From assembly GCA_965219085.1 (NCBI GenBank), contig OZ244720.1, forward strand, positions 480,001-544,000: DNA of 64,000 bases. Reading direction: 5' to 3'. This document shows positions 1 to 64,000 of the stretch, piece after piece (position 1 is the stretch's first letter; each line of letters begins with the position of its first letter). This DNA is from Dehalococcoidia bacterium (GTDB taxonomy: Bacteria; Chloroflexota; Dehalococcoidia; UBA2979). The position numbers and the translations under genes are program-made. The notes under the pieces were generated by a model that saw only the letters and a program-made list of their open reading frames with translations, was not told the origin of the DNA and searched no databases.

Positions 1-244
1 CGCCGCCGTACTCCTGCGGCCAGTGCGGAGCGACCCAGTTGCGCGACGACATGGTGTCGGCCCACTCCTGCGCCGCGGCCTTCGCCTCGTCGCTGCCGTG
101 GGCCATGTCCTGCTGCCAGTCATCCTCGAGGGTGACGGCGTTCCAGACCCGCTTGTCCCTGTAGTACTGCGGCAGGTTCGAGTCGATGAACGAGCGCACG
201 TTCTCGCGGAACGCCGCCTGCTCTGCCGTGTCTTCCCAATCCAT
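1..244 (-). CDS. Acyl-CoA dehydrogenase family protein, 5' part (runs off window); close paralog of 410..1633
   Basis: Manual translation MDWEDTAEQAAFRENVRSFIDSNLPQYYRDKRVWNAVTLEDDWQQ...WVAPHWPQEYGG is nearly identical to the N-terminus of 410..1633; GAGGAGG SD upstream. Confidence 0.92.
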   Translation of the reverse strand, partial: MDWEDTAEQAAFRENVRSFIDSNLPQYYRDKRVWNAVTLEDDWQQDMAHGSDEAKAAAQEWADTMSSRNWVAPHWPQEYGG

Positions 245-361
245 GTGCTGCCTCCTCGTGTGCGCGTCGCGTCCCGCGTGCTTGCTGCGGGGGATTCTAC
301 CAGCCCTTTCGTTACGTCCCCGGCGGTCGGCCGAGCGCCTTCGGCGGCGGGCACACGCAAA

Positions 362-385
362 CGCGCCCCGGTTGCCCGGGGCGCG
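362..385 (-). terminator. Probable intrinsic terminator after the acyl-CoA dehydrogenase
   Basis: CGCGCCCCGG-ttgc-CCGGGGCGCG stem, followed by TTTGCGT on the minus strand, just downstream of the stop at 410. Confidence 0.6.
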
Positions 386-409
386 CTGCGTTGTGCGTGC
401 GAGGTGGGA

Positions 410-1633
410 CTAGCTGCGAGGCAGCGCCAGTCCGCGCGTCGCGATGATGTTGCGCTGGATCTCGTTCGAGCCGCCGAAGATCGTGAACACCACGCTGTGC
501 ACGTAGAGCTGCGTGAAGCGCGCGTCCAGCGGGGTCAGCTCGTGCGCGCGGTCCCAGATGTTCGCGTACAGGCCGAACGCCTTCATGCCGGTGTTCGCCG
601 TGCGCTGCGACAGCTCCGAGCTGAAGATCTTGGAGGTCGACGCCTCGTAGTTCGGCACCATGCCGCCCGCCTGCATCGAGATGATGCGGAACGAGAAGTT
701 GAACAGCACCTCGGACTCGATCCAGCGGTCGGCGATCGCCGACCGCGTGGTGCGCGCGCGGTCCTGCGTCCGCAGCTCGCCCTCGTCCGTGCCCATGTAG
801 TCGATGAGCGACTCCAGCCGCCGCCGCGTCTCGACCGCGCCGGCGATGTTGGAGCGCTCGAAGTCGAGCAGCGTCATGCCGACGTACCAGCCGCGGTTCT
901 CCTCGCCGATGACGTTGTTAGCGGGGACGTGTACGTCCTCGAAGAAGGTCTCGTTGGTGGCGTGCTCGAAGCCCATCGAGATGATCGGGCGTACCGAAAT
1001 GCCGTTGTCGGTCTGCGGCATGACCATGAAGCTGATGCCGCGGTGCTTCGGCGCGTCGGGGTCGGTGCGGAACAGCCCGAACAGCCAGTTGGACTTGTGG
1101 GCCGTGGAGGTCCACATCTTCTGGCCGTTGATGACGTACTCGTCGCCGTCGCGCACCGCGCGCGTCTGCAGCGAGGCGAGGTCTGAGCCGGCGCCCGGCT
1201 CGGAGAAGCCCTGCGACCACAGCATCTCGCCGCGCAGCGTCGGCGCCAGCAGGCGCTCCTTCTGCTCGTCGGTGCCGTGGATCAGCACCGTCGGACCCAT
1301 CAGCGAGAGGCCCTGCCCGCCGACCATGGGGGCCTCGGCCTCGGCCATCTCCATGTTGAAGATGAACTGCTCCATGGTGGTGAGGCCGGCGCCGCCGTAC
1401 GCCTGCGGCCAGTGCGGGGCGACCCAGCTGCGCTGCGACATGCGGTCGGACCACTCCTGCGCCGCGGTCTTCGCCTGGTCGCTGCCGTGGACCATGTCCA
1501 TCTGCCAGTCATCCTCGAGGGTGACGGCGTCCCACGCGCGCTTGTCCTTGTAGTACTGCGGCAGGTTCGAGTCGATGAACGACCGGACGTCATCGCGGAA
1601 CGTTGCCTGCTCTGCCGTGTCTGCCCAATCCAT
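410..1633 (-). CDS. Acyl-CoA dehydrogenase family protein
   Basis: WSQGFSEPGAGSDLASL, INGQKMWTS and TIFGGSNEIQRNIIA motifs. Confidence 0.95.
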   Translation of the reverse strand: MDWADTAEQATFRDDVRSFIDSNLPQYYKDKRAWDAVTLEDDWQMDMVHGSDQAKTAAQEWSDRMSQRSWVAPHWPQAYGGAGLTTMEQFIFNMEMAEAEAPMVGGQGLSLMGPTVLIHGTDEQKERLLAPTLRGEMLWSQGFSEPGAGSDLASLQTRAVRDGDEYVINGQKMWTSTAHKSNWLFGLFRTDPDAPKHRGISFMVMPQTDNGISVRPIISMGFEHATNETFFEDVHVPANNVIGEENRGWYVGMTLLDFERSNIAGAVETRRRLESLIDYMGTDEGELRTQDRARTTRSAIADRWIESEVLFNFSFRIISMQAGGMVPNYEASTSKIFSSELSQRTANTGMKAFGLYANIWDRAHELTPLDARFTQLYVHSVVFTIFGGSNEIQRNIIATRGLALPRS

Positions 1634-1730
1634 GTGTTGCCTCCTCGATGCGCGCGTGGCGTCCCCGCGTACTTGCTGCGGGGCAGTCTACCAAGCTTTC
1701 TTGTTACGTCTCCCCCGTCGCCGACCCTCG

Positions 1731-2372
1731 TCAGGCGGCGGTGATGAACTGGTGGAGCAGGTCGTAGACCTCCTCCTCCACACCCTGGAGACGGTGCCCC
1801 GTGCCCGGCAGGATCACCATGTGTTTCGGGTCCTTCGCGCGCTGGTAGATGTCGTCCGAGGCCAGCGGCAGCAGGACCTGGTCGTCCGCCCCGTGGATCA
1901 GCAGCAGCGGCTTGTTGAGCTGTTCGACCTCCTGTGTGCCGTAGCGCTGCGCGGCCAGCGCCGCCACGGCCGTGAGGAACGGGCTGAGCACGCCCGACTT
2001 GATCGCGACCGCCCCGGCGTACGAGTGCCCGACGACCACCGCCCGGCCGCCGCCGAGCCCCTTCAGCAGCGAGCACGCCGCGAGGACGTCGATCACGGTC
2101 TCCTCGAGCTCACCGCTGAGCCGCGGGTTGATGCGCAGCGAGGTCACGCCCTGCTCGACGAGGTCCTCCGCGAGGCGGGCGTAGACGCCCCCGGCGGGGC
2201 CCTCGGCGCCGACGAAGATCGCGCACTTCACGCTGCCCTCGCTCGGGTCCATGAGCGCGGTGAGCGGGCCGTGGTTCGTCTCGATGCTCAGCTCCAGGCG
2301 ATTGCCCTCGCCCGTCGGCTGCGCGGAGACCTGTTCGATGCGAACGACGATGTCGCCGTCCGGCTCGGCCAT
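1731..2372 (-). CDS. Alpha/beta hydrolase (dienelactone hydrolase-like)
   Basis: GHSYAG nucleophile elbow, LLIHGADD, terminal GH; start could be 2396. Confidence 0.85.
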   Translation of the reverse strand: MAEPDGDIVVRIEQVSAQPTGEGNRLELSIETNHGPLTALMDPSEGSVKCAIFVGAEGPAGGVYARLAEDLVEQGVTSLRINPRLSGELEETVIDVLAACSLLKGLGGGRAVVVGHSYAGAVAIKSGVLSPFLTAVAALAAQRYGTQEVEQLNKPLLLIHGADDQVLLPLASDDIYQRAKDPKHMVILPGTGHRLQGVEEEVYDLLHQFITAA

Positions 2373-2427
2373 GCTGCCGGATCCCTGGCTCACCATCGCT
2401 TGCCTCCCCGTGCTGGGGGCCTCGTCA

Positions 2428-3060
2428 TCATCGTCCCCGGCGGCCGAAGCGTTCGCGGAACTCCTCGGTGGTGTTCACGTGCGGGTACGGGTCGTCGGGC
2501 ACGGGCACGTCGAAGAACTCGCACAGCGGCCCCCAGCCACTGCCGGTCTCGTAGACTAGGAGCCGGTCCGGCGGGATCGTCGCCTTCACCTTCTCGGTGT
2601 GCGCCTCGTAGACGCCGATGACGTGGTCCTTGTCCTCCATGCGGTCGTCGAAGTTGGCTTCCCAGATCAACGAGTTCGCCCACTTCGCCCGCTCCCGCTC
2701 CGTCTCATCCTCGGCGGTCAGGCCCGAGGACGTGCTGAGGTGGATCGTGTTGCGGATGCTCGCGTACCAGCGCTCCGGGTCGCGCACGCTGAGCAGCACC
2801 TTCGACTCCGGGTAGTGCTCGGACAGCTCCTCCCAGAAGTCGCACGCGGGCCAGTCGACCGAGGCCTTGAAGCCCTCGAAGAGGGCATCCCAGTCGACGG
2901 GCTCGCCGCGCCGGGCCGCCGACCACTGGTCGCGGTGGTCCGGATAGTTACCGACTTCGAGCATGTGGTAGCACTTGTCGAAGCCGATCTGCTCCAGCGC
3001 GTGCTTCAGCGAGAGCGTGCCCGTGCGGCCGAAGCCCGCGCCGACGATATCCAGCGCCAC
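2428..3060 (-). CDS. Sulfotransferase family protein (P-loop type)
   Basis: VGAGFGRTGTLSLKHAL, CYHM, VDWP, GWGPLCEF and PYPHVN motifs. Confidence 0.9.
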   Translation of the reverse strand: MALDIVGAGFGRTGTLSLKHALEQIGFDKCYHMLEVGNYPDHRDQWSAARRGEPVDWDALFEGFKASVDWPACDFWEELSEHYPESKVLLSVRDPERWYASIRNTIHLSTSSGLTAEDETERERAKWANSLIWEANFDDRMEDKDHVIGVYEAHTEKVKATIPPDRLLVYETGSGWGPLCEFFDVPVPDDPYPHVNTTEEFRERFGRRGR

Positions 3061-3067
3061 GGAGCCG

Positions 3068-4168
3068 CTACGCCTCGACCGTGGCGCCGACGCGTTCGAA
3101 GCAGTCCAGCGCCTCCTCGGCGAGGCCGTAGACGACGTCGGCGGCGGGCCGGATGGCGTGGATGCCGACGGCGCTCTGGCCGGCCGGGGTGGTCATCCAC
3201 TCCTCCATCTTGCCGTCCTTGATGCCGTCGAGGATGTCCCCGACGAGCATGCCCTGCAGCGGCATCGGCAGCGGGTCCGGCGCGTCGGGCTGCTTCCACG
3301 CGTCCGACCAGCGCGAGGGCAGCTGGCGGACCGGCTTGCCGGACATCGCGCGTGACTGGATCGGGTCCTCGGCGCGCGCCTCGATCAGGCGCTGCTTGAG
3401 GAACATCTCGGTCTCCGACTCGTGTGTGGCGAGCCAGATCGTGCCCGTCCAGACGCCGGCGGCGCCCATGGTCAGCGTGGCTGCGAGCTGCTTGCCGTTG
3501 TTGATGCCGCCCGCGGCGAGCACGAGCGAGTTCGAGCCCTTCGCCATCTCGACCACCTCAGGCACGAGCGTGAAGGTGCCGACGGTGCCGCTGTGGCCGC
3601 CCGAGTCGTAGCCCTGCGCGACGATCACGTCGACGCCGGCGTCGACCTGGCGCTGCGCCTGGCGTGGCAGGCCGACCAGACCCCACACCTTCATCCCCGC
3701 CTCGTGCGCGCGTTCGAGGATGAACGCGGGGCTGCCGAGGCCGGACACGAAGATCGGCACCTGCTCCTCGAAGAGGACCTCAAGCGAGGTGCGCGAGCGT
3801 TCGAGCAGGTCGTGGCTGCTGGGCCTGGATTCGTTGGGGTCGGGGTCGGGGATGCCGTGCTCGTCCTTGAGGTTCTGGATGAACGCCCGGTGCTCGTCCG
3901 GGATCATCTCCTCGAGGTCCTCGAGGTTGCCCTGGACGAAGGACGCCGGCACGAGCAGGTCGATGCCGAACGGCTTGTCGCCGACCTTGTCGCGGATCCA
4001 GCGGATGTCGGAGCGCAGCTCGTCGGGCGTCAGGCTCGTCGCGCCGAGGACGCCGATGCCGCCGGCGTTGCTGACGGCGGCGATGACGTCCTTGGTGTGG
4101 GCGAACGCGACGACCGGCAACTCGGCGCCGTACTCCTCGCACAGTCTCGAATGCAGTGGGTTACTCAT
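3068..4168 (-). CDS. Nitronate monooxygenase / FabK-like flavoprotein
   Basis: AAVSNAGGIGVLG, AQGYDSGGHSG, LAAGGI and GAAGVWTGT motifs. Confidence 0.9.
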   Translation of the reverse strand: MSNPLHSRLCEEYGAELPVVAFAHTKDVIAAVSNAGGIGVLGATSLTPDELRSDIRWIRDKVGDKPFGIDLLVPASFVQGNLEDLEEMIPDEHRAFIQNLKDEHGIPDPDPNESRPSSHDLLERSRTSLEVLFEEQVPIFVSGLGSPAFILERAHEAGMKVWGLVGLPRQAQRQVDAGVDVIVAQGYDSGGHSGTVGTFTLVPEVVEMAKGSNSLVLAAGGINNGKQLAATLTMGAAGVWTGTIWLATHESETEMFLKQRLIEARAEDPIQSRAMSGKPVRQLPSRWSDAWKQPDAPDPLPMPLQGMLVGDILDGIKDGKMEEWMTTPAGQSAVGIHAIRPAADVVYGLAEEALDCFERVGATVEA

Positions 4169-4312
4169 CGGGGGTCTCCTTTCGGTCAAGGCGGAGTCTA
4201 GGGGAAATCGAGCAGGCGGTGGCGGCCGGGGTCACATCCCCCGCGCCCGACGATGCGAGATACCCTCGACACGCGGCGGTCGAGGCGTCACGGGAGAGCG
4301 GGAGCGAGCGAT

Positions 4313-6268
<1,956 letters not shown>

Positions 6269-6281
6269 GAAGCCGGATGCG

Positions 6282-6308
6282 GTCTGCGGGGGCATTGCCC
6301 CCGCAGAC
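6282..6308. terminator. Perfect 13-bp inverted repeat between convergent genes; possible bidirectional terminator
   Basis: GTCTGCGGGGGCA-t-TGCCCCCGCAGAC; no clear U-tract. Confidence 0.5.
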
Positions 6309-6337
6309 GATCTATCATGGGTTGTATTAGCGTGAGC

Positions 6338-6457
6338 TTAGTCCAGCGTAGTGATGTTCACTATCGTGATGTCCACTGTAGTGTTGATAACGACTGAAAC
6401 CCGCAATAGTAGTGCAGCTAAGACAGCGCCACAAAGTAATCGAGCAGTTGTGTACAT
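6338..6457 (-). CDS. Small 39-aa hydrophobic peptide (type I toxin-like candidate)
   Basis: AGAAAGGAGG SD then ATG; MYTTARLLCGAVLAALLLRVSVVINTTVDITIVNITTLD; low-GC islet; TATCAT -10 about 105 nt upstream. Confidence 0.55.
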   Translation of the reverse strand: MYTTARLLCGAVLAALLLRVSVVINTTVDITIVNITTLD

Positions 6458-6694
6458 TGTGTTCCTCCTTTCTGGCGTCGGCGGGCGTCTGGCTCGACGC
6501 CCGGTGCTGATGCAGCGTCGAGGGCGACGGGTCGGACCCACGCCAAGTTCCGACCACGGACATGATACTACGGCGGCGAGACAGGGGTCATCGGAAGCCG
6601 TGACTAAGAGCGCGGGAAGCCGCACCGCGTCGGTTATCTCTGGCCACGCGCGCGGCGACCGGGCCGTACTGGGACAGCGCGCTAGGATTCGTAT

Positions 6695-8044
6695 ATGAGC
6701 CGCTCGTCTGCCGGCCCGGCCGCCGAAGAGCCACCACCCGTGCCGCCCACCGCGAGGCGGCGAGGCGTGTTCTGGGGCTGGTGGCTCGTCATCGGCGCGA
6801 CCGTCGGGCAGTTCGTGGCCCTGGGCTCCTCCGGCGGGATTGCCGGCGTCTTCCTGCGCCCGATGACCGAGGACCTCGGCTGGACCGCCGCCGAGTACAC
6901 CCTCGGCGGCTCGGCCGCGTTCCTGCTCGGGGGCGCCATCGGCGTCGTGGTCGGGCAACTCGTCGACCGCTACGGCGCGCGGCCGCTGATGCTGGTTGGC
7001 GCGTTCGTCTATGTCGGCTCGTTCCTCGCCATGGCGCGCGTCGAGGTGCTGTGGCAGTTCGTCGTGCTCTCGATGCTGTCAGGGGGCGCGGGCTACACGC
7101 TGGTCGGGCCGCTCGTCGTCAACGCGGCGCTCGCGAAGTGGTTCGTCGTGCGGCGCGGCTGGGCGATCGCGCTGGGCTCCTCGGGCATCTCGCTCGCGGG
7201 GCTGATCATGCCTGTCACGATGACGCGTGTCGTCGACTCGATCGGGTGGCGCGACGCCTACGTGATCCTCGCCGTGTTCGTGTTCGCGATCCTGGCGCCG
7301 GTCGCGCTCGTCATGCGGAGGCAGCCCGAGGACTACGGGCTGCTGCCGGACGGGCTCGACCCCGACGCCGAGGCAGGCGTCGATGCCGAGGCGGTCGAGG
7401 CGCAGGAGCGCGACGCCGCCAACTCCTACACGCGCGGCGAGGCGCTGCGCACGCCCGCGATCTGGCTGCTCATCGCCGGCTTCGGGCTGAACATCATGGC
7501 GCTGACGGCGATCCTCGTACACGCCATCCCGTTCCTCACCGACCACGGGTTCACGCGCACCGAGGCCGCGCTGGCGATCGCCGTCAACGGGGGCGCCAAC
7601 CTCGGCTCGAAGTTCGTGTGGGGCTACTTCCTGCAGCGCGTCAACGTCCGCTACCTGGGTGCGACGGCGCTGTCGATCTCGGCGATGGGGGTGGTGCTCA
7701 TGCTGGTTTCGGGGGAGGCGGGCGCGCTGCCGCTGATGTTCTTCGCGTTTTTCTGCTGGGGCTTCGGCTTCGGCGGCACGATACCGGTGAGCGAGTTCAT
7801 CTGGGCGAAGTACTTCGGGCGCGTGCACATCGGGGCGGTGCGAGGGGTAGGCGTGCCGTTCACCATCGTGTTTGGGGCGCTGGGCCCGATCCTCGCGGGC
7901 CTCTACTTCGACGCAGCCGGGTCGTACGGGGGCGTGTTCGCGTTCTTCGTCGCTGCATACCTCACGGGTGCGCTGGCGATTCTCGCCTCGCGCGAGCCAC
8001 CGCCGAAGCCGGTCCCGGCAGTGGCTACGGGTGACGCCGCCTAG
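6695..8044 (+). CDS. MFS transporter (OFA/YhjX-like)
   Basis: About 12 TM segments, GQLVDRYGAR motif A, RRQPEDYGLLPDG loop, KYFGR. Confidence 0.92.
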   Translation: MSRSSAGPAAEEPPPVPPTARRRGVFWGWWLVIGATVGQFVALGSSGGIAGVFLRPMTEDLGWTAAEYTLGGSAAFLLGGAIGVVVGQLVDRYGARPLMLVGAFVYVGSFLAMARVEVLWQFVVLSMLSGGAGYTLVGPLVVNAALAKWFVVRRGWAIALGSSGISLAGLIMPVTMTRVVDSIGWRDAYVILAVFVFAILAPVALVMRRQPEDYGLLPDGLDPDAEAGVDAEAVEAQERDAANSYTRGEALRTPAIWLLIAGFGLNIMALTAILVHAIPFLTDHGFTRTEAALAIAVNGGANLGSKFVWGYFLQRVNVRYLGATALSISAMGVVLMLVSGEAGALPLMFFAFFCWGFGFGGTIPVSEFIWAKYFGRVHIGAVRGVGVPFTIVFGALGPILAGLYFDAAGSYGGVFAFFVAAYLTGALAILASREPPPKPVPAVATGDAA

Positions 8045-8834
8045 CGCGACAGCACCTCGTCGAAGAACGCGTCGACGCGCGCGTTGAACACCTCGGGCAT
8101 CTCCCAGTACAGCGAGTGGCCAGCCTCCGGCACACGCTCGATGCGCGAGCCGCGCACGCGCTGCTGCGCCGCGGCCGTGACCTCGATCGGTATGACCCCG
8201 TCCTCCTCGCCGGCGAGGAACAGTACCGGCGCCTCGAGCCGCGCGAGGTCCCCGACGGGGATCGCGCCGTCCTCGATCGAGTACGTGCTGGGCAGGTTGA
8301 GCGGGGGGTTGCCGAGCGTACCTGCTGGTAGAGGAAGACGCCCTCGGGGTGCTCGTCCTTGAAGCGCTGCCCGACCATCGTGGTCTGCTCGGCGGCCGGC
8401 CCGGCCGGATCGATCTGGCTGAGGCCCTCCCAGTGCTTGCGCGCCCGCGCAACGAGGTCCTCGTCGCCGACGCCGAGGAAGGTGTTGGCCATGACCAGTG
8501 CCCACACGCGCTCCGGGTGCGTGCCGGCAAAGGTCATGCCCGTGAACCCGCCCATCGATTGCGCCACGATCGCCGTCGACGCGATGCCGAGGTGGTCGAG
8601 GAGTTCCTCGAGGTCGCGGCGGTACGCGCGCATGGTCTCGCCGGAGTGGTCGAGGCTCTGGCCGAAGCCGCGGTGGTCGATCGTGATGCAGCGGTAGCGA
8701 CGCGAGAAGTGCGGGACCTGCTGCCACCAGCTCATGTGGTTCCCGCCCGCGCCGTGCGCGAAGACGATGGCGCGATCGCCATCGCCACCATCCTCGTAGT
8801 ACAGCTCGCCGCCGGTCACCGGGAGCATGGGCAT
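8041..8834 (-). pseudogene. Alpha/beta hydrolase with a single frameshift near 8318 (pseudogene or sequence error)
   Basis: N-half (FAHGAGGN, DHRGFGQS, AQSMGG) is in ORF 8025..8834; C-half (LFLAGEED, EAGHSLYWE) is in ORF 8041..8865. Confidence 0.8.
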
Positions 8835-8953
8835 CGCAGACCTCCCCGCGGGGTATACCCCGCATCCCAGAGCGATGGTGCCACGTGCGCAGCCTACCCC
8901 GTTATGGGCTCGCGTCGTGGTACCGTCACGCGAGGCACCGAAGGGGGAGCACG

Positions 8954-9814
8954 ATGACGAGCGAGCCGGACACCAGCACCTGGAAGAAGACGCCCGATGG
9001 GATCGCGATCCCGCCGCCCTCGCCCGACGACGTGCTCTACGAGGCCGCCGACGGCGTGGCGAAGATCACGCTCAACCGCCCGATCGTGCTCAACGCGATC
9101 AACAAGAACGTGACGCGGCTCCTCGATGGGGCGCTCGACCAGGCCGAGGCCGACGAGGACGTGCGCGCGGTGATCCTCACCGGCGCCGGCCGCGCCTTCT
9201 CGGCGGGTGGCGACCTGTGGGCCTCGCTCTACCCGGACGACGACCCCGCGCCGGACGCACTCGACGTGCAGCTGCGCATCTGGTCGTTCGACAAGCCGGT
9301 GATCGCGGCCGTGCGCGGCCACGCGGTCGGGCAGGCGTGCGAGCTGGCCGGGGTGTGCGACTTCACGATCGCGGCGGAGAGCGCGCGGCTTGGCGAGATC
9401 CAGATTCGCCACGGCTTCGGCGTGCCCGTGCTGATCACCCCCTACATCACCGGCCAGAAGCAGGCCAAGGAGGTGATGCTGCTGGGCGAGGTGATCCTGC
9501 CCCAGGACGCGCTGCGCATGGGCCTCGTCAATCGCGTCGTGCCCGACGACGAGTTGGACGAGGCGGCGATGGAGATGGCGCGCAAGCTCGCGGCGCTGCC
9601 GCCGGTGGCGGTGCGGCTCAACAAGCGCCTCGTGAACCTCGTGTACGAGCAGATGGGGCTCATCGACGCCGTGCGCTACCGCGACAACGAAGCGCTGCGG
9701 GAGCTGCTCGAGGCCGACGACACCGTCGGCGCGGGACGGCAGCGCATTCGGGAGGAGCAGGGCTGGGCCGCGTTCAAGCGCGAGCGCGACCGCGGATACG
9801 AGCAGTCCGGCTAG
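8954..9814 (+). CDS. Enoyl-CoA hydratase/isomerase (crotonase) family
   Basis: ITLNRP, GAGRAFSAGGDL, KPVIAAVRG, GLVNRVVP; SD AAGGGGGAG. Confidence 0.92.
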   Translation: MTSEPDTSTWKKTPDGIAIPPPSPDDVLYEAADGVAKITLNRPIVLNAINKNVTRLLDGALDQAEADEDVRAVILTGAGRAFSAGGDLWASLYPDDDPAPDALDVQLRIWSFDKPVIAAVRGHAVGQACELAGVCDFTIAAESARLGEIQIRHGFGVPVLITPYITGQKQAKEVMLLGEVILPQDALRMGLVNRVVPDDELDEAAMEMARKLAALPPVAVRLNKRLVNLVYEQMGLIDAVRYRDNEALRELLEADDTVGAGRQRIREEQGWAAFKRERDRGYEQSG

Positions 9815-9909
9815 CAAGAACGCCCAGGCGCCCGCGCGGTGGCGCGGAGCGGTCGCGGCGCTAGAATAGCCCGCGCAATGCCCACGGGCGCCAACAAGGA
9901 GGCTGCCGC

Positions 9910-11403
9910 ATCGCCAGCACATACTCACCGGTAGCCGTCGACCACCAACTCGACCCCATCTTCAACCCGCGAGGGGTCGCCGTCGTCGGCGTTTCGACGC
10001 GGCCAGGGCCCGACGGGCGCATGGGGGGCATCTTCCTCAACGCGCTGCTCGAACAGGGGTACCAGCACGAGCACGGCCTCTACGCCGTGAACCCGAAGAT
10101 GACCGAAGTGCGGGGCGTCACCTGCTACCCGAGCCTCCTCGCCTGCCCCGACCCGGTTGACCACGTCATCTCGCAGATCCCCTCCGAGGGGCTCCCCGAG
10201 TTGGTCGAGCAGTGCATCGCGAAGGGCGTGCGCTCGCTCCACTCGTTCACGGCGGGCCTCGCCGAGACGGGCGACCCGCAGCTCGTCGCGCAGGAGCGCG
10301 ATATGGTGCAGCGCGCCAACGCTGCCGGGATGCGCCTGATCGGCCCGAACTGCATGGGGCTGTACGTCCCCGGCGTGGGCCTCGGCTTCAACCCGCGCTC
10401 GCCGAGTGAGCCGGGCAACGTGTTCTTGCTCTCGCAGTCGGGCGCCAACGCCGGCGGGATCATCGACGGCCTCGGGCGGCGCGGGCTGCGCTTCTCCAAG
10501 GGCGTCTCCTACGGCAATGCCGCCGACCTCAAGTCGCACGATTTCCTCGACTACGCGCTGCACGACCCGCAGACCGAGCTCATCGTCGCCTACGTCGAGG
10601 GGCCTCGTAACGGCCGCGCGTTCTTCGATGCCCTCAAGAAGCTGGCGCGCGTGAAGCCGACGATCGTGCTCAAGGGCGGCATCACCGACGATGGCGCGCG
10701 CGCCGCGAACTCGCACACCGGCTCGCTCGCCGGCTCCATCGACGTCTTCGACGCCGTCTGCCGGCAGGCCGGGGCGGTGCGCGCGCGCACGCTCGAGGAC
10801 CTGCTCGACCTCGCCGTGGCCATGACCACGGACATGCGCTACCTGCTGGGCAACAAGGTCACGCTCGTCGGCGCGGGCGGCGGCTTCGCCGTGCTCTCCA
10901 CCGACCAGATGGCCATGGAGGGCCTCACGGTGCCGTGGCTGCCCGAAGCGACCCAGGAGCAACTGCGGGAGATCATCCCCATCGCCGGGACGAGCATCCG
11001 CAACCCCGTCGACGCCAACTTCGGGCGCGACCACCCGATGGACTTCAGCAGCGACACCGGCCTCACGAGGCGCGTGTTCCAGTCGATCGCCGCGGCGCAC
11101 TCGACCGACCTCGTGCTCACGACCGTCGGTACGCGCTGGTACCCCGGCCAGGACCACTCGGACGCGGCACGCCAGGAGCAGCTCTCGCTGACCGCCGAGG
11201 AACTCTCGCTCATCTCGCGCGAACACCAGGTGCCGATGGCGCTGATCCTGCGCGAGGCGAGGCTGGAGGACGCGGGCGATTTCGTGCACGACCACGGCGT
11301 CGCGTCGTTCCCGTCGATCGAGCGCGCGGCGCGCGCCGCCGCGACGATCCTCGAGTGGAAGCGACGGCGCGAGGGGTTGCCGGACTTCTTCACGTACAAC
11401 TAG
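9910..11403 (+). CDS. Acyl-CoA synthetase (NDP-forming) alpha subunit / CoA-binding protein; probable ATC start
   Basis: In-frame LDPIFNPRGVAVVGVS lies upstream of the ORF-track Met; GPNCMG, SQSG, SYGNAAD, SHTGSLAG (phospho-His), NPVD. Confidence 0.88.
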   Translation: MASTYSPVAVDHQLDPIFNPRGVAVVGVSTRPGPDGRMGGIFLNALLEQGYQHEHGLYAVNPKMTEVRGVTCYPSLLACPDPVDHVISQIPSEGLPELVEQCIAKGVRSLHSFTAGLAETGDPQLVAQERDMVQRANAAGMRLIGPNCMGLYVPGVGLGFNPRSPSEPGNVFLLSQSGANAGGIIDGLGRRGLRFSKGVSYGNAADLKSHDFLDYALHDPQTELIVAYVEGPRNGRAFFDALKKLARVKPTIVLKGGITDDGARAANSHTGSLAGSIDVFDAVCRQAGAVRARTLEDLLDLAVAMTTDMRYLLGNKVTLVGAGGGFAVLSTDQMAMEGLTVPWLPEATQEQLREIIPIAGTSIRNPVDANFGRDHPMDFSSDTGLTRRVFQSIAAAHSTDLVLTTVGTRWYPGQDHSDAARQEQLSLTAEELSLISREHQVPMALILREARLEDAGDFVHDHGVASFPSIERAARAAATILEWKRRREGLPDFFTYN

Positions 11404-11521
11404 CGGTCCACGGGGAGCGGCCGCCCGCGATGCGCCGGGCCGCGGGCCCGGCGCGGCGCTGGCGTGCGTTGTGAGAACATAGACAGCCGCTACGCCGCAC
11501 ACCCACCGCACACGGGAGACC

Positions 11522-12979
11522 ATGGCTCGCACGTCCACAGGCACTACGCCCCCCTCGCCCGCCGCCGATCAGCGCCGCTGCCCGCGCTGCGGGCGTGATG
11601 TGCTCAAGACCAGCATTCGCTGCCGCTTCTGCATGGTCGACCTGCGCGACACCAGGGACTACGGCCCCGTGCGCGTCAGGCGCGCGAGCGGCCGCCGGCT
11701 CCCGCAGATCCGCCACCGCTGGACGCGCCGGCGTGGGTTCATCGTCATCTTTGTCATGGTGGTGCTCTTCTACGGCGGGCGCTGGGCCTGGGACAACCAC
11801 ATCTCGACGCCCGCGCCGCTCCCGTTGGGGACCTCGCCCGCGATTAGCCTTCTCGAGGCGCCCTCAGCCATCTGGCCCACCCCCAACGGTGGGCTGTACC
11901 AGAACCGCGTTACCGGCGCGCGTCCCGCGCTCGGCGGCGAGGTGGCGTGGCGGATCAGCCTGCCCGAGGTGGTCTTGCGCGCCCCCGTGGCCGACGAGGA
12001 GCGCCTCTACATCACCTACCGCGACAGCTTCGGCGCCTACTCGCTCGAGGACGGCAGCGAGGTGTGGCGGATCGCCCGCCCCGGCCTGCTGAGCTCCCCG
12101 GCAATCGTCGACGACCGGTTATATCTCGCGCTGCGCAGCGGGCGCGTGCTTGGCATTGACGCGGCGACGGGCGAGTTCGAGTGGACCACGATCCTCGATG
12201 AGGAGCTGTTCACCACCCCGATCGTCTTCCGGGGCGTGCTCTACGTCTACGCACCGGGCCGCATCCACGGCCTCGACGCCGAGAACGGGGACTGGCTGTG
12301 GAGCCGGGACATTGAGGGCAGCTTCGGCGAGATCTCGCCCGTGGTCGACGAGCGCCACATCGCCCTCGCGGCCCGCAAGGCAGTCGTGCTCCTCGATCGC
12401 GAGACCGGCGTGCGCACGTTCCGCCACCCGCACACCTCGACCAGCGGGTTGGTGTTCGGCGATGGCTTCGTGTACAGCATCTCACCGGGGTTCGCGGCCG
12501 GGATCGACCCGGAGTCGACCCTGCCGTGGTGGGAAGGCACGCGGCTGTACTGGAACTGGCTCTGGGCGTTCGGCGCGGCGCCGCGGCCGCCACGGCCGGA
12601 GGTCGAGTGGGTGTCACGCGAGCGGCCGAGCGAGCTGCGTTCGGGCACCGCCTTCACGCTCATGTTCAAGCCGGTATTCGACGGCGAGCGCATCATCACC
12701 TCGGACACCACGGGCCTGGTGCGCGCGTTCGACGGGACGAACGGCGTGCTGGTGTGGGAGACGGACCTCGACGCCGTGCACGGCCCCCCTACCGCGACGC
12801 CAGACGGCCTGCTGGTACCCCTCACCGACTCGATCGCGCTGCTCGAGATCGAGACCGGCGAGTTGCTGGCCGAACGGCAACTCGGCGCCGTCGGCACGCG
12901 CGTCAAGCGCTGGGTGGTCGTGGTGCAGCAGGGCACGTTCGTCGTCGATGCGCCGGGCTCGGCGCTGGCGTTGCGGTAG
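11522..12979 (+). CDS. Membrane-anchored PQQ-like beta-propeller protein with N-terminal zinc ribbon
   Basis: CPRC...CRFC, one TM segment, repeated D-xx-(T/D/N)G-xxx-W blades. Confidence 0.8.
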   Translation: MARTSTGTTPPSPAADQRRCPRCGRDVLKTSIRCRFCMVDLRDTRDYGPVRVRRASGRRLPQIRHRWTRRRGFIVIFVMVVLFYGGRWAWDNHISTPAPLPLGTSPAISLLEAPSAIWPTPNGGLYQNRVTGARPALGGEVAWRISLPEVVLRAPVADEERLYITYRDSFGAYSLEDGSEVWRIARPGLLSSPAIVDDRLYLALRSGRVLGIDAATGEFEWTTILDEELFTTPIVFRGVLYVYAPGRIHGLDAENGDWLWSRDIEGSFGEISPVVDERHIALAARKAVVLLDRETGVRTFRHPHTSTSGLVFGDGFVYSISPGFAAGIDPESTLPWWEGTRLYWNWLWAFGAAPRPPRPEVEWVSRERPSELRSGTAFTLMFKPVFDGERIITSDTTGLVRAFDGTNGVLVWETDLDAVHGPPTATPDGLLVPLTDSIALLEIETGELLAERQLGAVGTRVKRWVVVVQQGTFVVDAPGSALALR

Positions 12980-13009
12980 CTGTGTGAACGAGCGCGAGGA
13001 GCCACGCAC

Positions 13010-14251
13010 ATGCTGAGCGCAACGGACGCAGCCCCGCCGAGGCGCTACCGCTTCGTGGTCGAGGGCACCCTGCTGTGGGTGCAGATCGCCATGGGGCTCA
13101 GCTTCATCGCGGTTGCCCCGCTCTTCCCGCTGATCATCGATGAGTACGGCGTCGACAACGCGACCGCGAGCCTGCTCATCGGTGGCACCGCGCTGGCGTT
13201 CGCGATTTCGACGATCCCGGGCGGCCTCGTCGCGGCGCGCTTCGGCTGGTGGCGCGCGACGTTCTTCGGCGGCCTGCTGATGTCGTCGATGGTGTTCTCG
13301 CCGTTCGCCGCGAACTTCGCGATGCTGCTCGGGCTGCGGCTCGCCTTCGCCGTCGGGGGCGCGACCGTGATGGGCGCGCTGCCGTCGGCGGTGATGAGCT
13401 GGTTCCCGATGCGCGAGCTGCCTGTGGTCAACGGCACGAACATCGTCGGACAGAGCGTGGGTGTCACCGTGTCCGTGTTCTCGGTCGCGTTCATCGCCGA
13501 ACTCGTCGGGTGGCGCGAGTCGCTCATGCTGTTCGGCTTTGTGGGGCTCACCGGGGTATGTGTGTTCGCGCTGTTCGCGCGGAGTCCCGAGCGGCCGGCC
13601 GGCGCGCCGGTGCGCCCGCCCGTCTCGTTCGCCCTGCTGGGCTCGGTCGCACGCGACCGACCGACGCTGCTGCTTGGCATCGGCGTCGCGGGCGTCGTGG
13701 GGGCGTTCATCGGCCTCAACGCGTGGCTGCCGACGTACTACCAGGAGGAGTTCGGGTTCACGCTGGAGCGCTCCGGGCAGGTGGTGGCGATCCCGTCGTT
13801 CTTCGGGATCATCGGCTCGCTGGTTGGTTCGTGGCTGCCCGTCATGCTCGGGCGCCGCAAGCCGCTCATCATGCTCCCGGGGTTCGTGATGCCGTTCGCC
13901 GTGATCGGCTGCTTCGTCACGGACGCGCCGTACGTGCTGTACCCGAGTCTCGCGCTGCTCGGGTTCGTGACCTGGCTCCACTTCCCCTCGGGGCTGACCT
14001 TGCTCATGGAGTTGGGTGGGGCGACGCTGGAGCGCGCCACGCTCTCCGTCGCGATGATGCTGACGGTCGGCAACATCACCGGCTTCTTCTCGCCGCTGAT
14101 GGTCGGCTTCCTGCGCGATCAGACGGGCAGCTTCGGGCTCGGCTTCACCCTCTGCGCGCTGTTCCCGCTCACGCTTATCTTGGCCGGCGCGCTCCTCCCG
14201 GAAACCGGCCCCCGCGGCCGGCGACCTACTCCAGTCGCCGAGGCCTCGTAG
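13010..14251 (+). CDS. MFS transporter (CynX/NimT-like)
   Basis: About 12 TM segments, WLPTYY, GFLRDQTGSF. Confidence 0.88.
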   Translation: MLSATDAAPPRRYRFVVEGTLLWVQIAMGLSFIAVAPLFPLIIDEYGVDNATASLLIGGTALAFAISTIPGGLVAARFGWWRATFFGGLLMSSMVFSPFAANFAMLLGLRLAFAVGGATVMGALPSAVMSWFPMRELPVVNGTNIVGQSVGVTVSVFSVAFIAELVGWRESLMLFGFVGLTGVCVFALFARSPERPAGAPVRPPVSFALLGSVARDRPTLLLGIGVAGVVGAFIGLNAWLPTYYQEEFGFTLERSGQVVAIPSFFGIIGSLVGSWLPVMLGRRKPLIMLPGFVMPFAVIGCFVTDAPYVLYPSLALLGFVTWLHFPSGLTLLMELGGATLERATLSVAMMLTVGNITGFFSPLMVGFLRDQTGSFGLGFTLCALFPLTLILAGALLPETGPRGRRPTPVAEAS

Positions 14252-14257
14252 CCTCGC

Positions 14258-15205
14258 CTACACCACCGCGATCGGGTTCACGGGCGAGCCGGTGCCGCCG
14301 CGCACGCTCAGCGGCGCGACCATGAGCAGGAACTCCCACCGCCCTGCCTCGGCGCACGCGTCCGCGAGGTCCTCGAGGTTGGCGTTGTCCAGCAGCGGCA
14401 TCCCCATGTACGGGATCACGATCTCGTGGATGGGCACCCGGATCGGCTCGCCGTCCGGCCGCTGCAGACCGATGCCCAGCGGCTGCTGACCGGCGTCGAG
14501 CAGGTCCCAGACGAGCAGCGAGGCGTCGTTGTTGTACAGGAACTCGATGGCCGAGCCATGCACGCCCGGCATGTCGTTGAACATCCCCATCTGGAAGTCC
14601 GGCCGCGAGGCGTAGAACGCGTTCGCGCCGGAGCGCACGACCACGGCGTCGCCCGGCATCGGTTCGACGCCCTGCGCCGCGGCGATGTCCTGGAGCTCCC
14701 AGCCGTGTACGGGGGTGTCGATGGTGACGAAGTCCGTACCGCGGTAGCGCGGCACGTCGTACAGCACCGCGCGCGTGACGATGCCGTCGTGGTACGACTC
14801 GACGGAGCCGCTCCCGGCGCCGTCGAGCGTGACGTCGGAGCTGGGACGGCCGTTGTAGAGGGCATTCTCGGGCCCGGCGAAGACGTGGCACAACGCATCG
14901 AGGTGCGTGGTGGTCCAGCCGTGGAAGTTGATGCTGATGCGGTCGCCGGAGCCCATTTCCATGACGTGCATCTCCTGCTCGAAGCCCGACACCATGCTCG
15001 AACGCGGCTCCTTGCTGATGACGAGCGAGAGCGAGATGGTGCGGCCCTGCTGCGGGAGGGTGAGGGCGTGGCGGCGCACCTCGGGCGTGATGTGGTTGAG
15101 CGTGCCGAGGTGGTCGTCGGGTCCCCAGCGCCCCCAGTTTCTGAAGCGCTCGCGGTAGGTCTCGTACTCCTCCGGGGTGGGAGGCGTGCGGTCGGCCAGG
15201 CTCAT
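14258..15205 (-). CDS. Cyclase family (kynurenine formamidase-like) metallohydrolase
   Basis: NWGRWGPDDHLGTLN, HGWTTTHLDALCH, GGTGSPVNPIA. Confidence 0.9.
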   Translation of the reverse strand: MSLADRTPPTPEEYETYRERFRNWGRWGPDDHLGTLNHITPEVRRHALTLPQQGRTISLSLVISKEPRSSMVSGFEQEMHVMEMGSGDRISINFHGWTTTHLDALCHVFAGPENALYNGRPSSDVTLDGAGSGSVESYHDGIVTRAVLYDVPRYRGTDFVTIDTPVHGWELQDIAAAQGVEPMPGDAVVVRSGANAFYASRPDFQMGMFNDMPGVHGSAIEFLYNNDASLLVWDLLDAGQQPLGIGLQRPDGEPIRVPIHEIVIPYMGMPLLDNANLEDLADACAEAGRWEFLLMVAPLSVRGGTGSPVNPIAVV

Positions 15206-15303
15206 CGCGTGCTCCTCTGCGCTGCGGCCGGGATTCGGCGCGGCGACGGTATCACGGGGGTCGAAACGAGTGGGATACTCGCGACCGCGAGGGGAGCGAG
15301 CGT

Positions 15304-16008
15304 GTGAGTAAGGTGGTCGGTCTCGACGGGTGCCCAGACGGGTGGATCGCCGCTGTGATAGAGGACGGCCGACTCGCGTGTTTCGAGTTCCACGAGGCAG
15401 CACGAGCGGCGCTCGATGCTCACCCGGGCGCTGCGGTGTTCGCGTTCGACATCCCGGTTGGTCTCAGTGCGGGCGGGAGACGGGAAGCTGACGAAGCTGC
15501 GCGCCGCTTTCTGCGCGGGCGCGCGAGTAGCGTGTTCAACGCACCTCCACGCCTCGTCCTCGACATTGCGAGTTCGGCTGTTGGGGCCAAGAGCCGTGCG
15601 GAAGCCTATGCCGAGGCGAACGAGGCAACCAGGCAAGTGAGCGGGCGCGGCCTATTCAGCCAGAGCTTCGCCCTCGCAATGAAGATTACCGATGTGGACC
15701 TCGTGTCGGGAGACCCCCGAGTCTTCGAGGCGCATCCCGAGGTCACATTCGCCGAACTCTCGAATCGCGAGACCCTGGATGGAGAGCAGCGCGCGGCGCT
15801 GCATGAGCCCATCCCACGTCTTCTTGCGGGGGAGCAGCCGTCCGCTCCCGACGTGGTCGGGGATGTAAGCGCGAAGGCCGCGGCGGACGACATCGTCGAT
15901 GCGGTCGCCTGCGCGTGGACGGCGGGGCGCATCGCCGTCGGCGCTGCGCGCTCGTTGCCCGACCCGCCGGAACGGATCGACGGGCGCGAGGTGGCGATCT
16001 GGTGCTAG
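15304..16008 (+). CDS. DUF429 domain protein (predicted RNase H-like nuclease)
   Basis: VGLDGCPDGW, DIPVGL, RASSVF, EAHPEV, DDIVDA. Confidence 0.8.
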   Translation: MSKVVGLDGCPDGWIAAVIEDGRLACFEFHEAARAALDAHPGAAVFAFDIPVGLSAGGRREADEAARRFLRGRASSVFNAPPRLVLDIASSAVGAKSRAEAYAEANEATRQVSGRGLFSQSFALAMKITDVDLVSGDPRVFEAHPEVTFAELSNRETLDGEQRAALHEPIPRLLAGEQPSAPDVVGDVSAKAAADDIVDAVACAWTAGRIAVGAARSLPDPPERIDGREVAIWC

Positions 16009-16028
16009 ACGGCCGCTGACGGCCGGGC

Positions 16029-16832
16029 CTACTCGCGCGCGGGGGCGTTGGTGTCGATGAAGCGGCCGAGCGCCTCCATGTAGGGCACCTGGCCGACCCA
16101 GAGGATGGTGTTGTGGTCCCCGTACGGGATCACCACGATCTCCCGTGACGTGTCCTCCAGCAGGTTGTAGAGCTCCGCCGCCGACTGCATCGGGACGAGT
16201 TGGTCGACCTCGCCGTGGAGCTGCATCGTCGGCAGGCGGATCGAGCGGATCTTCGCCTCGTGCGCGTCGATCAGCTCGAGCGCGGTCGCGTGCTCCGCGA
16301 TGCCGAAGCGCTCGAGCATCCCCCGCACCCCCGCCGCGCCGCTCTCGATGACGACGCCACGGAAGCCCTCGGACGCGCTCGCGGCGACCTCGAGCGCGGG
16401 CGAGGCGCCCATGCTGCGGCCCATCACGAAGCGCCGCCGGTCGTAGCCGAGCTCGTCGAGCGTTGCCTGGAAGAAGGCGGCGACGGGGCGGGCGTCGGCC
16501 GTGAGGTGCTCCATCGAGGATGTGCCGCCGCTCTTCCCGTACCCGCGGAACTCGGCGACGAAGAGGTTGATGCCGTGGTCGTAGTAGAGGCTGATGAACT
16601 GGTCGTGATCGCCGACGATCTCGCCGTTGCCGTGGAAGTAGAGGATCGTCGGGTACTCGGGCCCTGGTTGGTGGTAGAAACGCGCGCCGACCGAGACACC
16701 GGGGTCGACCTCGATCAGGTAGTCGGTGGCGCCCTCCGGCGGTCCGCCGTGATCCGGGCGTGGGAAGAACGCCATCGAGGCCGCGCCGAGGCGGTCCAGC
16801 AGGGCGTAGTCGGGTTCGTTCGCGTCGGGCAT
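16029..16832 (-). CDS. Alpha/beta hydrolase (ABHD13/17-like)
   Basis: LYFHGNGE, FRGYGKS, GRSMG, HGEVD, GDHN; GAGGAGG SD. Confidence 0.88.
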   Translation of the reverse strand: MPDANEPDYALLDRLGAASMAFFPRPDHGGPPEGATDYLIEVDPGVSVGARFYHQPGPEYPTILYFHGNGEIVGDHDQFISLYYDHGINLFVAEFRGYGKSGGTSSMEHLTADARPVAAFFQATLDELGYDRRRFVMGRSMGASPALEVAASASEGFRGVVIESGAAGVRGMLERFGIAEHATALELIDAHEAKIRSIRLPTMQLHGEVDQLVPMQSAAELYNLLEDTSREIVVIPYGDHNTILWVGQVPYMEALGRFIDTNAPARE

Positions 16833-16888
16833 CGCCGCCTCCTCGCGTGGTGGGGCGATGATACGTGAGCGGGTGGGTGATGGGCGGG

Positions 16889-18112
16889 CTACCAGGGCTC
16901 GTCCATCTGCGCGAACCCGCCGTGGCTCGCCTGGGCCACGGCGATCGGAGCGCGGTACGGGCGTGTCTGGCCCGTCGCGCGGCCCACGAGCAGCCACACC
17001 ATCCCCACGGCGGCGAGGGCTCCAGAGGCCCAGTACACCATCGGGATGTCGAACCAGCTGGCGACGATGCCGAGCACGATGCCGCCGGCCAGCCCGCTCA
17101 CGTCCCACGCGAGCTGCAGCACGGCCGTCGCGCGGCCTCGCGCGGTGTCGGCGACGCGGTCGATGGCGAGCGCCAGCAGCGCGGTGTGCGCCCCGGCGAG
17201 CCCGGCGCCGGCCATGAACCCCGCGGCGATCAGCATCAGCGGGCCGTGGGCGACCGCCAGCATCCACATCGACGCGACTGTGGCCACGAGTCCGGGCAGC
17301 GCGACCGGGACACGACCGACGCGGTCGGACGCTGCTCCGGCGACCGGCCGCACGAGCGTGGAGGCGATGCCGACGAGGAGGAAGAACAGCCCGACGTTGC
17401 CGAGATCGCGCTCCTCGCCGAGCAGCGGGAGGAAGGTGCTCGTCGCGGCGAACGAGAACGTGACGGTCATGAAGACGGTCATCGGGAACAGCGCGGGTCT
17501 CGGGAAGAGCGTGGCGCCGCCCTCGACGCCGACGCTGGAGCTCGGCGGCTCGTGCACGGGCTGCACGACCAGCAAGGTCAGGCCCGCGGTCGCTGCGGCG
17601 ATGATGAAGACCATGTCGAAGCCCCACGCCGCCGCGACGGCGACGCCGATCGCCGGCGGGAACATCTGCGCGATGCCGGTCGCCATGCCGAACATCCCGA
17701 CGCCCTCGCCGCGCCTCGACAGCGGCGACAGCTCGGCGATCATCGAGGCGGACGCCGTCGGGCACAGCGCCATGCCGACGCCCTGTACGATCCGCAGCAG
17801 GAACAGCGAGATGATGTCGTGGGAGAGCGTCATGAGCAGCATCGACGCCACTATCGCCAGCAGCCCGATGCGCATGATCCGCTTGCGCTGTCCGCGGTCG
17901 CTCCAGCGGCCCGCGAACGGCCGCAGTACGAGCGGCACGACGTTGAACCCGCCGACAATGATGCCGATCTGCCACTTCGCCCCGCCGATCTCGTCGATGT
18001 AGTCCGGCAGGACCGAGAGCAGGTAGAAGAAGCTGGCGAAGAAGCCAACGGTGCCCAGCAACGTCAGCGCGAAGTCGAACGTCCAGAGGCGGGGCCGGGG
18101 TGACTGGCTCAC
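16889..18112 (-). CDS. MFS transporter
   Basis: About 12 TM segments, GRWSDRGQRK and GAASDRVGR motif A. Confidence 0.9.
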   Translation of the reverse strand: MSQSPRPRLWTFDFALTLLGTVGFFASFFYLLSVLPDYIDEIGGAKWQIGIIVGGFNVVPLVLRPFAGRWSDRGQRKRIMRIGLLAIVASMLLMTLSHDIISLFLLRIVQGVGMALCPTASASMIAELSPLSRRGEGVGMFGMATGIAQMFPPAIGVAVAAAWGFDMVFIIAAATAGLTLLVVQPVHEPPSSSVGVEGGATLFPRPALFPMTVFMTVTFSFAATSTFLPLLGEERDLGNVGLFFLLVGIASTLVRPVAGAASDRVGRVPVALPGLVATVASMWMLAVAHGPLMLIAAGFMAGAGLAGAHTALLALAIDRVADTARGRATAVLQLAWDVSGLAGGIVLGIVASWFDIPMVYWASGALAAVGMVWLLVGRATGQTRPYRAPIAVAQASHGGFAQMDEPW

Positions 18113-18234
18113 CGCACCATCGTACGGCCTCGGCTGCGCAGGGGCTGCGAGGGCGCGGCGTGGCGGCTCGCTAGTATCATCGCGTCGCCGTAGTCAGCCG
18201 GGCCGCGCCGCGGGCGCGGAGAAGGGCGAGCGCC

Positions 18235-19542
18235 GTGCCGAACCCTGTCGATGAGTACCGCAACAAGCTCCGCACGCCCGAGGAGGCCGTCGCGCTCATC
18301 CCTGATGGCAGCTTCGTCTTCAAGGGCAACTGCGCGGGCGAGCCGCCCGCCCTCGTGCGGGCCGTCGCCGCTCGCGCGCGGGACGGTGGATTCACCAACC
18401 TGCGCACGACGAGCCTGCTCCCGATGCGACCCGCCTCCGAGTCGATCCTCGCGCCCGACGTGAGCGATGTGATCCACTGGGAGTCGCTGTTCGTGAACGG
18501 CTTCGACCGCGACCTGATCGGATCCGGCGCGGCGCACTACAACCCGAACTTCTTCCACCAGGTGCCGCGGCTCATCCTCGAGTTCATGGACATCAACGTG
18601 GCGCTGATCGACGTCTCCCGCGCCGACCGGCACGGCTACATGAGCCTCGGCACGAACGTCGACACCCACAAGGCGGCGATCGAGAAGGCCGACCTCGTCA
18701 TCGCCGAGGTCAACAACCACATGCCGCGCGTGCACGGCAACTCGTGGGTCCACGTCTCCGAGCTCGACGCCATCGTCGAGCACGACGAGCCGCTGCCCGA
18801 GCTCCCGCTCGTGCCCGAGCGCCCCGAGGACGAGGCGATGGGGCGGCTGATCGCGGAGATGGTGCCCGACGGCGCAACGATCCAGCTCGGCATCGGCGGC
18901 GTCCCGAACGCCCTCGCGAACGCGCTGAACGGGCACCGCAACCTCGGGATCCACACCGAGATGTTCGTCGACGCGATGGTCGACCTGATCGAGAGCGGCG
19001 TCGTGGACGGCTCGCAGAAGACGTTCCATCCCGGTAAGGCGGTGTACGCGTTCGCCGCGGGCTCGCGGCGCATGTACGAGTTCCTGGACGACAACCCGGG
19101 CATCGAGGCGCACCCCGTGTCCTACACGAACTTCCCGCCGAACATCGCGCGCAACGACAACATGATCTCGGTCAACTCGACGATCGAGGTGGACCTGACG
19201 GGGCAGTGCTGCTCGGAGTCGATCGGGACGACGCAGTTCAGCGGGACGGGCGGCCAGCACGACTACGCGCGCGGCGCGTTCGACTCGCGCGGCGGCAAGT
19301 CGATCATCGCGTTCTACTCGACGGCGAGGGGCGGCGAGGTGTCGCGCATCGTGCCGACGCTGACGCCCGGGGCGGTGGTGACGACGCCCCGCAACGAGGT
19401 GCACTGGCTGGCGTCGGAGTACGGGCTGACGTGCCTGAAGGGCAAGTCCACACGCGAGCGCGCGATCGCCATCATCGGCCTCGCGCACCCGAAGTTCCGC
19501 GATGAGTTGACGGCGTCGGCCAAGGAGCTGGGGTACCTGTAG
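18235..19542 (+). CDS. Acetyl-CoA hydrolase/transferase (4-hydroxybutyrate CoA-transferase type)
   Basis: QLGIGGVP, LGIHTEM, SGTGGQHDY, LAHPKFR. Confidence 0.92.
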   Translation: MPNPVDEYRNKLRTPEEAVALIPDGSFVFKGNCAGEPPALVRAVAARARDGGFTNLRTTSLLPMRPASESILAPDVSDVIHWESLFVNGFDRDLIGSGAAHYNPNFFHQVPRLILEFMDINVALIDVSRADRHGYMSLGTNVDTHKAAIEKADLVIAEVNNHMPRVHGNSWVHVSELDAIVEHDEPLPELPLVPERPEDEAMGRLIAEMVPDGATIQLGIGGVPNALANALNGHRNLGIHTEMFVDAMVDLIESGVVDGSQKTFHPGKAVYAFAAGSRRMYEFLDDNPGIEAHPVSYTNFPPNIARNDNMISVNSTIEVDLTGQCCSESIGTTQFSGTGGQHDYARGAFDSRGGKSIIAFYSTARGGEVSRIVPTLTPGAVVTTPRNEVHWLASEYGLTCLKGKSTRERAIAIIGLAHPKFRDELTASAKELGYL

Positions 19543-19561
19543 TTAGCACACATGCTAAATT
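19543..19561 (+). promoter_or_regulatory. Palindromic operator overlapping the extended -10 of the TA operon
   Basis: TTAGCA-caca-TGCTAA; TGcTAAATT lies 6 nt before ATG 19568. Confidence 0.6.
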
Positions 19562-19567
19562 CGTCCC

Positions 19568-19897
19568 ATGCGGATCGAATTCCGGGCCGACAGGCGCGGC
19601 AGGGAGCCGGTTCGCGAATACACCGAGGCGATCGCTGCGGCAGGGGAACGATCGCGGGTGGCCGCGTTCAGGCGGCTGCTCGGGTTGTTGAGTGAGCACG
19701 GTTCCGCTCGTGGGATGCCGATGGCTCGGCTGATCAATCGCCAGGAACGCGTGTACGAACTCCGATTCGGTGATCACCGCTGCGCGTACGTAGAGGATGG
19801 CCAGGCAACCGTCTTGCTGCACGCCTGGAGGAAGCAGACGCAGAAGCTGGATGCGCGCGAAGAGCGACGCGCGCTCGGGCGTCTCTCGCAGTTATGA
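19568..19897 (+). CDS. Type II TA toxin, RelE/HigB (Gp49-like)
   Basis: GREPVREY, VYELR, VLLHAWRKQTQK; upstream of an XRE gene. Confidence 0.85.
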   Translation: MRIEFRADRRGREPVREYTEAIAAAGERSRVAAFRRLLGLLSEHGSARGMPMARLINRQERVYELRFGDHRCAYVEDGQATVLLHAWRKQTQKLDAREERRALGRLSQL

Positions 19898-19967
19898 ACC
19901 GCGAGGCCGGGCAATTCTCGTGGATGACTTGTTGTCTTGCTCTTGCAGTGACAGAGGGAGCGATGCA

Positions 19968-20282
19968 ATGGAGCGAAAGGAACGAACGGACGCGCTCGCA
20001 TTCCTTGACGAGATGCGTGCGAACGACCCCGAACTGCAAGCCGAGTATGAGCGGCTCGGACCGCGGTTCGAGTTGATCAGCGCACTGATCGGCGCTCGCC
20101 AGCGGGCTGGGCTCAGCCAGGGCGAACTCGCGAAGCGCATGGGGCGCAGCCAGGCGGTCGTGTCGCGGCTGGAGTCGGCCGAACACTCACCACGGATCGA
20201 GACCCTGCTTGAGTACGTCGAGGCGTGCGGACACCGCATCGAGTTCAGAATCGTCGAGAGCGGAGAACCCTCCGCGCCGTAG
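19968..20282 (+). CDS. XRE-family HTH antitoxin (HigA-like)
   Basis: ARQRAGLSQGELAKRMGRSQAVVSRLES. Confidence 0.88.
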   Translation: MERKERTDALAFLDEMRANDPELQAEYERLGPRFELISALIGARQRAGLSQGELAKRMGRSQAVVSRLESAEHSPRIETLLEYVEACGHRIEFRIVESGEPSAP

Positions 20283-20311
20283 CGAGCGGCCGGCGCGCGC
20301 TCGGCTCGCCG

Positions 20312-21040
20312 CTAGTCGCTGAGCGCCAGCGCCAGCCGCGCGTCGATGCTCCGCAGCGCCGCCTCGGCGGTCGAGATGCCCTCGCGCTCAGCGACGCGCA
20401 GCAGCTCCAGCGTGGTTGCTCCGACGCGCTCGATCAGATCTTCGGGCGATGCCGAGCCGGTCGCGTAGTCCACGCCGACGAGGATGGCGCCACCGGCGTT
20501 CACCACGTAGTCCGGCGCGTACGCGATCCCGCGTTGCGCGAGCAGCTCGGCGTCGGCGGGGTCGCGCAGCAGCTGGTTGTTCGCGCCACAGCAGACGATG
20601 CGGCAGCGCAACTCCGGGATCGTCGACGCGTTGAGCACACCGCCGAGCGCGTTCGGCGAGAACACGTCGCACGGCTGCGCGTACGCACCGTCGAGGGCGA
20701 CCGGCTCGGCGCCGATCTCGTTCGCCAGGGGGACGGCGATCTCATCGTAGAGGTCCGTGACCGCCACATTGGCGCCCTCGGCGGCCGCGCGGCGCGCGAC
20801 CGCGCCGCCGACCTTCCCAACGCCGATGACCACGATGCGCCGCCCGGCCAGCGCGCCGTCTCCGACGACGGCTTGCAGTGAGGCGCGCATCCCGTTGAGC
20901 ACGGTCCGCACCGTCGGCTCCGCCGTGTCCTTGACGACCTCGCGGGCCGCACTGAGGCCCACGACATGCGACGTCTGCGGGCGATCAACGGCAGCTCATC
21001 GAGAGCCGTGCCCACGTCCGTGCCGGTCACATAGCGCCCG
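20312..21040 (-). pseudogene. Leu/Val/Phe dehydrogenase, 3' half (IS-interrupted, extra frameshift near 20980)
   Basis: RYVTGTDVGT then a shift to VVGLS...IGVGKVG, CDVFSPNALG, GANNQL, YAPDYVVNAGG. Confidence 0.88.
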
Positions 21041-21118
21041 TGACCTGACCCCTTGAAACGGGACCACCGTTGATGAGAGTCCTTTGGCCCATGAAAGTGG
21101 GCAGAGGAGGACATCACG

Positions 21119-21397
21119 GTGAAACGACGCAGGCACACGCCCGAGCAGATCGTGCGCAAGCTGCGCGAGGTGGAGCGGCTGCTCGGTGAGGGGCAGACGA
21201 TCGCCGAGGCGGCGAAGCAGGTCGAGATCTCGGAGCAGACCTACCACCGCTGGCGCAACCAGTACGGCGCGATGAAGGCCGACGACGCCAAACGGCTACG
21301 CGAGCTGGAGCGCGAGAACGTCCGGCTGAAGCGGATCGTCGCCGACAAGGAACTCGAGATCGACGCGCTCAAGGAGATCGCCCGGGGAAACTGGTAA
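21119..21397 (+). CDS. IS3 transposase OrfA
   Basis: HTPEQIVRKL, SEQTYHRWRNQYG, LERENVRLKR; GGGGAAAC slippery-like site at 21384-21391 into OrfB. Confidence 0.92.
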   Translation: MKRRRHTPEQIVRKLREVERLLGEGQTIAEAAKQVEISEQTYHRWRNQYGAMKADDAKRLRELERENVRLKRIVADKELEIDALKEIARGNW

Positions 21398-21606
21398 GCC
21401 CGTCGCGCCGGCGCGAGGCAGTCTGCATGTTGCAGGACCGCCTCGAGTTGTCGGAACGGCGGGCATGCCGGGTCACCGGCCAGCACCGCTCCACACAGCG
21501 CCGCCTCCCGACGCGCGGCCGCGGCGACGACGCGCTGCGCGCGGAACCCCACGCCTTCTCGCGTGGCCACCCCCGCTGGGGCTACCGCCGGGCCTGGGCG
21601 ACCTTA
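21394..21606 (+). pseudogene. IS3 OrfB 5' fragment
   Basis: SERRACRVTGQHRSTQR...HPRWGYRRAWATL, cut by IS1380. Confidence 0.88.
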
Positions 21607-23197
21607 CCCCGAAGCCACCGATCGAAGCTTGACGGGCGGGCTGCCGGGCTGGCGGAGAGTTCGGCGGGTGTGCCGTGGTGCGCCAGGCGGTGCCGGGGGC
21701 GGGCCGGAGCGAGGAGCCGGCGCTCAGCGCGGCTCGGGGGCGCTGAGAGCGCGGGCGCGAGGGTGCGCGAGGCGTGCGCGGGCATGCTGGCGCGAGGCTC
21801 GGACCCGGGCCGGCGCTGTGAGCGCGCGTCAGGCCGGGAGCGGAAGCGCCCGTAACCGCGCCAGGGCGGCTGCCCACTGCCCGGCCCAGGGCCAGCGCTT
21901 CGGGAGGTGCAGGGTCGTCACGATTCCCTCGCCGAGCCCGAGCCGCGCCGTCCAGCGGGCGAGGTTGTGCGCGATCACCTGCACCGCGAGCCATGCCGCG
22001 TTCGCGGCGAAGCGGCCCGAGGGGAGATGGTTGAGCCCGACGCCGTACTTGAGGTCGCGGATCGCGTTCTCGATCTCGGCGTGACGGCGATGGTCTGCCT
22101 CCAGCTCCAGCAGCTCCCCCGCGCGGTCGCTGATGAAGGCGTGGTAGCTGTAGTCCACGAAGAGCGCGAGCTGTGAGCCGGGCGTCGGCTGGACGCGCCG
22201 CACGATGAGCCGCACCGGGGTGGCGTCCGCCGTGTGCTGGAACGGCGTGTAGGTCGTCTCGGCGACATCGGCGCCGCCCGGCAGCCAGTACGGGATCGGC
22301 GTCCAGTCCTCTTGCGGTATCGCCTCGATCAGCCGGCGCACGCTCGGCTGCTGGCGAATGGTGATCGAGAAGCGGAGATCCTGCTTGCGGCAGACGGCGA
22401 CGACGGCGTGGTTGTAGAAGCCGCTGTCGGCTCGCACCGTGAGCTGCCCGCTCGCTCCGGCGTCGCGTACCCGCGCCACCGTCTCACGCAGGAAGTGTGC
22501 GGCCCCCCGTGCGGTGTTGGCGCGGCCCTCGCGCAGCCGCGCCATCAGCACGTCACCCGTCCCGGCCGCCACCGCGAGCAGCGGGTGATAGCCGCGCACG
22601 CCCGTGTAGCCGTGGTGCCGGGCGCCCTCCTTGGCCAGGCCGTAGGTCTCACAGATCGTCGAGTCGAGGTCGATCGTGAACGGCGCCGCGCCGGGTCCCG
22701 CCCCGGCCGCCCATGCGCGGGCGAGCAATGCGCGGCTGACGCGGTCGAGCTGGCGGACGTGGCCCCAGCGGAAGCTGCGCAGGAAGGTTCCGAGGGTGGA
22801 CGGCGCCTTGACCGTGCAACCCAGCACGCTCGCCGTCCCGCCGGCGCGCAAGGCAGCGGCGTCGTCGATGCAGTCGCCGCCCGCGAGCGCCGAGGCGACC
22901 AGGGTCAGCAGCTTGTCGCCGGCGTTCGCGCGCCCCGCTGCGTCACCGAGGTCGAGGTGGGCGTCCGCCAGTGCACGGAGGCCGAGCCGGCCAGCGAGCG
23001 TGGCGGGGAGCAGCAGGCCTGCGTGGTCCACGAGGCGGTCGTCGCCTGAGGCGATGTCTATCCGGTCGGGGTTACTCGCTGCTAGCATCGAATGGGTGCT
23101 CCTGTGGCTGTGACGTGAATTCTCAAAACCCATTGTCCCAGCTACAGCGGAGCACCCAACCGCAGCCCCTCGCCCGCTCTTCTTCGGTGGATCAGGG
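21607..23197 (-). mobile_element. IS1380-family insertion sequence
   Basis: Ends CCCCGAAGCCACCGA and (reverse complement) CCCTGATCCACCGA; 4-bp TSD CTTA at 21603-21606 and 23198-23201. Confidence 0.9.
21829..23133 (-). CDS. IS1380-family DDE transposase
   Basis: HAGLLLPA, APSTLGTFLR, IDLDST, GYHPLLA, VRADSGF, HRRHAEIENAIRDLK; true start may be about 23091. Confidence 0.92.
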   Translation of the reverse strand: MGFENSRHSHRSTHSMLAASNPDRIDIASGDDRLVDHAGLLLPATLAGRLGLRALADAHLDLGDAAGRANAGDKLLTLVASALAGGDCIDDAAALRAGGTASVLGCTVKAPSTLGTFLRSFRWGHVRQLDRVSRALLARAWAAGAGPGAAPFTIDLDSTICETYGLAKEGARHHGYTGVRGYHPLLAVAAGTGDVLMARLREGRANTARGAAHFLRETVARVRDAGASGQLTVRADSGFYNHAVVAVCRKQDLRFSITIRQQPSVRRLIEAIPQEDWTPIPYWLPGGADVAETTYTPFQHTADATPVRLIVRRVQPTPGSQLALFVDYSYHAFISDRAGELLELEADHRRHAEIENAIRDLKYGVGLNHLPSGRFAANAAWLAVQVIAHNLARWTARLGLGEGIVTTLHLPKRWPWAGQWAAALARLRALPLPA

Positions 23198-23846
23198 CTT
23201 ACGCGAGGAGGGCTGGGGCGTGAATCGCAAGCGGGTGCAACGGCTCTGGCGTGAAGAAGGGCTGCGCGTCCCGGTGAAACGACGCAAGCGTCAGCGCCTG
23301 GGGGACTCGGCGGTGCCCGCCGCCAGGCTGCGCGCTGAGCGGCCGAACCACGTCTGGGCGCTGGACTTCCAGTTCGACCAGACCGCGGACGGGCGGGTCC
23401 TGAAGCTGCTCAACATCGTCGACGAGCACACACGGGAGGCGCTGGCGATCGTGGCCGCCAGGAGCATCAACGCCGACGCCACGGCCTCAACGCTCGACGG
23501 GATCGTCGCCCGGCGCGGGACGGCGCCTGGGTACATCCGCTGCGACAACGGACCTGAGCTCACGGCCAACGCCCTCCGCGACTGGTGCCGGTTCAGCGGT
23601 ACGGGCAGCAGCTACATCGAGCCCGGTGCGCCGTGGGAGAACCCGTACGTCGAGTCGTTCAACGGCCGGCTGCGCGACGAGTTCCTGGCGGTCGAGCAGT
23701 TCGACAGCCTGCTCGAGGCGCAGGTGCTGCTCGAGGACTGGCGGATCGAGTACAACACGAAGCGCCCGCATAGCAGCCTGGGCTGGCTCGCCCCGGCTGC
23801 CTACGCCGAGCGCTGGGAGACTCAGCTACACGCTGGACTCTCATAA
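23198..23846 (+). pseudogene. IS3 OrfB 3' fragment (rve integrase core)
   Basis: LREEGWGVNRKRVQRLWREEGL, WALDF, CDNGPE, PWENPYVESFNGRLRDE, RPHSSLG. Confidence 0.92.
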
Positions 23847-23875
23847 GCGGTGGACTCGCGAAGGGGGTCCGGTCA

Positions 23876-24324
23876 CCCGCCCAGCCGCTCGACGAAGCGG
23901 CCGTAGGCGGCGAGCTGGTCGGGGGTCTTGGTCGCGGCGTCCCCGATGATCACCGCCTTGCCGCCGTCGCAGTCGAGGCCCGAGACCGCCATCTTGGCCG
24001 TCATGGCCGCCGACAGCCGGAGCACGTCGATCAGCGCCTCACCCACGTCCTCGTAAGGCTGCCAACGCGCCCCGCCCAGACCAGGGCCGAGGACGGTCGA
24101 GTGCAGCGCAATCAGCGCCCTGAGCCCGGACGGCGGGTCGTGATGGTAGTAGACCGCCTCGTGGCGATCGGGGTCGCATGGGCGACCCGCACGGGCACCG
24201 TCACCACCGGGGATTGCGTCGACGTCCAGCGCAACAGGTGCGCATCGAGCACCTCCGCCGGGCCGAGCAGCCGTTCGAGCGCGAGTCGATCCTCAAGCGG
24301 GTCTGGTCCGTCGGTTGTTGCCAT
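23876..24324 (-). pseudogene. Leu/Val/Phe dehydrogenase, 5' half
   Basis: Manual translation HEAVYYHHDPPSGLRALIALHSTVLGPGLGGARW...DVLRLSAAMTAK...GGKAVI...YGRFVERLGG joins the 3' half across the TSD; start uncertain, possible further shift near 24240. Confidence 0.85.
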
Positions 24325-24342
24325 ACCTACTTCAGCACGCGG

Positions 24343-24909
24343 CTACCTCTGGCCGAGCTCAGGCGGCAGCCCGCTCCGCGACGCGCCGCCCTTGCCCAGC
24401 AACTGGCGCAGCAGGTGGATGTAGCCGAGGTGCTGGTTGCCGTGCGAGACGACGACCTGGCCCAGCATCGCGGCGCGCGACACCTCGAGCATCTCGCCCT
24501 CGATGCGCGCGCTCGCCGTCACGGCGAGGAACTCGTCGTCCATCGTCTCGATCTTCGCGACCACGGCCTCCGCGGTGTCGCGGCAGTAGCGCTCGAGGCT
24601 CTCGACATGCGGGAAGCGCATCGCCTGCACGTCGGCGAGGTCCATGCCGGTGCCCTGCTCGTTACGCGGGAAATCCCACGCCTGCGCCAGCCCCTGCTGC
24701 CCCCAGACCGGGCGCTCCCGGTAGAACACGAAGTGCACGATGTTGTCGGCCGAGCGCAAGACGTGCCACGCGTTGAACCCGATCGACGTGCTGTCCTCGA
24801 TCGGGAGGGCATGGAGCTCGTCGAGGGTGAGGTCGCCGAGGCTGTCGGTGATCTCGGTGAGCACCCGCCGGACCAGCCGCGAGTACTCACCGGCCAGCAC
24901 GTTCGACAT
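24343..24909 (-). CDS. DinB family protein
   Basis: SIGFNAWHV and HGNQHLGYI His triad. Confidence 0.85.
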   Translation of the reverse strand: MSNVLAGEYSRLVRRVLTEITDSLGDLTLDELHALPIEDSTSIGFNAWHVLRSADNIVHFVFYRERPVWGQQGLAQAWDFPRNEQGTGMDLADVQAMRFPHVESLERYCRDTAEAVVAKIETMDDEFLAVTASARIEGEMLEVSRAAMLGQVVVSHGNQHLGYIHLLRQLLGKGGASRSGLPPELGQR

Positions 24910-24938
24910 CGGCGCCGCGTTCCTCCCCTGGTCTCGGG

Positions 24939-25589
24939 CTACTCGCCGTTGAGCTTCGGAACCTTGAGCTGCTCCATCACGCGCTCGAAGACCTCGTACT
25001 CCTGTGCGCCGACGACGGCGTAGCGCTCGTTCAGGATGAACGTCGGCACGCCCGTCACGCCGATCGACTGCGCCCAGGTGATGCCGTTGTCGACCTGCTG
25101 GCGGTAGCGCCCGGTCTCGAGGGCGTCGCGCAGGTCATCGGCATCGAGGCCCGTCTCGTTGCCGATCTGCAGCAGGGTGTCGAGGTCGCCGAGGTTGCCG
25201 TCCTCCTCGAAGTGGGTGCGGAACAGTGCGCGGTGTAGCTCATCGCCGTCGTGGCCGTGTTCCTGCGCGTACTCGGCGGTCTCGAGCGAGAGGTGCGAGT
25301 TCGGCGTGTAGGTGCGGCCGCGCTTGAAGGTGATGCCGGCCTGCTGGCCGCGCAGTTCGAGCGCGGATGGGGGGTCACCGGGCTTGGTGTAGGGCTCGCG
25401 GCTGCGACCCTCGGGCGGGATCGACGGGTCGAGCAGGAAGGGCGCCCAGCGCACGTCCATGTCGTACTCCTGCCGCAGCTTCTCGACCTCCACGAGGCCG
25501 ACATAACACCACGGTCAGATGAAGTCGGAGACGATGATGAGCGAGGTGCGGTGCTCCTCGGCGTCGGTGTTGAGTTCGTCGGTGGTCAT
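24939..25589 (-). CDS. DsbA/FrnE-like thiol-disulfide oxidoreductase, probable selenoprotein (U-P-W-C)
   Basis: ATG 25589 MTTDELNTDAEEHRTSLIIVSDFI-TGA-PWCYVG continues in frame into ORF 24939..25493 (PFLLDP, GVTGVPTF, GAQ). Confidence 0.85.
25483..25501 (-). promoter_or_regulatory. Bacterial SECIS-like hairpin
   Basis: UCGGCCUC-GUG-GAGGUCGA starts 13 nt 3' of the in-frame UGA, with G in the apical loop. Confidence 0.65.
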
Positions 25590-25817
25590 GGAGGGGCCCT
25601 CCCGCGGTTGCGCGCCCCAGTGTAGCGCGCTTCTCGCTGTTGTCAGCGTCCCCACGCCTCGCGCAGTCCCGTTATGATGGCGCCGTGTGAGGCCCGCCGG
25701 GCCTTCGAGGGGGGAGATCGCCTAGAAGCACATACGGCAGGGTCAACGCGCCGCGTCGTCACGACGCGTCAACGGGTTGAGCGTAACGCGAAGAACGCAC
25801 GTAAGGAGTGCCAGAGC

Positions 25818-26609
25818 ATGGCTGTGAAGACTTTCGAGCTGATCGACTACGAGGTCCGTGATCGGACCGCATGGATCACCATCAACAACGCCGAACGCAT
25901 GAACGCGCTGAGTATCGGCGTGGTGAACGGTCTGTACGACGCCTTCGAGGAATTCACGAACGACGATGACGCGCTGGTCGCCGTCCTGATCGGTGGTGGC
26001 GGTCGTGCGTTCTGTGCAGGCGCGGACCTCGTCGCGATGACACAGCGCGACCAGACCGAGGGGCAGGGTGCGCCGGCTCCGACACGCCCGGGGCTGGAGG
26101 CCGTCTCCGAATGCCCGAAGCCAATCATCGCGGCCATCGATGGCTACGCACTGGCCGGTGGGATGCAGCTCTCGAGCCGCTGCGACATCCGCATCGCGAC
26201 CGAGAAGTCGCGGGTGGGTATGCCCGAGGTACGACGCTCCCTCGTCGCCGTCGGCATGGTCGACACGGCCGAGCGCTACGTGCCGCGCGGCGAGGCGATG
26301 TGGATCCTGCTGACCGCGGACCACATGACCGCCGAGCGCGCCTACGACATCGGCTTCCTGCAGGCGCTGGTACCGGACCGCGACGCGCTCATCGTAGAGG
26401 CGGAGCGCGTGGCCGGTGAGATCAAGAAGAACGCGCCACTGGCGGTGGCGGCGGTCAAGCGGACCATCCTCCAGACCAGCCACATGTCGCCGCTGGACGC
26501 GATCCACCTCCGCAACGCCCTCAACGAGAAGGTGGAGCAGAGCGAGGACCGGATGGAGGGCCCCAAGGCCTTCGCCGAGAAGCGCGACCCCGTCTGGAAG
26601 ATGCGCTAG
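25818..26609 (+). CDS. Enoyl-CoA hydratase/isomerase family
   Basis: RAFCAGADL, KPIIAAIDGYALAGG, GMPEV, EGPKAFAEKR; AAGGAG SD. Confidence 0.92.
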   Translation: MAVKTFELIDYEVRDRTAWITINNAERMNALSIGVVNGLYDAFEEFTNDDDALVAVLIGGGGRAFCAGADLVAMTQRDQTEGQGAPAPTRPGLEAVSECPKPIIAAIDGYALAGGMQLSSRCDIRIATEKSRVGMPEVRRSLVAVGMVDTAERYVPRGEAMWILLTADHMTAERAYDIGFLQALVPDRDALIVEAERVAGEIKKNAPLAVAAVKRTILQTSHMSPLDAIHLRNALNEKVEQSEDRMEGPKAFAEKRDPVWKMR

Positions 26610-26794
26610 ACGATTCCCACCGGAGCGGTGTCCGCGGCGGGACGCCGCTCCACCACGGCGGAGGCAGCCGTCCGGGTTCCCCGGGCGGCCGCTTCCGCCG
26701 GACCACCTTCGCCCGCCTGGCGGGGGAGGAGCACTTCGTTCGAGCAGGCGACGAGGTCGCCGGCCGCCGCTAGCGGCGGCGTGAGGAGGGCGCC

Positions 26795-29269
26795 ATGACC
26801 GGGCCATTCGAGGCGCTGCGGGTCATCGATCTCAGCAGCGGACAAGCGGGCGGCGTCACCACCATGGTGCTGGCCGACTTCGGGGCCGACGTGATCAAGG
26901 TCGAGCCCCCCGGCGGCGACCCCGGGCGTGCCGAGCCAGCCAGCCCGATGTGGCTGCGCGGCAAGCGCAGCGTCGAGCTCGACCTCTCCGATGGCGCCGA
27001 CCGCGGCCGCCTGCATGCGCTCGTGCGCGGCGCCGACGTGGTCGTGGCCTCGTTCGCGCCCGGCGAGGCCGAGGCGGCCGAGGCCGATTACGCGACGCTG
27101 TCCGCGCTGAACCCCGGCCTCGTCTACTGCTCGATCACGGGCTGGGGCTCCACCGGCCCGTACGCCCACTACCCGGCCGACGAGCGGCTCGTCGCCGCGA
27201 AGTCCGGCCGCATGCAGTCCTTTGCCGGCGTCGTGCGCCGCGATGGCCCGTCCTTTGGGGCGGTGCGCATCGGCACGCACGCCGCAACGCAGTCCGCGAT
27301 CGCGGGCATCCTCGGCGCACTGCTCGTGCGCGACAAGCTCGGTTCCGGCCAGCTCGTCGAGACGAGCCTGCTGCGCGGAATGCTCCCGTACGACTTCCGC
27401 ACGCTGCTCTCCGAGCAGCTCACGCCGCGCTACCCCGAGCTGCTGGACGCCGATCCCTATGCCCGCTTCGACGCGGACACCCAGCCGATGCTCGGCTACC
27501 AGCCGGTGATGGCGAAGGACGGGCGCTGGATCCAGTTCGCGAACCTGCTCGAACACCTCGTGCAGTCCAGCCTCGTCGCGATGGACCTTGCCGAGGAGCT
27601 GTTCGGCAACCCGCGCTACGCCGGCACGCCGAACGCGCTCACCGATGAGGCGCGCGAGGAGGTCCGCAACATCATGCTCGAGCGCGTCCGCGAGCGGACG
27701 GCTGCCGAGTGGATGGAGGCATTCAGCACGAACGGCAACGTCGCCGCCGAGATCGTCGGCACGGCCCAGGAGGCGCTGTACCACGCCGACATGGAGGTGA
27801 ACCGCGAGGTCGTCGACATGGAGCACCCCGACCTCGGCACGGTGCGGCAGCTCGGCCTGCTGGCGCGGCTGACCGCGACGCCGGGCGAGGTAGGCGGACC
27901 CGGCCCGCAGCCGGGCGAGCACACCTCCGAGGTGCTGGCGGAGCCGCCGCGAGCCGCGTGGTCGCGCCCGTCGACGAACGGCTCGCCGCCCGCGCACCCG
28001 CTCGAGGGCGTCACGGTGCTGGAGTTCGCGACGATCATCGCCGCGCCGCTCGGCGCATCGCTGCTGGGTGACATGGGCGCGCGCGTGATCAAGGTCGAGC
28101 CTGTGGACGGCGGGGACCCCATTCGCGGGTTCGGCGCCGGTCTGGGCGCCACCTTCGGGGCGTCCAAGACGACCGCCTCGAAGGAGAGCATCTGCATCGA
28201 CCTCAAGTCCGAGCGAGGCCAGGAGATTGTCAGCCGCCTGATTGAGCGCGCGGACGTGATCGTCCACAACTACCGGCCCGGCGTGCCGGAGCGGCTCGCC
28301 ATCGGCTACGAGCAGGCGAAGGCGATCAAGCCCGACATCGTGTGGGTGAGCGTGAACGGCTACGGCCCGGACGGGCCGGGTGCGCACCGGCCCTCGGCAC
28401 ACCCGATCCCGGGCGCCGTCTGCGGCGGCGCGCTCATGCAGTCCGGCGTGGAATGGCCGCCCGCCGAGGTCGCCTCGATCGACGAACTGCGCGAGGCCTC
28501 GCGCTGGTTCTCGCGCGCCAACGAGGGCAACCCGGACCCGAACACGTCGATGTGCGTCGCCACCACGGCGATGCTCGGCCTCATGGCCCGTCACCAGACG
28601 GGTAAGGGCCAGCGCATCTTCCTCAGCATGCTGGGGGCCAACGGCTACGCGAACGCCGAGGACTTCCTTGCCTACGAGGGCAAGCCCGACCGGCCGACGC
28701 TCGACCCGGCGCTGCATGGCACGTCGGCGCTAAACCGGCTGTACCGCTCGCAGGACGGCTGGGTGTTCCTGGCCGCCGAGGATGAGGCGTCGTGGAACGC
28801 GCTCGCCTCGGCCGGCGTGAACGGGCTCGGCTCCGACGACCGCTTCGCAACGGCCGAGGGCCGGCGCGAGCACGACACCGCGCTCGCAGCGGAACTCGAG
28901 TCGATGTTCGCCCTGCGCGACGCCGACGAGTGGGAGCGCGACCTGATCGCGGCCGGCGTCGGCTGCGTGAACGCGGGCGGCTACGACAGCCCGGGCGCGT
29001 TCTTCGTGCACGACGAGCACGCGCAGGCGAACGGCCTGCTCTCCGACGCGCACCACGCGCTGTGGGGCGACTACCAGCGCTGGGGGCCGCCTGCGACGTT
29101 CAGCGCCACGCCGGGCAACCCGCGTGCGGGCGTGCTCGCCGGCGAGCACACCGACGAGTTGCTGGCCGAGGCCGGCTACAGCCCGTCGGAGATCGAGGCG
29201 CTGCGCACCGACGACGTCGTGTGGTCCGAAGTGCCGATGGAGCTCCCGGAACCGGCGACCGTGGCATAG
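26795..29269 (+). CDS. CoA-transferase family III (CaiB/BaiF), two fused domains
   Basis: LADFGADVIKVEPPGGD and LGDMGARVIKVEP; two GEHT motifs. Confidence 0.92.
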   Translation: MTGPFEALRVIDLSSGQAGGVTTMVLADFGADVIKVEPPGGDPGRAEPASPMWLRGKRSVELDLSDGADRGRLHALVRGADVVVASFAPGEAEAAEADYATLSALNPGLVYCSITGWGSTGPYAHYPADERLVAAKSGRMQSFAGVVRRDGPSFGAVRIGTHAATQSAIAGILGALLVRDKLGSGQLVETSLLRGMLPYDFRTLLSEQLTPRYPELLDADPYARFDADTQPMLGYQPVMAKDGRWIQFANLLEHLVQSSLVAMDLAEELFGNPRYAGTPNALTDEAREEVRNIMLERVRERTAAEWMEAFSTNGNVAAEIVGTAQEALYHADMEVNREVVDMEHPDLGTVRQLGLLARLTATPGEVGGPGPQPGEHTSEVLAEPPRAAWSRPSTNGSPPAHPLEGVTVLEFATIIAAPLGASLLGDMGARVIKVEPVDGGDPIRGFGAGLGATFGASKTTASKESICIDLKSERGQEIVSRLIERADVIVHNYRPGVPERLAIGYEQAKAIKPDIVWVSVNGYGPDGPGAHRPSAHPIPGAVCGGALMQSGVEWPPAEVASIDELREASRWFSRANEGNPDPNTSMCVATTAMLGLMARHQTGKGQRIFLSMLGANGYANAEDFLAYEGKPDRPTLDPALHGTSALNRLYRSQDGWVFLAAEDEASWNALASAGVNGLGSDDRFATAEGRREHDTALAAELESMFALRDADEWERDLIAAGVGCVNAGGYDSPGAFFVHDEHAQANGLLSDAHHALWGDYQRWGPPATFSATPGNPRAGVLAGEHTDELLAEAGYSPSEIEALRTDDVVWSEVPMELPEPATVA

Positions 29270-29281
29270 CGAGGACTTGCC

Positions 29282-30379
29282 ATGCCTGGTGACCGCATCG
29301 GCGTTGGGATCATCGGCGCCAACGTGCGCTACGGGTGGGGCACGCGCGCTCACCTGCCAGCGCTGCAGGCCCTGCCGGAGTTCGACCTCGTCGCCGTCGC
29401 GACGACGCACATGGAGACTGCCCGCGAGACGGCCGACCGCTACGCGATCCCCAACGCGTTCGACAACGCGCAGGCGCTCGTCGAGCACGCCGATGTCGAA
29501 CTCGTGCTGGTGTGCGTGCGCGTGCCGCTGCACCACGAGCTGACCTCGGCGGCGCTGCGCGCGGGCAAGCACGTCTTCACCGAGTGGCCGCTGGGCGCGA
29601 ACACTTCCGAGGCGCGCGAGTTGCACGACCTCGCCGTCTCGGTCGGCGTGCGCCACATGGTCGGCCTGCAAGCGCGCGCGGCGCCACAGTTCGTGCGCAT
29701 GCAGCAGCTCATCGCCGAGGGCTACGTCGGCGAGGTGCTGTCTGCGACCATGCGACAGACGCTCCCCGGCGCGGGCCCGCGCCGCGAGTCCTTCGCGTGG
29801 GCCGTCGACGCCTCCAGGGGCGCGTCGACGCTCTCGATCGCCTCCGGGCACGCGCTCGACGCGCTCGCGTTCTGCCTCGGCGAGTTCCGCTCGGTGAGCG
29901 CGAACGTCGCGACGCGCGTGCGCACCATCGAGGTCGTCGACACCGGCCGCACCGCCGAGGTGACCTCGCCGGACACGGTGCACGTCTCCGGTGAGACGGA
30001 GAGTGGGACCGCGGTCTCGGTCGCGATCAGCAGCGTGCCGGGGCACGGCTCCGGGCTGCGCTTCGAGGTACACGGCAGCGAGGGCGTGCTGCTGCTGACC
30101 TCGGACGGCATGTCGCAGATCGCCGGACTCGCGCTCAGCGGGGCGCGCAACGAGGACGGCGCGGTCGCCGAGCTGCCGATCCCGGACGACTGCTGGTGGG
30201 TGCCGCAGGATCTCGTCGGCCCCGGGCTCAACGTGGCGCAGCTGTTCCGCCGCCTCGGCGAGTCGATCCGCGGCGGCGCACCCGCCGTGCCCGACTTCGC
30301 CCACGCCGTGCGCCGCCACGAGATGCTCGACGCGATTCAGCGCGCTTCGGACACGGGAGAGCGGCAGGGGCTGGCCTAG
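29282..30379 (+). CDS. Gfo/Idh/MocA family oxidoreductase
   Basis: VGIIGA, AGKHVFTEWPL, GHALD, PDFAHAV. Confidence 0.9.
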   Translation: MPGDRIGVGIIGANVRYGWGTRAHLPALQALPEFDLVAVATTHMETARETADRYAIPNAFDNAQALVEHADVELVLVCVRVPLHHELTSAALRAGKHVFTEWPLGANTSEARELHDLAVSVGVRHMVGLQARAAPQFVRMQQLIAEGYVGEVLSATMRQTLPGAGPRRESFAWAVDASRGASTLSIASGHALDALAFCLGEFRSVSANVATRVRTIEVVDTGRTAEVTSPDTVHVSGETESGTAVSVAISSVPGHGSGLRFEVHGSEGVLLLTSDGMSQIAGLALSGARNEDGAVAELPIPDDCWWVPQDLVGPGLNVAQLFRRLGESIRGGAPAVPDFAHAVRRHEMLDAIQRASDTGERQGLA

Positions 30380-30458
30380 GCTCGCGGGCCCAGTGGATCC
30401 ACACTGAGGCGCGGCCGCAGCACGCCCTGCCACGCACTCACTCCGGAGGCCGTACAGG

Positions 30459-31010
30459 ATGATGCGATGGGCGATGCCCGCAGTCCTCGGAATCGCGTTA
30501 CTCACGACATCCTGGAGTGCGGTCGCGCTCGTCGTCTCATCGGTGTGCACTGGCGCAGAATCGCCGGGGCCGATCGAGGCCGATTCGGAGCGTATCAAGG
30601 TCGAGCTGGACGGCCGGTCGTTCCGCCAGTTCGAGCCCGGACGCGACGCCGACAAGCGCAGGGGCGTCGTCCTCGACTTCGTCAACGGCCTGAGCCTCTG
30701 GGCGCAGTACGCCGAGGGCGGCTACGCGGTGAGCGAGTGGCAGATCTCGTCGAACGACTACCGCATCGAGTCGCGGAGCGGTGACAGCGGCGAGGTCACG
30801 ATCTCCTTCATCAACCCGCGATCGAGGCAGCAGTTCCCCGAGGCTTGCGAGGACTGCATCGAGACCTCGGGCGTCTCGATCTCGATTCGCAACGTCTTGG
30901 ACGCCGACCAAATCCGGTTCCGGGTGAACGACCCGAACGGCAACCTGCCGAGCCCGTTCCCGGTGTTCGGCTCGTGGACGCGGTTCGAGGAAGACGAGTA
31001 CTTCGACTAG
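30459..31010 (+). CDS. Hypothetical exported protein
   Basis: Hydrophobic signal-like N-terminus; coding-like codon usage; CEDC motif. Confidence 0.65.
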   Translation: MMRWAMPAVLGIALLTTSWSAVALVVSSVCTGAESPGPIEADSERIKVELDGRSFRQFEPGRDADKRRGVVLDFVNGLSLWAQYAEGGYAVSEWQISSNDYRIESRSGDSGEVTISFINPRSRQQFPEACEDCIETSGVSISIRNVLDADQIRFRVNDPNGNLPSPFPVFGSWTRFEEDEYFD

Positions 31011-31082
31011 GCGTTGCGTTGTGCACCTACTGATGTGACGGATGTGTATGTATGATGCACACGGCTTGGGAAGGCTTGAGGC

Positions 31083-31358
31083 GTGGCCAGGGTACAGATC
31101 GTTATTGCGGACGAGGATCGTGACCGCTTCGTCGCCCAGGCGCGGCGAGAGGGCCTGACGCTGAGCGCCTGGCTGCGGGCCGCCGCGCGCGAACGGCTCG
31201 CGGCCCGCCAGCGTGCTGCGTTGTTCGAGTCCGAGGAGGACCTCGAAGCGTTCTTCCGTGAGTGCGACGCGATTGAGGGTCCCGAGCGTGAGCCGGACTG
31301 GGAAGAGCACCTCGCTGTCATGCGCGAGTCGCAGCTTTCGGGTACCACCGGCACGTGA
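31083..31358 (+). CDS. Antitoxin (VapB-like, RHH-type N-terminus)
   Basis: ARREGLTLSAWLR; GTGA overlap with the PIN gene. Confidence 0.8.
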   Translation: MARVQIVIADEDRDRFVAQARREGLTLSAWLRAAARERLAARQRAALFESEEDLEAFFRECDAIEGPEREPDWEEHLAVMRESQLSGTTGT

Positions 31359-31753
31359 TCTTCGTTGACACGAACGTCTTCATGTACGCGGTCGGGGGCG
31401 CGCATCCTCTGAGGGATCCGGCGCGAGCGTTCTTCCGCGATGCCCATCGGGAACGGGCGCCCCTGTGTACCTCAGCGGAGGTGCTGCGGGAGCTCATGCA
31501 CGTCTACCTGCGCGCTGGGCGGGCTGAGGCGCTCGATGCAGCCTCGTCGCTGGTTGCGAGGGCCGGGCTCGATATCTGGGCCCTTGAACCCGACGACGTA
31601 GAACTGGCCCGCCAGCTTATGGACAGCTATCCCGGTCTCGAGCCGCGCGATCTCTGCCATCTCGCCAGTTGCCGCAGGCGAGGGGTGAGCGAGATCAGGA
31701 CATTCGACCGCGCCCTCGGCGCCGCAGTGTCCGGGCTTGCAGCCGGAAGCTGA
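31355..31753 (+). CDS. vapC: VapC PIN-domain toxin
   Basis: IFVDTNVFMY, EVLRE, RDLCHLA, TFDR. Confidence 0.88.
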   Translation: MIFVDTNVFMYAVGGAHPLRDPARAFFRDAHRERAPLCTSAEVLRELMHVYLRAGRAEALDAASSLVARAGLDIWALEPDDVELARQLMDSYPGLEPRDLCHLASCRRRGVSEIRTFDRALGAAVSGLAAGS

Positions 31754-31778
31754 AGCTTCGAAGGCACAATCCTCGCGG

Positions 31779-32528
31779 CTAGTGGACGAACATGCCGCCG
31801 TTGACGTTGAACACCGAACCCGTGATGTAGGTGCCCTCGGTCACGATGTAGCGCACGAGGCTCGCGACCTCCTCGGGCCGTCCAAGCCGCCCCAGCAGGA
31901 TCTCGCCCCTGAGGTTCTCACGCTGCTGGTCGTTGAGCCCCGACAGCATGTCCGTCTCGATGAAGCCCGGCGCGATCGCGTTGACGTGGATGTTGAAGCG
32001 CGCGCCCTCGCGCGCGAGCCCGCGCACGAAGCCGATCGCCGCCTCCTTCGAGGTGCCGTAGTTGACCAGCCCGAGGCGGCCCGTCTCGCCGACGATCGAG
32101 GCGATGCAGACCACGTGCCCGCCGCCGGCCTCGCCCATCGCCCGCCAGACCGGGCTCGTCACGTTGTAGAGCCCGTTGACGTTGGTATCGATGACCGTGT
32201 GCCACTCCTCGGGCGTCATGCGCGCGACCGTGCGGTCGGCGGTGGTGCCGGCGTTGTTGATCAGCACGCGCACCGGCCCCAGGTCGTTCACGACCGCGTC
32301 GACCATCGCCTGGCACTGCTCGAGGTCGGAGACGTCGGCCTGGTAGGCGCGCGCCGTGCCGCCCGCGCCCTCGATCTCGCCGACGACCCCCGCGGCGGCT
32401 TCGGCGTTGGCGACGTAGTTGACGGCGACCGCGGCGCCCTGGCCCGCGAGTTCGAGCGCGATCGCGCGCCCGATGCCCCTCGATCCGCCCGTTACCAGTG
32501 CGACCTGTCCGTCCAGCGCTCCAGCCAT
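31779..32528 (-). CDS. SDR oxidoreductase (FabG/PhaB-like)
   Basis: TGGSRGIG, NNAG, YGTSK, APGFIETDM, NVNGG. Confidence 0.92.
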   Translation of the reverse strand: MAGALDGQVALVTGGSRGIGRAIALELAGQGAAVAVNYVANAEAAAGVVGEIEGAGGTARAYQADVSDLEQCQAMVDAVVNDLGPVRVLINNAGTTADRTVARMTPEEWHTVIDTNVNGLYNVTSPVWRAMGEAGGGHVVCIASIVGETGRLGLVNYGTSKEAAIGFVRGLAREGARFNIHVNAIAPGFIETDMLSGLNDQQRENLRGEILLGRLGRPEEVASLVRYIVTEGTYITGSVFNVNGGMFVH

Positions 32529-32766
32529 GTGTTGCCCTCCTCGGTGTCGTGTTGCGTTGCCGCGCGCACCGTACCGCACCGGGGCCGCTGGCGGGGAGTG
32601 GGGAGGGCCGCCACCACCTGACGACGCGAGGCCGTATCCTGCGTGCACGGCCCGGGACCGATGCCCGTTCCGGACCGGCCTCCGAGCGCCCGGCGTGCGT
32701 CCCGTTGCGCGAAGGCCGCCCCTGGGGCCGCGCGACCGCCCGCGGCGGCGGTGAGTTGGAGCCTGC

Positions 32767-34203
32767 ATGCTCTCCCGCTCGTTCGTCGTGCTGTGGATTG
32801 CGATGGCCGTTGCGGTCATGGGCATCGCCATGGTCTCGCCGTTGCTCCCCGTGTTCGTACGCGAGGAGCTGCACGGCCCCGAGTTTGCCGTAGCGCTCTC
32901 GTTCTCGGCGATCGCGATCAGCCAGATCGCCACGTCGCCATTCGTGGGGCGGTTCGCCGACAAGTTCGGGCCGAAGCCGTTCATCGTGCTCGGCTTCTTC
33001 ATCTACGCCGCGGGCGGCGTCGGCTTCATCTTCGCGCAGACGTGGGAGATGGTGATCGTCTTCCGCGTCGTCTCCGGTGTCGGCGCCGCCTCCATGTTCC
33101 CGACGACGATGGCATACGTCGGCCGGCTCGCTCCGCCTGGGTTCGAGGGCCGCTACATGGGCGCGTTCTCGATCTCGTGGATCGCGGGGTTTGGCATCGG
33201 GCCGCTGTTTGGTGGCACCATTCGCGACTTCGTCTCCTCGGACGCCGCGTTCGCGACGATGTCATTCATGCTCTTCGCGGTCGGCGTGGCGGTGTTCCTG
33301 CTGCTGCCCAAGGGCCGGCCCGGTGCCGGCTCCGGGCGCGAGGACGACGAGGAGGTCCTCGAGCCGGGACTGCCGATGATCGAGGTGCTCAAGCGCCCGA
33401 TCGTCCACGCGGCCATCGGTGGGCACATGGTCGTCTCGCTCGGGTGGGGCGCGGGCTTCACGTTCATCGCCGTCTACGTGGTGAGCGACGATGGCCTCGC
33501 GACGGGCAGCGCGACGTTCGCCGGCGTGCTGCTGGCCTCGCGGGCGCTGCTGACGGCGACGGCGCAACTCGTGACGGGGCCGCTCGCCGACAAGATGGAC
33601 CGCGTATTCCTGTCCGTGCTCGGCTTCGGGATCGCGGGAACCGCGCAGTTCTTCGTGCCGGACATACCCGGCGTCAGCGCCACGATCGGGATATTCGGCG
33701 GCGAACTCGTGATTGTGCCCTGGCTGCTGCTGCTCTTCGTCTTCGTGGGACTGGGCGAGGCCATCGAGTTCCCCGCGCAGCAGGCGATCTTCGTCGACGC
33801 CGGCCGCACGGTGGGTATGGGCACGATCATGGGCATCATCCAGACCGCGGGCGGGTTCGGCTTCCTCGCCGGGTCGATGTTCGGTGCGCTTGTCGTGAGC
33901 ATATGGGGGCTCGACGCGGTGTTCCGCTACGCGGGCCTCGCGATGTTCCTCGGCGGCTTCGGTTTCTGGCTGCTCATGCGGCGCGCCAAGCGCGACTTCG
34001 CGATGCTGGACGCGGCCGCCGCGGCCGACCTGCGCACGCGTTTCACGGCCAACAGGCTCGATGGCGCTCGTGCGCTGACCGGCGGCAACGGCGCGCAGCC
34101 CGACGGCGTGCAGCCCGATGGCGTCACGCACCGCGGCATGGCCGACACGCTCCAGGTGGATCGGCCACGGCAACCCGCGGTGGCGGCTGTCGACGGCGAC
34201 TGA
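32767..34203 (+). CDS. MFS transporter (DHA1/TetA-like) with extended C-terminal tail
   Basis: GRFADKFGPK motif A, IGPLFGG motif C, about 12 TM segments. Confidence 0.9.
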   Translation: MLSRSFVVLWIAMAVAVMGIAMVSPLLPVFVREELHGPEFAVALSFSAIAISQIATSPFVGRFADKFGPKPFIVLGFFIYAAGGVGFIFAQTWEMVIVFRVVSGVGAASMFPTTMAYVGRLAPPGFEGRYMGAFSISWIAGFGIGPLFGGTIRDFVSSDAAFATMSFMLFAVGVAVFLLLPKGRPGAGSGREDDEEVLEPGLPMIEVLKRPIVHAAIGGHMVVSLGWGAGFTFIAVYVVSDDGLATGSATFAGVLLASRALLTATAQLVTGPLADKMDRVFLSVLGFGIAGTAQFFVPDIPGVSATIGIFGGELVIVPWLLLLFVFVGLGEAIEFPAQQAIFVDAGRTVGMGTIMGIIQTAGGFGFLAGSMFGALVVSIWGLDAVFRYAGLAMFLGGFGFWLLMRRAKRDFAMLDAAAAADLRTRFTANRLDGARALTGGNGAQPDGVQPDGVTHRGMADTLQVDRPRQPAVAAVDGD

Positions 34204-34258
34204 GTCGCGTTCTGGCCGCGAGGTGCGCGTTAGCGCCATCCCTTGTCACACTGTCGGC

Positions 34259-35227
34259 GTGATCGGGATCGTACTCGCCAGCGACCAGGGTCTCCTGCAC
34301 GTCCTCCCCGGTGCGGACGCGGAGATGGCGCTGCCCGGCGTGCGCTGCACCTCGCTCGACTACCGCGACGGCGTCGCGATTGCAGCGGCGCCGGAGCGCG
34401 GCGTGTGGATGAACGACGGCGGCGGCTGGGAGCGGGTGTGGGAGGGCAATGCCCACGCCGTGCGCCTCGCCGGCGACGGGGTGTGCTACGCGGCCGAGAC
34501 GCCGCCGCGCCTGCACCGCTCGCGCGACGGCGGCGAGACGTGGGCCGAGCTGCCGAACGTGCCGAGCATCGTGCGGGCCCACAACGCGCGCCGTCCGGGC
34601 GCGCCCCGCAGCGAGGTCGAGATCGTCGGCATCGCGTTCCCGCAGGGGCAGCTACTGCTCGGGATGCGCGGCATGGGCACGTGGCTGTCGCGCGACGGGG
34701 GCCAGTCGTGGATGCGCGGCGATCAAATCGAGCTGTCCGCCCGCTCCGAGCCGCTGCAGGCGGTGGCCCTGGGGGAACACCTCAACGGCATCTGGGACCA
34801 CCAGGAGCGTAACGACCGCCTCTACGCGGCGTCGCGGCGCGGCTTCTTCCGCTCCGATGATGGTGGCTTCACGTGGCAGCGCACCCAGCAGGGCCTCGAC
34901 CGCTTCAACGCAAATGGTGTCGCGGTGCTCCCAGGCACGCCCGACGCGCTGCTGCTCTCGATCGCGTCGAGGGGTGTCGATGCGGAGGACGGGGCCGACG
35001 CGGCGCTGTTCCGCTCGGTCAACGGCGGCCTGATGTGGGATCGGGTGACGCTCGGCGACGAGGACGTGTGGCCACGGCCGCCCCTCGTGAGCGCCGTCAC
35101 CGGCGGCATGGACATGCTGTTCGCGCACGCCGGCGCGAGCATCTGGGCATCGCACGACCGGGGCGCGCGCTGGCTCCCCATCGCCGACGGGCTGCCGCCG
35201 GCGATCGCGATGGTGGCCGCGCTGTAG
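34259..35227 (+). CDS. BNR/Asp-box repeat beta-propeller protein
   Basis: Five S-x-[DN]-x-G-x-x-W Asp-boxes; GTG start 6 nt after TGnCACACT. Confidence 0.8.
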   Translation: MIGIVLASDQGLLHVLPGADAEMALPGVRCTSLDYRDGVAIAAAPERGVWMNDGGGWERVWEGNAHAVRLAGDGVCYAAETPPRLHRSRDGGETWAELPNVPSIVRAHNARRPGAPRSEVEIVGIAFPQGQLLLGMRGMGTWLSRDGGQSWMRGDQIELSARSEPLQAVALGEHLNGIWDHQERNDRLYAASRRGFFRSDDGGFTWQRTQQGLDRFNANGVAVLPGTPDALLLSIASRGVDAEDGADAALFRSVNGGLMWDRVTLGDEDVWPRPPLVSAVTGGMDMLFAHAGASIWASHDRGARWLPIADGLPPAIAMVAAL

Positions 35228-35336
35228 GAGCGTGCAACCCTGGACGGTTCCCCTTACTCTGTCCACGCTGCTCCCACGGTAGCTCCCGCCCGTCGCCGAT
35301 CCCACGGCGATCGGACGGAAGGTTGGCGATGCCCTC

Positions 35337-35681
35337 ATGACTGCATTCAACGACGCGACTGCGACAAAGGGCGACCTCCGAGAACTGGAGGCGCGGCTGG
35401 AGTCGCAGACGAAGACCGGCCTCCGGGAACTGGAGGCGCGGTTGGACTCGCAGACAAAGGCGGACCTCCGCGAACTGGAGGTCCGCCTCGAGTCTCAGAC
35501 CAGGGCGGACCTCCGCGACTCGGAGGCACGCCTTGAGTCTCATTTCCGGGACATGTTCGCGACGAAGGCCGATCTCTTCCAGATGGAGACTCGCATTACG
35601 CGCTGGGTGGTGGGTGCGGTCATGGGAAGCATCGGCGCTGCTACGGCGATTGCCTTCGCGCTTGCCCGCTTCGTCTCCTGA
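35337..35681 (+). CDS. Coiled-coil protein with C-terminal TM segment (DUF1640/CCDC90-like)
   Basis: ATKGDL...ATKADL repeats, then ITRWVVG and a TM segment. Confidence 0.8.
   Translation: MTAFNDATATKGDLRELEARLESQTKTGLRELEARLDSQTKADLRELEVRLESQTRADLRDSEARLESHFRDMFATKADLFQMETRITRWVVGAVMGSIGAATAIAFALARFVS
35364..35543 (+). repeat. Four 45-bp coding tandem repeats
   Basis: TKGDLRELEARLESQ / TKTGLRELEARLDSQ / TKADLRELEVRLESQ / TRADLRDSEARLESH. Confidence 0.9.
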
Positions 35682-35687
35682 CGGGCC

Positions 35688-36620
35688 CTACCCGCGCCCG
35701 CCCTCGAGGAACGTGCGCGGCGCCTCGATCAGCATCGCCTCGATGTCGGACGCCGGGATGCCTGCGTCGGTCAGCTTCGGGCGCAGCTCGTTCGCGATGT
35801 ACGTGAAGTCGCTCGGCGAGTCGTGCGCGCCGTGGCGGCGGAACGAGTTCTGCTCCGGCGCGTAGTCGTGCGCGAGCATGATGTGGTCCGCGCGCCCCTC
35901 GGCGCAGAGCGTGGCGATTGCCGCGATCACCTCGGACTCGATCTCCGGCCGCCAGCGGAAGTGGTCGATGGAGAGGTAGTGCCCCGCCTCGAGCACCTCC
36001 CGCAGGTACTCGACGTCGCCGGTGAAGGAGTGGCCGATGGCGACGAGGTGCGGCGCGACGCCGGTGTCGGCGAAGACGCGCATCTGCTCGCGGCCGATGG
36101 TGTACGGCCCGGTGTGGGTGGTGACGGGGACACCCGTGCGCGTTGCCGCCTCCGCGGCGCCGCGGAGGATGCGCTCCTCCTCGTTGCCGATGCCCGGCGG
36201 GTCGCTGTTCGCGACCTTGATCACGCCCGCGCGGATATCGGTGCCGCCGACGCCGACCTCGATCTCGTGCTGGAAGATGTCGGCGTACTCCACGGCGGTG
36301 GCCGTGCTCAGCGCGCGCGGGTGGTCGAGCCAGATGCCCGTGGCGACGACAACGTTGACGCCCGAGCGCTCCGAGACCGTGCGCATGAGCTCGGGCTGAC
36401 GGCCGAGGTCGGGCGTGGTCACGTCGACGATCGTGCGCACGCCGGCCTCTCGCGCCTCGATGAGTTCGGCGGTGACGTGGTCCAACTCGGCCTCGGTGTC
36501 GAAGAGCCACGGGTAGAACTCGCGCAGGCCCGCCGAGGAGACGAAGAGGTGCTCGTGCCCGTGCGTCAGGCCAAGCTGATCGCCGGGCACCGGCCCGAGC
36601 GCCGTCTGGACATCGACCAT
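35688..36620 (-). CDS. Phosphotriesterase-family amidohydrolase
   Basis: THGHEH, VDVTTPDLGR, ATG, GVIKVA, TTHT, IGHS, AHD. Confidence 0.9.
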   Translation of the reverse strand: MVDVQTALGPVPGDQLGLTHGHEHLFVSSAGLREFYPWLFDTEAELDHVTAELIEAREAGVRTIVDVTTPDLGRQPELMRTVSERSGVNVVVATGIWLDHPRALSTATAVEYADIFQHEIEVGVGGTDIRAGVIKVANSDPPGIGNEEERILRGAAEAATRTGVPVTTHTGPYTIGREQMRVFADTGVAPHLVAIGHSFTGDVEYLREVLEAGHYLSIDHFRWRPEIESEVIAAIATLCAEGRADHIMLAHDYAPEQNSFRRHGAHDSPSDFTYIANELRPKLTDAGIPASDIEAMLIEAPRTFLEGGRG

Positions 36621-36634
36621 CGCTGCCTCCTGAG

Positions 36635-38086
36635 CTACGCGCCGGAATCCGCCATGCCTGCATGCGTGAGTCGAGCGCGCCCGGCTGCCCCGGGCGCTCC
36701 GGGCGCACCGTCGAGCGAGGAGGGCGCGGATGGCGTCGACGCTGCTGCGGCCAGGGCCGCAACCGCTGCGGGAGCGGGGGCCGTGGGAGACGCGGGGACC
36801 GCCACGGGGCCGAGCGCCCTCGCGGCCTCGATCTCGTTCCAGATCGGCCGCCGCACGAGCACGACGAAGATGGCGCCGGACGCCGCGACGAAGGCGTAGA
36901 TGGTGAAGATTCCCTGGTACGTGCCCGTTTGGTCGAACACGAAGCCCGCCAGGACCGGGGCGACGATGGTGACGGGCGTCTGGAAACTGCTCGCCAGCCC
37001 TCGCAGTGTCGCGAAGCGCAGCGTGCCGAAGTAGTCGGCGATGAGCGTCATCTGCACCACGAGCCACGCGGCGTGCCCGAAGCCGAACGCGGCGTAGTAA
37101 AACGGGATGAGCCACAGCCGGCCCGGCTCGAGCTGCACGAACATCAGCATCCCGATGCCCTGGAGCAGGAAGCCGAGCGCGTAGACGCGTCGCCGCCCGA
37201 GCGCGTCGGCGATCCAGCCGGCGAAGATTCGTAGCAAGACCTGGAACGCGCCGTAGAACGCGACGACGAGCGCCGCGCTGCCGGTCGAGAACCCCGCGTG
37301 CTCCAGGTGCGGCACCTGGAGCACGACCCACGCGACGATCGCGAACGTGCCGCAGGCGTTGGCCAGCGCGAGCAGGTAGAAGGCCGGGATCCGCAGCCCG
37401 CCGCCCACCGTGAACCCGGTGAGTGTCGGCATCGCGATCGGTGCGCCCGAGGGCTCCTCGGGCGCTTCGCCGTCCGGCAGGTAGCCGTAGGGTTGCGGCC
37501 GGTTGCGCAGCAGCAGCGCGAGCGGCACGCCGAGCGTGAAGACGATCGCGGCCGCGATCAGGAGCGTCTCGCGCCAGCCGAACCAGCTCACGAACAGCGC
37601 GACGACCGGGACGACGAAGTAGCCCGCGCCGTTGCCCGCGTTGAGCACGCCCATCGCGCGGGCGCGCTTGCGATCGAACCAGTTCATGACGGCGGCGGAG
37701 AACGCCATCAGCGAGCCGATGCTGTTGCCCGTCGCCATGAGCAAGCTGGCAAGGTAGTAGACCTCGAGCGAGCGCGCCTGCGAGAAGAGCACCAGCCCGC
37801 CGCTGAGCACGATCACCCCGGCGACGGCCATCTTGCGCGGGCCCAGCTTGTCGAGCATGAAGCCGGAGATGGGCGCCACCAGTCCCTGCTCGAGGCTCCC
37901 CAGGGAGAAGCCGAGCGAGATCGCGGCGATGCTCCAGCCCAGCTCGTCCCGCATCGGGCCGATGAAGACGCCGAAGCCGAAGACGGCGATGCCGATGGTG
38001 ACGAAGTTGCTGAGGGCGCCGCCGTAGGCGATGTACCAGCCGTAGAAGAAACGTTGGCGCGGTCGGGCCGCTGCGGCGTTGGTCAT
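36635..38086 (-). CDS. MFS transporter (OFA/YhjX-like) with extended C-terminal tail
   Basis: FFYGW, LDKLGPR, RNRPQPYGYLPDG, ADYFG. Confidence 0.92.
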   Translation of the reverse strand: MTNAAAARPRQRFFYGWYIAYGGALSNFVTIGIAVFGFGVFIGPMRDELGWSIAAISLGFSLGSLEQGLVAPISGFMLDKLGPRKMAVAGVIVLSGGLVLFSQARSLEVYYLASLLMATGNSIGSLMAFSAAVMNWFDRKRARAMGVLNAGNGAGYFVVPVVALFVSWFGWRETLLIAAAIVFTLGVPLALLLRNRPQPYGYLPDGEAPEEPSGAPIAMPTLTGFTVGGGLRIPAFYLLALANACGTFAIVAWVVLQVPHLEHAGFSTGSAALVVAFYGAFQVLLRIFAGWIADALGRRRVYALGFLLQGIGMLMFVQLEPGRLWLIPFYYAAFGFGHAAWLVVQMTLIADYFGTLRFATLRGLASSFQTPVTIVAPVLAGFVFDQTGTYQGIFTIYAFVAASGAIFVVLVRRPIWNEIEAARALGPVAVPASPTAPAPAAVAALAAAASTPSAPSSLDGAPGAPGAAGRARLTHAGMADSGA

Positions 38087-38161
38087 CGGCTCTCCCTGAC
38101 GCGCGCCGTGCGCACGGCGCGCGCGCGGCCTGCGCCGAGTATAGGCGGGTCGCGAGGAGCG

Positions 38162-39664
38162 TTAGCGCTGTTGGGCCGGAACGGTGGGATTCTGGCCCAC
38201 GGGGGGGGCGTCGCCGCCGTTCGCCGATGCGGGGACAGGCCAGGCGCTCTCGCGCCACTGGACGGTCTCGGCCATGCCGGCGTGGGTGACGCCGTTCGCG
38301 TACGCGCCGTTGGCGCCGTTGGCGCCGGCGCCGTTGGTGGCAAGGGCGGCCAGCCCGTGCGGGGCGACGGGTACGGGCATCGGCGCCGCGGCCGCCGACT
38401 CGGGGAGCTCGGGCTTCTTCGCGAAGGCGAAGAAGACTCCGCCCGACAGCGCGAGGATCGCGAGGATGATGAAGCCGCGCTGGTAGGAGCCTGTGAGGTC
38501 GTAGGAGATGCCTGCCACGACTGGGCCGATGATCATGCCGGCCATCATCACCATCGACGAGAAGCCCATGATCTTGCCGAAGGACTGGCGCCCGAAGTAG
38601 TCGGCGCGCATCGCCTGGATGAGTGGACCGCGGGTGCCCATCGCAAGCCCGTTGATGACCACGAACCCGATGACCATCACGACGTTGAACGAGAACGCCA
38701 GCAACAGCATCGCAACCGTGTGCCCGCACATCGCGATGATGATGACCATACGCTTGTTGAGGCGATCTCCAAGGATGCCGCCGATGACGACCTGACCGAT
38801 GACCATAAAGGCGGTCATGAGCGCTGACATCAGCCCGAAGAACGCGAGCGAATACCCGAGGCCCAGCGTGAGGTGCGACGCGAAGTACACCATCACCGCG
38901 CCGATCACGAGCAGCGAAGAACTGTGGCCCAGCGCGATCAGCCAGAAGGCGCTGGTGCGCAACGCCTGGGTGGTGGTGAAGTTCACCTCAGGCGGTTGCT
39001 CGTCCCCGTGGCCGGGCAAGTCGCCGTCCGGGAGCATGCCGTGGTCCTCAGGACGGTGCCGTACGATCGCCGCGAGCGGGAGGCCAATGACGAGGACGAA
39101 GATGCCCGAGGCGGCTGCCATGCCGCGCCAGCCGAGACTCTCCAGTAAGGCAACGACGCCGGGTTGCACCAGGCCACCAGCGGCGAACCCGAGCGAGACC
39201 AACGCCAGCGCGAGCGCGCGCCGCTTGTTGAACCAATTAACAACCGCGACGGTAACCGGTAAGAACGAGCCGAGCACCGAACCGAGGGCGATCAACAGGT
39301 ACGCCAGGTAGAACGTCAGGATCGAGTTGATCTGGCTCAGCGCCAGGAACCCCAGCGCGAAGATCACGAGGCCCACCATCATCACCCTGCGCGGCCCGAA
39401 GCGGTCGATCGCCCAGCCCTCGATGGGACCGAGCAAGCCGCTCTCGACGCGCTGCAGGGCGAAGGCCAGGCCGAAGGTGGCTTGGCTCCAGCCGAAATCC
39501 TCCTCGAGCAGCACCACGTAGGCACCGAACGAGTGGAAGACAAGAGCCCCGTTGAAGGTGTTCACGATGAACCCGGAGCCGACGATCCACCAGCCGAAGA
39601 AGATGCGCGAGCCGCGCTCAGTCACGGCCTGCTGCTGCTCGCGGAAGTTCGTCATCGCCGTCAT
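38162..39664 (-). CDS. MFS transporter (OFA/YhjX-like) with extended C-terminal tail
   Basis: IFFGW, IDRFGPR, RHRPEDHGMLPDG, RADYFGR; start 39664 or 39655. Confidence 0.92.
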   Translation of the reverse strand: MTAMTNFREQQQAVTERGSRIFFGWWIVGSGFIVNTFNGALVFHSFGAYVVLLEEDFGWSQATFGLAFALQRVESGLLGPIEGWAIDRFGPRRVMMVGLVIFALGFLALSQINSILTFYLAYLLIALGSVLGSFLPVTVAVVNWFNKRRALALALVSLGFAAGGLVQPGVVALLESLGWRGMAAASGIFVLVIGLPLAAIVRHRPEDHGMLPDGDLPGHGDEQPPEVNFTTTQALRTSAFWLIALGHSSSLLVIGAVMVYFASHLTLGLGYSLAFFGLMSALMTAFMVIGQVVIGGILGDRLNKRMVIIIAMCGHTVAMLLLAFSFNVVMVIGFVVINGLAMGTRGPLIQAMRADYFGRQSFGKIMGFSSMVMMAGMIIGPVVAGISYDLTGSYQRGFIILAILALSGGVFFAFAKKPELPESAAAAPMPVPVAPHGLAALATNGAGANGANGAYANGVTHAGMAETVQWRESAWPVPASANGGDAPPVGQNPTVPAQQR

Positions 39665-39855
39665 GGCTGCGGTAGGTTCCTCGTCACGCCGGGTGCGGCG
39701 AAGCGCACGGATCGGTGCTGCCGGATCATCACCCCGCCACGTGATGGGCACGGGACACGAAGGTGCGTTCGGCACCCGAGAAGCTAAGCATGCGCGAGCA
39801 GGAGTGCGGTGTCCAGCACCTCACGTGAGGGGAAGCGATTCTCCGCCCAGGATCG

Positions 39856-42510
39856 CTACGCCGAGGCCACCGATTCGTCGTCGCGAGGCCTCCACGGCCC
39901 GCCGTTCGCGAGGTCGGCGGTGTGCTGCCCCGCCTCGGGCGCTGGCGAGGCCGGCGCCCACGGCGTGGCGCTCATGCGGAACGGCGCGCCGGGCCAGCGG
40001 ATGCGGCCGACGCCCGGCTGCTCGGCGTCCGCCCAGTAGTCGAGCGCCTCGAGGTGCGGGTCGCGCAGCATCGCGCCCGTCGGGTTGACCGGCGCGGCCG
40101 GGATGCCGCGGCGCTGTGCCTCCTTGCAGAACGTGTCGGCGTCGTAGCGGCCGGCGAGGCTGTCGACGTACGCCTGGACCTCGTCGTCGTACTCCTTGCG
40201 CACCATCGAGGAGGCCCGGAAGCGCTCCTCGAGCACCCCCTCGGCGCCGGTCTCCTCGTGGATCCATGAGGCGAGGGCGTCCCAGTGGCCGACGGTGAGC
40301 GCGAGCAGGCAGACGAGGCGGTCGCTGCACGTGTAGTAGCCGTATGGACTGGCGCCGAGCGCGCTGCTGCCGGTGCGTCGGCGCGGGTTGGCGTCCTCGA
40401 TCAGCGCCGGCAGGCCGGTCCCGCCCTGTGCCGTCGACACGAGCACCTCGTGGGCCGAGACATCGGCCAGCTGCCCGCGACCGGTGTGTGTGCGCGCGTA
40501 GAGCGCGGCGAGGGCGGCGATGGCGCCGACCTCGCCGACGAAGTAGTCGGCGAGCAGCGCGCCGGGGATGAGCGGCCGCCGGTCGGGGTACCCGGTGAGC
40601 TGCAGGATGCCGCTCAGCGCCCACAGCGTGAGGTCGTCGGCGGCCCACGTGCGGTACGGCCCCGTCAGTCCGAACGGCGTGACAGCGACCGTCGAGAGCT
40701 CGGGGTTCGCCGCGCGCGCGGCCTCGGCGATGGCGACCGCGTCCTCGTCGGCGGTGTAGACGAGGTCGGCCGTTGCGCACAGCTCCTCGAACGCTCTGGC
40801 GTCGGCGGGGTCGCCGAGCGAGAGCGTGACGGAGCGCTTGCCGCCGTCCATGTAGAGCTGCAGCAGGCTGCGCCCGCCCATGAGCGGCCCGCCCATGAGC
40901 GGCCCGCCCGTGAACGGCCCGTCCGCACGGATCGAGGCCCCCTCGGGCGGTTCGACGCGCACGACGTCCGCCCCGAGGTGCGCGAGCAGCCGCGCGCCGT
41001 ACGCGCTCATCCCGTCGCTGAGGTCGACCACGCGCATGCCGTGCAGCGGGCCGTGGTCGAAGGTTCGCGGCTCGCGGCCCCGGCCGGCGATCGCCATCAG
41101 GTGGCGCGTCCGCGAATCGCGCATGTCGCGGATGAGCTGCGCCGCATTGAAGGCGGGAGGCTGCTTTGGCATGTCGGCCTCGCGGCTCATGCGCAACAGC
41201 GGGAGCGCCCAGTCGAAGTACGGCCGCTCCAGCGTCGCATCGCCCGGCGGAGCGTCCGCGGGCGGGCTCACCGCGCCGGCCTCTGCCAGCTCCTGAATGC
41301 GGTCGACGCTGAGGTTGGCGAGGTCGATGAGGATGTCTTCGTTGTGCTCGGCAAGGGCCGGGGAGGCGTGCTCGTGGCGCACAGGGGTGTCCGTGAGGTG
41401 GATCGGGAGGCCGTCGATGAGGTCCCCGTCGAGCCAGCGGTGGCGCACCAGCCGCCAGAAGCGGCGAGCGCGTAGCTGCGGGTCGGCGAGGTGGTCGAGG
41501 TGGTCCTGCACGGGCGCGGCAGCGACGCCCGCGGCCTGTAGCACGAACGTCGCCTCCTCGCGCGTGCGGCGGGCGCACCACTCCGCGAGGGCGGCTTCGA
41601 GCTCCTCCTCGTGCGCGCGGCGGCCCTCGAAAGTCTGGAAGCGGGGATCGTTGGCCCACTCGGGGCGTCCGACCGCGCGCGCGAGCGCGCGCCACTCGTC
41701 GTCGTTGCGGGCGGAGATGGCGACCCAGCGGTCGTCGTCGATGGTGGGGAAGACGCCGCGCGGCGCCGCGCCGGGGCTGCGGTTACCGCTGCGGTTCGGC
41801 TCCTCGCCGCCGAGCGCGACCTGCCCGATGTACGGCCCGAGGCAGGCGACGGCGGACTCGAACTGCGAGATGTCGATCCACTGCCCGGGGCCGCCGCGTT
41901 CACGGTGCAGCAGCGCGCTGATGATCGCCGTCACCGCGTGGTAGCCCGCGATGTAGTCGGGCAGTGGCACGGGCGTCATCGCCGGCTGGCGGTCGGGGTC
42001 GCCCGTCAGGTAGTCGAGGCCGGAGAACGAGGAGAGGTTGGGGCCCCACGACTTGTAGTCGCGGTACGGGCCCTCGCCGCTGCCGTAGCCCGGCATGCTC
42101 ACGTAGACGATGTCCGGGTTCACCGCGCGCACGTGCTCGTAGTCGATCCGCAGCGAGTTGATGGCGGGCACGCTGAAGTTCGTGAGGAACACGTCGCTCT
42201 GCTCGATGAGGCGGTCGAGGAGCTCACGCCCCTCGGGCGACTTGAGCTCGAGGCCGACGCCGCGCTTCTGCGCGTTGAACGTGTTGTTCCCGGCGAGCAT
42301 GTCGCCGCCTGCGAGGCCCACGTCCGGCGGCGCCCATGCGGGCGCGCGCGCGCCCATCGCGGCGCTGCGCGAGCGTGACTCGACCTTGATCACGTCGGCG
42401 CCGAGGTGCGCGAGGTAGCGCCCGGCCAGCGGCCCGGCGATCGCCACGCCGCACTCGACGACGCGCACCCCTTCGAGCGCTCGTGGCGGGTCGGTTGCTG
42501 GTGCGGTCAT
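39856..42510 (-). CDS. CoA-transferase family III, two fused domains
   Basis: LAHLGADVIKVES...PLPDY and LAHLGADVVRVEP...LADY. Confidence 0.92.
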   Translation of the reverse strand: MTAPATDPPRALEGVRVVECGVAIAGPLAGRYLAHLGADVIKVESRSRSAAMGARAPAWAPPDVGLAGGDMLAGNNTFNAQKRGVGLELKSPEGRELLDRLIEQSDVFLTNFSVPAINSLRIDYEHVRAVNPDIVYVSMPGYGSGEGPYRDYKSWGPNLSSFSGLDYLTGDPDRQPAMTPVPLPDYIAGYHAVTAIISALLHRERGGPGQWIDISQFESAVACLGPYIGQVALGGEEPNRSGNRSPGAAPRGVFPTIDDDRWVAISARNDDEWRALARAVGRPEWANDPRFQTFEGRRAHEEELEAALAEWCARRTREEATFVLQAAGVAAAPVQDHLDHLADPQLRARRFWRLVRHRWLDGDLIDGLPIHLTDTPVRHEHASPALAEHNEDILIDLANLSVDRIQELAEAGAVSPPADAPPGDATLERPYFDWALPLLRMSREADMPKQPPAFNAAQLIRDMRDSRTRHLMAIAGRGREPRTFDHGPLHGMRVVDLSDGMSAYGARLLAHLGADVVRVEPPEGASIRADGPFTGGPLMGGPLMGGRSLLQLYMDGGKRSVTLSLGDPADARAFEELCATADLVYTADEDAVAIAEAARAANPELSTVAVTPFGLTGPYRTWAADDLTLWALSGILQLTGYPDRRPLIPGALLADYFVGEVGAIAALAALYARTHTGRGQLADVSAHEVLVSTAQGGTGLPALIEDANPRRRTGSSALGASPYGYYTCSDRLVCLLALTVGHWDALASWIHEETGAEGVLEERFRASSMVRKEYDDEVQAYVDSLAGRYDADTFCKEAQRRGIPAAPVNPTGAMLRDPHLEALDYWADAEQPGVGRIRWPGAPFRMSATPWAPASPAPEAGQHTADLANGGPWRPRDDESVASA

Positions 42511-42617
42511 CTGCGATCCCCCGTGGCGCGCAGCGTACCAGCGTCGTCGAGGCCTCGCCGCGTCCGCAGCGGGTCGAGGCTGTAGACTCCAACACCGCGA
42601 ACACACCGGGAGGTCAC

Positions 42618-43067
42618 ATGCCAAGCCGCGACGAACTGATCGAGGGATTCCAGGGCCTGAACGCACGCATCGATGCGCTCAGCGACGCCATCATCGCCAA
42701 CCCCGAGGCCCCGCTGCCCGAGGGCGAGTGGCGCGTGCGCGACGCGCTGAGCCACCTCGCCGCCAGCTCCAACCCCGTCCCGCGCATGCTCGAGCGGGCG
42801 CAGGGCGGCGAGGCAGGCGGGATGCCGAGCAACGACGAGCAGGTCGCCGAGCGCTCCGACGTCAGCGCAGCCGACCTCATCGCCGAGGTGAAGACCGGCC
42901 ACGAGGCCTCGATCGCAGCCATCGGGGGCGCCGACGAGGCGCTGTTCGCCGTGGAGGTCCCGCTCGGCTTCCGCCCCGGCGACATCGCCGTCGGCGACCT
43001 GTTGGGGATGCTGGTGACGAGCCACGAGTCCGGTCACATCGATGACATCGAGGCGGCTCTGGCGTGA
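42618..43067 (+). CDS. DinB/MDMPI superfamily protein
   Basis: WRVRDALSHL and HESGH; GGGAGG SD. Confidence 0.8.
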   Translation: MPSRDELIEGFQGLNARIDALSDAIIANPEAPLPEGEWRVRDALSHLAASSNPVPRMLERAQGGEAGGMPSNDEQVAERSDVSAADLIAEVKTGHEASIAAIGGADEALFAVEVPLGFRPGDIAVGDLLGMLVTSHESGHIDDIEAALA

Positions 43068-44218
43068 GCTTCGCGGGGGCCGACGCCGCGATCGTCGAGC
43101 GGGCGGCCGCTCTCGCCGCCGTCGCGCGCAGCGAGGCCGAGGCGATCGAGCGCGACCGGCGGCTGCCCGCCTCGCTCGTCGAGGCGCTGCGAGATGCCGG
43201 GCTGTTCCACCTCTGGGCGCCGGCCGAACTCGGCGGCCTCGACGCGAGCGTCGCGACGTTCATGGAGGTCGTGCGCACGCTCTCCGAGGGTGATGCGGCG
43301 GCCGGCTGGGTCGTGATGATCGCGGCCGAGACGAACGCGCTCGCGCAGTGGATGCCGCGCGACTCCGCCGAGGAGATCTTCGGCGGCGGCGCGCGCCCGA
43401 TCTGTGTTGGCACGCTCAACCCACCGGCCGGGACGTTGCGCCCCGCCGAGGGCGGCTACCTCGCCGAGGGGCAGTGGCCGTTCGGCAGCGGCTTCCCCAA
43501 CGCCGACTGGCTGATCAGCCGCGCACGACTCCTCGACGCCGACGGCAGCCCGGCGCTCGACGAGCGCGGGCAGCCGCGGATGCGCGCGTTCGCCGTCCCC
43601 GCCGCGCAGGCCGAGCTCGTCGACACCTGGTCGGTGCCGGGCCTCGCCGGCACCGGCAGCTTCGACTACGCGATGCACGAGGTGCGTGTGCCGGCGGAGT
43701 TCGTGTTCGAGTTCGCGGCGCCGTGGACGAGCGGGCCGCGCTCGACGCTGCCGCTCGGTCCGCACTTCCAGATGGGCCACGGTGCGCACGCGATCGGCGT
43801 CGCCCGGCAGGCGATGGAGGCATTCGCCGGGATCGCCTCGAGCGACGCGTGGAGCCAGCGGCCCGCCGCCGAGGTGGCGCTCGCGCACCACGCCCGCGGC
43901 GAGGCGGAGGCGCTCGTTGCGTCCGCCGAGGCGTGGCTCGATCGCATCCTCGGCGAGATCTGGCAGCGCGCCGAGGACGGCGAGCCGCAGCCGCCGGAGG
44001 CGTTCAGCGCGCTCCAGCTGGCGGTCGCGCACACGGTGCACGCTTGCGTGCGCGCGGCGGACCTGCTGTTCGAGGCCGCCGGGGCGCAGTCGCTCTACCG
44101 CTCGAACCGCCTCGAGCGCGCGTGGCGCGACCTGCGCGCCGCGGGCCAGCACCTGCACGCCAAGGGACGGCACTACGCCGACGGTGGCCGGAGGCTGCTG
44201 GACGCGGAGTCCGCGTAG
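43064..44218 (+). CDS. Flavin-dependent monooxygenase of acyl-CoA dehydrogenase fold (HsaA-like)
   Basis: GQWPFGSG, DTWSVPGLAGTGSFD, LERAWRD. Confidence 0.88.
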   Translation: MSFAGADAAIVERAAALAAVARSEAEAIERDRRLPASLVEALRDAGLFHLWAPAELGGLDASVATFMEVVRTLSEGDAAAGWVVMIAAETNALAQWMPRDSAEEIFGGGARPICVGTLNPPAGTLRPAEGGYLAEGQWPFGSGFPNADWLISRARLLDADGSPALDERGQPRMRAFAVPAAQAELVDTWSVPGLAGTGSFDYAMHEVRVPAEFVFEFAAPWTSGPRSTLPLGPHFQMGHGAHAIGVARQAMEAFAGIASSDAWSQRPAAEVALAHHARGEAEALVASAEAWLDRILGEIWQRAEDGEPQPPEAFSALQLAVAHTVHACVRAADLLFEAAGAQSLYRSNRLERAWRDLRAAGQHLHAKGRHYADGGRRLLDAESA

Positions 44219-44234
44219 CGGCCGGGACGCGCTG

Positions 44235-45209
44235 TCAGGCCGCGTCGAGGAGCCCTCGAAGCTGAGCGAGCGTGATGTTCGCGCCGCTCAGCACCAGCAC
44301 GACGCGACGATCGCGCAGGCGCTCACGCGCCTGGTGAGCCGCCGCGAGCGACGCCGCTCCCGCCGGCTCGACGAGGAGATGCGCGCGCTCCAGCAGCTCG
44401 ACGACGGCCGCCCCGATGTCGGTGTCGTCGACGAGCAGAAAGTCGTCGAGGCGGTCGCGCAGGATCGACTGCGTGTACTCGAAGCCGGTGGCGGTCGCGA
44501 GGCCCTCGGCCGTCGTCGTGTTGGGACGTTCGACGACGCGGCCCTCGCGCCACGAGTCGTGGGCGGCCGGGGCCTGCGCCGACTGCACCGCCCAGACCTC
44601 GCACTCCGCCTCGAGGCCGTCGCGCGCCACCACCCAGCCGCAGGCGCCGGAGCCCCCGCCGAGCGGCACGATCACGAGGTCCGTGTCCGGCTGCTGACCG
44701 CCGTCGGGGTCGAGCACCTCGAGGGCAGCGGTCGCCACGCCCGAGATCAGCAGCGGCTCGTCGACCTCGACGAAGCGCATCGCGCGCTCGGCGGCGAAGT
44801 CATGCGCGGCGGCGTTGGCGTCGTCGAAGCGCGCGCCCCCCTCGCGCACCTCTGCGCCGAGGCGGCGTATCGAGGCGATCTTGTCGGGGTTCGCCCCTTC
44901 CGGGACGAAGATGACGGCGTCGAGGCCGTGCAGCCCCGCGCCGTAGGCGATCGACTGCCCGTGGTTCCCCGTCGACGCGGTCACGAGGCCGTTCGGGCGC
45001 TCGCCCGCGGCCAACTCGCCGGCAAGGAACACGCCGCCGCGCAGCTTGAACGCGCCGATCGGATTGGCGAACTCGAGCTTGAGCGAGACGTGCGCGTCGA
45101 GGCGCTCCGAGAGCGCCGGTGAGTAGACGAGGGGCGTGGGCAGCGAGAGCCGCCCCGCGAGCGCGTCGGCGGCGCGCCGGATCTCGTCGATGTCCGGCGG
45201 CGCCGCCAT
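44235..45209 (-). CDS. PLP-dependent threonine/serine dehydratase family
   Basis: KLEFANPIGAFKLRG, ASTGNHG, VPLGGGSG, VEPAGAA, SGAN. Confidence 0.92.
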   Translation of the reverse strand: MAAPPDIDEIRRAADALAGRLSLPTPLVYSPALSERLDAHVSLKLEFANPIGAFKLRGGVFLAGELAAGERPNGLVTASTGNHGQSIAYGAGLHGLDAVIFVPEGANPDKIASIRRLGAEVREGGARFDDANAAAHDFAAERAMRFVEVDEPLLISGVATAALEVLDPDGGQQPDTDLVIVPLGGGSGACGWVVARDGLEAECEVWAVQSAQAPAAHDSWREGRVVERPNTTTAEGLATATGFEYTQSILRDRLDDFLLVDDTDIGAAVVELLERAHLLVEPAGAASLAAAHQARERLRDRRVVLVLSGANITLAQLRGLLDAA

Positions 45210-45250
45210 GGTGTCGTGCCCCGTCACGGGAACGGAGCCCGTCCCGCCGG

Positions 45251-46099
45251 TTACCGCGAGCGGGGGCCGCCGGGCTCGGGGATGAACTTGCCGTCGCGCA
45301 TCTTCAGGAACGCGCCGAGGCCCTCGTTGCGCTGCACCTCGTACATGTCGGCGACCTCCTCGGCGTCGGTCGAGGCGTGGGCCAGGATGGAGATCAGGCC
45401 GCCGGTCTGGATGGCGTTGCGCAGCCCCATCGCGTGGAGGCCGAAGGTCGTCAGCTTCTTGTTGAGCCGCACGGAGTCGGACGGCACCATCGCGAGCCGC
45501 TTCGCCATCTCGCGGGCGCGCGGCATGAGCTCGTCGTGCGGTACGACCTCGTTGATGGCGCCGATGCGCACCGCCTCCTCGGGGCCGAAGTGGTCGCCGG
45601 TGAGGGCGTAGCGCGCCGCCACCTTCCAGCCGACGAGGGCCGGGAACAGGAACGAGGTGTTGGACACCATGCGCACCTCGGGCTGGCCGAACGTGGCCTG
45701 CTCCGACGCGATCGTGATGTCGCACGCGAGCGTGTACCAGAACCCGCCGCCGAGCGCCCAGCCGTTGACGGCCGCGATGACCGGCTTGTCGAGCTCCATG
45801 ATGTGCATGACGTGGTCGGTGTGGGCCACGTCGGTGGGCATCCACTCGGCCAGCGCCGCGCTGCGCGTCGTCGGCGCCTCACGCTTGCGGCCGAGGTCGT
45901 AGCCGGCCGAGAAGGCGCGACCGGCGCCGGTGAGGATGATCGTGCGCACCGACTCGTCGGCGGCGGCCTCGTCGAGGGCCTCGTGGAGCTCGCGCTCGAG
46001 GTCCGGGGAGATGGCGTTCATCTGGTTCGGCCGGTTGAGCGTGATCGTCGCAATCTGGTCGTCGTCGGTCTCGTAGAGGAGGAACTCGTAATCGCCCAC
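45251..46099 (-). CDS. Enoyl-CoA hydratase/isomerase family
   Basis: ITLNRP, GRAFSAGYDL, KPVIAAVNGWALGGG, FGQPEV. Confidence 0.92.
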   Translation of the reverse strand: MGDYEFLLYETDDDQIATITLNRPNQMNAISPDLERELHEALDEAAADESVRTIILTGAGRAFSAGYDLGRKREAPTTRSAALAEWMPTDVAHTDHVMHIMELDKPVIAAVNGWALGGGFWYTLACDITIASEQATFGQPEVRMVSNTSFLFPALVGWKVAARYALTGDHFGPEEAVRIGAINEVVPHDELMPRAREMAKRLAMVPSDSVRLNKKLTTFGLHAMGLRNAIQTGGLISILAHASTDAEEVADMYEVQRNEGLGAFLKMRDGKFIPEPGGPRSR

Positions 46100-46207
46100 T
46101 TCGGGCCCCCTTCGGTATGCGCGGTACGTCGCGAGTTGATGCCACGCATCATAGACGGCGCACCGTCGCGCGACGCCTCCGACGGCGAGCAACGCGCCGC
46201 GACGCAA

Positions 46208-46313
46208 TGCATCAGAAGTAGGTGTTACCGGGGGCCTCCTCTGTGCATCAAAACCCTGTTACCGAGGACCTGTGCGTTGGGGGGCTGCAGTGCATCAGAA
46301 GTGCCTGTTACCG
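46208..46313. repeat. Three imperfect 21-23 bp direct repeats TGCATCA-N6/8-TGTTACCG
   Basis: Copies at 46208-46230, 46244-46264 and 46291-46313. Confidence 0.8.
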
Positions 46314-46525
46314 CACCCCGGTCTGGCTGCGTCACGAATCGCGATGAGATCTGCCCGGGAGGAGCGTCAGGTGGCTCCGGAACTGGTGGCCGAGCTGCGT
46401 GAGCCGTTCGGTCGGCCTTGGCGGATGCTGGAGCACCCGCAGGGCACGCATGGGCGGGTTGGCCGTGAGGTCTGCCCAATCGTTCCTGGCGAATGGTGGC
46501 ATTCTGAGGCAGGCTCAGTGGCGCG

Positions 46526-46843
46526 CTACGACAAGCGTGCGTTCAGCAGTCGGTTCAGGCTCACGCCCTCCTCGGCCGCCTGTGTCGCGAGTTCACGGTG
46601 GATCTCGGGCGGAACGCGGAGCAGGATGCGCCCGGAGTAGGGGCGGCTTGCCAGCGGCTCCGGAACAGCCTCGCCGGCGGACTGCATGTCCTGCACCGCA
46701 TCGGCCACCGCACACCGGATGCCGGCGAACGCATCCTCTGGTTGCGGCGCCAGCCAGCTGAGGAGCGGGAACTCCAGGCACAGGCCCACGTACTCCCCAT
46801 CCTCTTCTGACCAGGTGACGCGGTAGGTGTAGTGATCACTCAT
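46526..46843 (-). CDS. hicB: HicB family antitoxin
   Basis: YTYRVTWSEEDGEYVGLCLEFP, YSGRILLRVPPEIHR, GVSLN. Confidence 0.9.
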   Translation of the reverse strand: MSDHYTYRVTWSEEDGEYVGLCLEFPLLSWLAPQPEDAFAGIRCAVADAVQDMQSAGEAVPEPLASRPYSGRILLRVPPEIHRELATQAAEEGVSLNRLLNARLS

Positions 46844-47086
46844 CGCCGGCCTCCAACCTGTCGATGGCCCTCAGTACCTGTCTCACCTGGTACGCCTTGG
46901 CCGCGCCCCTGTCGTTCTGGATGTTGACCCTCGGGTTTTCCGGCGAGGGCGTGCGATAGACCCAGTGGCTGCCGCCCGTCCTCGGGCCGGCCCGAAGTAG
47001 TGGTCGCAGACCTTCACCAGGTCGGCGAAGCGAGCGCCGCGCGGGTTGGTGCGCATCTGCCTGACAATTGCCGCGACGCTGGCCAC
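46836..47086 (-). pseudogene. hicA: HicA-like toxin, frameshifted near 46985
   Basis: RFADLVKVCDHYFGP in one frame, GGSHWVYRTP...RVNIQND..AKAYQVRQV in another. Confidence 0.8.
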
Positions 47087-47159
47087 ACGAAAATGATACC
47101 ACTATCGCTATCACTTACCAACCGAGGATAGCGCCCTGCCGACCGGGCAAGCTTCCAGC

Positions 47160-47519
47160 GCCCGCTACGGCATCCACCACCTGCCGCGCGTGATTGGCTT
47201 CTCGGCCGCGAACTACGTCCTGCTCACGGCCGACCGCATCGAGCCGGACCAGGCCAAGGCGTTCGGCATCGTCACCGAGGTCACCGAGCCGGACCAGCTG
47301 ATGGTCCGCGCCGAGGAGATCGCGCAGATGATCGCCTCGAACGCGCCGCTCCCGATCGAGGGCGCCAGGTCGGTGGTCCAGGCCTGGCGCAAGGCCGGCA
47401 TCGACGAGTCGCTGCGCACCGCCGAGTGGATGAACCAGGTCGTCCTGGCGTCCGCCGACGCGAAGGAAGGCCCGGCCGCCTTCGCCGAGAAGCGCGACCC
47501 GGTCTGGACCGGCGGCTAA
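47160..47519 (+). pseudogene. 5'-truncated enoyl-CoA hydratase fragment
   Basis: ARYGIHHLPRVIG...SNAPL...DAKEGPAAFAEKRDPVW is only the C-terminal part. Confidence 0.78.
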
Positions 47520-47554
47520 CCCACCACCCAGTCTCGAATCACCGGCGGCGCCGG

Positions 47555-48277
47555 TCACCCATCGAGGTGGCCGGCGCCGTCTGCGTGTGGCTCCTCGGGC
47601 ATGTCGACGTAGAGGCTCATCTCGGAGAGGTCCGGCGGCATCACGAGCCACGGCCCGGTGACGGCCTGGACCTCGCGGGGCGTCACGCCCGGAGCGACCT
47701 CCCGGAGTTCGAGGCCTCCGGGCGTCACCGCGATCACGGCGAGATCCGTCACGATCAGGTCGACGCAGCCCGGGGCCGTGAGCGGGTAATCGCACTCCCG
47801 CACGATCCTCGGCGACCCGTCCCGCGTCCGGTGCTCCATCGCCACGATCAGCCGGCGCGCGCCGACCGCGAGGTCCATCGCGCCGCCGATGCTCCCGCCG
47901 CCGCGCTCCGGCACCGACCAGTTCGCGAGGTCGCCGCGCGCCGAGACCTGCAGGCCACCGAGCACGGCCACGTCGACGTGCCCGCCACGGATCATCGCGA
48001 ACGACGTGGCGCTGTCGAAGAAGCTCGCGCCCGGCCGCAGCGCGACGGGCTGGCCTCCCGCGTTGATGACGTCGGGGTCGAAGTCGTCGTCGAGGATCGC
48101 GCCGTAGCCGAGGATGCCGTTCTCGGCCTGGAACAGCACGTCAACGCTGGGTTGGAGGTGGTTCGCTACCTGCGTCGGGAGCCCGATGCCGAGGTTCACG
48201 ACCATGCCCGCGCGCAACTCGCGCGCGACGCGCAGCGCGATCAGTTCGCGCGGGATGCCGACGGGGCCGTCAACCAT
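47555..48277 (-). CDS. scoB: 3-oxoacid CoA-transferase subunit B
   Basis: VNLGIGLPT, QAENG (catalytic Glu), IRGGHVD, GGAMDL, MEH. Confidence 0.88.
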   Translation of the reverse strand: MVDGPVGIPRELIALRVARELRAGMVVNLGIGLPTQVANHLQPSVDVLFQAENGILGYGAILDDDFDPDVINAGGQPVALRPGASFFDSATSFAMIRGGHVDVAVLGGLQVSARGDLANWSVPERGGGSIGGAMDLAVGARRLIVAMEHRTRDGSPRIVRECDYPLTAPGCVDLIVTDLAVIAVTPGGLELREVAPGVTPREVQAVTGPWLVMPPDLSEMSLYVDMPEEPHADGAGHLDG

Positions 48278-48962
48278 CCCAGCGCACCGGCAGCGGATCG
48301 CAGCGCACGATCCGGTCGACGTAGACGGCGGGCGTCCCGACCCGCTCCGGGTCAATCGCGCCCACCTCGACGATCTCTTCCACCTCGGCGACGACGGTGT
48401 CCGCCGCGGTTGCCATCAGCGGGTTGAAGTTGCGCCCGGCCGCCCGGTACTCGAGGTTGCCGAGCCGGTCGGCGCGGTGCGCTTTCAGGAAGGCGTAGTC
48501 CGCCCGCAGCGGCCGCTCGAGGAGGTAGCGCTCACCGTCGATCTCCATCAGCTCCTTGCCTTCGGCGACCACCGTCCCCACGCCCGTGCGCGTCAGCACG
48601 CCGCCGAGGCCCGCCCCGCCGGCGCGGATGCGCTCGGCGAACGTGCCCTGCGGCACGAGTTCGAGGGTCACGTCGCCCGCGCGGTACTGCTCCTCGAAGC
48701 GGCTCCCGCGGCGGGAGGAGGCGCGGATCGCGAAGGTCGCAATGACGTGGGCGAGCTGGTACGCCTCGCACAGCTCGTCGAGCTTGTCGCCAAGGCCGAT
48801 GTTGTTCGCGATCGCCGTGTGGCCGCGCGTGCCGAGGCGTTGTAGCGCGAGGATGAGGTTGCTCGGCGTGCCGGCCGAGACGAAGCCGCCGAACATGATC
48901 GACGCGCCGTCCGGCACGTCGGCGATGGCGTCATCGGGCGTCGGGAAGACCTGCGCGACCAC
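48270..48962 (-). CDS. scoA: 3-oxoacid CoA-transferase subunit A
   Basis: GGF..AGTP, PQGTFAERIRAGGAG, TGVGT, GNL, RNFNPLMA. Confidence 0.88.
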   Translation of the reverse strand: MVAQVFPTPDDAIADVPDGASIMFGGFVSAGTPSNLILALQRLGTRGHTAIANNIGLGDKLDELCEAYQLAHVIATFAIRASSRRGSRFEEQYRAGDVTLELVPQGTFAERIRAGGAGLGGVLTRTGVGTVVAEGKELMEIDGERYLLERPLRADYAFLKAHRADRLGNLEYRAAGRNFNPLMATAADTVVAEVEEIVEVGAIDPERVGTPAVYVDRIVRCDPLPVRWDG

Positions 48963-48973
48963 GGGCGGCCTCG

Positions 48974-49756
48974 CTACTGCGCCGTCCAGCCGCCGTCGAC
49001 GGAGATGGCGGCGCCGGTGATCTGGGTGGCGGCGTCTGAGCACAGGAACACCGCGATCTGCGCGACCTGCTCGGGCTGGACGAACTCCAGCGAGGGCTGC
49101 TTCTCGGCGAGCAGTGCGCGTGCGCCCTCCTCGATCGACACGCCGAGGGTGTCCGCGCGCGCCTCGATCTGCCGCTCGATGAGTTCGGTGCGGACCCAGC
49201 CGGGGCAGATCGCGTTGCAGGTGATCGCCGACTGCGCCGTCTCAAGCGCCACGACCCTGGTCATGCCGACGAGGCCGTGCTTGGCGGCGATGTACGCGAC
49301 CTTCTCGACCGAGGCGACAAGCCCGTGCGCCGAGGCCGTGTTGATGACGCGGCCCCAGCCCGCCTCGCGCATCCCGGGCAGGAGGAGCCGCGTGGTGTGG
49401 AAGGCCGCGGAGAGGTTGACGGCGATGATGTCGTCCCAGCGCTCGACCGGGAACGCCTCGATCGGGGCGGTGTGCTGGATGCCCGCGTTGTTGACGAGGA
49501 CATCGACGCGCCCGAAGCGCTCGAGCGCCTCCCGCGCGAGCGACTCGATGGCCGTGGAGTCGCGCACGTCCGCGCCGCTGAACGCGACGTCGACATCGTA
49601 GTTCGTCTCGAAGTCGTCGCAGAGCTCGCGGATCGCGGCGGGGTCGCCGAGGCCGTGCAGCATGACGTTCGCGCCCTCGTCCGCGAGCGCGCGGGCGATG
49701 GCGAGCCCGATGCCGCTCGTGGAGCCCGTGACCAGGGCGGACTTGCCAGCCAGCAT
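48974..49756 (-). CDS. bdhA: D-3-hydroxybutyrate dehydrogenase
   Basis: TGSTSGIG, NNAGIQH, SAHGLVAS..K.AY.AAKHG, CPGWVRT, EKQPS, DGGWTAQ. Confidence 0.92.
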   Translation of the reverse strand: MLAGKSALVTGSTSGIGLAIARALADEGANVMLHGLGDPAAIRELCDDFETNYDVDVAFSGADVRDSTAIESLAREALERFGRVDVLVNNAGIQHTAPIEAFPVERWDDIIAVNLSAAFHTTRLLLPGMREAGWGRVINTASAHGLVASVEKVAYIAAKHGLVGMTRVVALETAQSAITCNAICPGWVRTELIERQIEARADTLGVSIEEGARALLAEKQPSLEFVQPEQVAQIAVFLCSDAATQITGAAISVDGGWTAQ

Positions 49757-50015
49757 CGATCCCCCTCGAGGCGATGGCGCGCCGGCCGGCGCAACGCGAC
49801 CGGGCGCGTTGCGGGAGCGCGTGGGGGACAAGCATGCCCGTCCCGCCGCCGGCCGTCATCCGGCGGGCAAGGATGTGGGGTGCGGGGCTAGTCTGAGTCG
49901 CGCGAGCGGCGGTCCCGGCGGCAGCGCGATGTTTGCGGGTCGTAAGAATTGACGCGTTATTTGCCGGGGGCGGGGAATTGGCCATCCCGCACGGGTGGGC
50001 TCGGCGGCGTGGGGG

Positions 50016-50387
50016 TCAGGCGTCGAGGGCTCGGAGCATGCGCTTCAGGGCCTGCATCCGGTAACTGTCGACGAGGTGTTCCTCGATCTCATCCCAGTCG
50101 ATCGGCTCGGTGAGGGGCAGCGTGAGCCAGCCGTGGTGGTGCATGTACGGGGTGGGGAAGTAGCGCCCGTCCTCGAGCAGCAGCTCGCGTGCGAACGGGT
50201 CGGCGCGGAACGAGACGCCCGGCACACCGTCGCTGACGCCGAAGATGGCGAACGGCTTCTTGCCGGCGCGGAACCACGGGTTGCCGAAGTTGATGGTCTC
50301 GCCCGCCTCGGGCAGCGCGAGGCAGATCGCGCGCAGCTCGTCCAGCAACTCGTCCCAGGGCTCCTCATCGAGTCGTTCGTGGACCAT
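50016..50387 (-). CDS. MmcQ/YjbR family DNA-binding protein
   Basis: CLALPEA, GKKPFA, PYMHHHGW, DWDEI...DSY. Confidence 0.85.
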   Translation of the reverse strand: MVHERLDEEPWDELLDELRAICLALPEAGETINFGNPWFRAGKKPFAIFGVSDGVPGVSFRADPFARELLLEDGRYFPTPYMHHHGWLTLPLTEPIDWDEIEEHLVDSYRMQALKRMLRALDA

Positions 50388-50429
50388 GCGCCGATGCTAC
50401 CTGGCGCCGGTAGGCGTGGCACGCAACGA

Positions 50430-50456
50430 CGGAGGCCCGCCGACGGTGGGCCTCCG
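50430..50456 (-). terminator. Probable intrinsic terminator after the HAD gene
   Basis: CGGAGGCCCGCC-gac-GGTGGGCCTCCG stem followed by TCGTT on the minus strand. Confidence 0.5.
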
Positions 50457-50479
50457 AGCGCGCGGATCGATGTCCGGAG

Positions 50480-50839
50480 CTATTCCGAGTTGGTGAACTC
50501 CAGCCAGGGCTCGAGTTCGGCCTCGGTGTGCCACCAGAAGCCGAAGTCGTTCTCCTTCGCGGCGCTTTCGTCCGTGTCGCGGTCGCCCATGTGGTAGTAG
50601 GCCTCGGCTTCGTCGAACTGTGCCTTGACCAACCCGAGCTGGTGCTTCGAGGCGACGAAGTCGGGCTCGATGTCGAGCGACGCCCACATGCGGCGCTGGC
50701 TGCTGAGCGGCCGGTCAGAGCAGCTGCCGACGATGAAGCCGAGGTCAATCGCCCGCCGGACCATCTCGATGGTGACGCCGCCGGGAGGATCTCCCAGTTC
50801 GAGCGTTCCGTCGATGTCAAAGCTCAGTAGGATCGCCAC
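50480..50839 (-). CDS. Small HAD-family hydrolase
   Basis: FDIDGT, CSDR, K, GDRDTD motifs. Confidence 0.85.
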   Translation of the reverse strand: MAILLSFDIDGTLELGDPPGGVTIEMVRRAIDLGFIVGSCSDRPLSSQRRMWASLDIEPDFVASKHQLGLVKAQFDEAEAYYHMGDRDTDESAAKENDFGFWWHTEAELEPWLEFTNSE

Positions 50840-50959
50840 TCAACACTCCCTGCCCTCGCGCACGTCGGACGAGTATCCCTAAGGAACCCGTAGGTCGCAA
50901 ACGGGGCGCGCCCCGATGTAGCGGAGCGCGCCCCGAATATCGTCGCCGAGAAACCGGCC

Positions 50960-52255
50960 CTAGTCGGGGCTGGTGCTGAACGCGATCGCCGCGGCATTGC
51001 TCGGGAGCACGCCGATCGTGACGGCGACCTCGGCCTTGATGTCGACCTGGCGGTCGCCGGCGCGGCCCTGCAGCTGCTCCATCGGGTCGGTGATGAAGAC
51101 CGTGCGCATGCGCCCCGTGCCCATGTTGCCGCCGCCCGAGTTGAGCGGGTTCGGCCCCTTGAGCGAGATGTCGTCGGCGTAGAAGTCGTGGGCTTCGCCA
51201 CGCTGCACCCCGCGCCACCCGAAGGCCTCGAGGAAGTACTGCGTGAACACCGCGAAGCCGTCGTACGGCGCGAACACGTCGATGTCCTCGGGCCGCAGAC
51301 CGGAGCCCGCGTACGACCGCTTTGCCTGGATGTCCGTCCACGCCTCGGTGTCGTCGAGGGTCTGGACCAGGCTGCGCGGCGTGAACGCGCTCTCGGTGTG
51401 GTCGAGGATGTAGACGGGCGTCTGCTTCATGTCCTTCGCGCGCTCGGCGGTGGTGATGATGTAGCAGGCGCCCGCCTGCACGGGCCGGTCGCAGTCGAAG
51501 ATGCTGAGATCGCGGGCGATCCAGCGGCCGTTGAGGTAGTCCTCGGTCGTGAACGGGCCCGGCTCGTGCTGCGCGTAGTAGCTGTAGGGCCAGAGCAGGC
51601 CGTTGGCGTGCTCCTGCACGACGAACGGCGCCATGCGCTCGTGGTTCGTCCCGTACTTGCGTCCGTACTGCTCGAAGACGAAGCCCTGACCGGACAGTCC
51701 CCAGCCCCACGGGCTCGACCATTGCGCGGGTCCGGGCGCGTCGAGGCTCGGGTTCTGGTGGTAGCGGCCCTCGATGTTGCCGTTCGGGTAGGGGACCAGG
51801 CAGACCTCGCAGCGGCCGTCGCCGACGGCCTGCGCGGCGAGGCCGATCAGGTTCCACACGGTCTCGCCGTGGGAGTTCAGGTAGGTGACGTTCTGCAGGT
51901 TCATCTGCTTCTGCACCCACTCCGCCGTCACGTACGTGAGGCCGTCCTCGCTGTCGTACGGGGCGTCGAAGAAGGGCCGCAGCGGCCCCCACTGCGAGCC
52001 GAGGCTCATGTGGGCGGGCTGCCCGCCGGCCGAGGTGACGATGCCGTCGATGTCGTCAGGTGTGATGCCGGCGTCGTCCATCGCGGCGCGGGCAGCCTCG
52101 ACGACGTAGGCGCCCAGCGACCTTTCCATGCTGACGCCGTCCCAGCGGCGGTCGGTGTTCTTCGTGTGGCCCGCGCCCGCGAGCACCACCTTGCCGCGGT
52201 GCTCCCAGATGCCGACCGGATCCTCGTTGCGCTCCCAGTGAATCGCGCGTGCCAT
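50960..52255 (-). CDS. Thiolase-fold (Ltp2/SCP2-like) protein
   Basis: AAMDDAGITPDDIDG, FDCD, PYDGF, LEAFG, QLQGRAGDRQV; next to a DUF35 gene. Confidence 0.88.
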   Translation of the reverse strand: MARAIHWERNEDPVGIWEHRGKVVLAGAGHTKNTDRRWDGVSMERSLGAYVVEAARAAMDDAGITPDDIDGIVTSAGGQPAHMSLGSQWGPLRPFFDAPYDSEDGLTYVTAEWVQKQMNLQNVTYLNSHGETVWNLIGLAAQAVGDGRCEVCLVPYPNGNIEGRYHQNPSLDAPGPAQWSSPWGWGLSGQGFVFEQYGRKYGTNHERMAPFVVQEHANGLLWPYSYYAQHEPGPFTTEDYLNGRWIARDLSIFDCDRPVQAGACYIITTAERAKDMKQTPVYILDHTESAFTPRSLVQTLDDTEAWTDIQAKRSYAGSGLRPEDIDVFAPYDGFAVFTQYFLEAFGWRGVQRGEAHDFYADDISLKGPNPLNSGGGNMGTGRMRTVFITDPMEQLQGRAGDRQVDIKAEVAVTIGVLPSNAAAIAFSTSPD

Positions 52256-52317
52256 GACTTGTGTCCTCCTGCGCTGCGTCTTTGCGTTGCGTGGTCCCGG
52301 CTGGCGGGCCGCTAGCT

Positions 52318-52728
52318 TTACTCGACGACCTTCCACTCCGGGATGAGCTGATCCGCGGAGACCTCGATAAAGTCGACCTCGACGGTTGCCCCAACGGGGA
52401 CCTCGCCGACGGGGACGCCGGGGAGGTTGGAGAAGAAGTTGATCTCGGGGTCTTCCTCGAGGGCCACGACGGCGTTGTTGAACGGCTGCTCTTCCTGCCA
52501 CGCCATGATCCGCGAGTCGTACGTGATCGAGTAGCCGACGATGGTGCCGCGGCCGCTGGTCTCCTGCCACTCGAGGTGGAACTGCCAGCCGCATTCGCGG
52601 CAGGTCGCCTCGGGCGGGTGTTGGTTGCGCTCGCACATGGTGCAGCGCTGGATGATGAGCCGGCGCTCGTTGCAGGCGTCCCAGAACGGCTTGCTGATGG
52701 CGTCCGCCACCGGAATCGGTCGAGGCAT
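52318..52728 (-). CDS. Zn-ribbon/OB-fold protein (DUF35, ChsH2-like)
   Basis: PFWD, QRCTMC..HPP..CREC, SGRGTI, VGATVEVDF. Confidence 0.9.
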   Translation of the reverse strand: MPRPIPVADAISKPFWDACNERRLIIQRCTMCERNQHPPEATCRECGWQFHLEWQETSGRGTIVGYSITYDSRIMAWQEEQPFNNAVVALEEDPEINFFSNLPGVPVGEVPVGATVEVDFIEVSADQLIPEWKVVE

Positions 52729-52841
52729 GCTGCCCTCCTCGCTCGCTAGTACGTGCGAGGGTACAGCGCCGCAAGGGGTCGCGTCACATCGTCGAAGTGG
52801 TGACTGAGATCAGGCAGGCGTCACGCCCACGGTGTTCGAAG

Positions 52842-53062
52842 TCAGGCGGGGAGGACCCTGGCTTCGTACAGGTCCATTCGAGGGTCGCGCGTGACGAGCA
52901 GCAGGTTGTGGGCGAGCGCCTGGGCGATCAGCATCCGGTCGAACGGATCCCGATGGTGATCCGGCAGAGAGCCGGCCATGCGGGCGTCGGCGTGGGTGAT
53001 CGGGAGCGGCTCGAAGCCATCCGGGTGCAGGTCAAAGATGGCATCGTAGACGCTCAGCAGTC
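52842..53062 (-). pseudogene. PIN/VapC toxin remnant (C-terminal half only)
   Basis: LPITHADA...LPDHHRDPFDRMLIAQA...LVTRD; N-terminal DTH motif absent. Confidence 0.75.
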
Positions 53063-53260
53063 GGCCTGCCCGCCACCCCGAACGTCGAGGTTCCCCTCGA
53101 AGGCGGCGATGATGTCCTCGGGCGTGTCGTCGAAGTCCGGGTCGATCCGGATCTTTCCTGCCAGGCGGCCCGGCGTCCGGCGCTGCTGCGGCTTCGGGTG
53201 CGGCGCCAGCCGGCTTATCAGCTTGTCGGCCGTGCCCATCACCAACTCTTCCCGGGTCAT
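53054..53260 (-). pseudogene. Phd/YefM antitoxin remnant (N-terminus missing)
   Basis: EELVM...RL.P...RTPGRLAGKIRIDPDFDD.PEDIIAAFEG. Confidence 0.65.
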
Positions 53261-53286
53261 CCGTCACACCCCCTGGCGGTCGATGG

Positions 53287-53844
53287 CTACTCGCGGTAGT
53301 CCGACAGTTGCACGATCCGGGCCTCATGGCCGTTCTCGTCTGTCTCCATGATCCCGACCATGCCCAACTCGCGGCGCTGGCGGGGGAGCGTCGGGCTGCC
53401 CGGGTTGACGAACAGGATGCCCTGGTGCCGCTCGACCATCGGGATGTGCGTGTCGCCGAAGACGACCGCCTCGACGCGTTCGCCGAAGAAGTGCTCCAGG
53501 TAGTCGGCCAGTGGCTCGTCATCGCCGACCTGGCGCTCCATGACGCCGGGCGCCACCTCGAAGCCGTGGCCCAGGATCACGAGGTCATGCACCAGCCCGA
53601 CCGGACGCCCGCCGACGTCGACGACGCGCTTGCGGGCGACCCGCGGATCGCCGAAGCATGGCGCGGGCGGCACCTCCACCGCGAGCACGGGCGCGATCTG
53701 CTCCAGCCAGTCCAGGCACATCGAGGAGTAGATGTCACCCGCGTGCAGGATCAGGTCTACGTCCGCGAATGCGAGCGCGACCTCCTCGGGCGGGTGCTTA
53801 CCCATCGCCGGGGAGTGCGTGTCCGAGATCAGGCCAGTCTTCAC
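53287..53844 (-). CDS. Metallophosphoesterase (YfcE-like)
   Basis: ISDTH, HAGD, FGDTH, NPGSPT. Confidence 0.88.
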   Translation of the reverse strand: MKTGLISDTHSPAMGKHPPEEVALAFADVDLILHAGDIYSSMCLDWLEQIAPVLAVEVPPAPCFGDPRVARKRVVDVGGRPVGLVHDLVILGHGFEVAPGVMERQVGDDEPLADYLEHFFGERVEAVVFGDTHIPMVERHQGILFVNPGSPTLPRQRRELGMVGIMETDENGHEARIVQLSDYRE

Positions 53845-53953
53845 TGTGGCTCCTTACCGGGCCGCCGGCGCGTGGGTCTTGCAGTCCCCCACGAGGGCGG
53901 CCGTCCGCTCGCGGGTAGCTTCGCGTCCCGCGGGCGGACGCGCCACCGTCCCG

Positions 53954-54478
53954 CTACGCGTCCGGGAAGTCGTCGGCGTCGCGAATCGACCGGAACTGGT
54001 TGACGTGGTCGACGTCGTGGATGCGCTGGAAGATGTACCAGGCGCGGCAGTGCAGGTCGCCGAAGTTGCCGTGCGGGTGCGTCGGCTCCAGGTTGGCATC
54101 CTCGGGCAGCGCGGCCGCCAGCGTCCCGTACTGCGTGCCATTGCGCATCAGCTCGTCGCGCAGCTCCCCGAACGACAGCTCGGCGGGGTCCACCTCGTCG
54201 GCGGTGTCCGAGACCGTGACGCCCGAGAGGCGCTCGACGATGTGGAGCGTGGAGCGCGTGACGGCGATCTCGTGCCGGAGGCCTTCCATGATCGTCCACT
54301 CGTCGGCGGATGTTCGCGCCTCCGCCTGCTCGGCGGTGACGCCGTCGAGGGTCGCGATCAGGTCAAGGCGCGGGCGCGCCACGCGTGGCCACAGTTCGAG
54401 CCAGGAGTACTTCTCGCCCTGCCCTCGCAGGTAGTTGTGGACGTTGCGCTGTTCTTCGGTCAGTTCCATCGTGGTCAT
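53954..54478 (-). CDS. DinB family protein
   Basis: EWTIMEGLRH, HPHGNFG, HDVDH. Confidence 0.82.
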   Translation of the reverse strand: MTTMELTEEQRNVHNYLRGQGEKYSWLELWPRVARPRLDLIATLDGVTAEQAEARTSADEWTIMEGLRHEIAVTRSTLHIVERLSGVTVSDTADEVDPAELSFGELRDELMRNGTQYGTLAAALPEDANLEPTHPHGNFGDLHCRAWYIFQRIHDVDHVNQFRSIRDADDFPDA

Positions 54479-54579
54479 GGCAGTCTCCAGTAAACCGCTG
54501 AACGCGGGCGTGTGCCGCCCGCTTGTGCTGGCGCACTGATTCTAACCGCCCCGGAGCGCGTTCGTGCGAGGCGCGGTGT

Positions 54580-55623
54580 CTACCCGGCCACCTCGGCTTC
54601 CACCGCGGCGTTCAGGTCGAGCAGGCGGCCGAGGTCGTTCAGCATCTCGTCGATGTTGTCGCCGCGCAGGCCCACGCGCAGCGAGTCGATGCCGACGTCG
54701 CGGTACGCGCGGAGCCGCACCTTGATGTTCTCATCGTCGCCCAGCAGGTTGGTCTGGAGCGCGAGCGGGATCGGCACCAGGTCCTGCGCCTCGGCGCGTT
54801 GGCCGTTGATCCACAGCCGATGCACCTCGCGCACCTCCTCGAAGCCCTGCCGCGCGAACGCCTCGACGTAGAAGTTGCGGCCCGGCTCGCCCATCGCCCC
54901 GAACGTGAACGCGTAGCCGATGGCGTGCCGCTTCGCCAGCGCGTCGAGGTCGTCGTCGAACTCGAGGGTCACGGGGACCTGGAGTTCGAGGTCGTCGAGC
55001 GAGCGGCCGACGGACTCGGCGCCGGCCCGGATGTGGTCGAGGAATGCGCCGGCGGTCTCCGGCACGAAGCAGTTACCGATCCAGCCGTCGCAGAGCTCGC
55101 CGGTCATGCGCAGGTTCTGCGGGCCGACCGAGGCGACGTAGATGGGGAGGCGTCGTGCGCCGGCGCGGGTGCGCATCGGGCGCAACTCGTCGCGCAGCGG
55201 AATCTGGTGGATCTCGCCGTTGTAGACCACGCGCTCGCCGCTCTCGACGAGGCGGATGATCTCGATCAGCTCGCGCGAGCGGCGGATCGGGCGGGCGAAG
55301 GCGACGCCGTCCCATGCCTCCATGATCTGCGGCGTGCTGGTGCCGAGACCGAGCACGAAGCGGTCGTTGGTCATCGAGGCGAGCGCCATGGCGGTGCCCG
55401 CGGTCAGCGCCGGGCTGCGCGCGCCGATCTTCATGATGCTGGTGCCGAGGCGGATGGTGGAGGTCTGGCCGGCGAGGTAGGCGAGCGACGTGGCGCCGTC
55501 GAAGCCCCACGCCTCGCCGCTCCAGACGGAGTCGGCGCCGAGGCGTTCGGCCTCAAGCGTGAATGCGAGCGCGCTCTCCCAGTCATCGGGCGCGTTTCGA
55601 TGGAGGCCGACGCCAATCCGCAT
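54580..55623 (-). CDS. LLM-class (luciferase-like, probably F420/flavin-dependent) oxidoreductase
   Basis: AERLGADSVWSGEAWG, IRLGTSI, RFVLGLGTS, GPQNLRMTGELCDGW. Confidence 0.92.
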   Translation of the reverse strand: MRIGVGLHRNAPDDWESALAFTLEAERLGADSVWSGEAWGFDGATSLAYLAGQTSTIRLGTSIMKIGARSPALTAGTAMALASMTNDRFVLGLGTSTPQIMEAWDGVAFARPIRRSRELIEIIRLVESGERVVYNGEIHQIPLRDELRPMRTRAGARRLPIYVASVGPQNLRMTGELCDGWIGNCFVPETAGAFLDHIRAGAESVGRSLDDLELQVPVTLEFDDDLDALAKRHAIGYAFTFGAMGEPGRNFYVEAFARQGFEEVREVHRLWINGQRAEAQDLVPIPLALQTNLLGDDENIKVRLRAYRDVGIDSLRVGLRGDNIDEMLNDLGRLLDLNAAVEAEVAG

Positions 55624-55816
55624 AGCTGGCTCCTGACTGCAATCGAGGGTGCTCGCGGCGATGATACAGGCGTCGCGCGGCGGCTGCGTCGGTGGCCCCC
55701 CCGTCTCACTCGTGTCGAGCGTTGTCTGGTTGACGCCCACCTCCGAGCCAGTCCACGGATGATCCTCGGCAGCATACCTGACGAAACCTCGATAAACCTC
55801 GCACTACCTCCAGAGC

Positions 55817-55835
55817 GTAGGTTGCACTAATATGA
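55817..55835 (+). promoter_or_regulatory. Possible DtxR/IdeR-type iron box
   Basis: GTAGGTTGCACTAATATGA matches 12/19 of TTAGGTTAGCCTAACCTAA, in the AT-rich promoter of an Fe-binding protein. Confidence 0.45.
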
Positions 55836-55913
55836 GTAAGTAGTCTCTACTGTGTTGTGACAAGAGTCAGAGCACGCCGTGCAGAGCGGCGACACGTATC
55901 TGGGTGGGTAGTC

Positions 55914-56981
55914 ATGACATTGAAAGTAGCCGAGTCGAACCTACTGCGCAGCCTGAGGCCGCGCGTGCTGCGGCGCGCCGCGCTCGGGTTGCTCATCGTG
56001 GGCTCCATCGCCGTAGCTGCGTTCCTGGTCGCGAGTTGCGGCGAAGACGATCAGACGGTCACGGTCTACTCGGGTCGCAGCGAGGCGCTGATTGGCCCGG
56101 TGCTTGAGCAGTTCGCGGAGGAGACCGGCATCGAAGTGGCTGTCCGCTACGCAGGTACGGCCGAACTCGCCACGCTGTTGATCGAGGAAGGTGACCGCTC
56201 GCCCGCCGACGTCTACATCGCCCAGGACGCGGGCGGACTCGGCGCGGTGCAGGCGGCGGGACTGTTCGCGGAACTCGACGAGGCAGTCCTCGAGCGAGTG
56301 GCGTCCGCCTACCGTTCCCGCGAGGGCCAGTGGGTCGGACTGTCGGGCCGTGTACGGGTCGTGGTCTACAACACGGACGCCGTGGATCCTTCGGAGCTAC
56401 CGGACTCGATCCTCGGCTTCACCGACCCGAAGTGGAAGGGGCGCATCGGCTGGGCGCCCACGAACGGCTCGTTCCAGGCCTTTGTGACGGCGTTGCGCGT
56501 CCACCTTGGCGAGGCGGGAGCGCGCGCGTGGCTCGAGGGCATCCTCGCGAACGATCCCGTCGAGTACCCGAAGAACACCCCCATCGTCGAGGCGGCGGGA
56601 CGGGGCGAGATCGACGTGGGGTTCGTGAACCACTACTACCTGCATCGCTTCCTTGCGGCGGAGGGGGAGGGTTTCAGCGCGCGCAACCACTACACGGGGC
56701 CGGGAGACGTCGGCACGCTTGTGAACGTGGCGGGCGCCGGCGTGCTGCGCAGCTCGCAGTCCCCTGATGCGGCGCAGCGCTTGATTGAGTTCCTGCTGAG
56801 CGAGGCTGCCCAGCGCCACTTCGCTGAGGAGAACGCGGAATACCCCCTGGTCGCCTCGGCGCCGGCGAGCGCAGATCTCCCGTCGATCGCCGCGCTTGAG
56901 CCGCCGCCGATTGACCTGAGCCGTCTCGAGGACATCGCGGGCACGCTGGAGCTGCTCCGCTCAGTGGGCGTGCTGCCGTAG
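55914..56981 (+). CDS. Fe(III) ABC transporter substrate-binding lipoprotein (FutA/AfuA-like)
   Basis: Lipobox LVASC, VYSGRSE, EGDRSPADV, NHYY iron ligands, EYP. Confidence 0.9.
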   Translation: MTLKVAESNLLRSLRPRVLRRAALGLLIVGSIAVAAFLVASCGEDDQTVTVYSGRSEALIGPVLEQFAEETGIEVAVRYAGTAELATLLIEEGDRSPADVYIAQDAGGLGAVQAAGLFAELDEAVLERVASAYRSREGQWVGLSGRVRVVVYNTDAVDPSELPDSILGFTDPKWKGRIGWAPTNGSFQAFVTALRVHLGEAGARAWLEGILANDPVEYPKNTPIVEAAGRGEIDVGFVNHYYLHRFLAAEGEGFSARNHYTGPGDVGTLVNVAGAGVLRSSQSPDAAQRLIEFLLSEAAQRHFAEENAEYPLVASAPASADLPSIAALEPPPIDLSRLEDIAGTLELLRSVGVLP

Positions 56982-57140
56982 TCGGCGCGATCCGGCGGGC
57001 AGCGCGCCGGCGCCCGCCCGGATCAGGTTGGCGGCAGGCGCGGCTTCGTGGGGTTGAGCGCGGCGCGGCGGCTCTCGGCCACCCAGCACGGCGACACCGG
57101 GTTGCGGGTGACGGGGATGGCGGCTATGTTCCCGCTGGAA

Positions 57141-57152
57141 CCCCCCCCCCCC
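57141..57152 (+). repeat. C12 homopolymer in intergenic region
   Basis: 12 consecutive C upstream of the Na/Pi cotransporter. Confidence 0.85.
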
Positions 57153-57318
57153 GCAAGCACCGGACGCTGTGGTACGAACGTCGCGCGATCCGGTGCGGCG
57201 TGGGTGGAGGAAGAGACCTGCAACTCACCGCCCGAGTGTCGAGTCGTATGCCGCGCATACATCTTCGGCACGTCTGCGAGAGCCGCGGTCCCGGACCACT
57301 GGGTCGCCAAGGGGGGCC

Positions 57319-58458
57319 TTGAACAAGCTGCTGTCGACTCAGGGGAGGACGCTCCCGCGTCCCATTCGGGCGGCTCTTGTCGCGGTGATGCTGTATTTCT
57401 TTCTCGCCGGCGTCGCGGCGCTCGAACGGGGCATCAATCGACTCGGGGCCGATTTCCAGCACGAGCTGCTCGCGAGCGTGGACAACCCGCTGGCCGGCTT
57501 GTTCGCGGGGCTCCTCGCGACCGTGCTGGTGCAGTCCTCATCCGTGTCAACCTCGACGATCGTCGGGTTGGTGGGCGCGGGCGCGCTCACGGTGGACGCC
57601 GCCGTGCCGATGGTCCTCGGGGCGAACATCGGCACCACGATCACCGCCGCCCTGGCGTCGCTTGGATCGATCACCAGGACCGATGAGTTCCGGCGTGCGT
57701 TCGCGGCAGCGACCCAGCACGACTTCTTCAACATCATTGCGGTCGCCATCCTCCTGCCGTTGCAACTCACCACGGGATTCCTCTCGAATTCGGCGTCCTG
57801 GCTCGCCGACCAACTCGGCGGGAACATTGGCGGGGGCAAGACGCGCAGCCCTCTGAAGGAACTCGTCCGGGAGCCCGTGAACCAGATCGAGGCGCTGGTC
57901 GGCAGCATCGTCGATAGCGATCGTGTGTTGGGAGTGGTGTTGCTCGCGTTCGGGCTGCTGCTGATATTCGGGGCCCTGGCGTTCCTCACCATCAACCTGC
58001 GGCGATTGTTCGCCGAACGGATGGAGCGCTCGATCAACACAGCCGTCGCCCGTGGCAGCGGGCTTGTCGGGATGGGGATCGGAACCGTTACGACCATCGC
58101 CGTACAGTCATCCAGCATCACGACGTCGATGCTGATCCCGCTGGTCGGATCGAGAGTCCTGACCCTGCGCAACGCCTTCCCGATCACGCTCGGGGCCAAC
58201 CTCGGCACCACGGTTACCGCGCTCGTTGCGTCGCTGGCGGTCGACTTGCGCGCGGGCCTGGTGGTGGCGCTCACGCACACGTTGTTCAACATCACGGGGA
58301 TAGCACTCATCTACCCAGTGCCTGCGATTCGCGAGGTGCCGATCCGGCTCGCCGAGGGGCTCTCGAGTGTCGCGGCAACGCGGCCCCTGCTGGTCGCGGG
58401 GTACGTCGGCGGAACGTTCATCGTCATTCCGCTGCTTGGGATCATTCTCCTGCGGTAG
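57319..58458 (+). CDS. Na+/Pi cotransporter (NptA/SLC34 family)
   Basis: Two QSSS...GAN(I/L)GTT repeats, HDFFN; start uncertain (TTG 57319). Confidence 0.9.
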   Translation: MNKLLSTQGRTLPRPIRAALVAVMLYFFLAGVAALERGINRLGADFQHELLASVDNPLAGLFAGLLATVLVQSSSVSTSTIVGLVGAGALTVDAAVPMVLGANIGTTITAALASLGSITRTDEFRRAFAAATQHDFFNIIAVAILLPLQLTTGFLSNSASWLADQLGGNIGGGKTRSPLKELVREPVNQIEALVGSIVDSDRVLGVVLLAFGLLLIFGALAFLTINLRRLFAERMERSINTAVARGSGLVGMGIGTVTTIAVQSSSITTSMLIPLVGSRVLTLRNAFPITLGANLGTTVTALVASLAVDLRAGLVVALTHTLFNITGIALIYPVPAIREVPIRLAEGLSSVAATRPLLVAGYVGGTFIVIPLLGIILLR

Positions 58459-58566
58459 CGCTCGATCGCGGGTGCTAACGGGCGCTGTGGGTGACGGCGA
58501 GCCACGGAGCCCGGCGGCATGGCGTGCCCGCATCGATCGCCGCGGGCGGACAGCGCCCGCGCCTGC

Positions 58567-59769
58567 TCAGACCACCACCAGCGGCACGCGCATCTCCGAC
58601 GGGGTCAGCCCGGCGTGGTGCGAGCGCTGCTGCAGCCCCTGCCGCGAAGCCCGCGAGGGGTAGAAGCCCAGCACCGTTGCGCCCCGCGAGATCGCCATGA
58701 AGTCGCCGAGCCGCTGGGTCGTCAGCGGGGCGAGCGGCTCGGGGCCGAGCAGCCCCAGCTCCTCGACCTCGGCGGTGGTGAGGAGGAAGAAGTGCTCGCC
58801 GAAGCTCGCACGGAAGCGCTCCTCGAAGCGCTCGTGCTCGCGCGGGCGCACGTGGAACTCGAGGACTCGGGCGTCGCCCGACGGCGGACTGGCGAGGAGT
58901 TCGGGGATGCCGTGGGAGTCGCGGATCATGAGGCGCTCCTCGGGATCCACGCCGAGGTGACCGTGGTCCGCGGTCACCACCACCGCGGTCGACAAGCCGA
59001 GCTCCGATTTGAGGTCCGCGACGAGGCGGTCGATCGCGACGATGCCGGCGCGGGCGCCGATGCTCTCCGGCCCGCTGTGGTGCGCTTCGTTGTCGATGTG
59101 CGGCACGTAGACGTAGACGAACGTGGGCTCGTCGGCCCCCATCACCGTCTCCATGATCGAGCCGAACGTGCCGGCCAGGGACCGGTAACCGGCGGCGGCC
59201 GGGCCACCGGCCCAGTAGCGCGAGTAGACGCTGCGCGCGATATTGCGGGGCATCAGGAAGTGGCAGAGCCGCCGCATCCGCGGCGCCATGCTGGGCACGG
59301 GGAAGGCCTCTTCGGGCCGCACGCCGAGGTCGATGAGCGAGCGATTATCCGACCGGCGGCGGTACTGCAGGATCGTGGCCGGGCCGCCGATCTCCTCGAT
59401 GTGCGTCCACCAGCCCGTCACCGCGTGGCGAGCGGGCCACTCGCCCGTGGCGAGCGAGGTCAGCGCGACGGCCGTCGACGCGGGGAATACCGTGCGAATC
59501 TCGTTTCGCAAGTGGTCGCGCAGCGTGCGGGCCGCCTCCTCGCGCTCCAGCATCTCGAGGCCGAGCCCGTCGGCGAGGATGAGCACGAGGTGCTCGCGCT
59601 CGGCGAGCGAGCCCGCGAGTTCGCTCGCGAACGGCGAGAGGGAGAGCCCGCGGGCGCCGCTGGCGGCTGCCACGGCGCGTGAGACGTCGACGAGGTTGGG
59701 CAGGGCGGGGTCGGGGCGCAGCAGCGTGCCCGCGTCGAACGCGGCGAGCAGTTCGGCGGCGTCGGACAT
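58567..59769 (-). CDS. Alkaline phosphatase superfamily (nucleotide pyrophosphatase-like)
   Basis: ILADGLG, FPASTAVALTSLATG, DNEAH, TADHG, HHAGLT..EM.VP. Confidence 0.88.
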   Translation of the reverse strand: MSDAAELLAAFDAGTLLRPDPALPNLVDVSRAVAAASGARGLSLSPFASELAGSLAEREHLVLILADGLGLEMLEREEAARTLRDHLRNEIRTVFPASTAVALTSLATGEWPARHAVTGWWTHIEEIGGPATILQYRRRSDNRSLIDLGVRPEEAFPVPSMAPRMRRLCHFLMPRNIARSVYSRYWAGGPAAAGYRSLAGTFGSIMETVMGADEPTFVYVYVPHIDNEAHHSGPESIGARAGIVAIDRLVADLKSELGLSTAVVVTADHGHLGVDPEERLMIRDSHGIPELLASPPSGDARVLEFHVRPREHERFEERFRASFGEHFFLLTTAEVEELGLLGPEPLAPLTTQRLGDFMAISRGATVLGFYPSRASRQGLQQRSHHAGLTPSEMRVPLVVV

Positions 59770-59834
59770 CCGCGCAACTCCTGCCTGGGCTGACGCTATC
59801 ATGAAGGGCGCCGGACGTTACGGCCCACGACGAC

Positions 59835-62066
59835 GTGCAGGCGGGCCTGCCGCCCGCGAATGCGATTGCGCCGATGCCTCCTCCGGACGCCCTCGACGCC
59901 GATAGCATCGCCGCTCAACTCGGGGCGGCCTATGCGGCGATCGACGCCGGCGAGCGCGTGCGGCACCCCGACCTGATTGCCAACATCCGCGAGCGGGGCG
60001 ATATCGCCGGCGAGTCACGGCCGCTCGCCGGCGGGGCGCACGCGGTGACCGTCGCCGCGGCTGATGTTCCGGGCGCGCTTTCGCTGATCGCCGGTGCGCT
60101 CACCGCCCACGGCTTCGACATCGGGACGGGCGACCTGTTCACGGTGCGTCGCCCCGTCGCGCAGCGAGCGATCCCGCGAGCCGGGCGCTTCGGGCCGCCG
60201 CGCGGGCGCCCCGGCATGCCGGCGGGCCGCCCGCCTGTGCGCGGCCCGAGCCAGCCCACAGAGTTGCTGCTCGACCGGTTCGTGGTGCGCGGGACCGTCG
60301 GCGCCGGCCCGTGGGACGCGATCCGCGCGGACCTCGGGAGCGCGTTCGCGCTGCTCGCGGCCGGTGACGCCGAGGCGGCGCAGACGCTCATCATCGAGGG
60401 CATCAGTGACACGCTGCCGCGCGCCGCAGCGCCGGTGCGCGCGATGGACCCGGTCGCCATCGAGATCGACACTGCCTCGGATCCCGATGCGACGATGCTG
60501 ACCATCGCCGGCGTCGATGAGCGCGGCTTCCTGTTCGAGTTCGCGAACGCGCTGGCCATGCTGCAGGTGTCGATCCGGCGCGCCGAGGTCCGCACCGAGG
60601 GCAGCGCGAGCCACGACACGTTCTGGGTCACCACCCGCGACGGCTCGAAGCTCGAGGACCCCGCGCGCCTCGAGGAGTTGCGCGTGGTCGCGGTGCTGAT
60701 CCGCCAGTTCACCCTGCTCCTGCCGCTGGCGCCGGACCCCGGGCAGGCGCTGCGGCAGTTCGGGGCCCTCGTGCGCAGCATGCTCGCGTTCCACGAGCGG
60801 CGCGAGGCGATCGCGACGCTCGCCGATGAGCGCGTGCTCGAAACGCTGGCGGCGGCGCTTGGGGTCAGCCGCTACCTGTGGGAGGACTTCCTCCGCTTCC
60901 AGTACGAGAACCTGTTCCCGGTGCTCACCGACCGTCCGGCCCTGGACGCGGGCAAGTCCGTGGACCAACTGCACGAGGAGTTCCGCGGCGCGTCGCCGGG
61001 CGGCGGCCCGCCGGACGCCGCGGCGCTCAACGCGTTCAAGGACCGCGAGTTGTTCCGCATCGACCTGCGGCACATCAGCGGGCGCACGGGGTTCGTCGAT
61101 TTCTCGCGCGAGCTGTCAGACCTCGCCGGGGTGGTGGTCGGCGAGGCGGCCGCGCTCACCGAGCGGGCGCTGAGCGAGCGCCACGGCGGGCCCCGGCTCA
61201 CCTCGGGCGCGCCGTGCCGGTGGTCGATCGCCGCGCTCGGCAAGTTCGGTGGCCGCGAGATCGGGTTCGCGTCGGACCTCGAACTGCTCACGGTCTACGA
61301 GGGGCCCGGGACCAGCGACGGCGCCGCGGCGATCCCGAACGCGGCGTGGTTCGAGGCGTTCGTGCGCGGGGTGCGGGACGCCATCCAGGCGCCGCGCGAG
61401 GGCATCTTCGAGCTCGACCTGCGGTTGCGCCCGTACGGCGACAACGGGAGCCTGGCCAACTCGATCGACCAGTGCCGCAACTACTACTCGAAGCGCGGTG
61501 AGGCCCGGCAGTTCGAGCGCATGGCCCTGGTACGCCTGCGCCGCGTCGCGGGCGACGTCGGACTGGGGCGCACACTCGAGGCGCTCCGGGACGCCTTCGT
61601 GTACTCGGGCGCGCCGCTCGACATTGCGGAGCTGCTGCACATGCGCGGGCGGCAGGCGAGCGAGCTGGTCGCGGCGGGCGAACGCAACGCGAAGCACAGC
61701 TCCGGCGGCCTCGTCGACATCGAGTACTACGTGCAGACGCTCCAGATCCTTGCAGGAGCCACAGAGCCCTCGGTACGCACCCCCAACACGGTCGATGCGA
61801 TCGCCGCGCTCGCGGTGACAGGCCACGTCGGCTACGAGGACGCGGCGAAGCTGCCGGAGGCCTACTCGTTCCTGCGGCGGCTGATTGGTGCATTGCGCGT
61901 GGTGCGCGGAAACGCCCGCGACCTCACGATCCCGCCGGTCGGCTCGCGCGAGTTCGAGTACCTCTCGCGCCGCCTCTTCTACGAGACGCCCGAGGCGCTC
62001 GCGACAGCCATCGACGTGCGCATGGAGTACGCGTCGTCGCTGTGGAGCCGGCTGCCGGTGGAGTAA
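59835..62066 (+). CDS. GlnE/GlnD-related nucleotidyltransferase with N-terminal ACT domains
   Basis: ACT-like DVPGALSLIAG and DERGFLFEFA..DTFWVT; LGKFGGREIGFASDLE, DLRLRPYG, KHSSGGLVDIEY; start 59835 or 59874. Confidence 0.85.
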   Translation: MQAGLPPANAIAPMPPPDALDADSIAAQLGAAYAAIDAGERVRHPDLIANIRERGDIAGESRPLAGGAHAVTVAAADVPGALSLIAGALTAHGFDIGTGDLFTVRRPVAQRAIPRAGRFGPPRGRPGMPAGRPPVRGPSQPTELLLDRFVVRGTVGAGPWDAIRADLGSAFALLAAGDAEAAQTLIIEGISDTLPRAAAPVRAMDPVAIEIDTASDPDATMLTIAGVDERGFLFEFANALAMLQVSIRRAEVRTEGSASHDTFWVTTRDGSKLEDPARLEELRVVAVLIRQFTLLLPLAPDPGQALRQFGALVRSMLAFHERREAIATLADERVLETLAAALGVSRYLWEDFLRFQYENLFPVLTDRPALDAGKSVDQLHEEFRGASPGGGPPDAAALNAFKDRELFRIDLRHISGRTGFVDFSRELSDLAGVVVGEAAALTERALSERHGGPRLTSGAPCRWSIAALGKFGGREIGFASDLELLTVYEGPGTSDGAAAIPNAAWFEAFVRGVRDAIQAPREGIFELDLRLRPYGDNGSLANSIDQCRNYYSKRGEARQFERMALVRLRRVAGDVGLGRTLEALRDAFVYSGAPLDIAELLHMRGRQASELVAAGERNAKHSSGGLVDIEYYVQTLQILAGATEPSVRTPNTVDAIAALAVTGHVGYEDAAKLPEAYSFLRRLIGALRVVRGNARDLTIPPVGSREFEYLSRRLFYETPEALATAIDVRMEYASSLWSRLPVE

Positions 62067-62127
62067 GCGCGCGTTCGGGCGCGCCGTTCGGCGCGCATGG
62101 ACTCATCGAGCGTGCACGGGGGAATGC

Positions 62128-62204
62128 TGGCGACCCCGATCGGATTCGAACCGACGCTCTCCACCGTGACAGGGTGGCGTGTTAGACCGCTACACTACGG
62201 GGCC
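62128..62204 (-). tRNA. tRNA-Asp(GTC)
   Basis: GGCCCCGTAGTGTAGCGGTCTAACACG-CCACC-CT-GTC-AC-GGTGG-AGAGCGTCGGTTCGAATCCGATCGGGGTCGCCA; cloverleaf with encoded CCA. Confidence 0.97.
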
Positions 62205-62302
62205 GCGGAACGTATTGATGGTAGGGGCCGCCGCCAGCGAGGGCAATCGCGGGGGCGGTTCTCTCACGCGCGCGGCGCTGGTACGCTCGCCGGGGAGCCG
62301 AG

Positions 62303-62578
62303 ATGCCACAACGACCACGCAGCAGGCGCACCCGCAGTCGCCGTATCCAGCGACCGCGCGTCCCCGACGCGGCAGCCCTCGCGCCGCCCGGTGCGCCCGG
62401 TGCGCCCGCCGCACCCCAGCGGCAGAGCGCGCGCGCGACGGCCGCGAGCGAGCGTCCGGCCCGCCAGGTGGAGCGCGACACACCGTTCGTGCGCGGCGAG
62501 CTCATCAGGATCGGGATCGTGAGCGCTGTCTGCATGGGGCTGCTGCTCGCGCTGGTCGCCATCGACCGGCTCGGCTGA
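62303..62578 (+). CDS. Small basic protein with C-terminal TM helix
   Basis: TACGCT -10 and GGGGAG SD; FVRGELIRIGIV followed by a hydrophobic helix. Confidence 0.7.
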   Translation: MPQRPRSRRTRSRRIQRPRVPDAAALAPPGAPGAPAAPQRQSARATAASERPARQVERDTPFVRGELIRIGIVSAVCMGLLLALVAIDRLG

Positions 62579-62597
62579 GCCGGACCGTCGGCAGGCG

Positions 62598-63098
62598 TCA
62601 GGCGACGCGGTTCCAGGCGACGATCACGCCGATCACGAAGAAGACGGCCCCCGCGACATCCCTGAGCACCAGGTCGAAGTCGCCCGAGATCACCAGGCGG
62701 ACCCCGAAAGCCCCGGCGATCGCCCCCGCCGCGAAGAGCTGCATCGCCATGCCGCGCTTGCGGTTCGTCGCGCGGTCCAGCCCGGCGGCCACGCCCGAGC
62801 CGGCCGCGGCCCCGCCGATGAGGCCGAGCACGAGTCGAAGCAGGCCCCCGAAGGGCGAGGGCGGCAACAGGATGGCAGCGATGAAACCGATCAGGGCGGC
62901 GGCGGGAATCGCGACCGCCGCCGCACGCAGGTAGTGGCTCAGCTCCAGCTCGTACATCGGCGGTCGGCGCATCTGCGCGCAGTCCGGGCAGCGGATGCCG
63001 CCGGGGGCGTGGACCATGCACTGCGGGCAGATCGGCGTCTCGCAGCGGCCGCAACTGAGCTCGGTCTCCGTGCGCGGGTGGCGCTCGCAGTACGCGAT
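62598..63098 (-). CDS. B-box-like zinc-finger membrane protein; probable ATC start
   Basis: In-frame (I)AYCERHPRTETELSCGRCETPICPQC-MVHAPGGIRCPDC plus about 4 TM segments; GAGGAG SD; in-frame TGA two codons upstream. Confidence 0.85.
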   Translation of the reverse strand: MAYCERHPRTETELSCGRCETPICPQCMVHAPGGIRCPDCAQMRRPPMYELELSHYLRAAAVAIPAAALIGFIAAILLPPSPFGGLLRLVLGLIGGAAAGSGVAAGLDRATNRKRGMAMQLFAAGAIAGAFGVRLVISGDFDLVLRDVAGAVFFVIGVIVAWNRVA

Positions 63099-63148
63099 GG
63101 GTCAGCTCCTCGCGCCTCGTTCCGGGCGAGGCCGCTACGGTCGGGCGC

Positions 63149-64000
63149 TCAGCTCACGGGCTCCGGTACCCGGCATCCCCGCTGGCGGGCGGCGTCGAGG
63201 AACGCGTCGACGACGGCGTCGGGGAGCGGGATCTCGCCCGGCTGGTGCTCGTCCTCACGCTCGATGCCGTGGTGGTCCGACCCGCCGAGCGCGAACACGC
63301 CGAGGCGCTCCGCCAGCGCAACGAGGCTCGCGACCATGACCGGGTCGTAGTGCTTGTAGTAGGCCTCGAGGCCGAACAGGCCGGCGTCGGCGAGCTCGCC
63401 GGCGATGCGCTCGTACTCCTTCGTGAAGCCGGGGTGTGCGAAGACGGCGATGCCCCCGGCGTTACCGATCATCTCGATCGCCTCGGGCGGCTCCAGCTTG
63501 GAGCGCTCGGCGTAGGCGGGGCCCTCGCGGCCGATGAAGCGGTCGAACGCCTCGCCGAAGGTCTCGATGTGGCCGGCTTCGAGCAGCGCCTGCGCGATAT
63601 GCGGGCGGCCCACGGACGCCTCGCCGGCGATCTCCTGCACGCGCTCCCACGTGATGGGCGCGCCGAGGCGTTCGAGCGCGCTGATGATGCGCTGCGCGCG
63701 GTCGATGCGGCCGGCGCGGAACGTCCCGAGTTGCTCCTGGAGCCGGGCGTCGTTGCGGTCGATGAAGTAGCCGAGGACGTGGACCTCGGTGCCGGGCACG
63801 TCGCAGGACAGCTCGACGCCGGGCACGAGCAGGAAGCCGGGGTGGCGCGCCGCCGCAGCCTCGGCTTCATCGAGGCCGTCGAGGGTGTCGTGGTCGGTCA
63901 GCGCCATGACGCGCACGCCGTGTTCGTAGGCGAGGTCGACGAGCTCGGTGGGCGAGCGGACGCCGTCTGAGTTCGTCGAGTGGGTGTGGAAGTCGCCCTT
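63149..64000 (-). CDS. PHP-domain metallophosphoesterase (start beyond window)
   Basis: DFHTHSTNSDG, ALTDHD, GVELS, HVLGY, GRPHIA, AHP, GGSDHHG. Confidence 0.92.
   Translation of the reverse strand, partial: KGDFHTHSTNSDGVRSPTELVDLAYEHGVRVMALTDHDTLDGLDEAEAAAARHPGFLLVPGVELSCDVPGTEVHVLGYFIDRNDARLQEQLGTFRAGRIDRAQRIISALERLGAPITWERVQEIAGEASVGRPHIAQALLEAGHIETFGEAFDRFIGREGPAYAERSKLEPPEAIEMIGNAGGIAVFAHPGFTKEYERIAGELADAGLFGLEAYYKHYDPVMVASLVALAERLGVFALGGSDHHGIEREDEHQPGEIPLPDAVVDAFLDAARQRGCRVPEPVS

Follow-up and report, generated by a model that had tools for sequence, protein, structure and literature searches.

A five-residue, clade-restricted peptide motif in the tails and central loops of MFS transporters from a Dehalococcoidia bacterium

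Short docking motifs of bacteria include the clamp-binding motif, the SSB C-terminus, the GpsB-binding motif of PBPs and the targeting peptides of encapsulins and microcompartments. In each case the reader is known, its many clients acquired the short, position-tolerant peptide independently of one another, and the distribution spans at least a phylum. The motif described here has a different sequence and a narrower range: it occurs only in part of a single genus and marks a single transporter superfamily, the MFS, whose N-tail, central loop and C-tail lie on the cytoplasmic side of the membrane. The closest described systems for the control of such carriers are inducer exclusion, in which one soluble protein, IIA-Glc, restrains both LacY and MelB, and LacS, which is controlled through a C-terminal appendage that parallels a motif-bearing tail; in both, as outlined in PMC8154325, a cytoplasmic input acts on the inner side of an MFS carrier. 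Unlike in LacS, however, the appendage considered here is a five-residue motif in a disordered tether rather than a folded IIA domain, and in contrast to PTS-controlled carriers, the tag is found on 19 transporters across the MFS tree in a group where HPr was detected in none of five genomes tested. A further likeness is to yeast Rgt2 and Snf3, with a long disordered MFS tail whose motifs, in the account of PMC8154325, would serve as hubs that recruit signalling factors, but these are two eukaryotic paralogues with the C-tail alone involved.

The window (the whole stretch of 64,000 nucleotides that was analyzed) contains four MFS genes with the motif:

16889..18112, minus strand: fourth carrier, MFS transporter, 407 aa (ORF; NCBIfam)
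16913..16927, minus strand: motif core SHGGF of the fourth carrier
32767..34203, plus strand: MFS1, DHA1-like (below cut-off) MFS transporter, 478 aa, with a C-tail disordered by composition (ORF; Pfam MFS_1; NCBIfam)
34120-34155, plus strand: motif peptide GVTHRGMADTLQ, in frame in MFS1
34126..34140, plus strand: motif core THRGM in the MFS1 tail
34259..35227, plus strand: BNR/Vps10-like beta-propeller, signal peptide not obvious
35688..36620, minus strand: phosphotriesterase-family hydrolase, 14 bp downstream of MFS2, context only
36635..38086, minus strand: MFS2, SfMCT/OFA-like (below cut-off) MFS transporter, 483 aa (ORF; Pfam; NCBIfam)
36647-36667, minus strand: THAGMAD, in frame in MFS2
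36653..36667, minus strand: motif core THAGM, five residues ahead of the MFS2 stop
38162..39664, minus strand: MFS3, SfMCT/OFA-like (below cut-off) MFS transporter, 500 aa (ORF; AlphaFold; NCBIfam)
38258-38293, minus strand: motif peptide GVTHAGMAETVQ, in frame in MFS3
38273..38287, minus strand: motif core THAGM (T460-M464), 3′ of the Asn-Gly-Ala-rich linker in MFS3

The original prediction had described the peptides of MFS1, MFS2 and MFS3, and all three are in frame at the positions listed, with 9 of 12 residues identical between MFS1 and MFS3; it had missed the fourth carrier. Only MFS-type domains were found by Pfam in these three proteins, and their division into DHA1-like and OFA-like subfamilies agrees with the best NCBIfam matches, although these are below cut-off (TIGR00880 for MFS1; NF049980 SfMCT and TIGR00890 OFA for MFS2 and MFS3). 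An AlphaFold2 model of MFS3 has a confident 12-helix core followed by residues 443-500 at pLDDT <50; the tail scored 29-41 and was without secondary structure (91 sequences, motif in 8 rows only). Disorder in the remaining carriers was judged by composition only. The linkers, thought to be unrelated, are not wholly so in MFS1 and MFS3, where Asn-Gly-Ala occurs in both and 56 nt are alike at 75% identity, the longest inverted repeat of positions 32500-40000. A scan for promoters and terminators in 31500-40000 gave nothing beyond shuffles.

Comparison of 20 strict sites in the genome gave the general form as [TS]-H-x-G-[MLIF]. The last two residues of the predicted T-H-x-G-M-A-[DE] are a local variation, with A at +5 and D/E at +6 each occurring in just 9 of 20 sites, and position +4 is Met in 12 sites and Leu, Ile or Phe in the other 8. 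The predicted pattern is real, extends beyond the sites first described and far exceeds chance: among 168 multi-TM proteins, TH.GMA[DE] gave 4 matches versus 0.0 in shuffles and [TS]H.GM gave 12 versus 0.23, whereas in 2341 soluble proteins the latter matched twice, with 5.6 expected from shuffles. The 20 sites are distributed over 19 of 46 MFS-like proteins (0.49 sites expected in the 11,873 extramembrane residues that these 46 proteins have), so that ∼40% of the MFS transporters are tagged and 27 lack the strict motif; the 124 other multi-pass proteins of the same genome had none (0.97 expected in 31,403 residues). Disordered stretches of non-MFS proteins, 25,802 residues in total, contained a single relaxed-pattern match. 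At genome position 391311, THDAMH lies within the fold of an ABC ATPase and is coincidental. In unbiased pattern discovery on MFS tails, TH.GM ranked top in the carrier genome and was not among the top 28 patterns of the sister genome G006.

Twelve of the 20 sites lie in the C-tail, the location originally noted for the three window peptides, but six are in the N-tail and two in the central loop. Placement varies even among close paralogues, and 22 of 23 carriers have a single site. Matches were in frame in 20 cases, compared with two off-frame, two on the opposite strand and one outside an ORF, and synonymous codons are used for T (acg/acc), S (tcg/agc), H (cac/cat) and G (ggc/ggg). In two orthologue sets, T, H, G and M were invariant (4 of 4), whereas 12 of the 79 and 13 of the 50 remaining columns of the tail were so. 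Position x is D, R or Y among MFS1 orthologues, and G/A at +3 varies between syntenic copies (THVGMH in G003, THVAMH in the source genome). Six of seven orthologues checked in a second carrier, G014, had the motif, including that of the fourth window carrier (SHSGF); the exception is the orthologue of a DHA2-like gene at genome position 561783.

The motif is limited to one clade, comprising 7 of 19 genomes of the genus, in agreement with the lineage-specificity originally proposed. None of the MFS proteins of G006 has it, and its count in the carriers was matched by 0 of 297 other genomes sampled from the class. The distribution of the 23 carriers on a 44-protein MFS tree takes 10 changes, of which strong branches force at least 7. 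The branch leading to the clade is short (about 0.09-0.11 substitutions per site). Orthologues in sister lineages lack the tag while being 60-87% identical, and the sequence downstream of 11 G006 orthologues showed no decayed motif. One G006 orthologue reads LTAGG where the source genome has LTHGG, which would suit a precursor or a decayed copy. A different tail motif, R-D-[YF]-M, is repeated in four homologues, with at most one match to this pattern per genome across 99 family genomes. We conclude that a five-residue, lineage-specific peptide motif is under selection on the tails and loop of these MFS transporters. This conclusion is well supported because of the MFS-only enrichment, the reading frame, the codon variety, the orthologue invariance and the clade restriction, and it upholds the selection on the peptide that had been suggested from the three window genes. 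The motif combines the features of a short linear motif: few fixed positions with enrichment, disorder, a peptide-level island of conservation and separate gains. A motif of this form was not found named in the literature, with transporter relevance judged by titles.

The best explanation for this pattern, to which we give a probability of roughly 55%, is that the motif is a docking tag for one shared, putative cytoplasmic regulator of MFS transporters. A tethered tag rather than an element of the fold is suggested because the position of the motif is free among C-tail, N-tail and loop. Selection retains the tag in the flexible inner segments of the 19 carriers, where a single cytoplasmic protein would read it; T/S-H-x-G may form a turn and the last residue may enter a hydrophobic pocket, which fits the M, L, I and F at +4 better than a sulphur ligand does. 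The putative reader would turn down or route the tagged carriers as a group, and the effect would resemble inducer exclusion, with one brake for the carriers of organic solutes. The 27 MFS proteins without the strict motif and the G014 orthologue that has lost or never had it count against this reading.

Ten reader or writer candidates were compared with the distribution of the motif, and none tracks the seven-genome carrier clade. These include GPP34/GOLPH3-like proteins (18 of 19 genus genomes), ClpS (19 of 19), an APH-type kinase and a cupin (17 of 19 each), and PP2C (5 of 5); SPFH/flotillin occurs in 5 of 5 genomes with equal copy number in carriers and G009. The METTL18-type family Methyltransf_16 (PF10294) was over cut-off in 0 of 19 genus genomes, and the HPr result given above speaks against PTS-type control. 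Hanks Ser/Thr kinases were found in 7 of 19 genus genomes and in only 3 of 7 carriers (genomes 90-94% complete). The family of the neighboring beta-propeller (34259..35227) is present in 91 of 99 genomes, and a close second paralogue is found in all seven carriers but also in G006; complex prediction with a 34-residue MFS3 tail scored 0.02, a value that carries no weight for or against binding. Subtracting the genes of G006 left 374 candidates that mostly reflect losses in G006 itself. This subtraction is weak because G006 has lost many genes retained in the rest of the genus and because the gene-by-gene comparison covered one full motif-negative genome, G006, and a 0.3 Mb portion of a second carrier, G014, against which alone the candidates could be filtered (41 of 253 shared genes). 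For the putative lineage-specific post-translational control system of the original prediction, peptide-level selection and lineage-specificity hold, but the searches identified neither a partner nor a modifying enzyme nor a metal site.

We considered the alternative, which we regard as unlikely, that the tail His (or T/S) is a site of covalent modification. In its most specific form, the shared ATP-grasp beta subunit of ADP-forming acyl-CoA synthetases, which phosphorylates a swinging-loop His in its alpha subunits, would do the same to the His of the tail and so couple transport to the ATP/ADP ratio. Consistent with this idea, His and T/S are invariant, the genome has one stand-alone ATP-grasp-like gene, and a [ST]-H-x-G core in a mobile segment is common to motif and synthetase loop because two of six alpha-type paralogues have S-H-T-G (SHTGSLAG, at 10021-11403 of the window, and SHTGALAG). 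However, that loop is part of an enzyme and has its hydrophobic residue at +5 rather than +4, and the beta subunit is also present, at 83% identity, in the motif-negative G006. Methylation has an apparent precedent in the METTL18 site of human RPL3 (His245, THRGL), an exact [TS]-H-x-G-[ML] match, and a THAGL mutant was still ∼90% methylated in the experiments described in PMC8034639; yet RPL3 is a eukaryotic ribosomal protein, the METTL18-type family is missing over cut-off from the genus, and the match is probably a coincidence. LacS transport is regulated via a IIA domain phosphorylated by His-phosphorylated HPr, in the description of PMC8154325, but HPr was not detected in the five genomes tested, and Hanks kinases were not found in four of the seven carrier genomes.

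The MFS-only pattern could instead mean that the MFS core itself is the target. If the motif worked in cis, plugging the cytoplasmic face of its own core from its tether or serving there as a pH switch with His as the proton sensor, that pattern would be explained directly; all three placements can reach this face, and GLUT1 without its C-tail is arrested inward-facing, as cited in PMC8154325. We nonetheless consider cis action rather improbable: the modeled tail is unstructured, with the alignment limits given above, 18 carrier/G006 pairs showed no matching convergent core change beyond compositional drift, one exact motif would have to suit cores that long branches separate on the MFS tree, and the restriction to one clade is left unexplained. 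Still less probable is a metal site that would link or inhibit transporters when cytoplasmic metal rises, a role that had been suggested alongside His modification. H-x-x-M is a Cu(I)/Ag(I)-type pattern and is present at 12 of 20 strict sites, and THVAMH, THGGMH and THAALH carry a second His, but Leu, Ile or Phe stands for Met in the others, which weakens the case for a His/Met site, and such a site would have no need of the constant T/S at 0 or G/A at +3. Finally, a neutral leftover of tail-to-tail DNA copying, or a nucleic-acid signal, is largely refuted. A few copies may stem from old copying, given the 56-nt likeness of MFS1 and MFS3 and an excess of similar flanks (7 of 276 site pairs with at least 30 of 60 nt identical, versus 1.2% in the null). 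In contrast, mean flank identity (20.6 of 60 nt) equals that of the null (20.6), which excludes the recent duplication that the original prediction had weighed; the matches are in frame by 20 to 5, codons differ synonymously, and flanks drift around four invariant residues. Candidate start codons lie upstream of the inspected N-tail copies, so the motif Met need not be an initiator.

Returning to a shared docking tag, a broader and more tentative proposal is that a post-translational transporter regulon arose within one genus: along one short branch, about twenty unrelated MFS carriers may each have acquired an identical His tag that a new reader, or a new enzyme modifying His, would recognize, and neighboring lineages would use other tail codes such as R-D-[YF]-M. 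If true, the clade would show eukaryote-style rewiring of motifs in bacteria, and the peptide-reading protein responsible would be a new one. That HPr is absent from the genomes tested, yet about two-fifths of the MFS carriers share one motif, points to an unknown control route. The motif offers a ready bait peptide, with the untagged sister-lineage orthologues as natural negative controls, and the clade provides a bacterial test case for how fast one linear motif can spread over many clients once a reader exists.

Three MFS transporter genes of the window, MFS1 (32767-34203, +; DHA1-like), MFS2 (36635-38086, -) and MFS3 (38162-39664, -; both SfMCT/OFA-like), carry in frame the three similar peptides of the original prediction, at 34120-34155, 36647-36667 and 38258-38293, respectively. 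The source genome is a single contig of 3.31 Mb (GC 69.8%), and genome-wide counts rest on de novo gene calls (2702 genes), with helices counted by a crude hydropathy measure. The expected enrichment in membrane proteins was observed: [TS]H.GM had 12 matches in 168 multi-TM proteins vs 0.23 expected from shuffles, and 2 matches in 2341 soluble proteins vs 5.6 expected. An unbiased search of MFS tails likewise returned TH.GM at rank 1, ahead of a loop motif inherited within the OFA-like group. Among 46 MFS-like proteins collected with an iterated profile, 19 contain a strict motif, [TS]-H-x-G-[MLIF] (20 sites); with Ala permitted at +3 (relaxed pattern), there are 24 sites in 23 MFS proteins. 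In extramembrane segments, the strict motif was seen 20 times in MFS proteins vs 0.49 expected and 0 times vs 0.97 in 124 non-MFS proteins with ≥5 helices. By a crude disorder filter, which assigns 828 disordered residues to MFS proteins vs 25,802 to non-MFS proteins, the latter contain one match to the relaxed pattern. The 20 strict sites begin with Thr (13) or Ser (7), have His and Gly throughout (20/20 each) separated by a variable residue (G, A, D, R, E or S), and carry Met (12), Leu (5), Ile (2) or Phe (1) at +4; the -1 position is hydrophobic (L, V, M or F) in 15. The A-[DE] ending, at first counted as part of the motif, is found at only 9 of these sites and is a local variant. We conclude that the peptide motif is real and selected, marking ∼40% of the MFS transporters in one bacterial clade.

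The motif had been placed in C-tails, a location that applies to 12 strict sites but not to the six in N-tails (among them the site at genome position 3209074) or the two in central loops. In MFS proteins generally, all three regions are on the cytoplasmic side. At the seven N-tail sites inspected, the motif is preceded by a candidate start codon, which another carrier genome of the genus, G014, retains in all four N-tail cases compared. Location differs between close paralogues. In a FastTree phylogeny covering 44 MFS proteins, whose deep structure is uncertain because of long branches, the 23 carriers require 10 changes, at least 7 of them forced by strong branches. The position of the motif within transporters is free. 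Family-library typing covers the window proteins; the labels MFS_3-like and DHA2-like given to other proteins are our own.

Frame bias, synonymous codon variety and invariant residues in orthologues all agree with the proposal that selection acts on the peptide. Searched for in and around the 46 MFS genes, a loosened DNA version of the motif matched 20 times in frame, compared with 2 matches off-frame, 2 on the opposite strand and 1 outside an ORF. The codons used are acg (12) and acc (5) for Thr, tcg (6) and agc (1) for Ser, cac (22) and cat (2) for His, and ggc (15) and ggg (5) for Gly. Conservation in orthologues followed the same line, with T, H, G and M unchanged in 8 MFS3 and 6 MFS1 orthologues; among the remaining tail columns, 12 of 79 and 13 of 50, respectively, show no change. 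Among G014 orthologues of carriers (0.3 Mb compared), the motif is kept in 6 of 7 and missing in one. It is highly improbable that the motif is a neutral leftover of DNA copying between tails: although 7 of 276 site pairs reach a flank identity of 30 of 60 nt (null 1.2%) and MFS1 and MFS3 have 56 nt in common at 75% identity, the mean flank identity (20.6 of 60 nt over the 276 pairs) is identical to the null, matches are mostly in frame, and the four fixed residues do not vary in orthologues. The linkers, described as unrelated, are not wholly so in MFS1 and MFS3. A recent DNA duplication, named in advance as a refutation, is contradicted by the null-level flanks and varied codons. Because of the seven high-identity pairs and the shared 56 nt, a few motif copies may derive from old tail copying; the sequence evidence nonetheless indicates that selection acts on the peptide.

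As had been suggested, the motif is lineage-specific. The motif excess is limited to 7 of 19 genus genomes. On the MFS1 tree these seven group as a single clade (support 91/84, stem 0.11), whose sister is the motif-negative genome G006. A codon pattern of the motif had 20 matches in the genome of the window (15 within multi-TM genes), 16-21 in the seven and 2-10 in the remaining 12, with 2-8 for a reversed control. Frame-by-frame inspection covered G014 and G006, the other genus genomes being represented by counts, and placed 9 of 20 and 0 of 8 matches, respectively, within MFS-type frames. A stricter pattern, which under-reads low-GC genomes because it presumes G/C third positions, gave 8-10 matches in four sampled carriers and 0-7 in the other 297 of 301 class genomes (including the unpublished G252, with one match, on which none of the conclusions rests); the top non-carrier count of 7 came from a 6.8 Mb genome. 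T-H-x-[GA]-M-H had 2-4 matches per genome in the same seven carriers, 0 in the other 12 genus genomes and at most one each in 80 genomes of other genera. One match in the genome of the window is a coincidence inside an ABC ATPase, a string that explains one match in each of five other carriers. On the MFS3 tree, 8 carriers form one clade (support 97, stem 0.087) amid 17 motif-free close homologues; source databases label homologues Dehalococcoidia or Chloroflexota. The strict motif was not found in 116 multi-TM frames of G006 (whole main contig), and tails of its orthologues are mostly shorter. The simplest reading is a single gain on the short stem of the carrier clade. Because G006 has strong compositional drift and gene loss, an earlier gain with later loss in G006 may also fit.

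Several observations accompany these data. In G006 (L059-L183), MFS tails are trimmed, with strong drift to Ala/Arg/Gly/Pro, and GPP34, a second ClpS, an APH kinase and a cupin, which most of the genus has retained, are absent. At 2764719-2767361 of the genome of the window, a tail-to-tail pair of unrelated MFS genes carries THVAMH and THGGMH ∼100 bp apart; this pair is conserved in 6 of 7 carrier genomes, with +3 alternating between G and A. A second tail feature, Asn-Gly-[AG], occurs at window positions 34083-34094 (+) and 38300-38345 (-) and in carrier tails genome-wide. Its columns are invariant in orthologues, and it is present too in tails of motif-free homologues; within disordered segments, Gly follows 16 of 20 Asn residues in carriers, 1 of 5 in non-carrier MFS proteins and 63 of 193 in other proteins. 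Since Asn-Gly is prone to deamidation, the feature could act as a timer, or it could form a turn. MFS3 homologues of other lineages (P0026, P0027, P0034, P0044) bear another motif in the tail, R-D-[YF]-M, which is repeated, often twice within one tail, and is multi-copy in 0 of 99 family genomes. Other genes of the window considered here are:

34259-35227, + strand, beta-propeller gene, second paralogue
35337-35681, + strand, 114-aa protein that has a hydrophobic helix at its C-terminus and tandem repeats of 15 residues (spacing 45 nt)
10021-11403, + strand, stand-alone acyl-CoA synthetase alpha-type gene, one of six

A copy of the beta-propeller occurs in 91 of 99 family genomes, and its second paralogue (44% to the first by genome search) is found in the seven motif genomes and G006. 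The 114-aa protein has no NCBIfam match, and the genome holds many similar small genes.

AlphaFold2 on 91 sequences predicts a confident 12-helix core, with pLDDT below 50 for residues 443-500 of MFS3, motif included. We favor, with a probability of about 0.55, a docking site for one shared reader, because the motif combines four fixed positions and an interchangeable hydrophobic end with tethers of differing length and about one site per protein. One putative reader would dock via the four-position pattern and the hydrophobic last residue, and the tail or loop would serve as a tether of very variable length, nearly always with one motif per transporter. None of 10 candidates for the co-occurring partner gene that had been anticipated tracked the seven-genome clade. 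Covalent modification of the His or Thr is an unlikely explanation, a cis plug or pH switch a rather doubtful one, and a metal site is improbable; no convergent change at core positions was found in 18 carrier/G006 pairs compared. The main puzzle is the MFS-only distribution. It may reflect transporter function, because MFS proteins appear, as judged by eye from the multi-pass protein list, to make up most of the secondary carriers of organic solutes here, or it may stem from the reader also requiring the MFS core.

Two sequence look-alikes fail the co-occurrence test as related systems: the METTL18 site of RPL3 (PMC8034639) and the S-H-T-G loop of the genome's acyl-CoA synthetase alpha subunits. 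The loop pattern is absent from 4 of the 6 stand-alone alpha-type genes, and the genome yielded a single stand-alone ATP-grasp-like gene. A published description of the motif was not found in a search mostly outside subscription journals and supplements, and as far as this literature goes the motif is new. In kind, it is probably a linear docking motif, a known type, showing four of five short linear motif (SLiM) properties, the fifth being a partner. Precedents for regulated MFS carriers (PMC8154325) are inducer exclusion, in which IIA-Glc acts on LacY and MelB, and LacS control. A search for HPr came up empty in each of the 5 genomes tested, so the motif system is not a PTS-type member and lies outside the inducer exclusion/LacS class, but in operation it would resemble inducer exclusion or LacS control.
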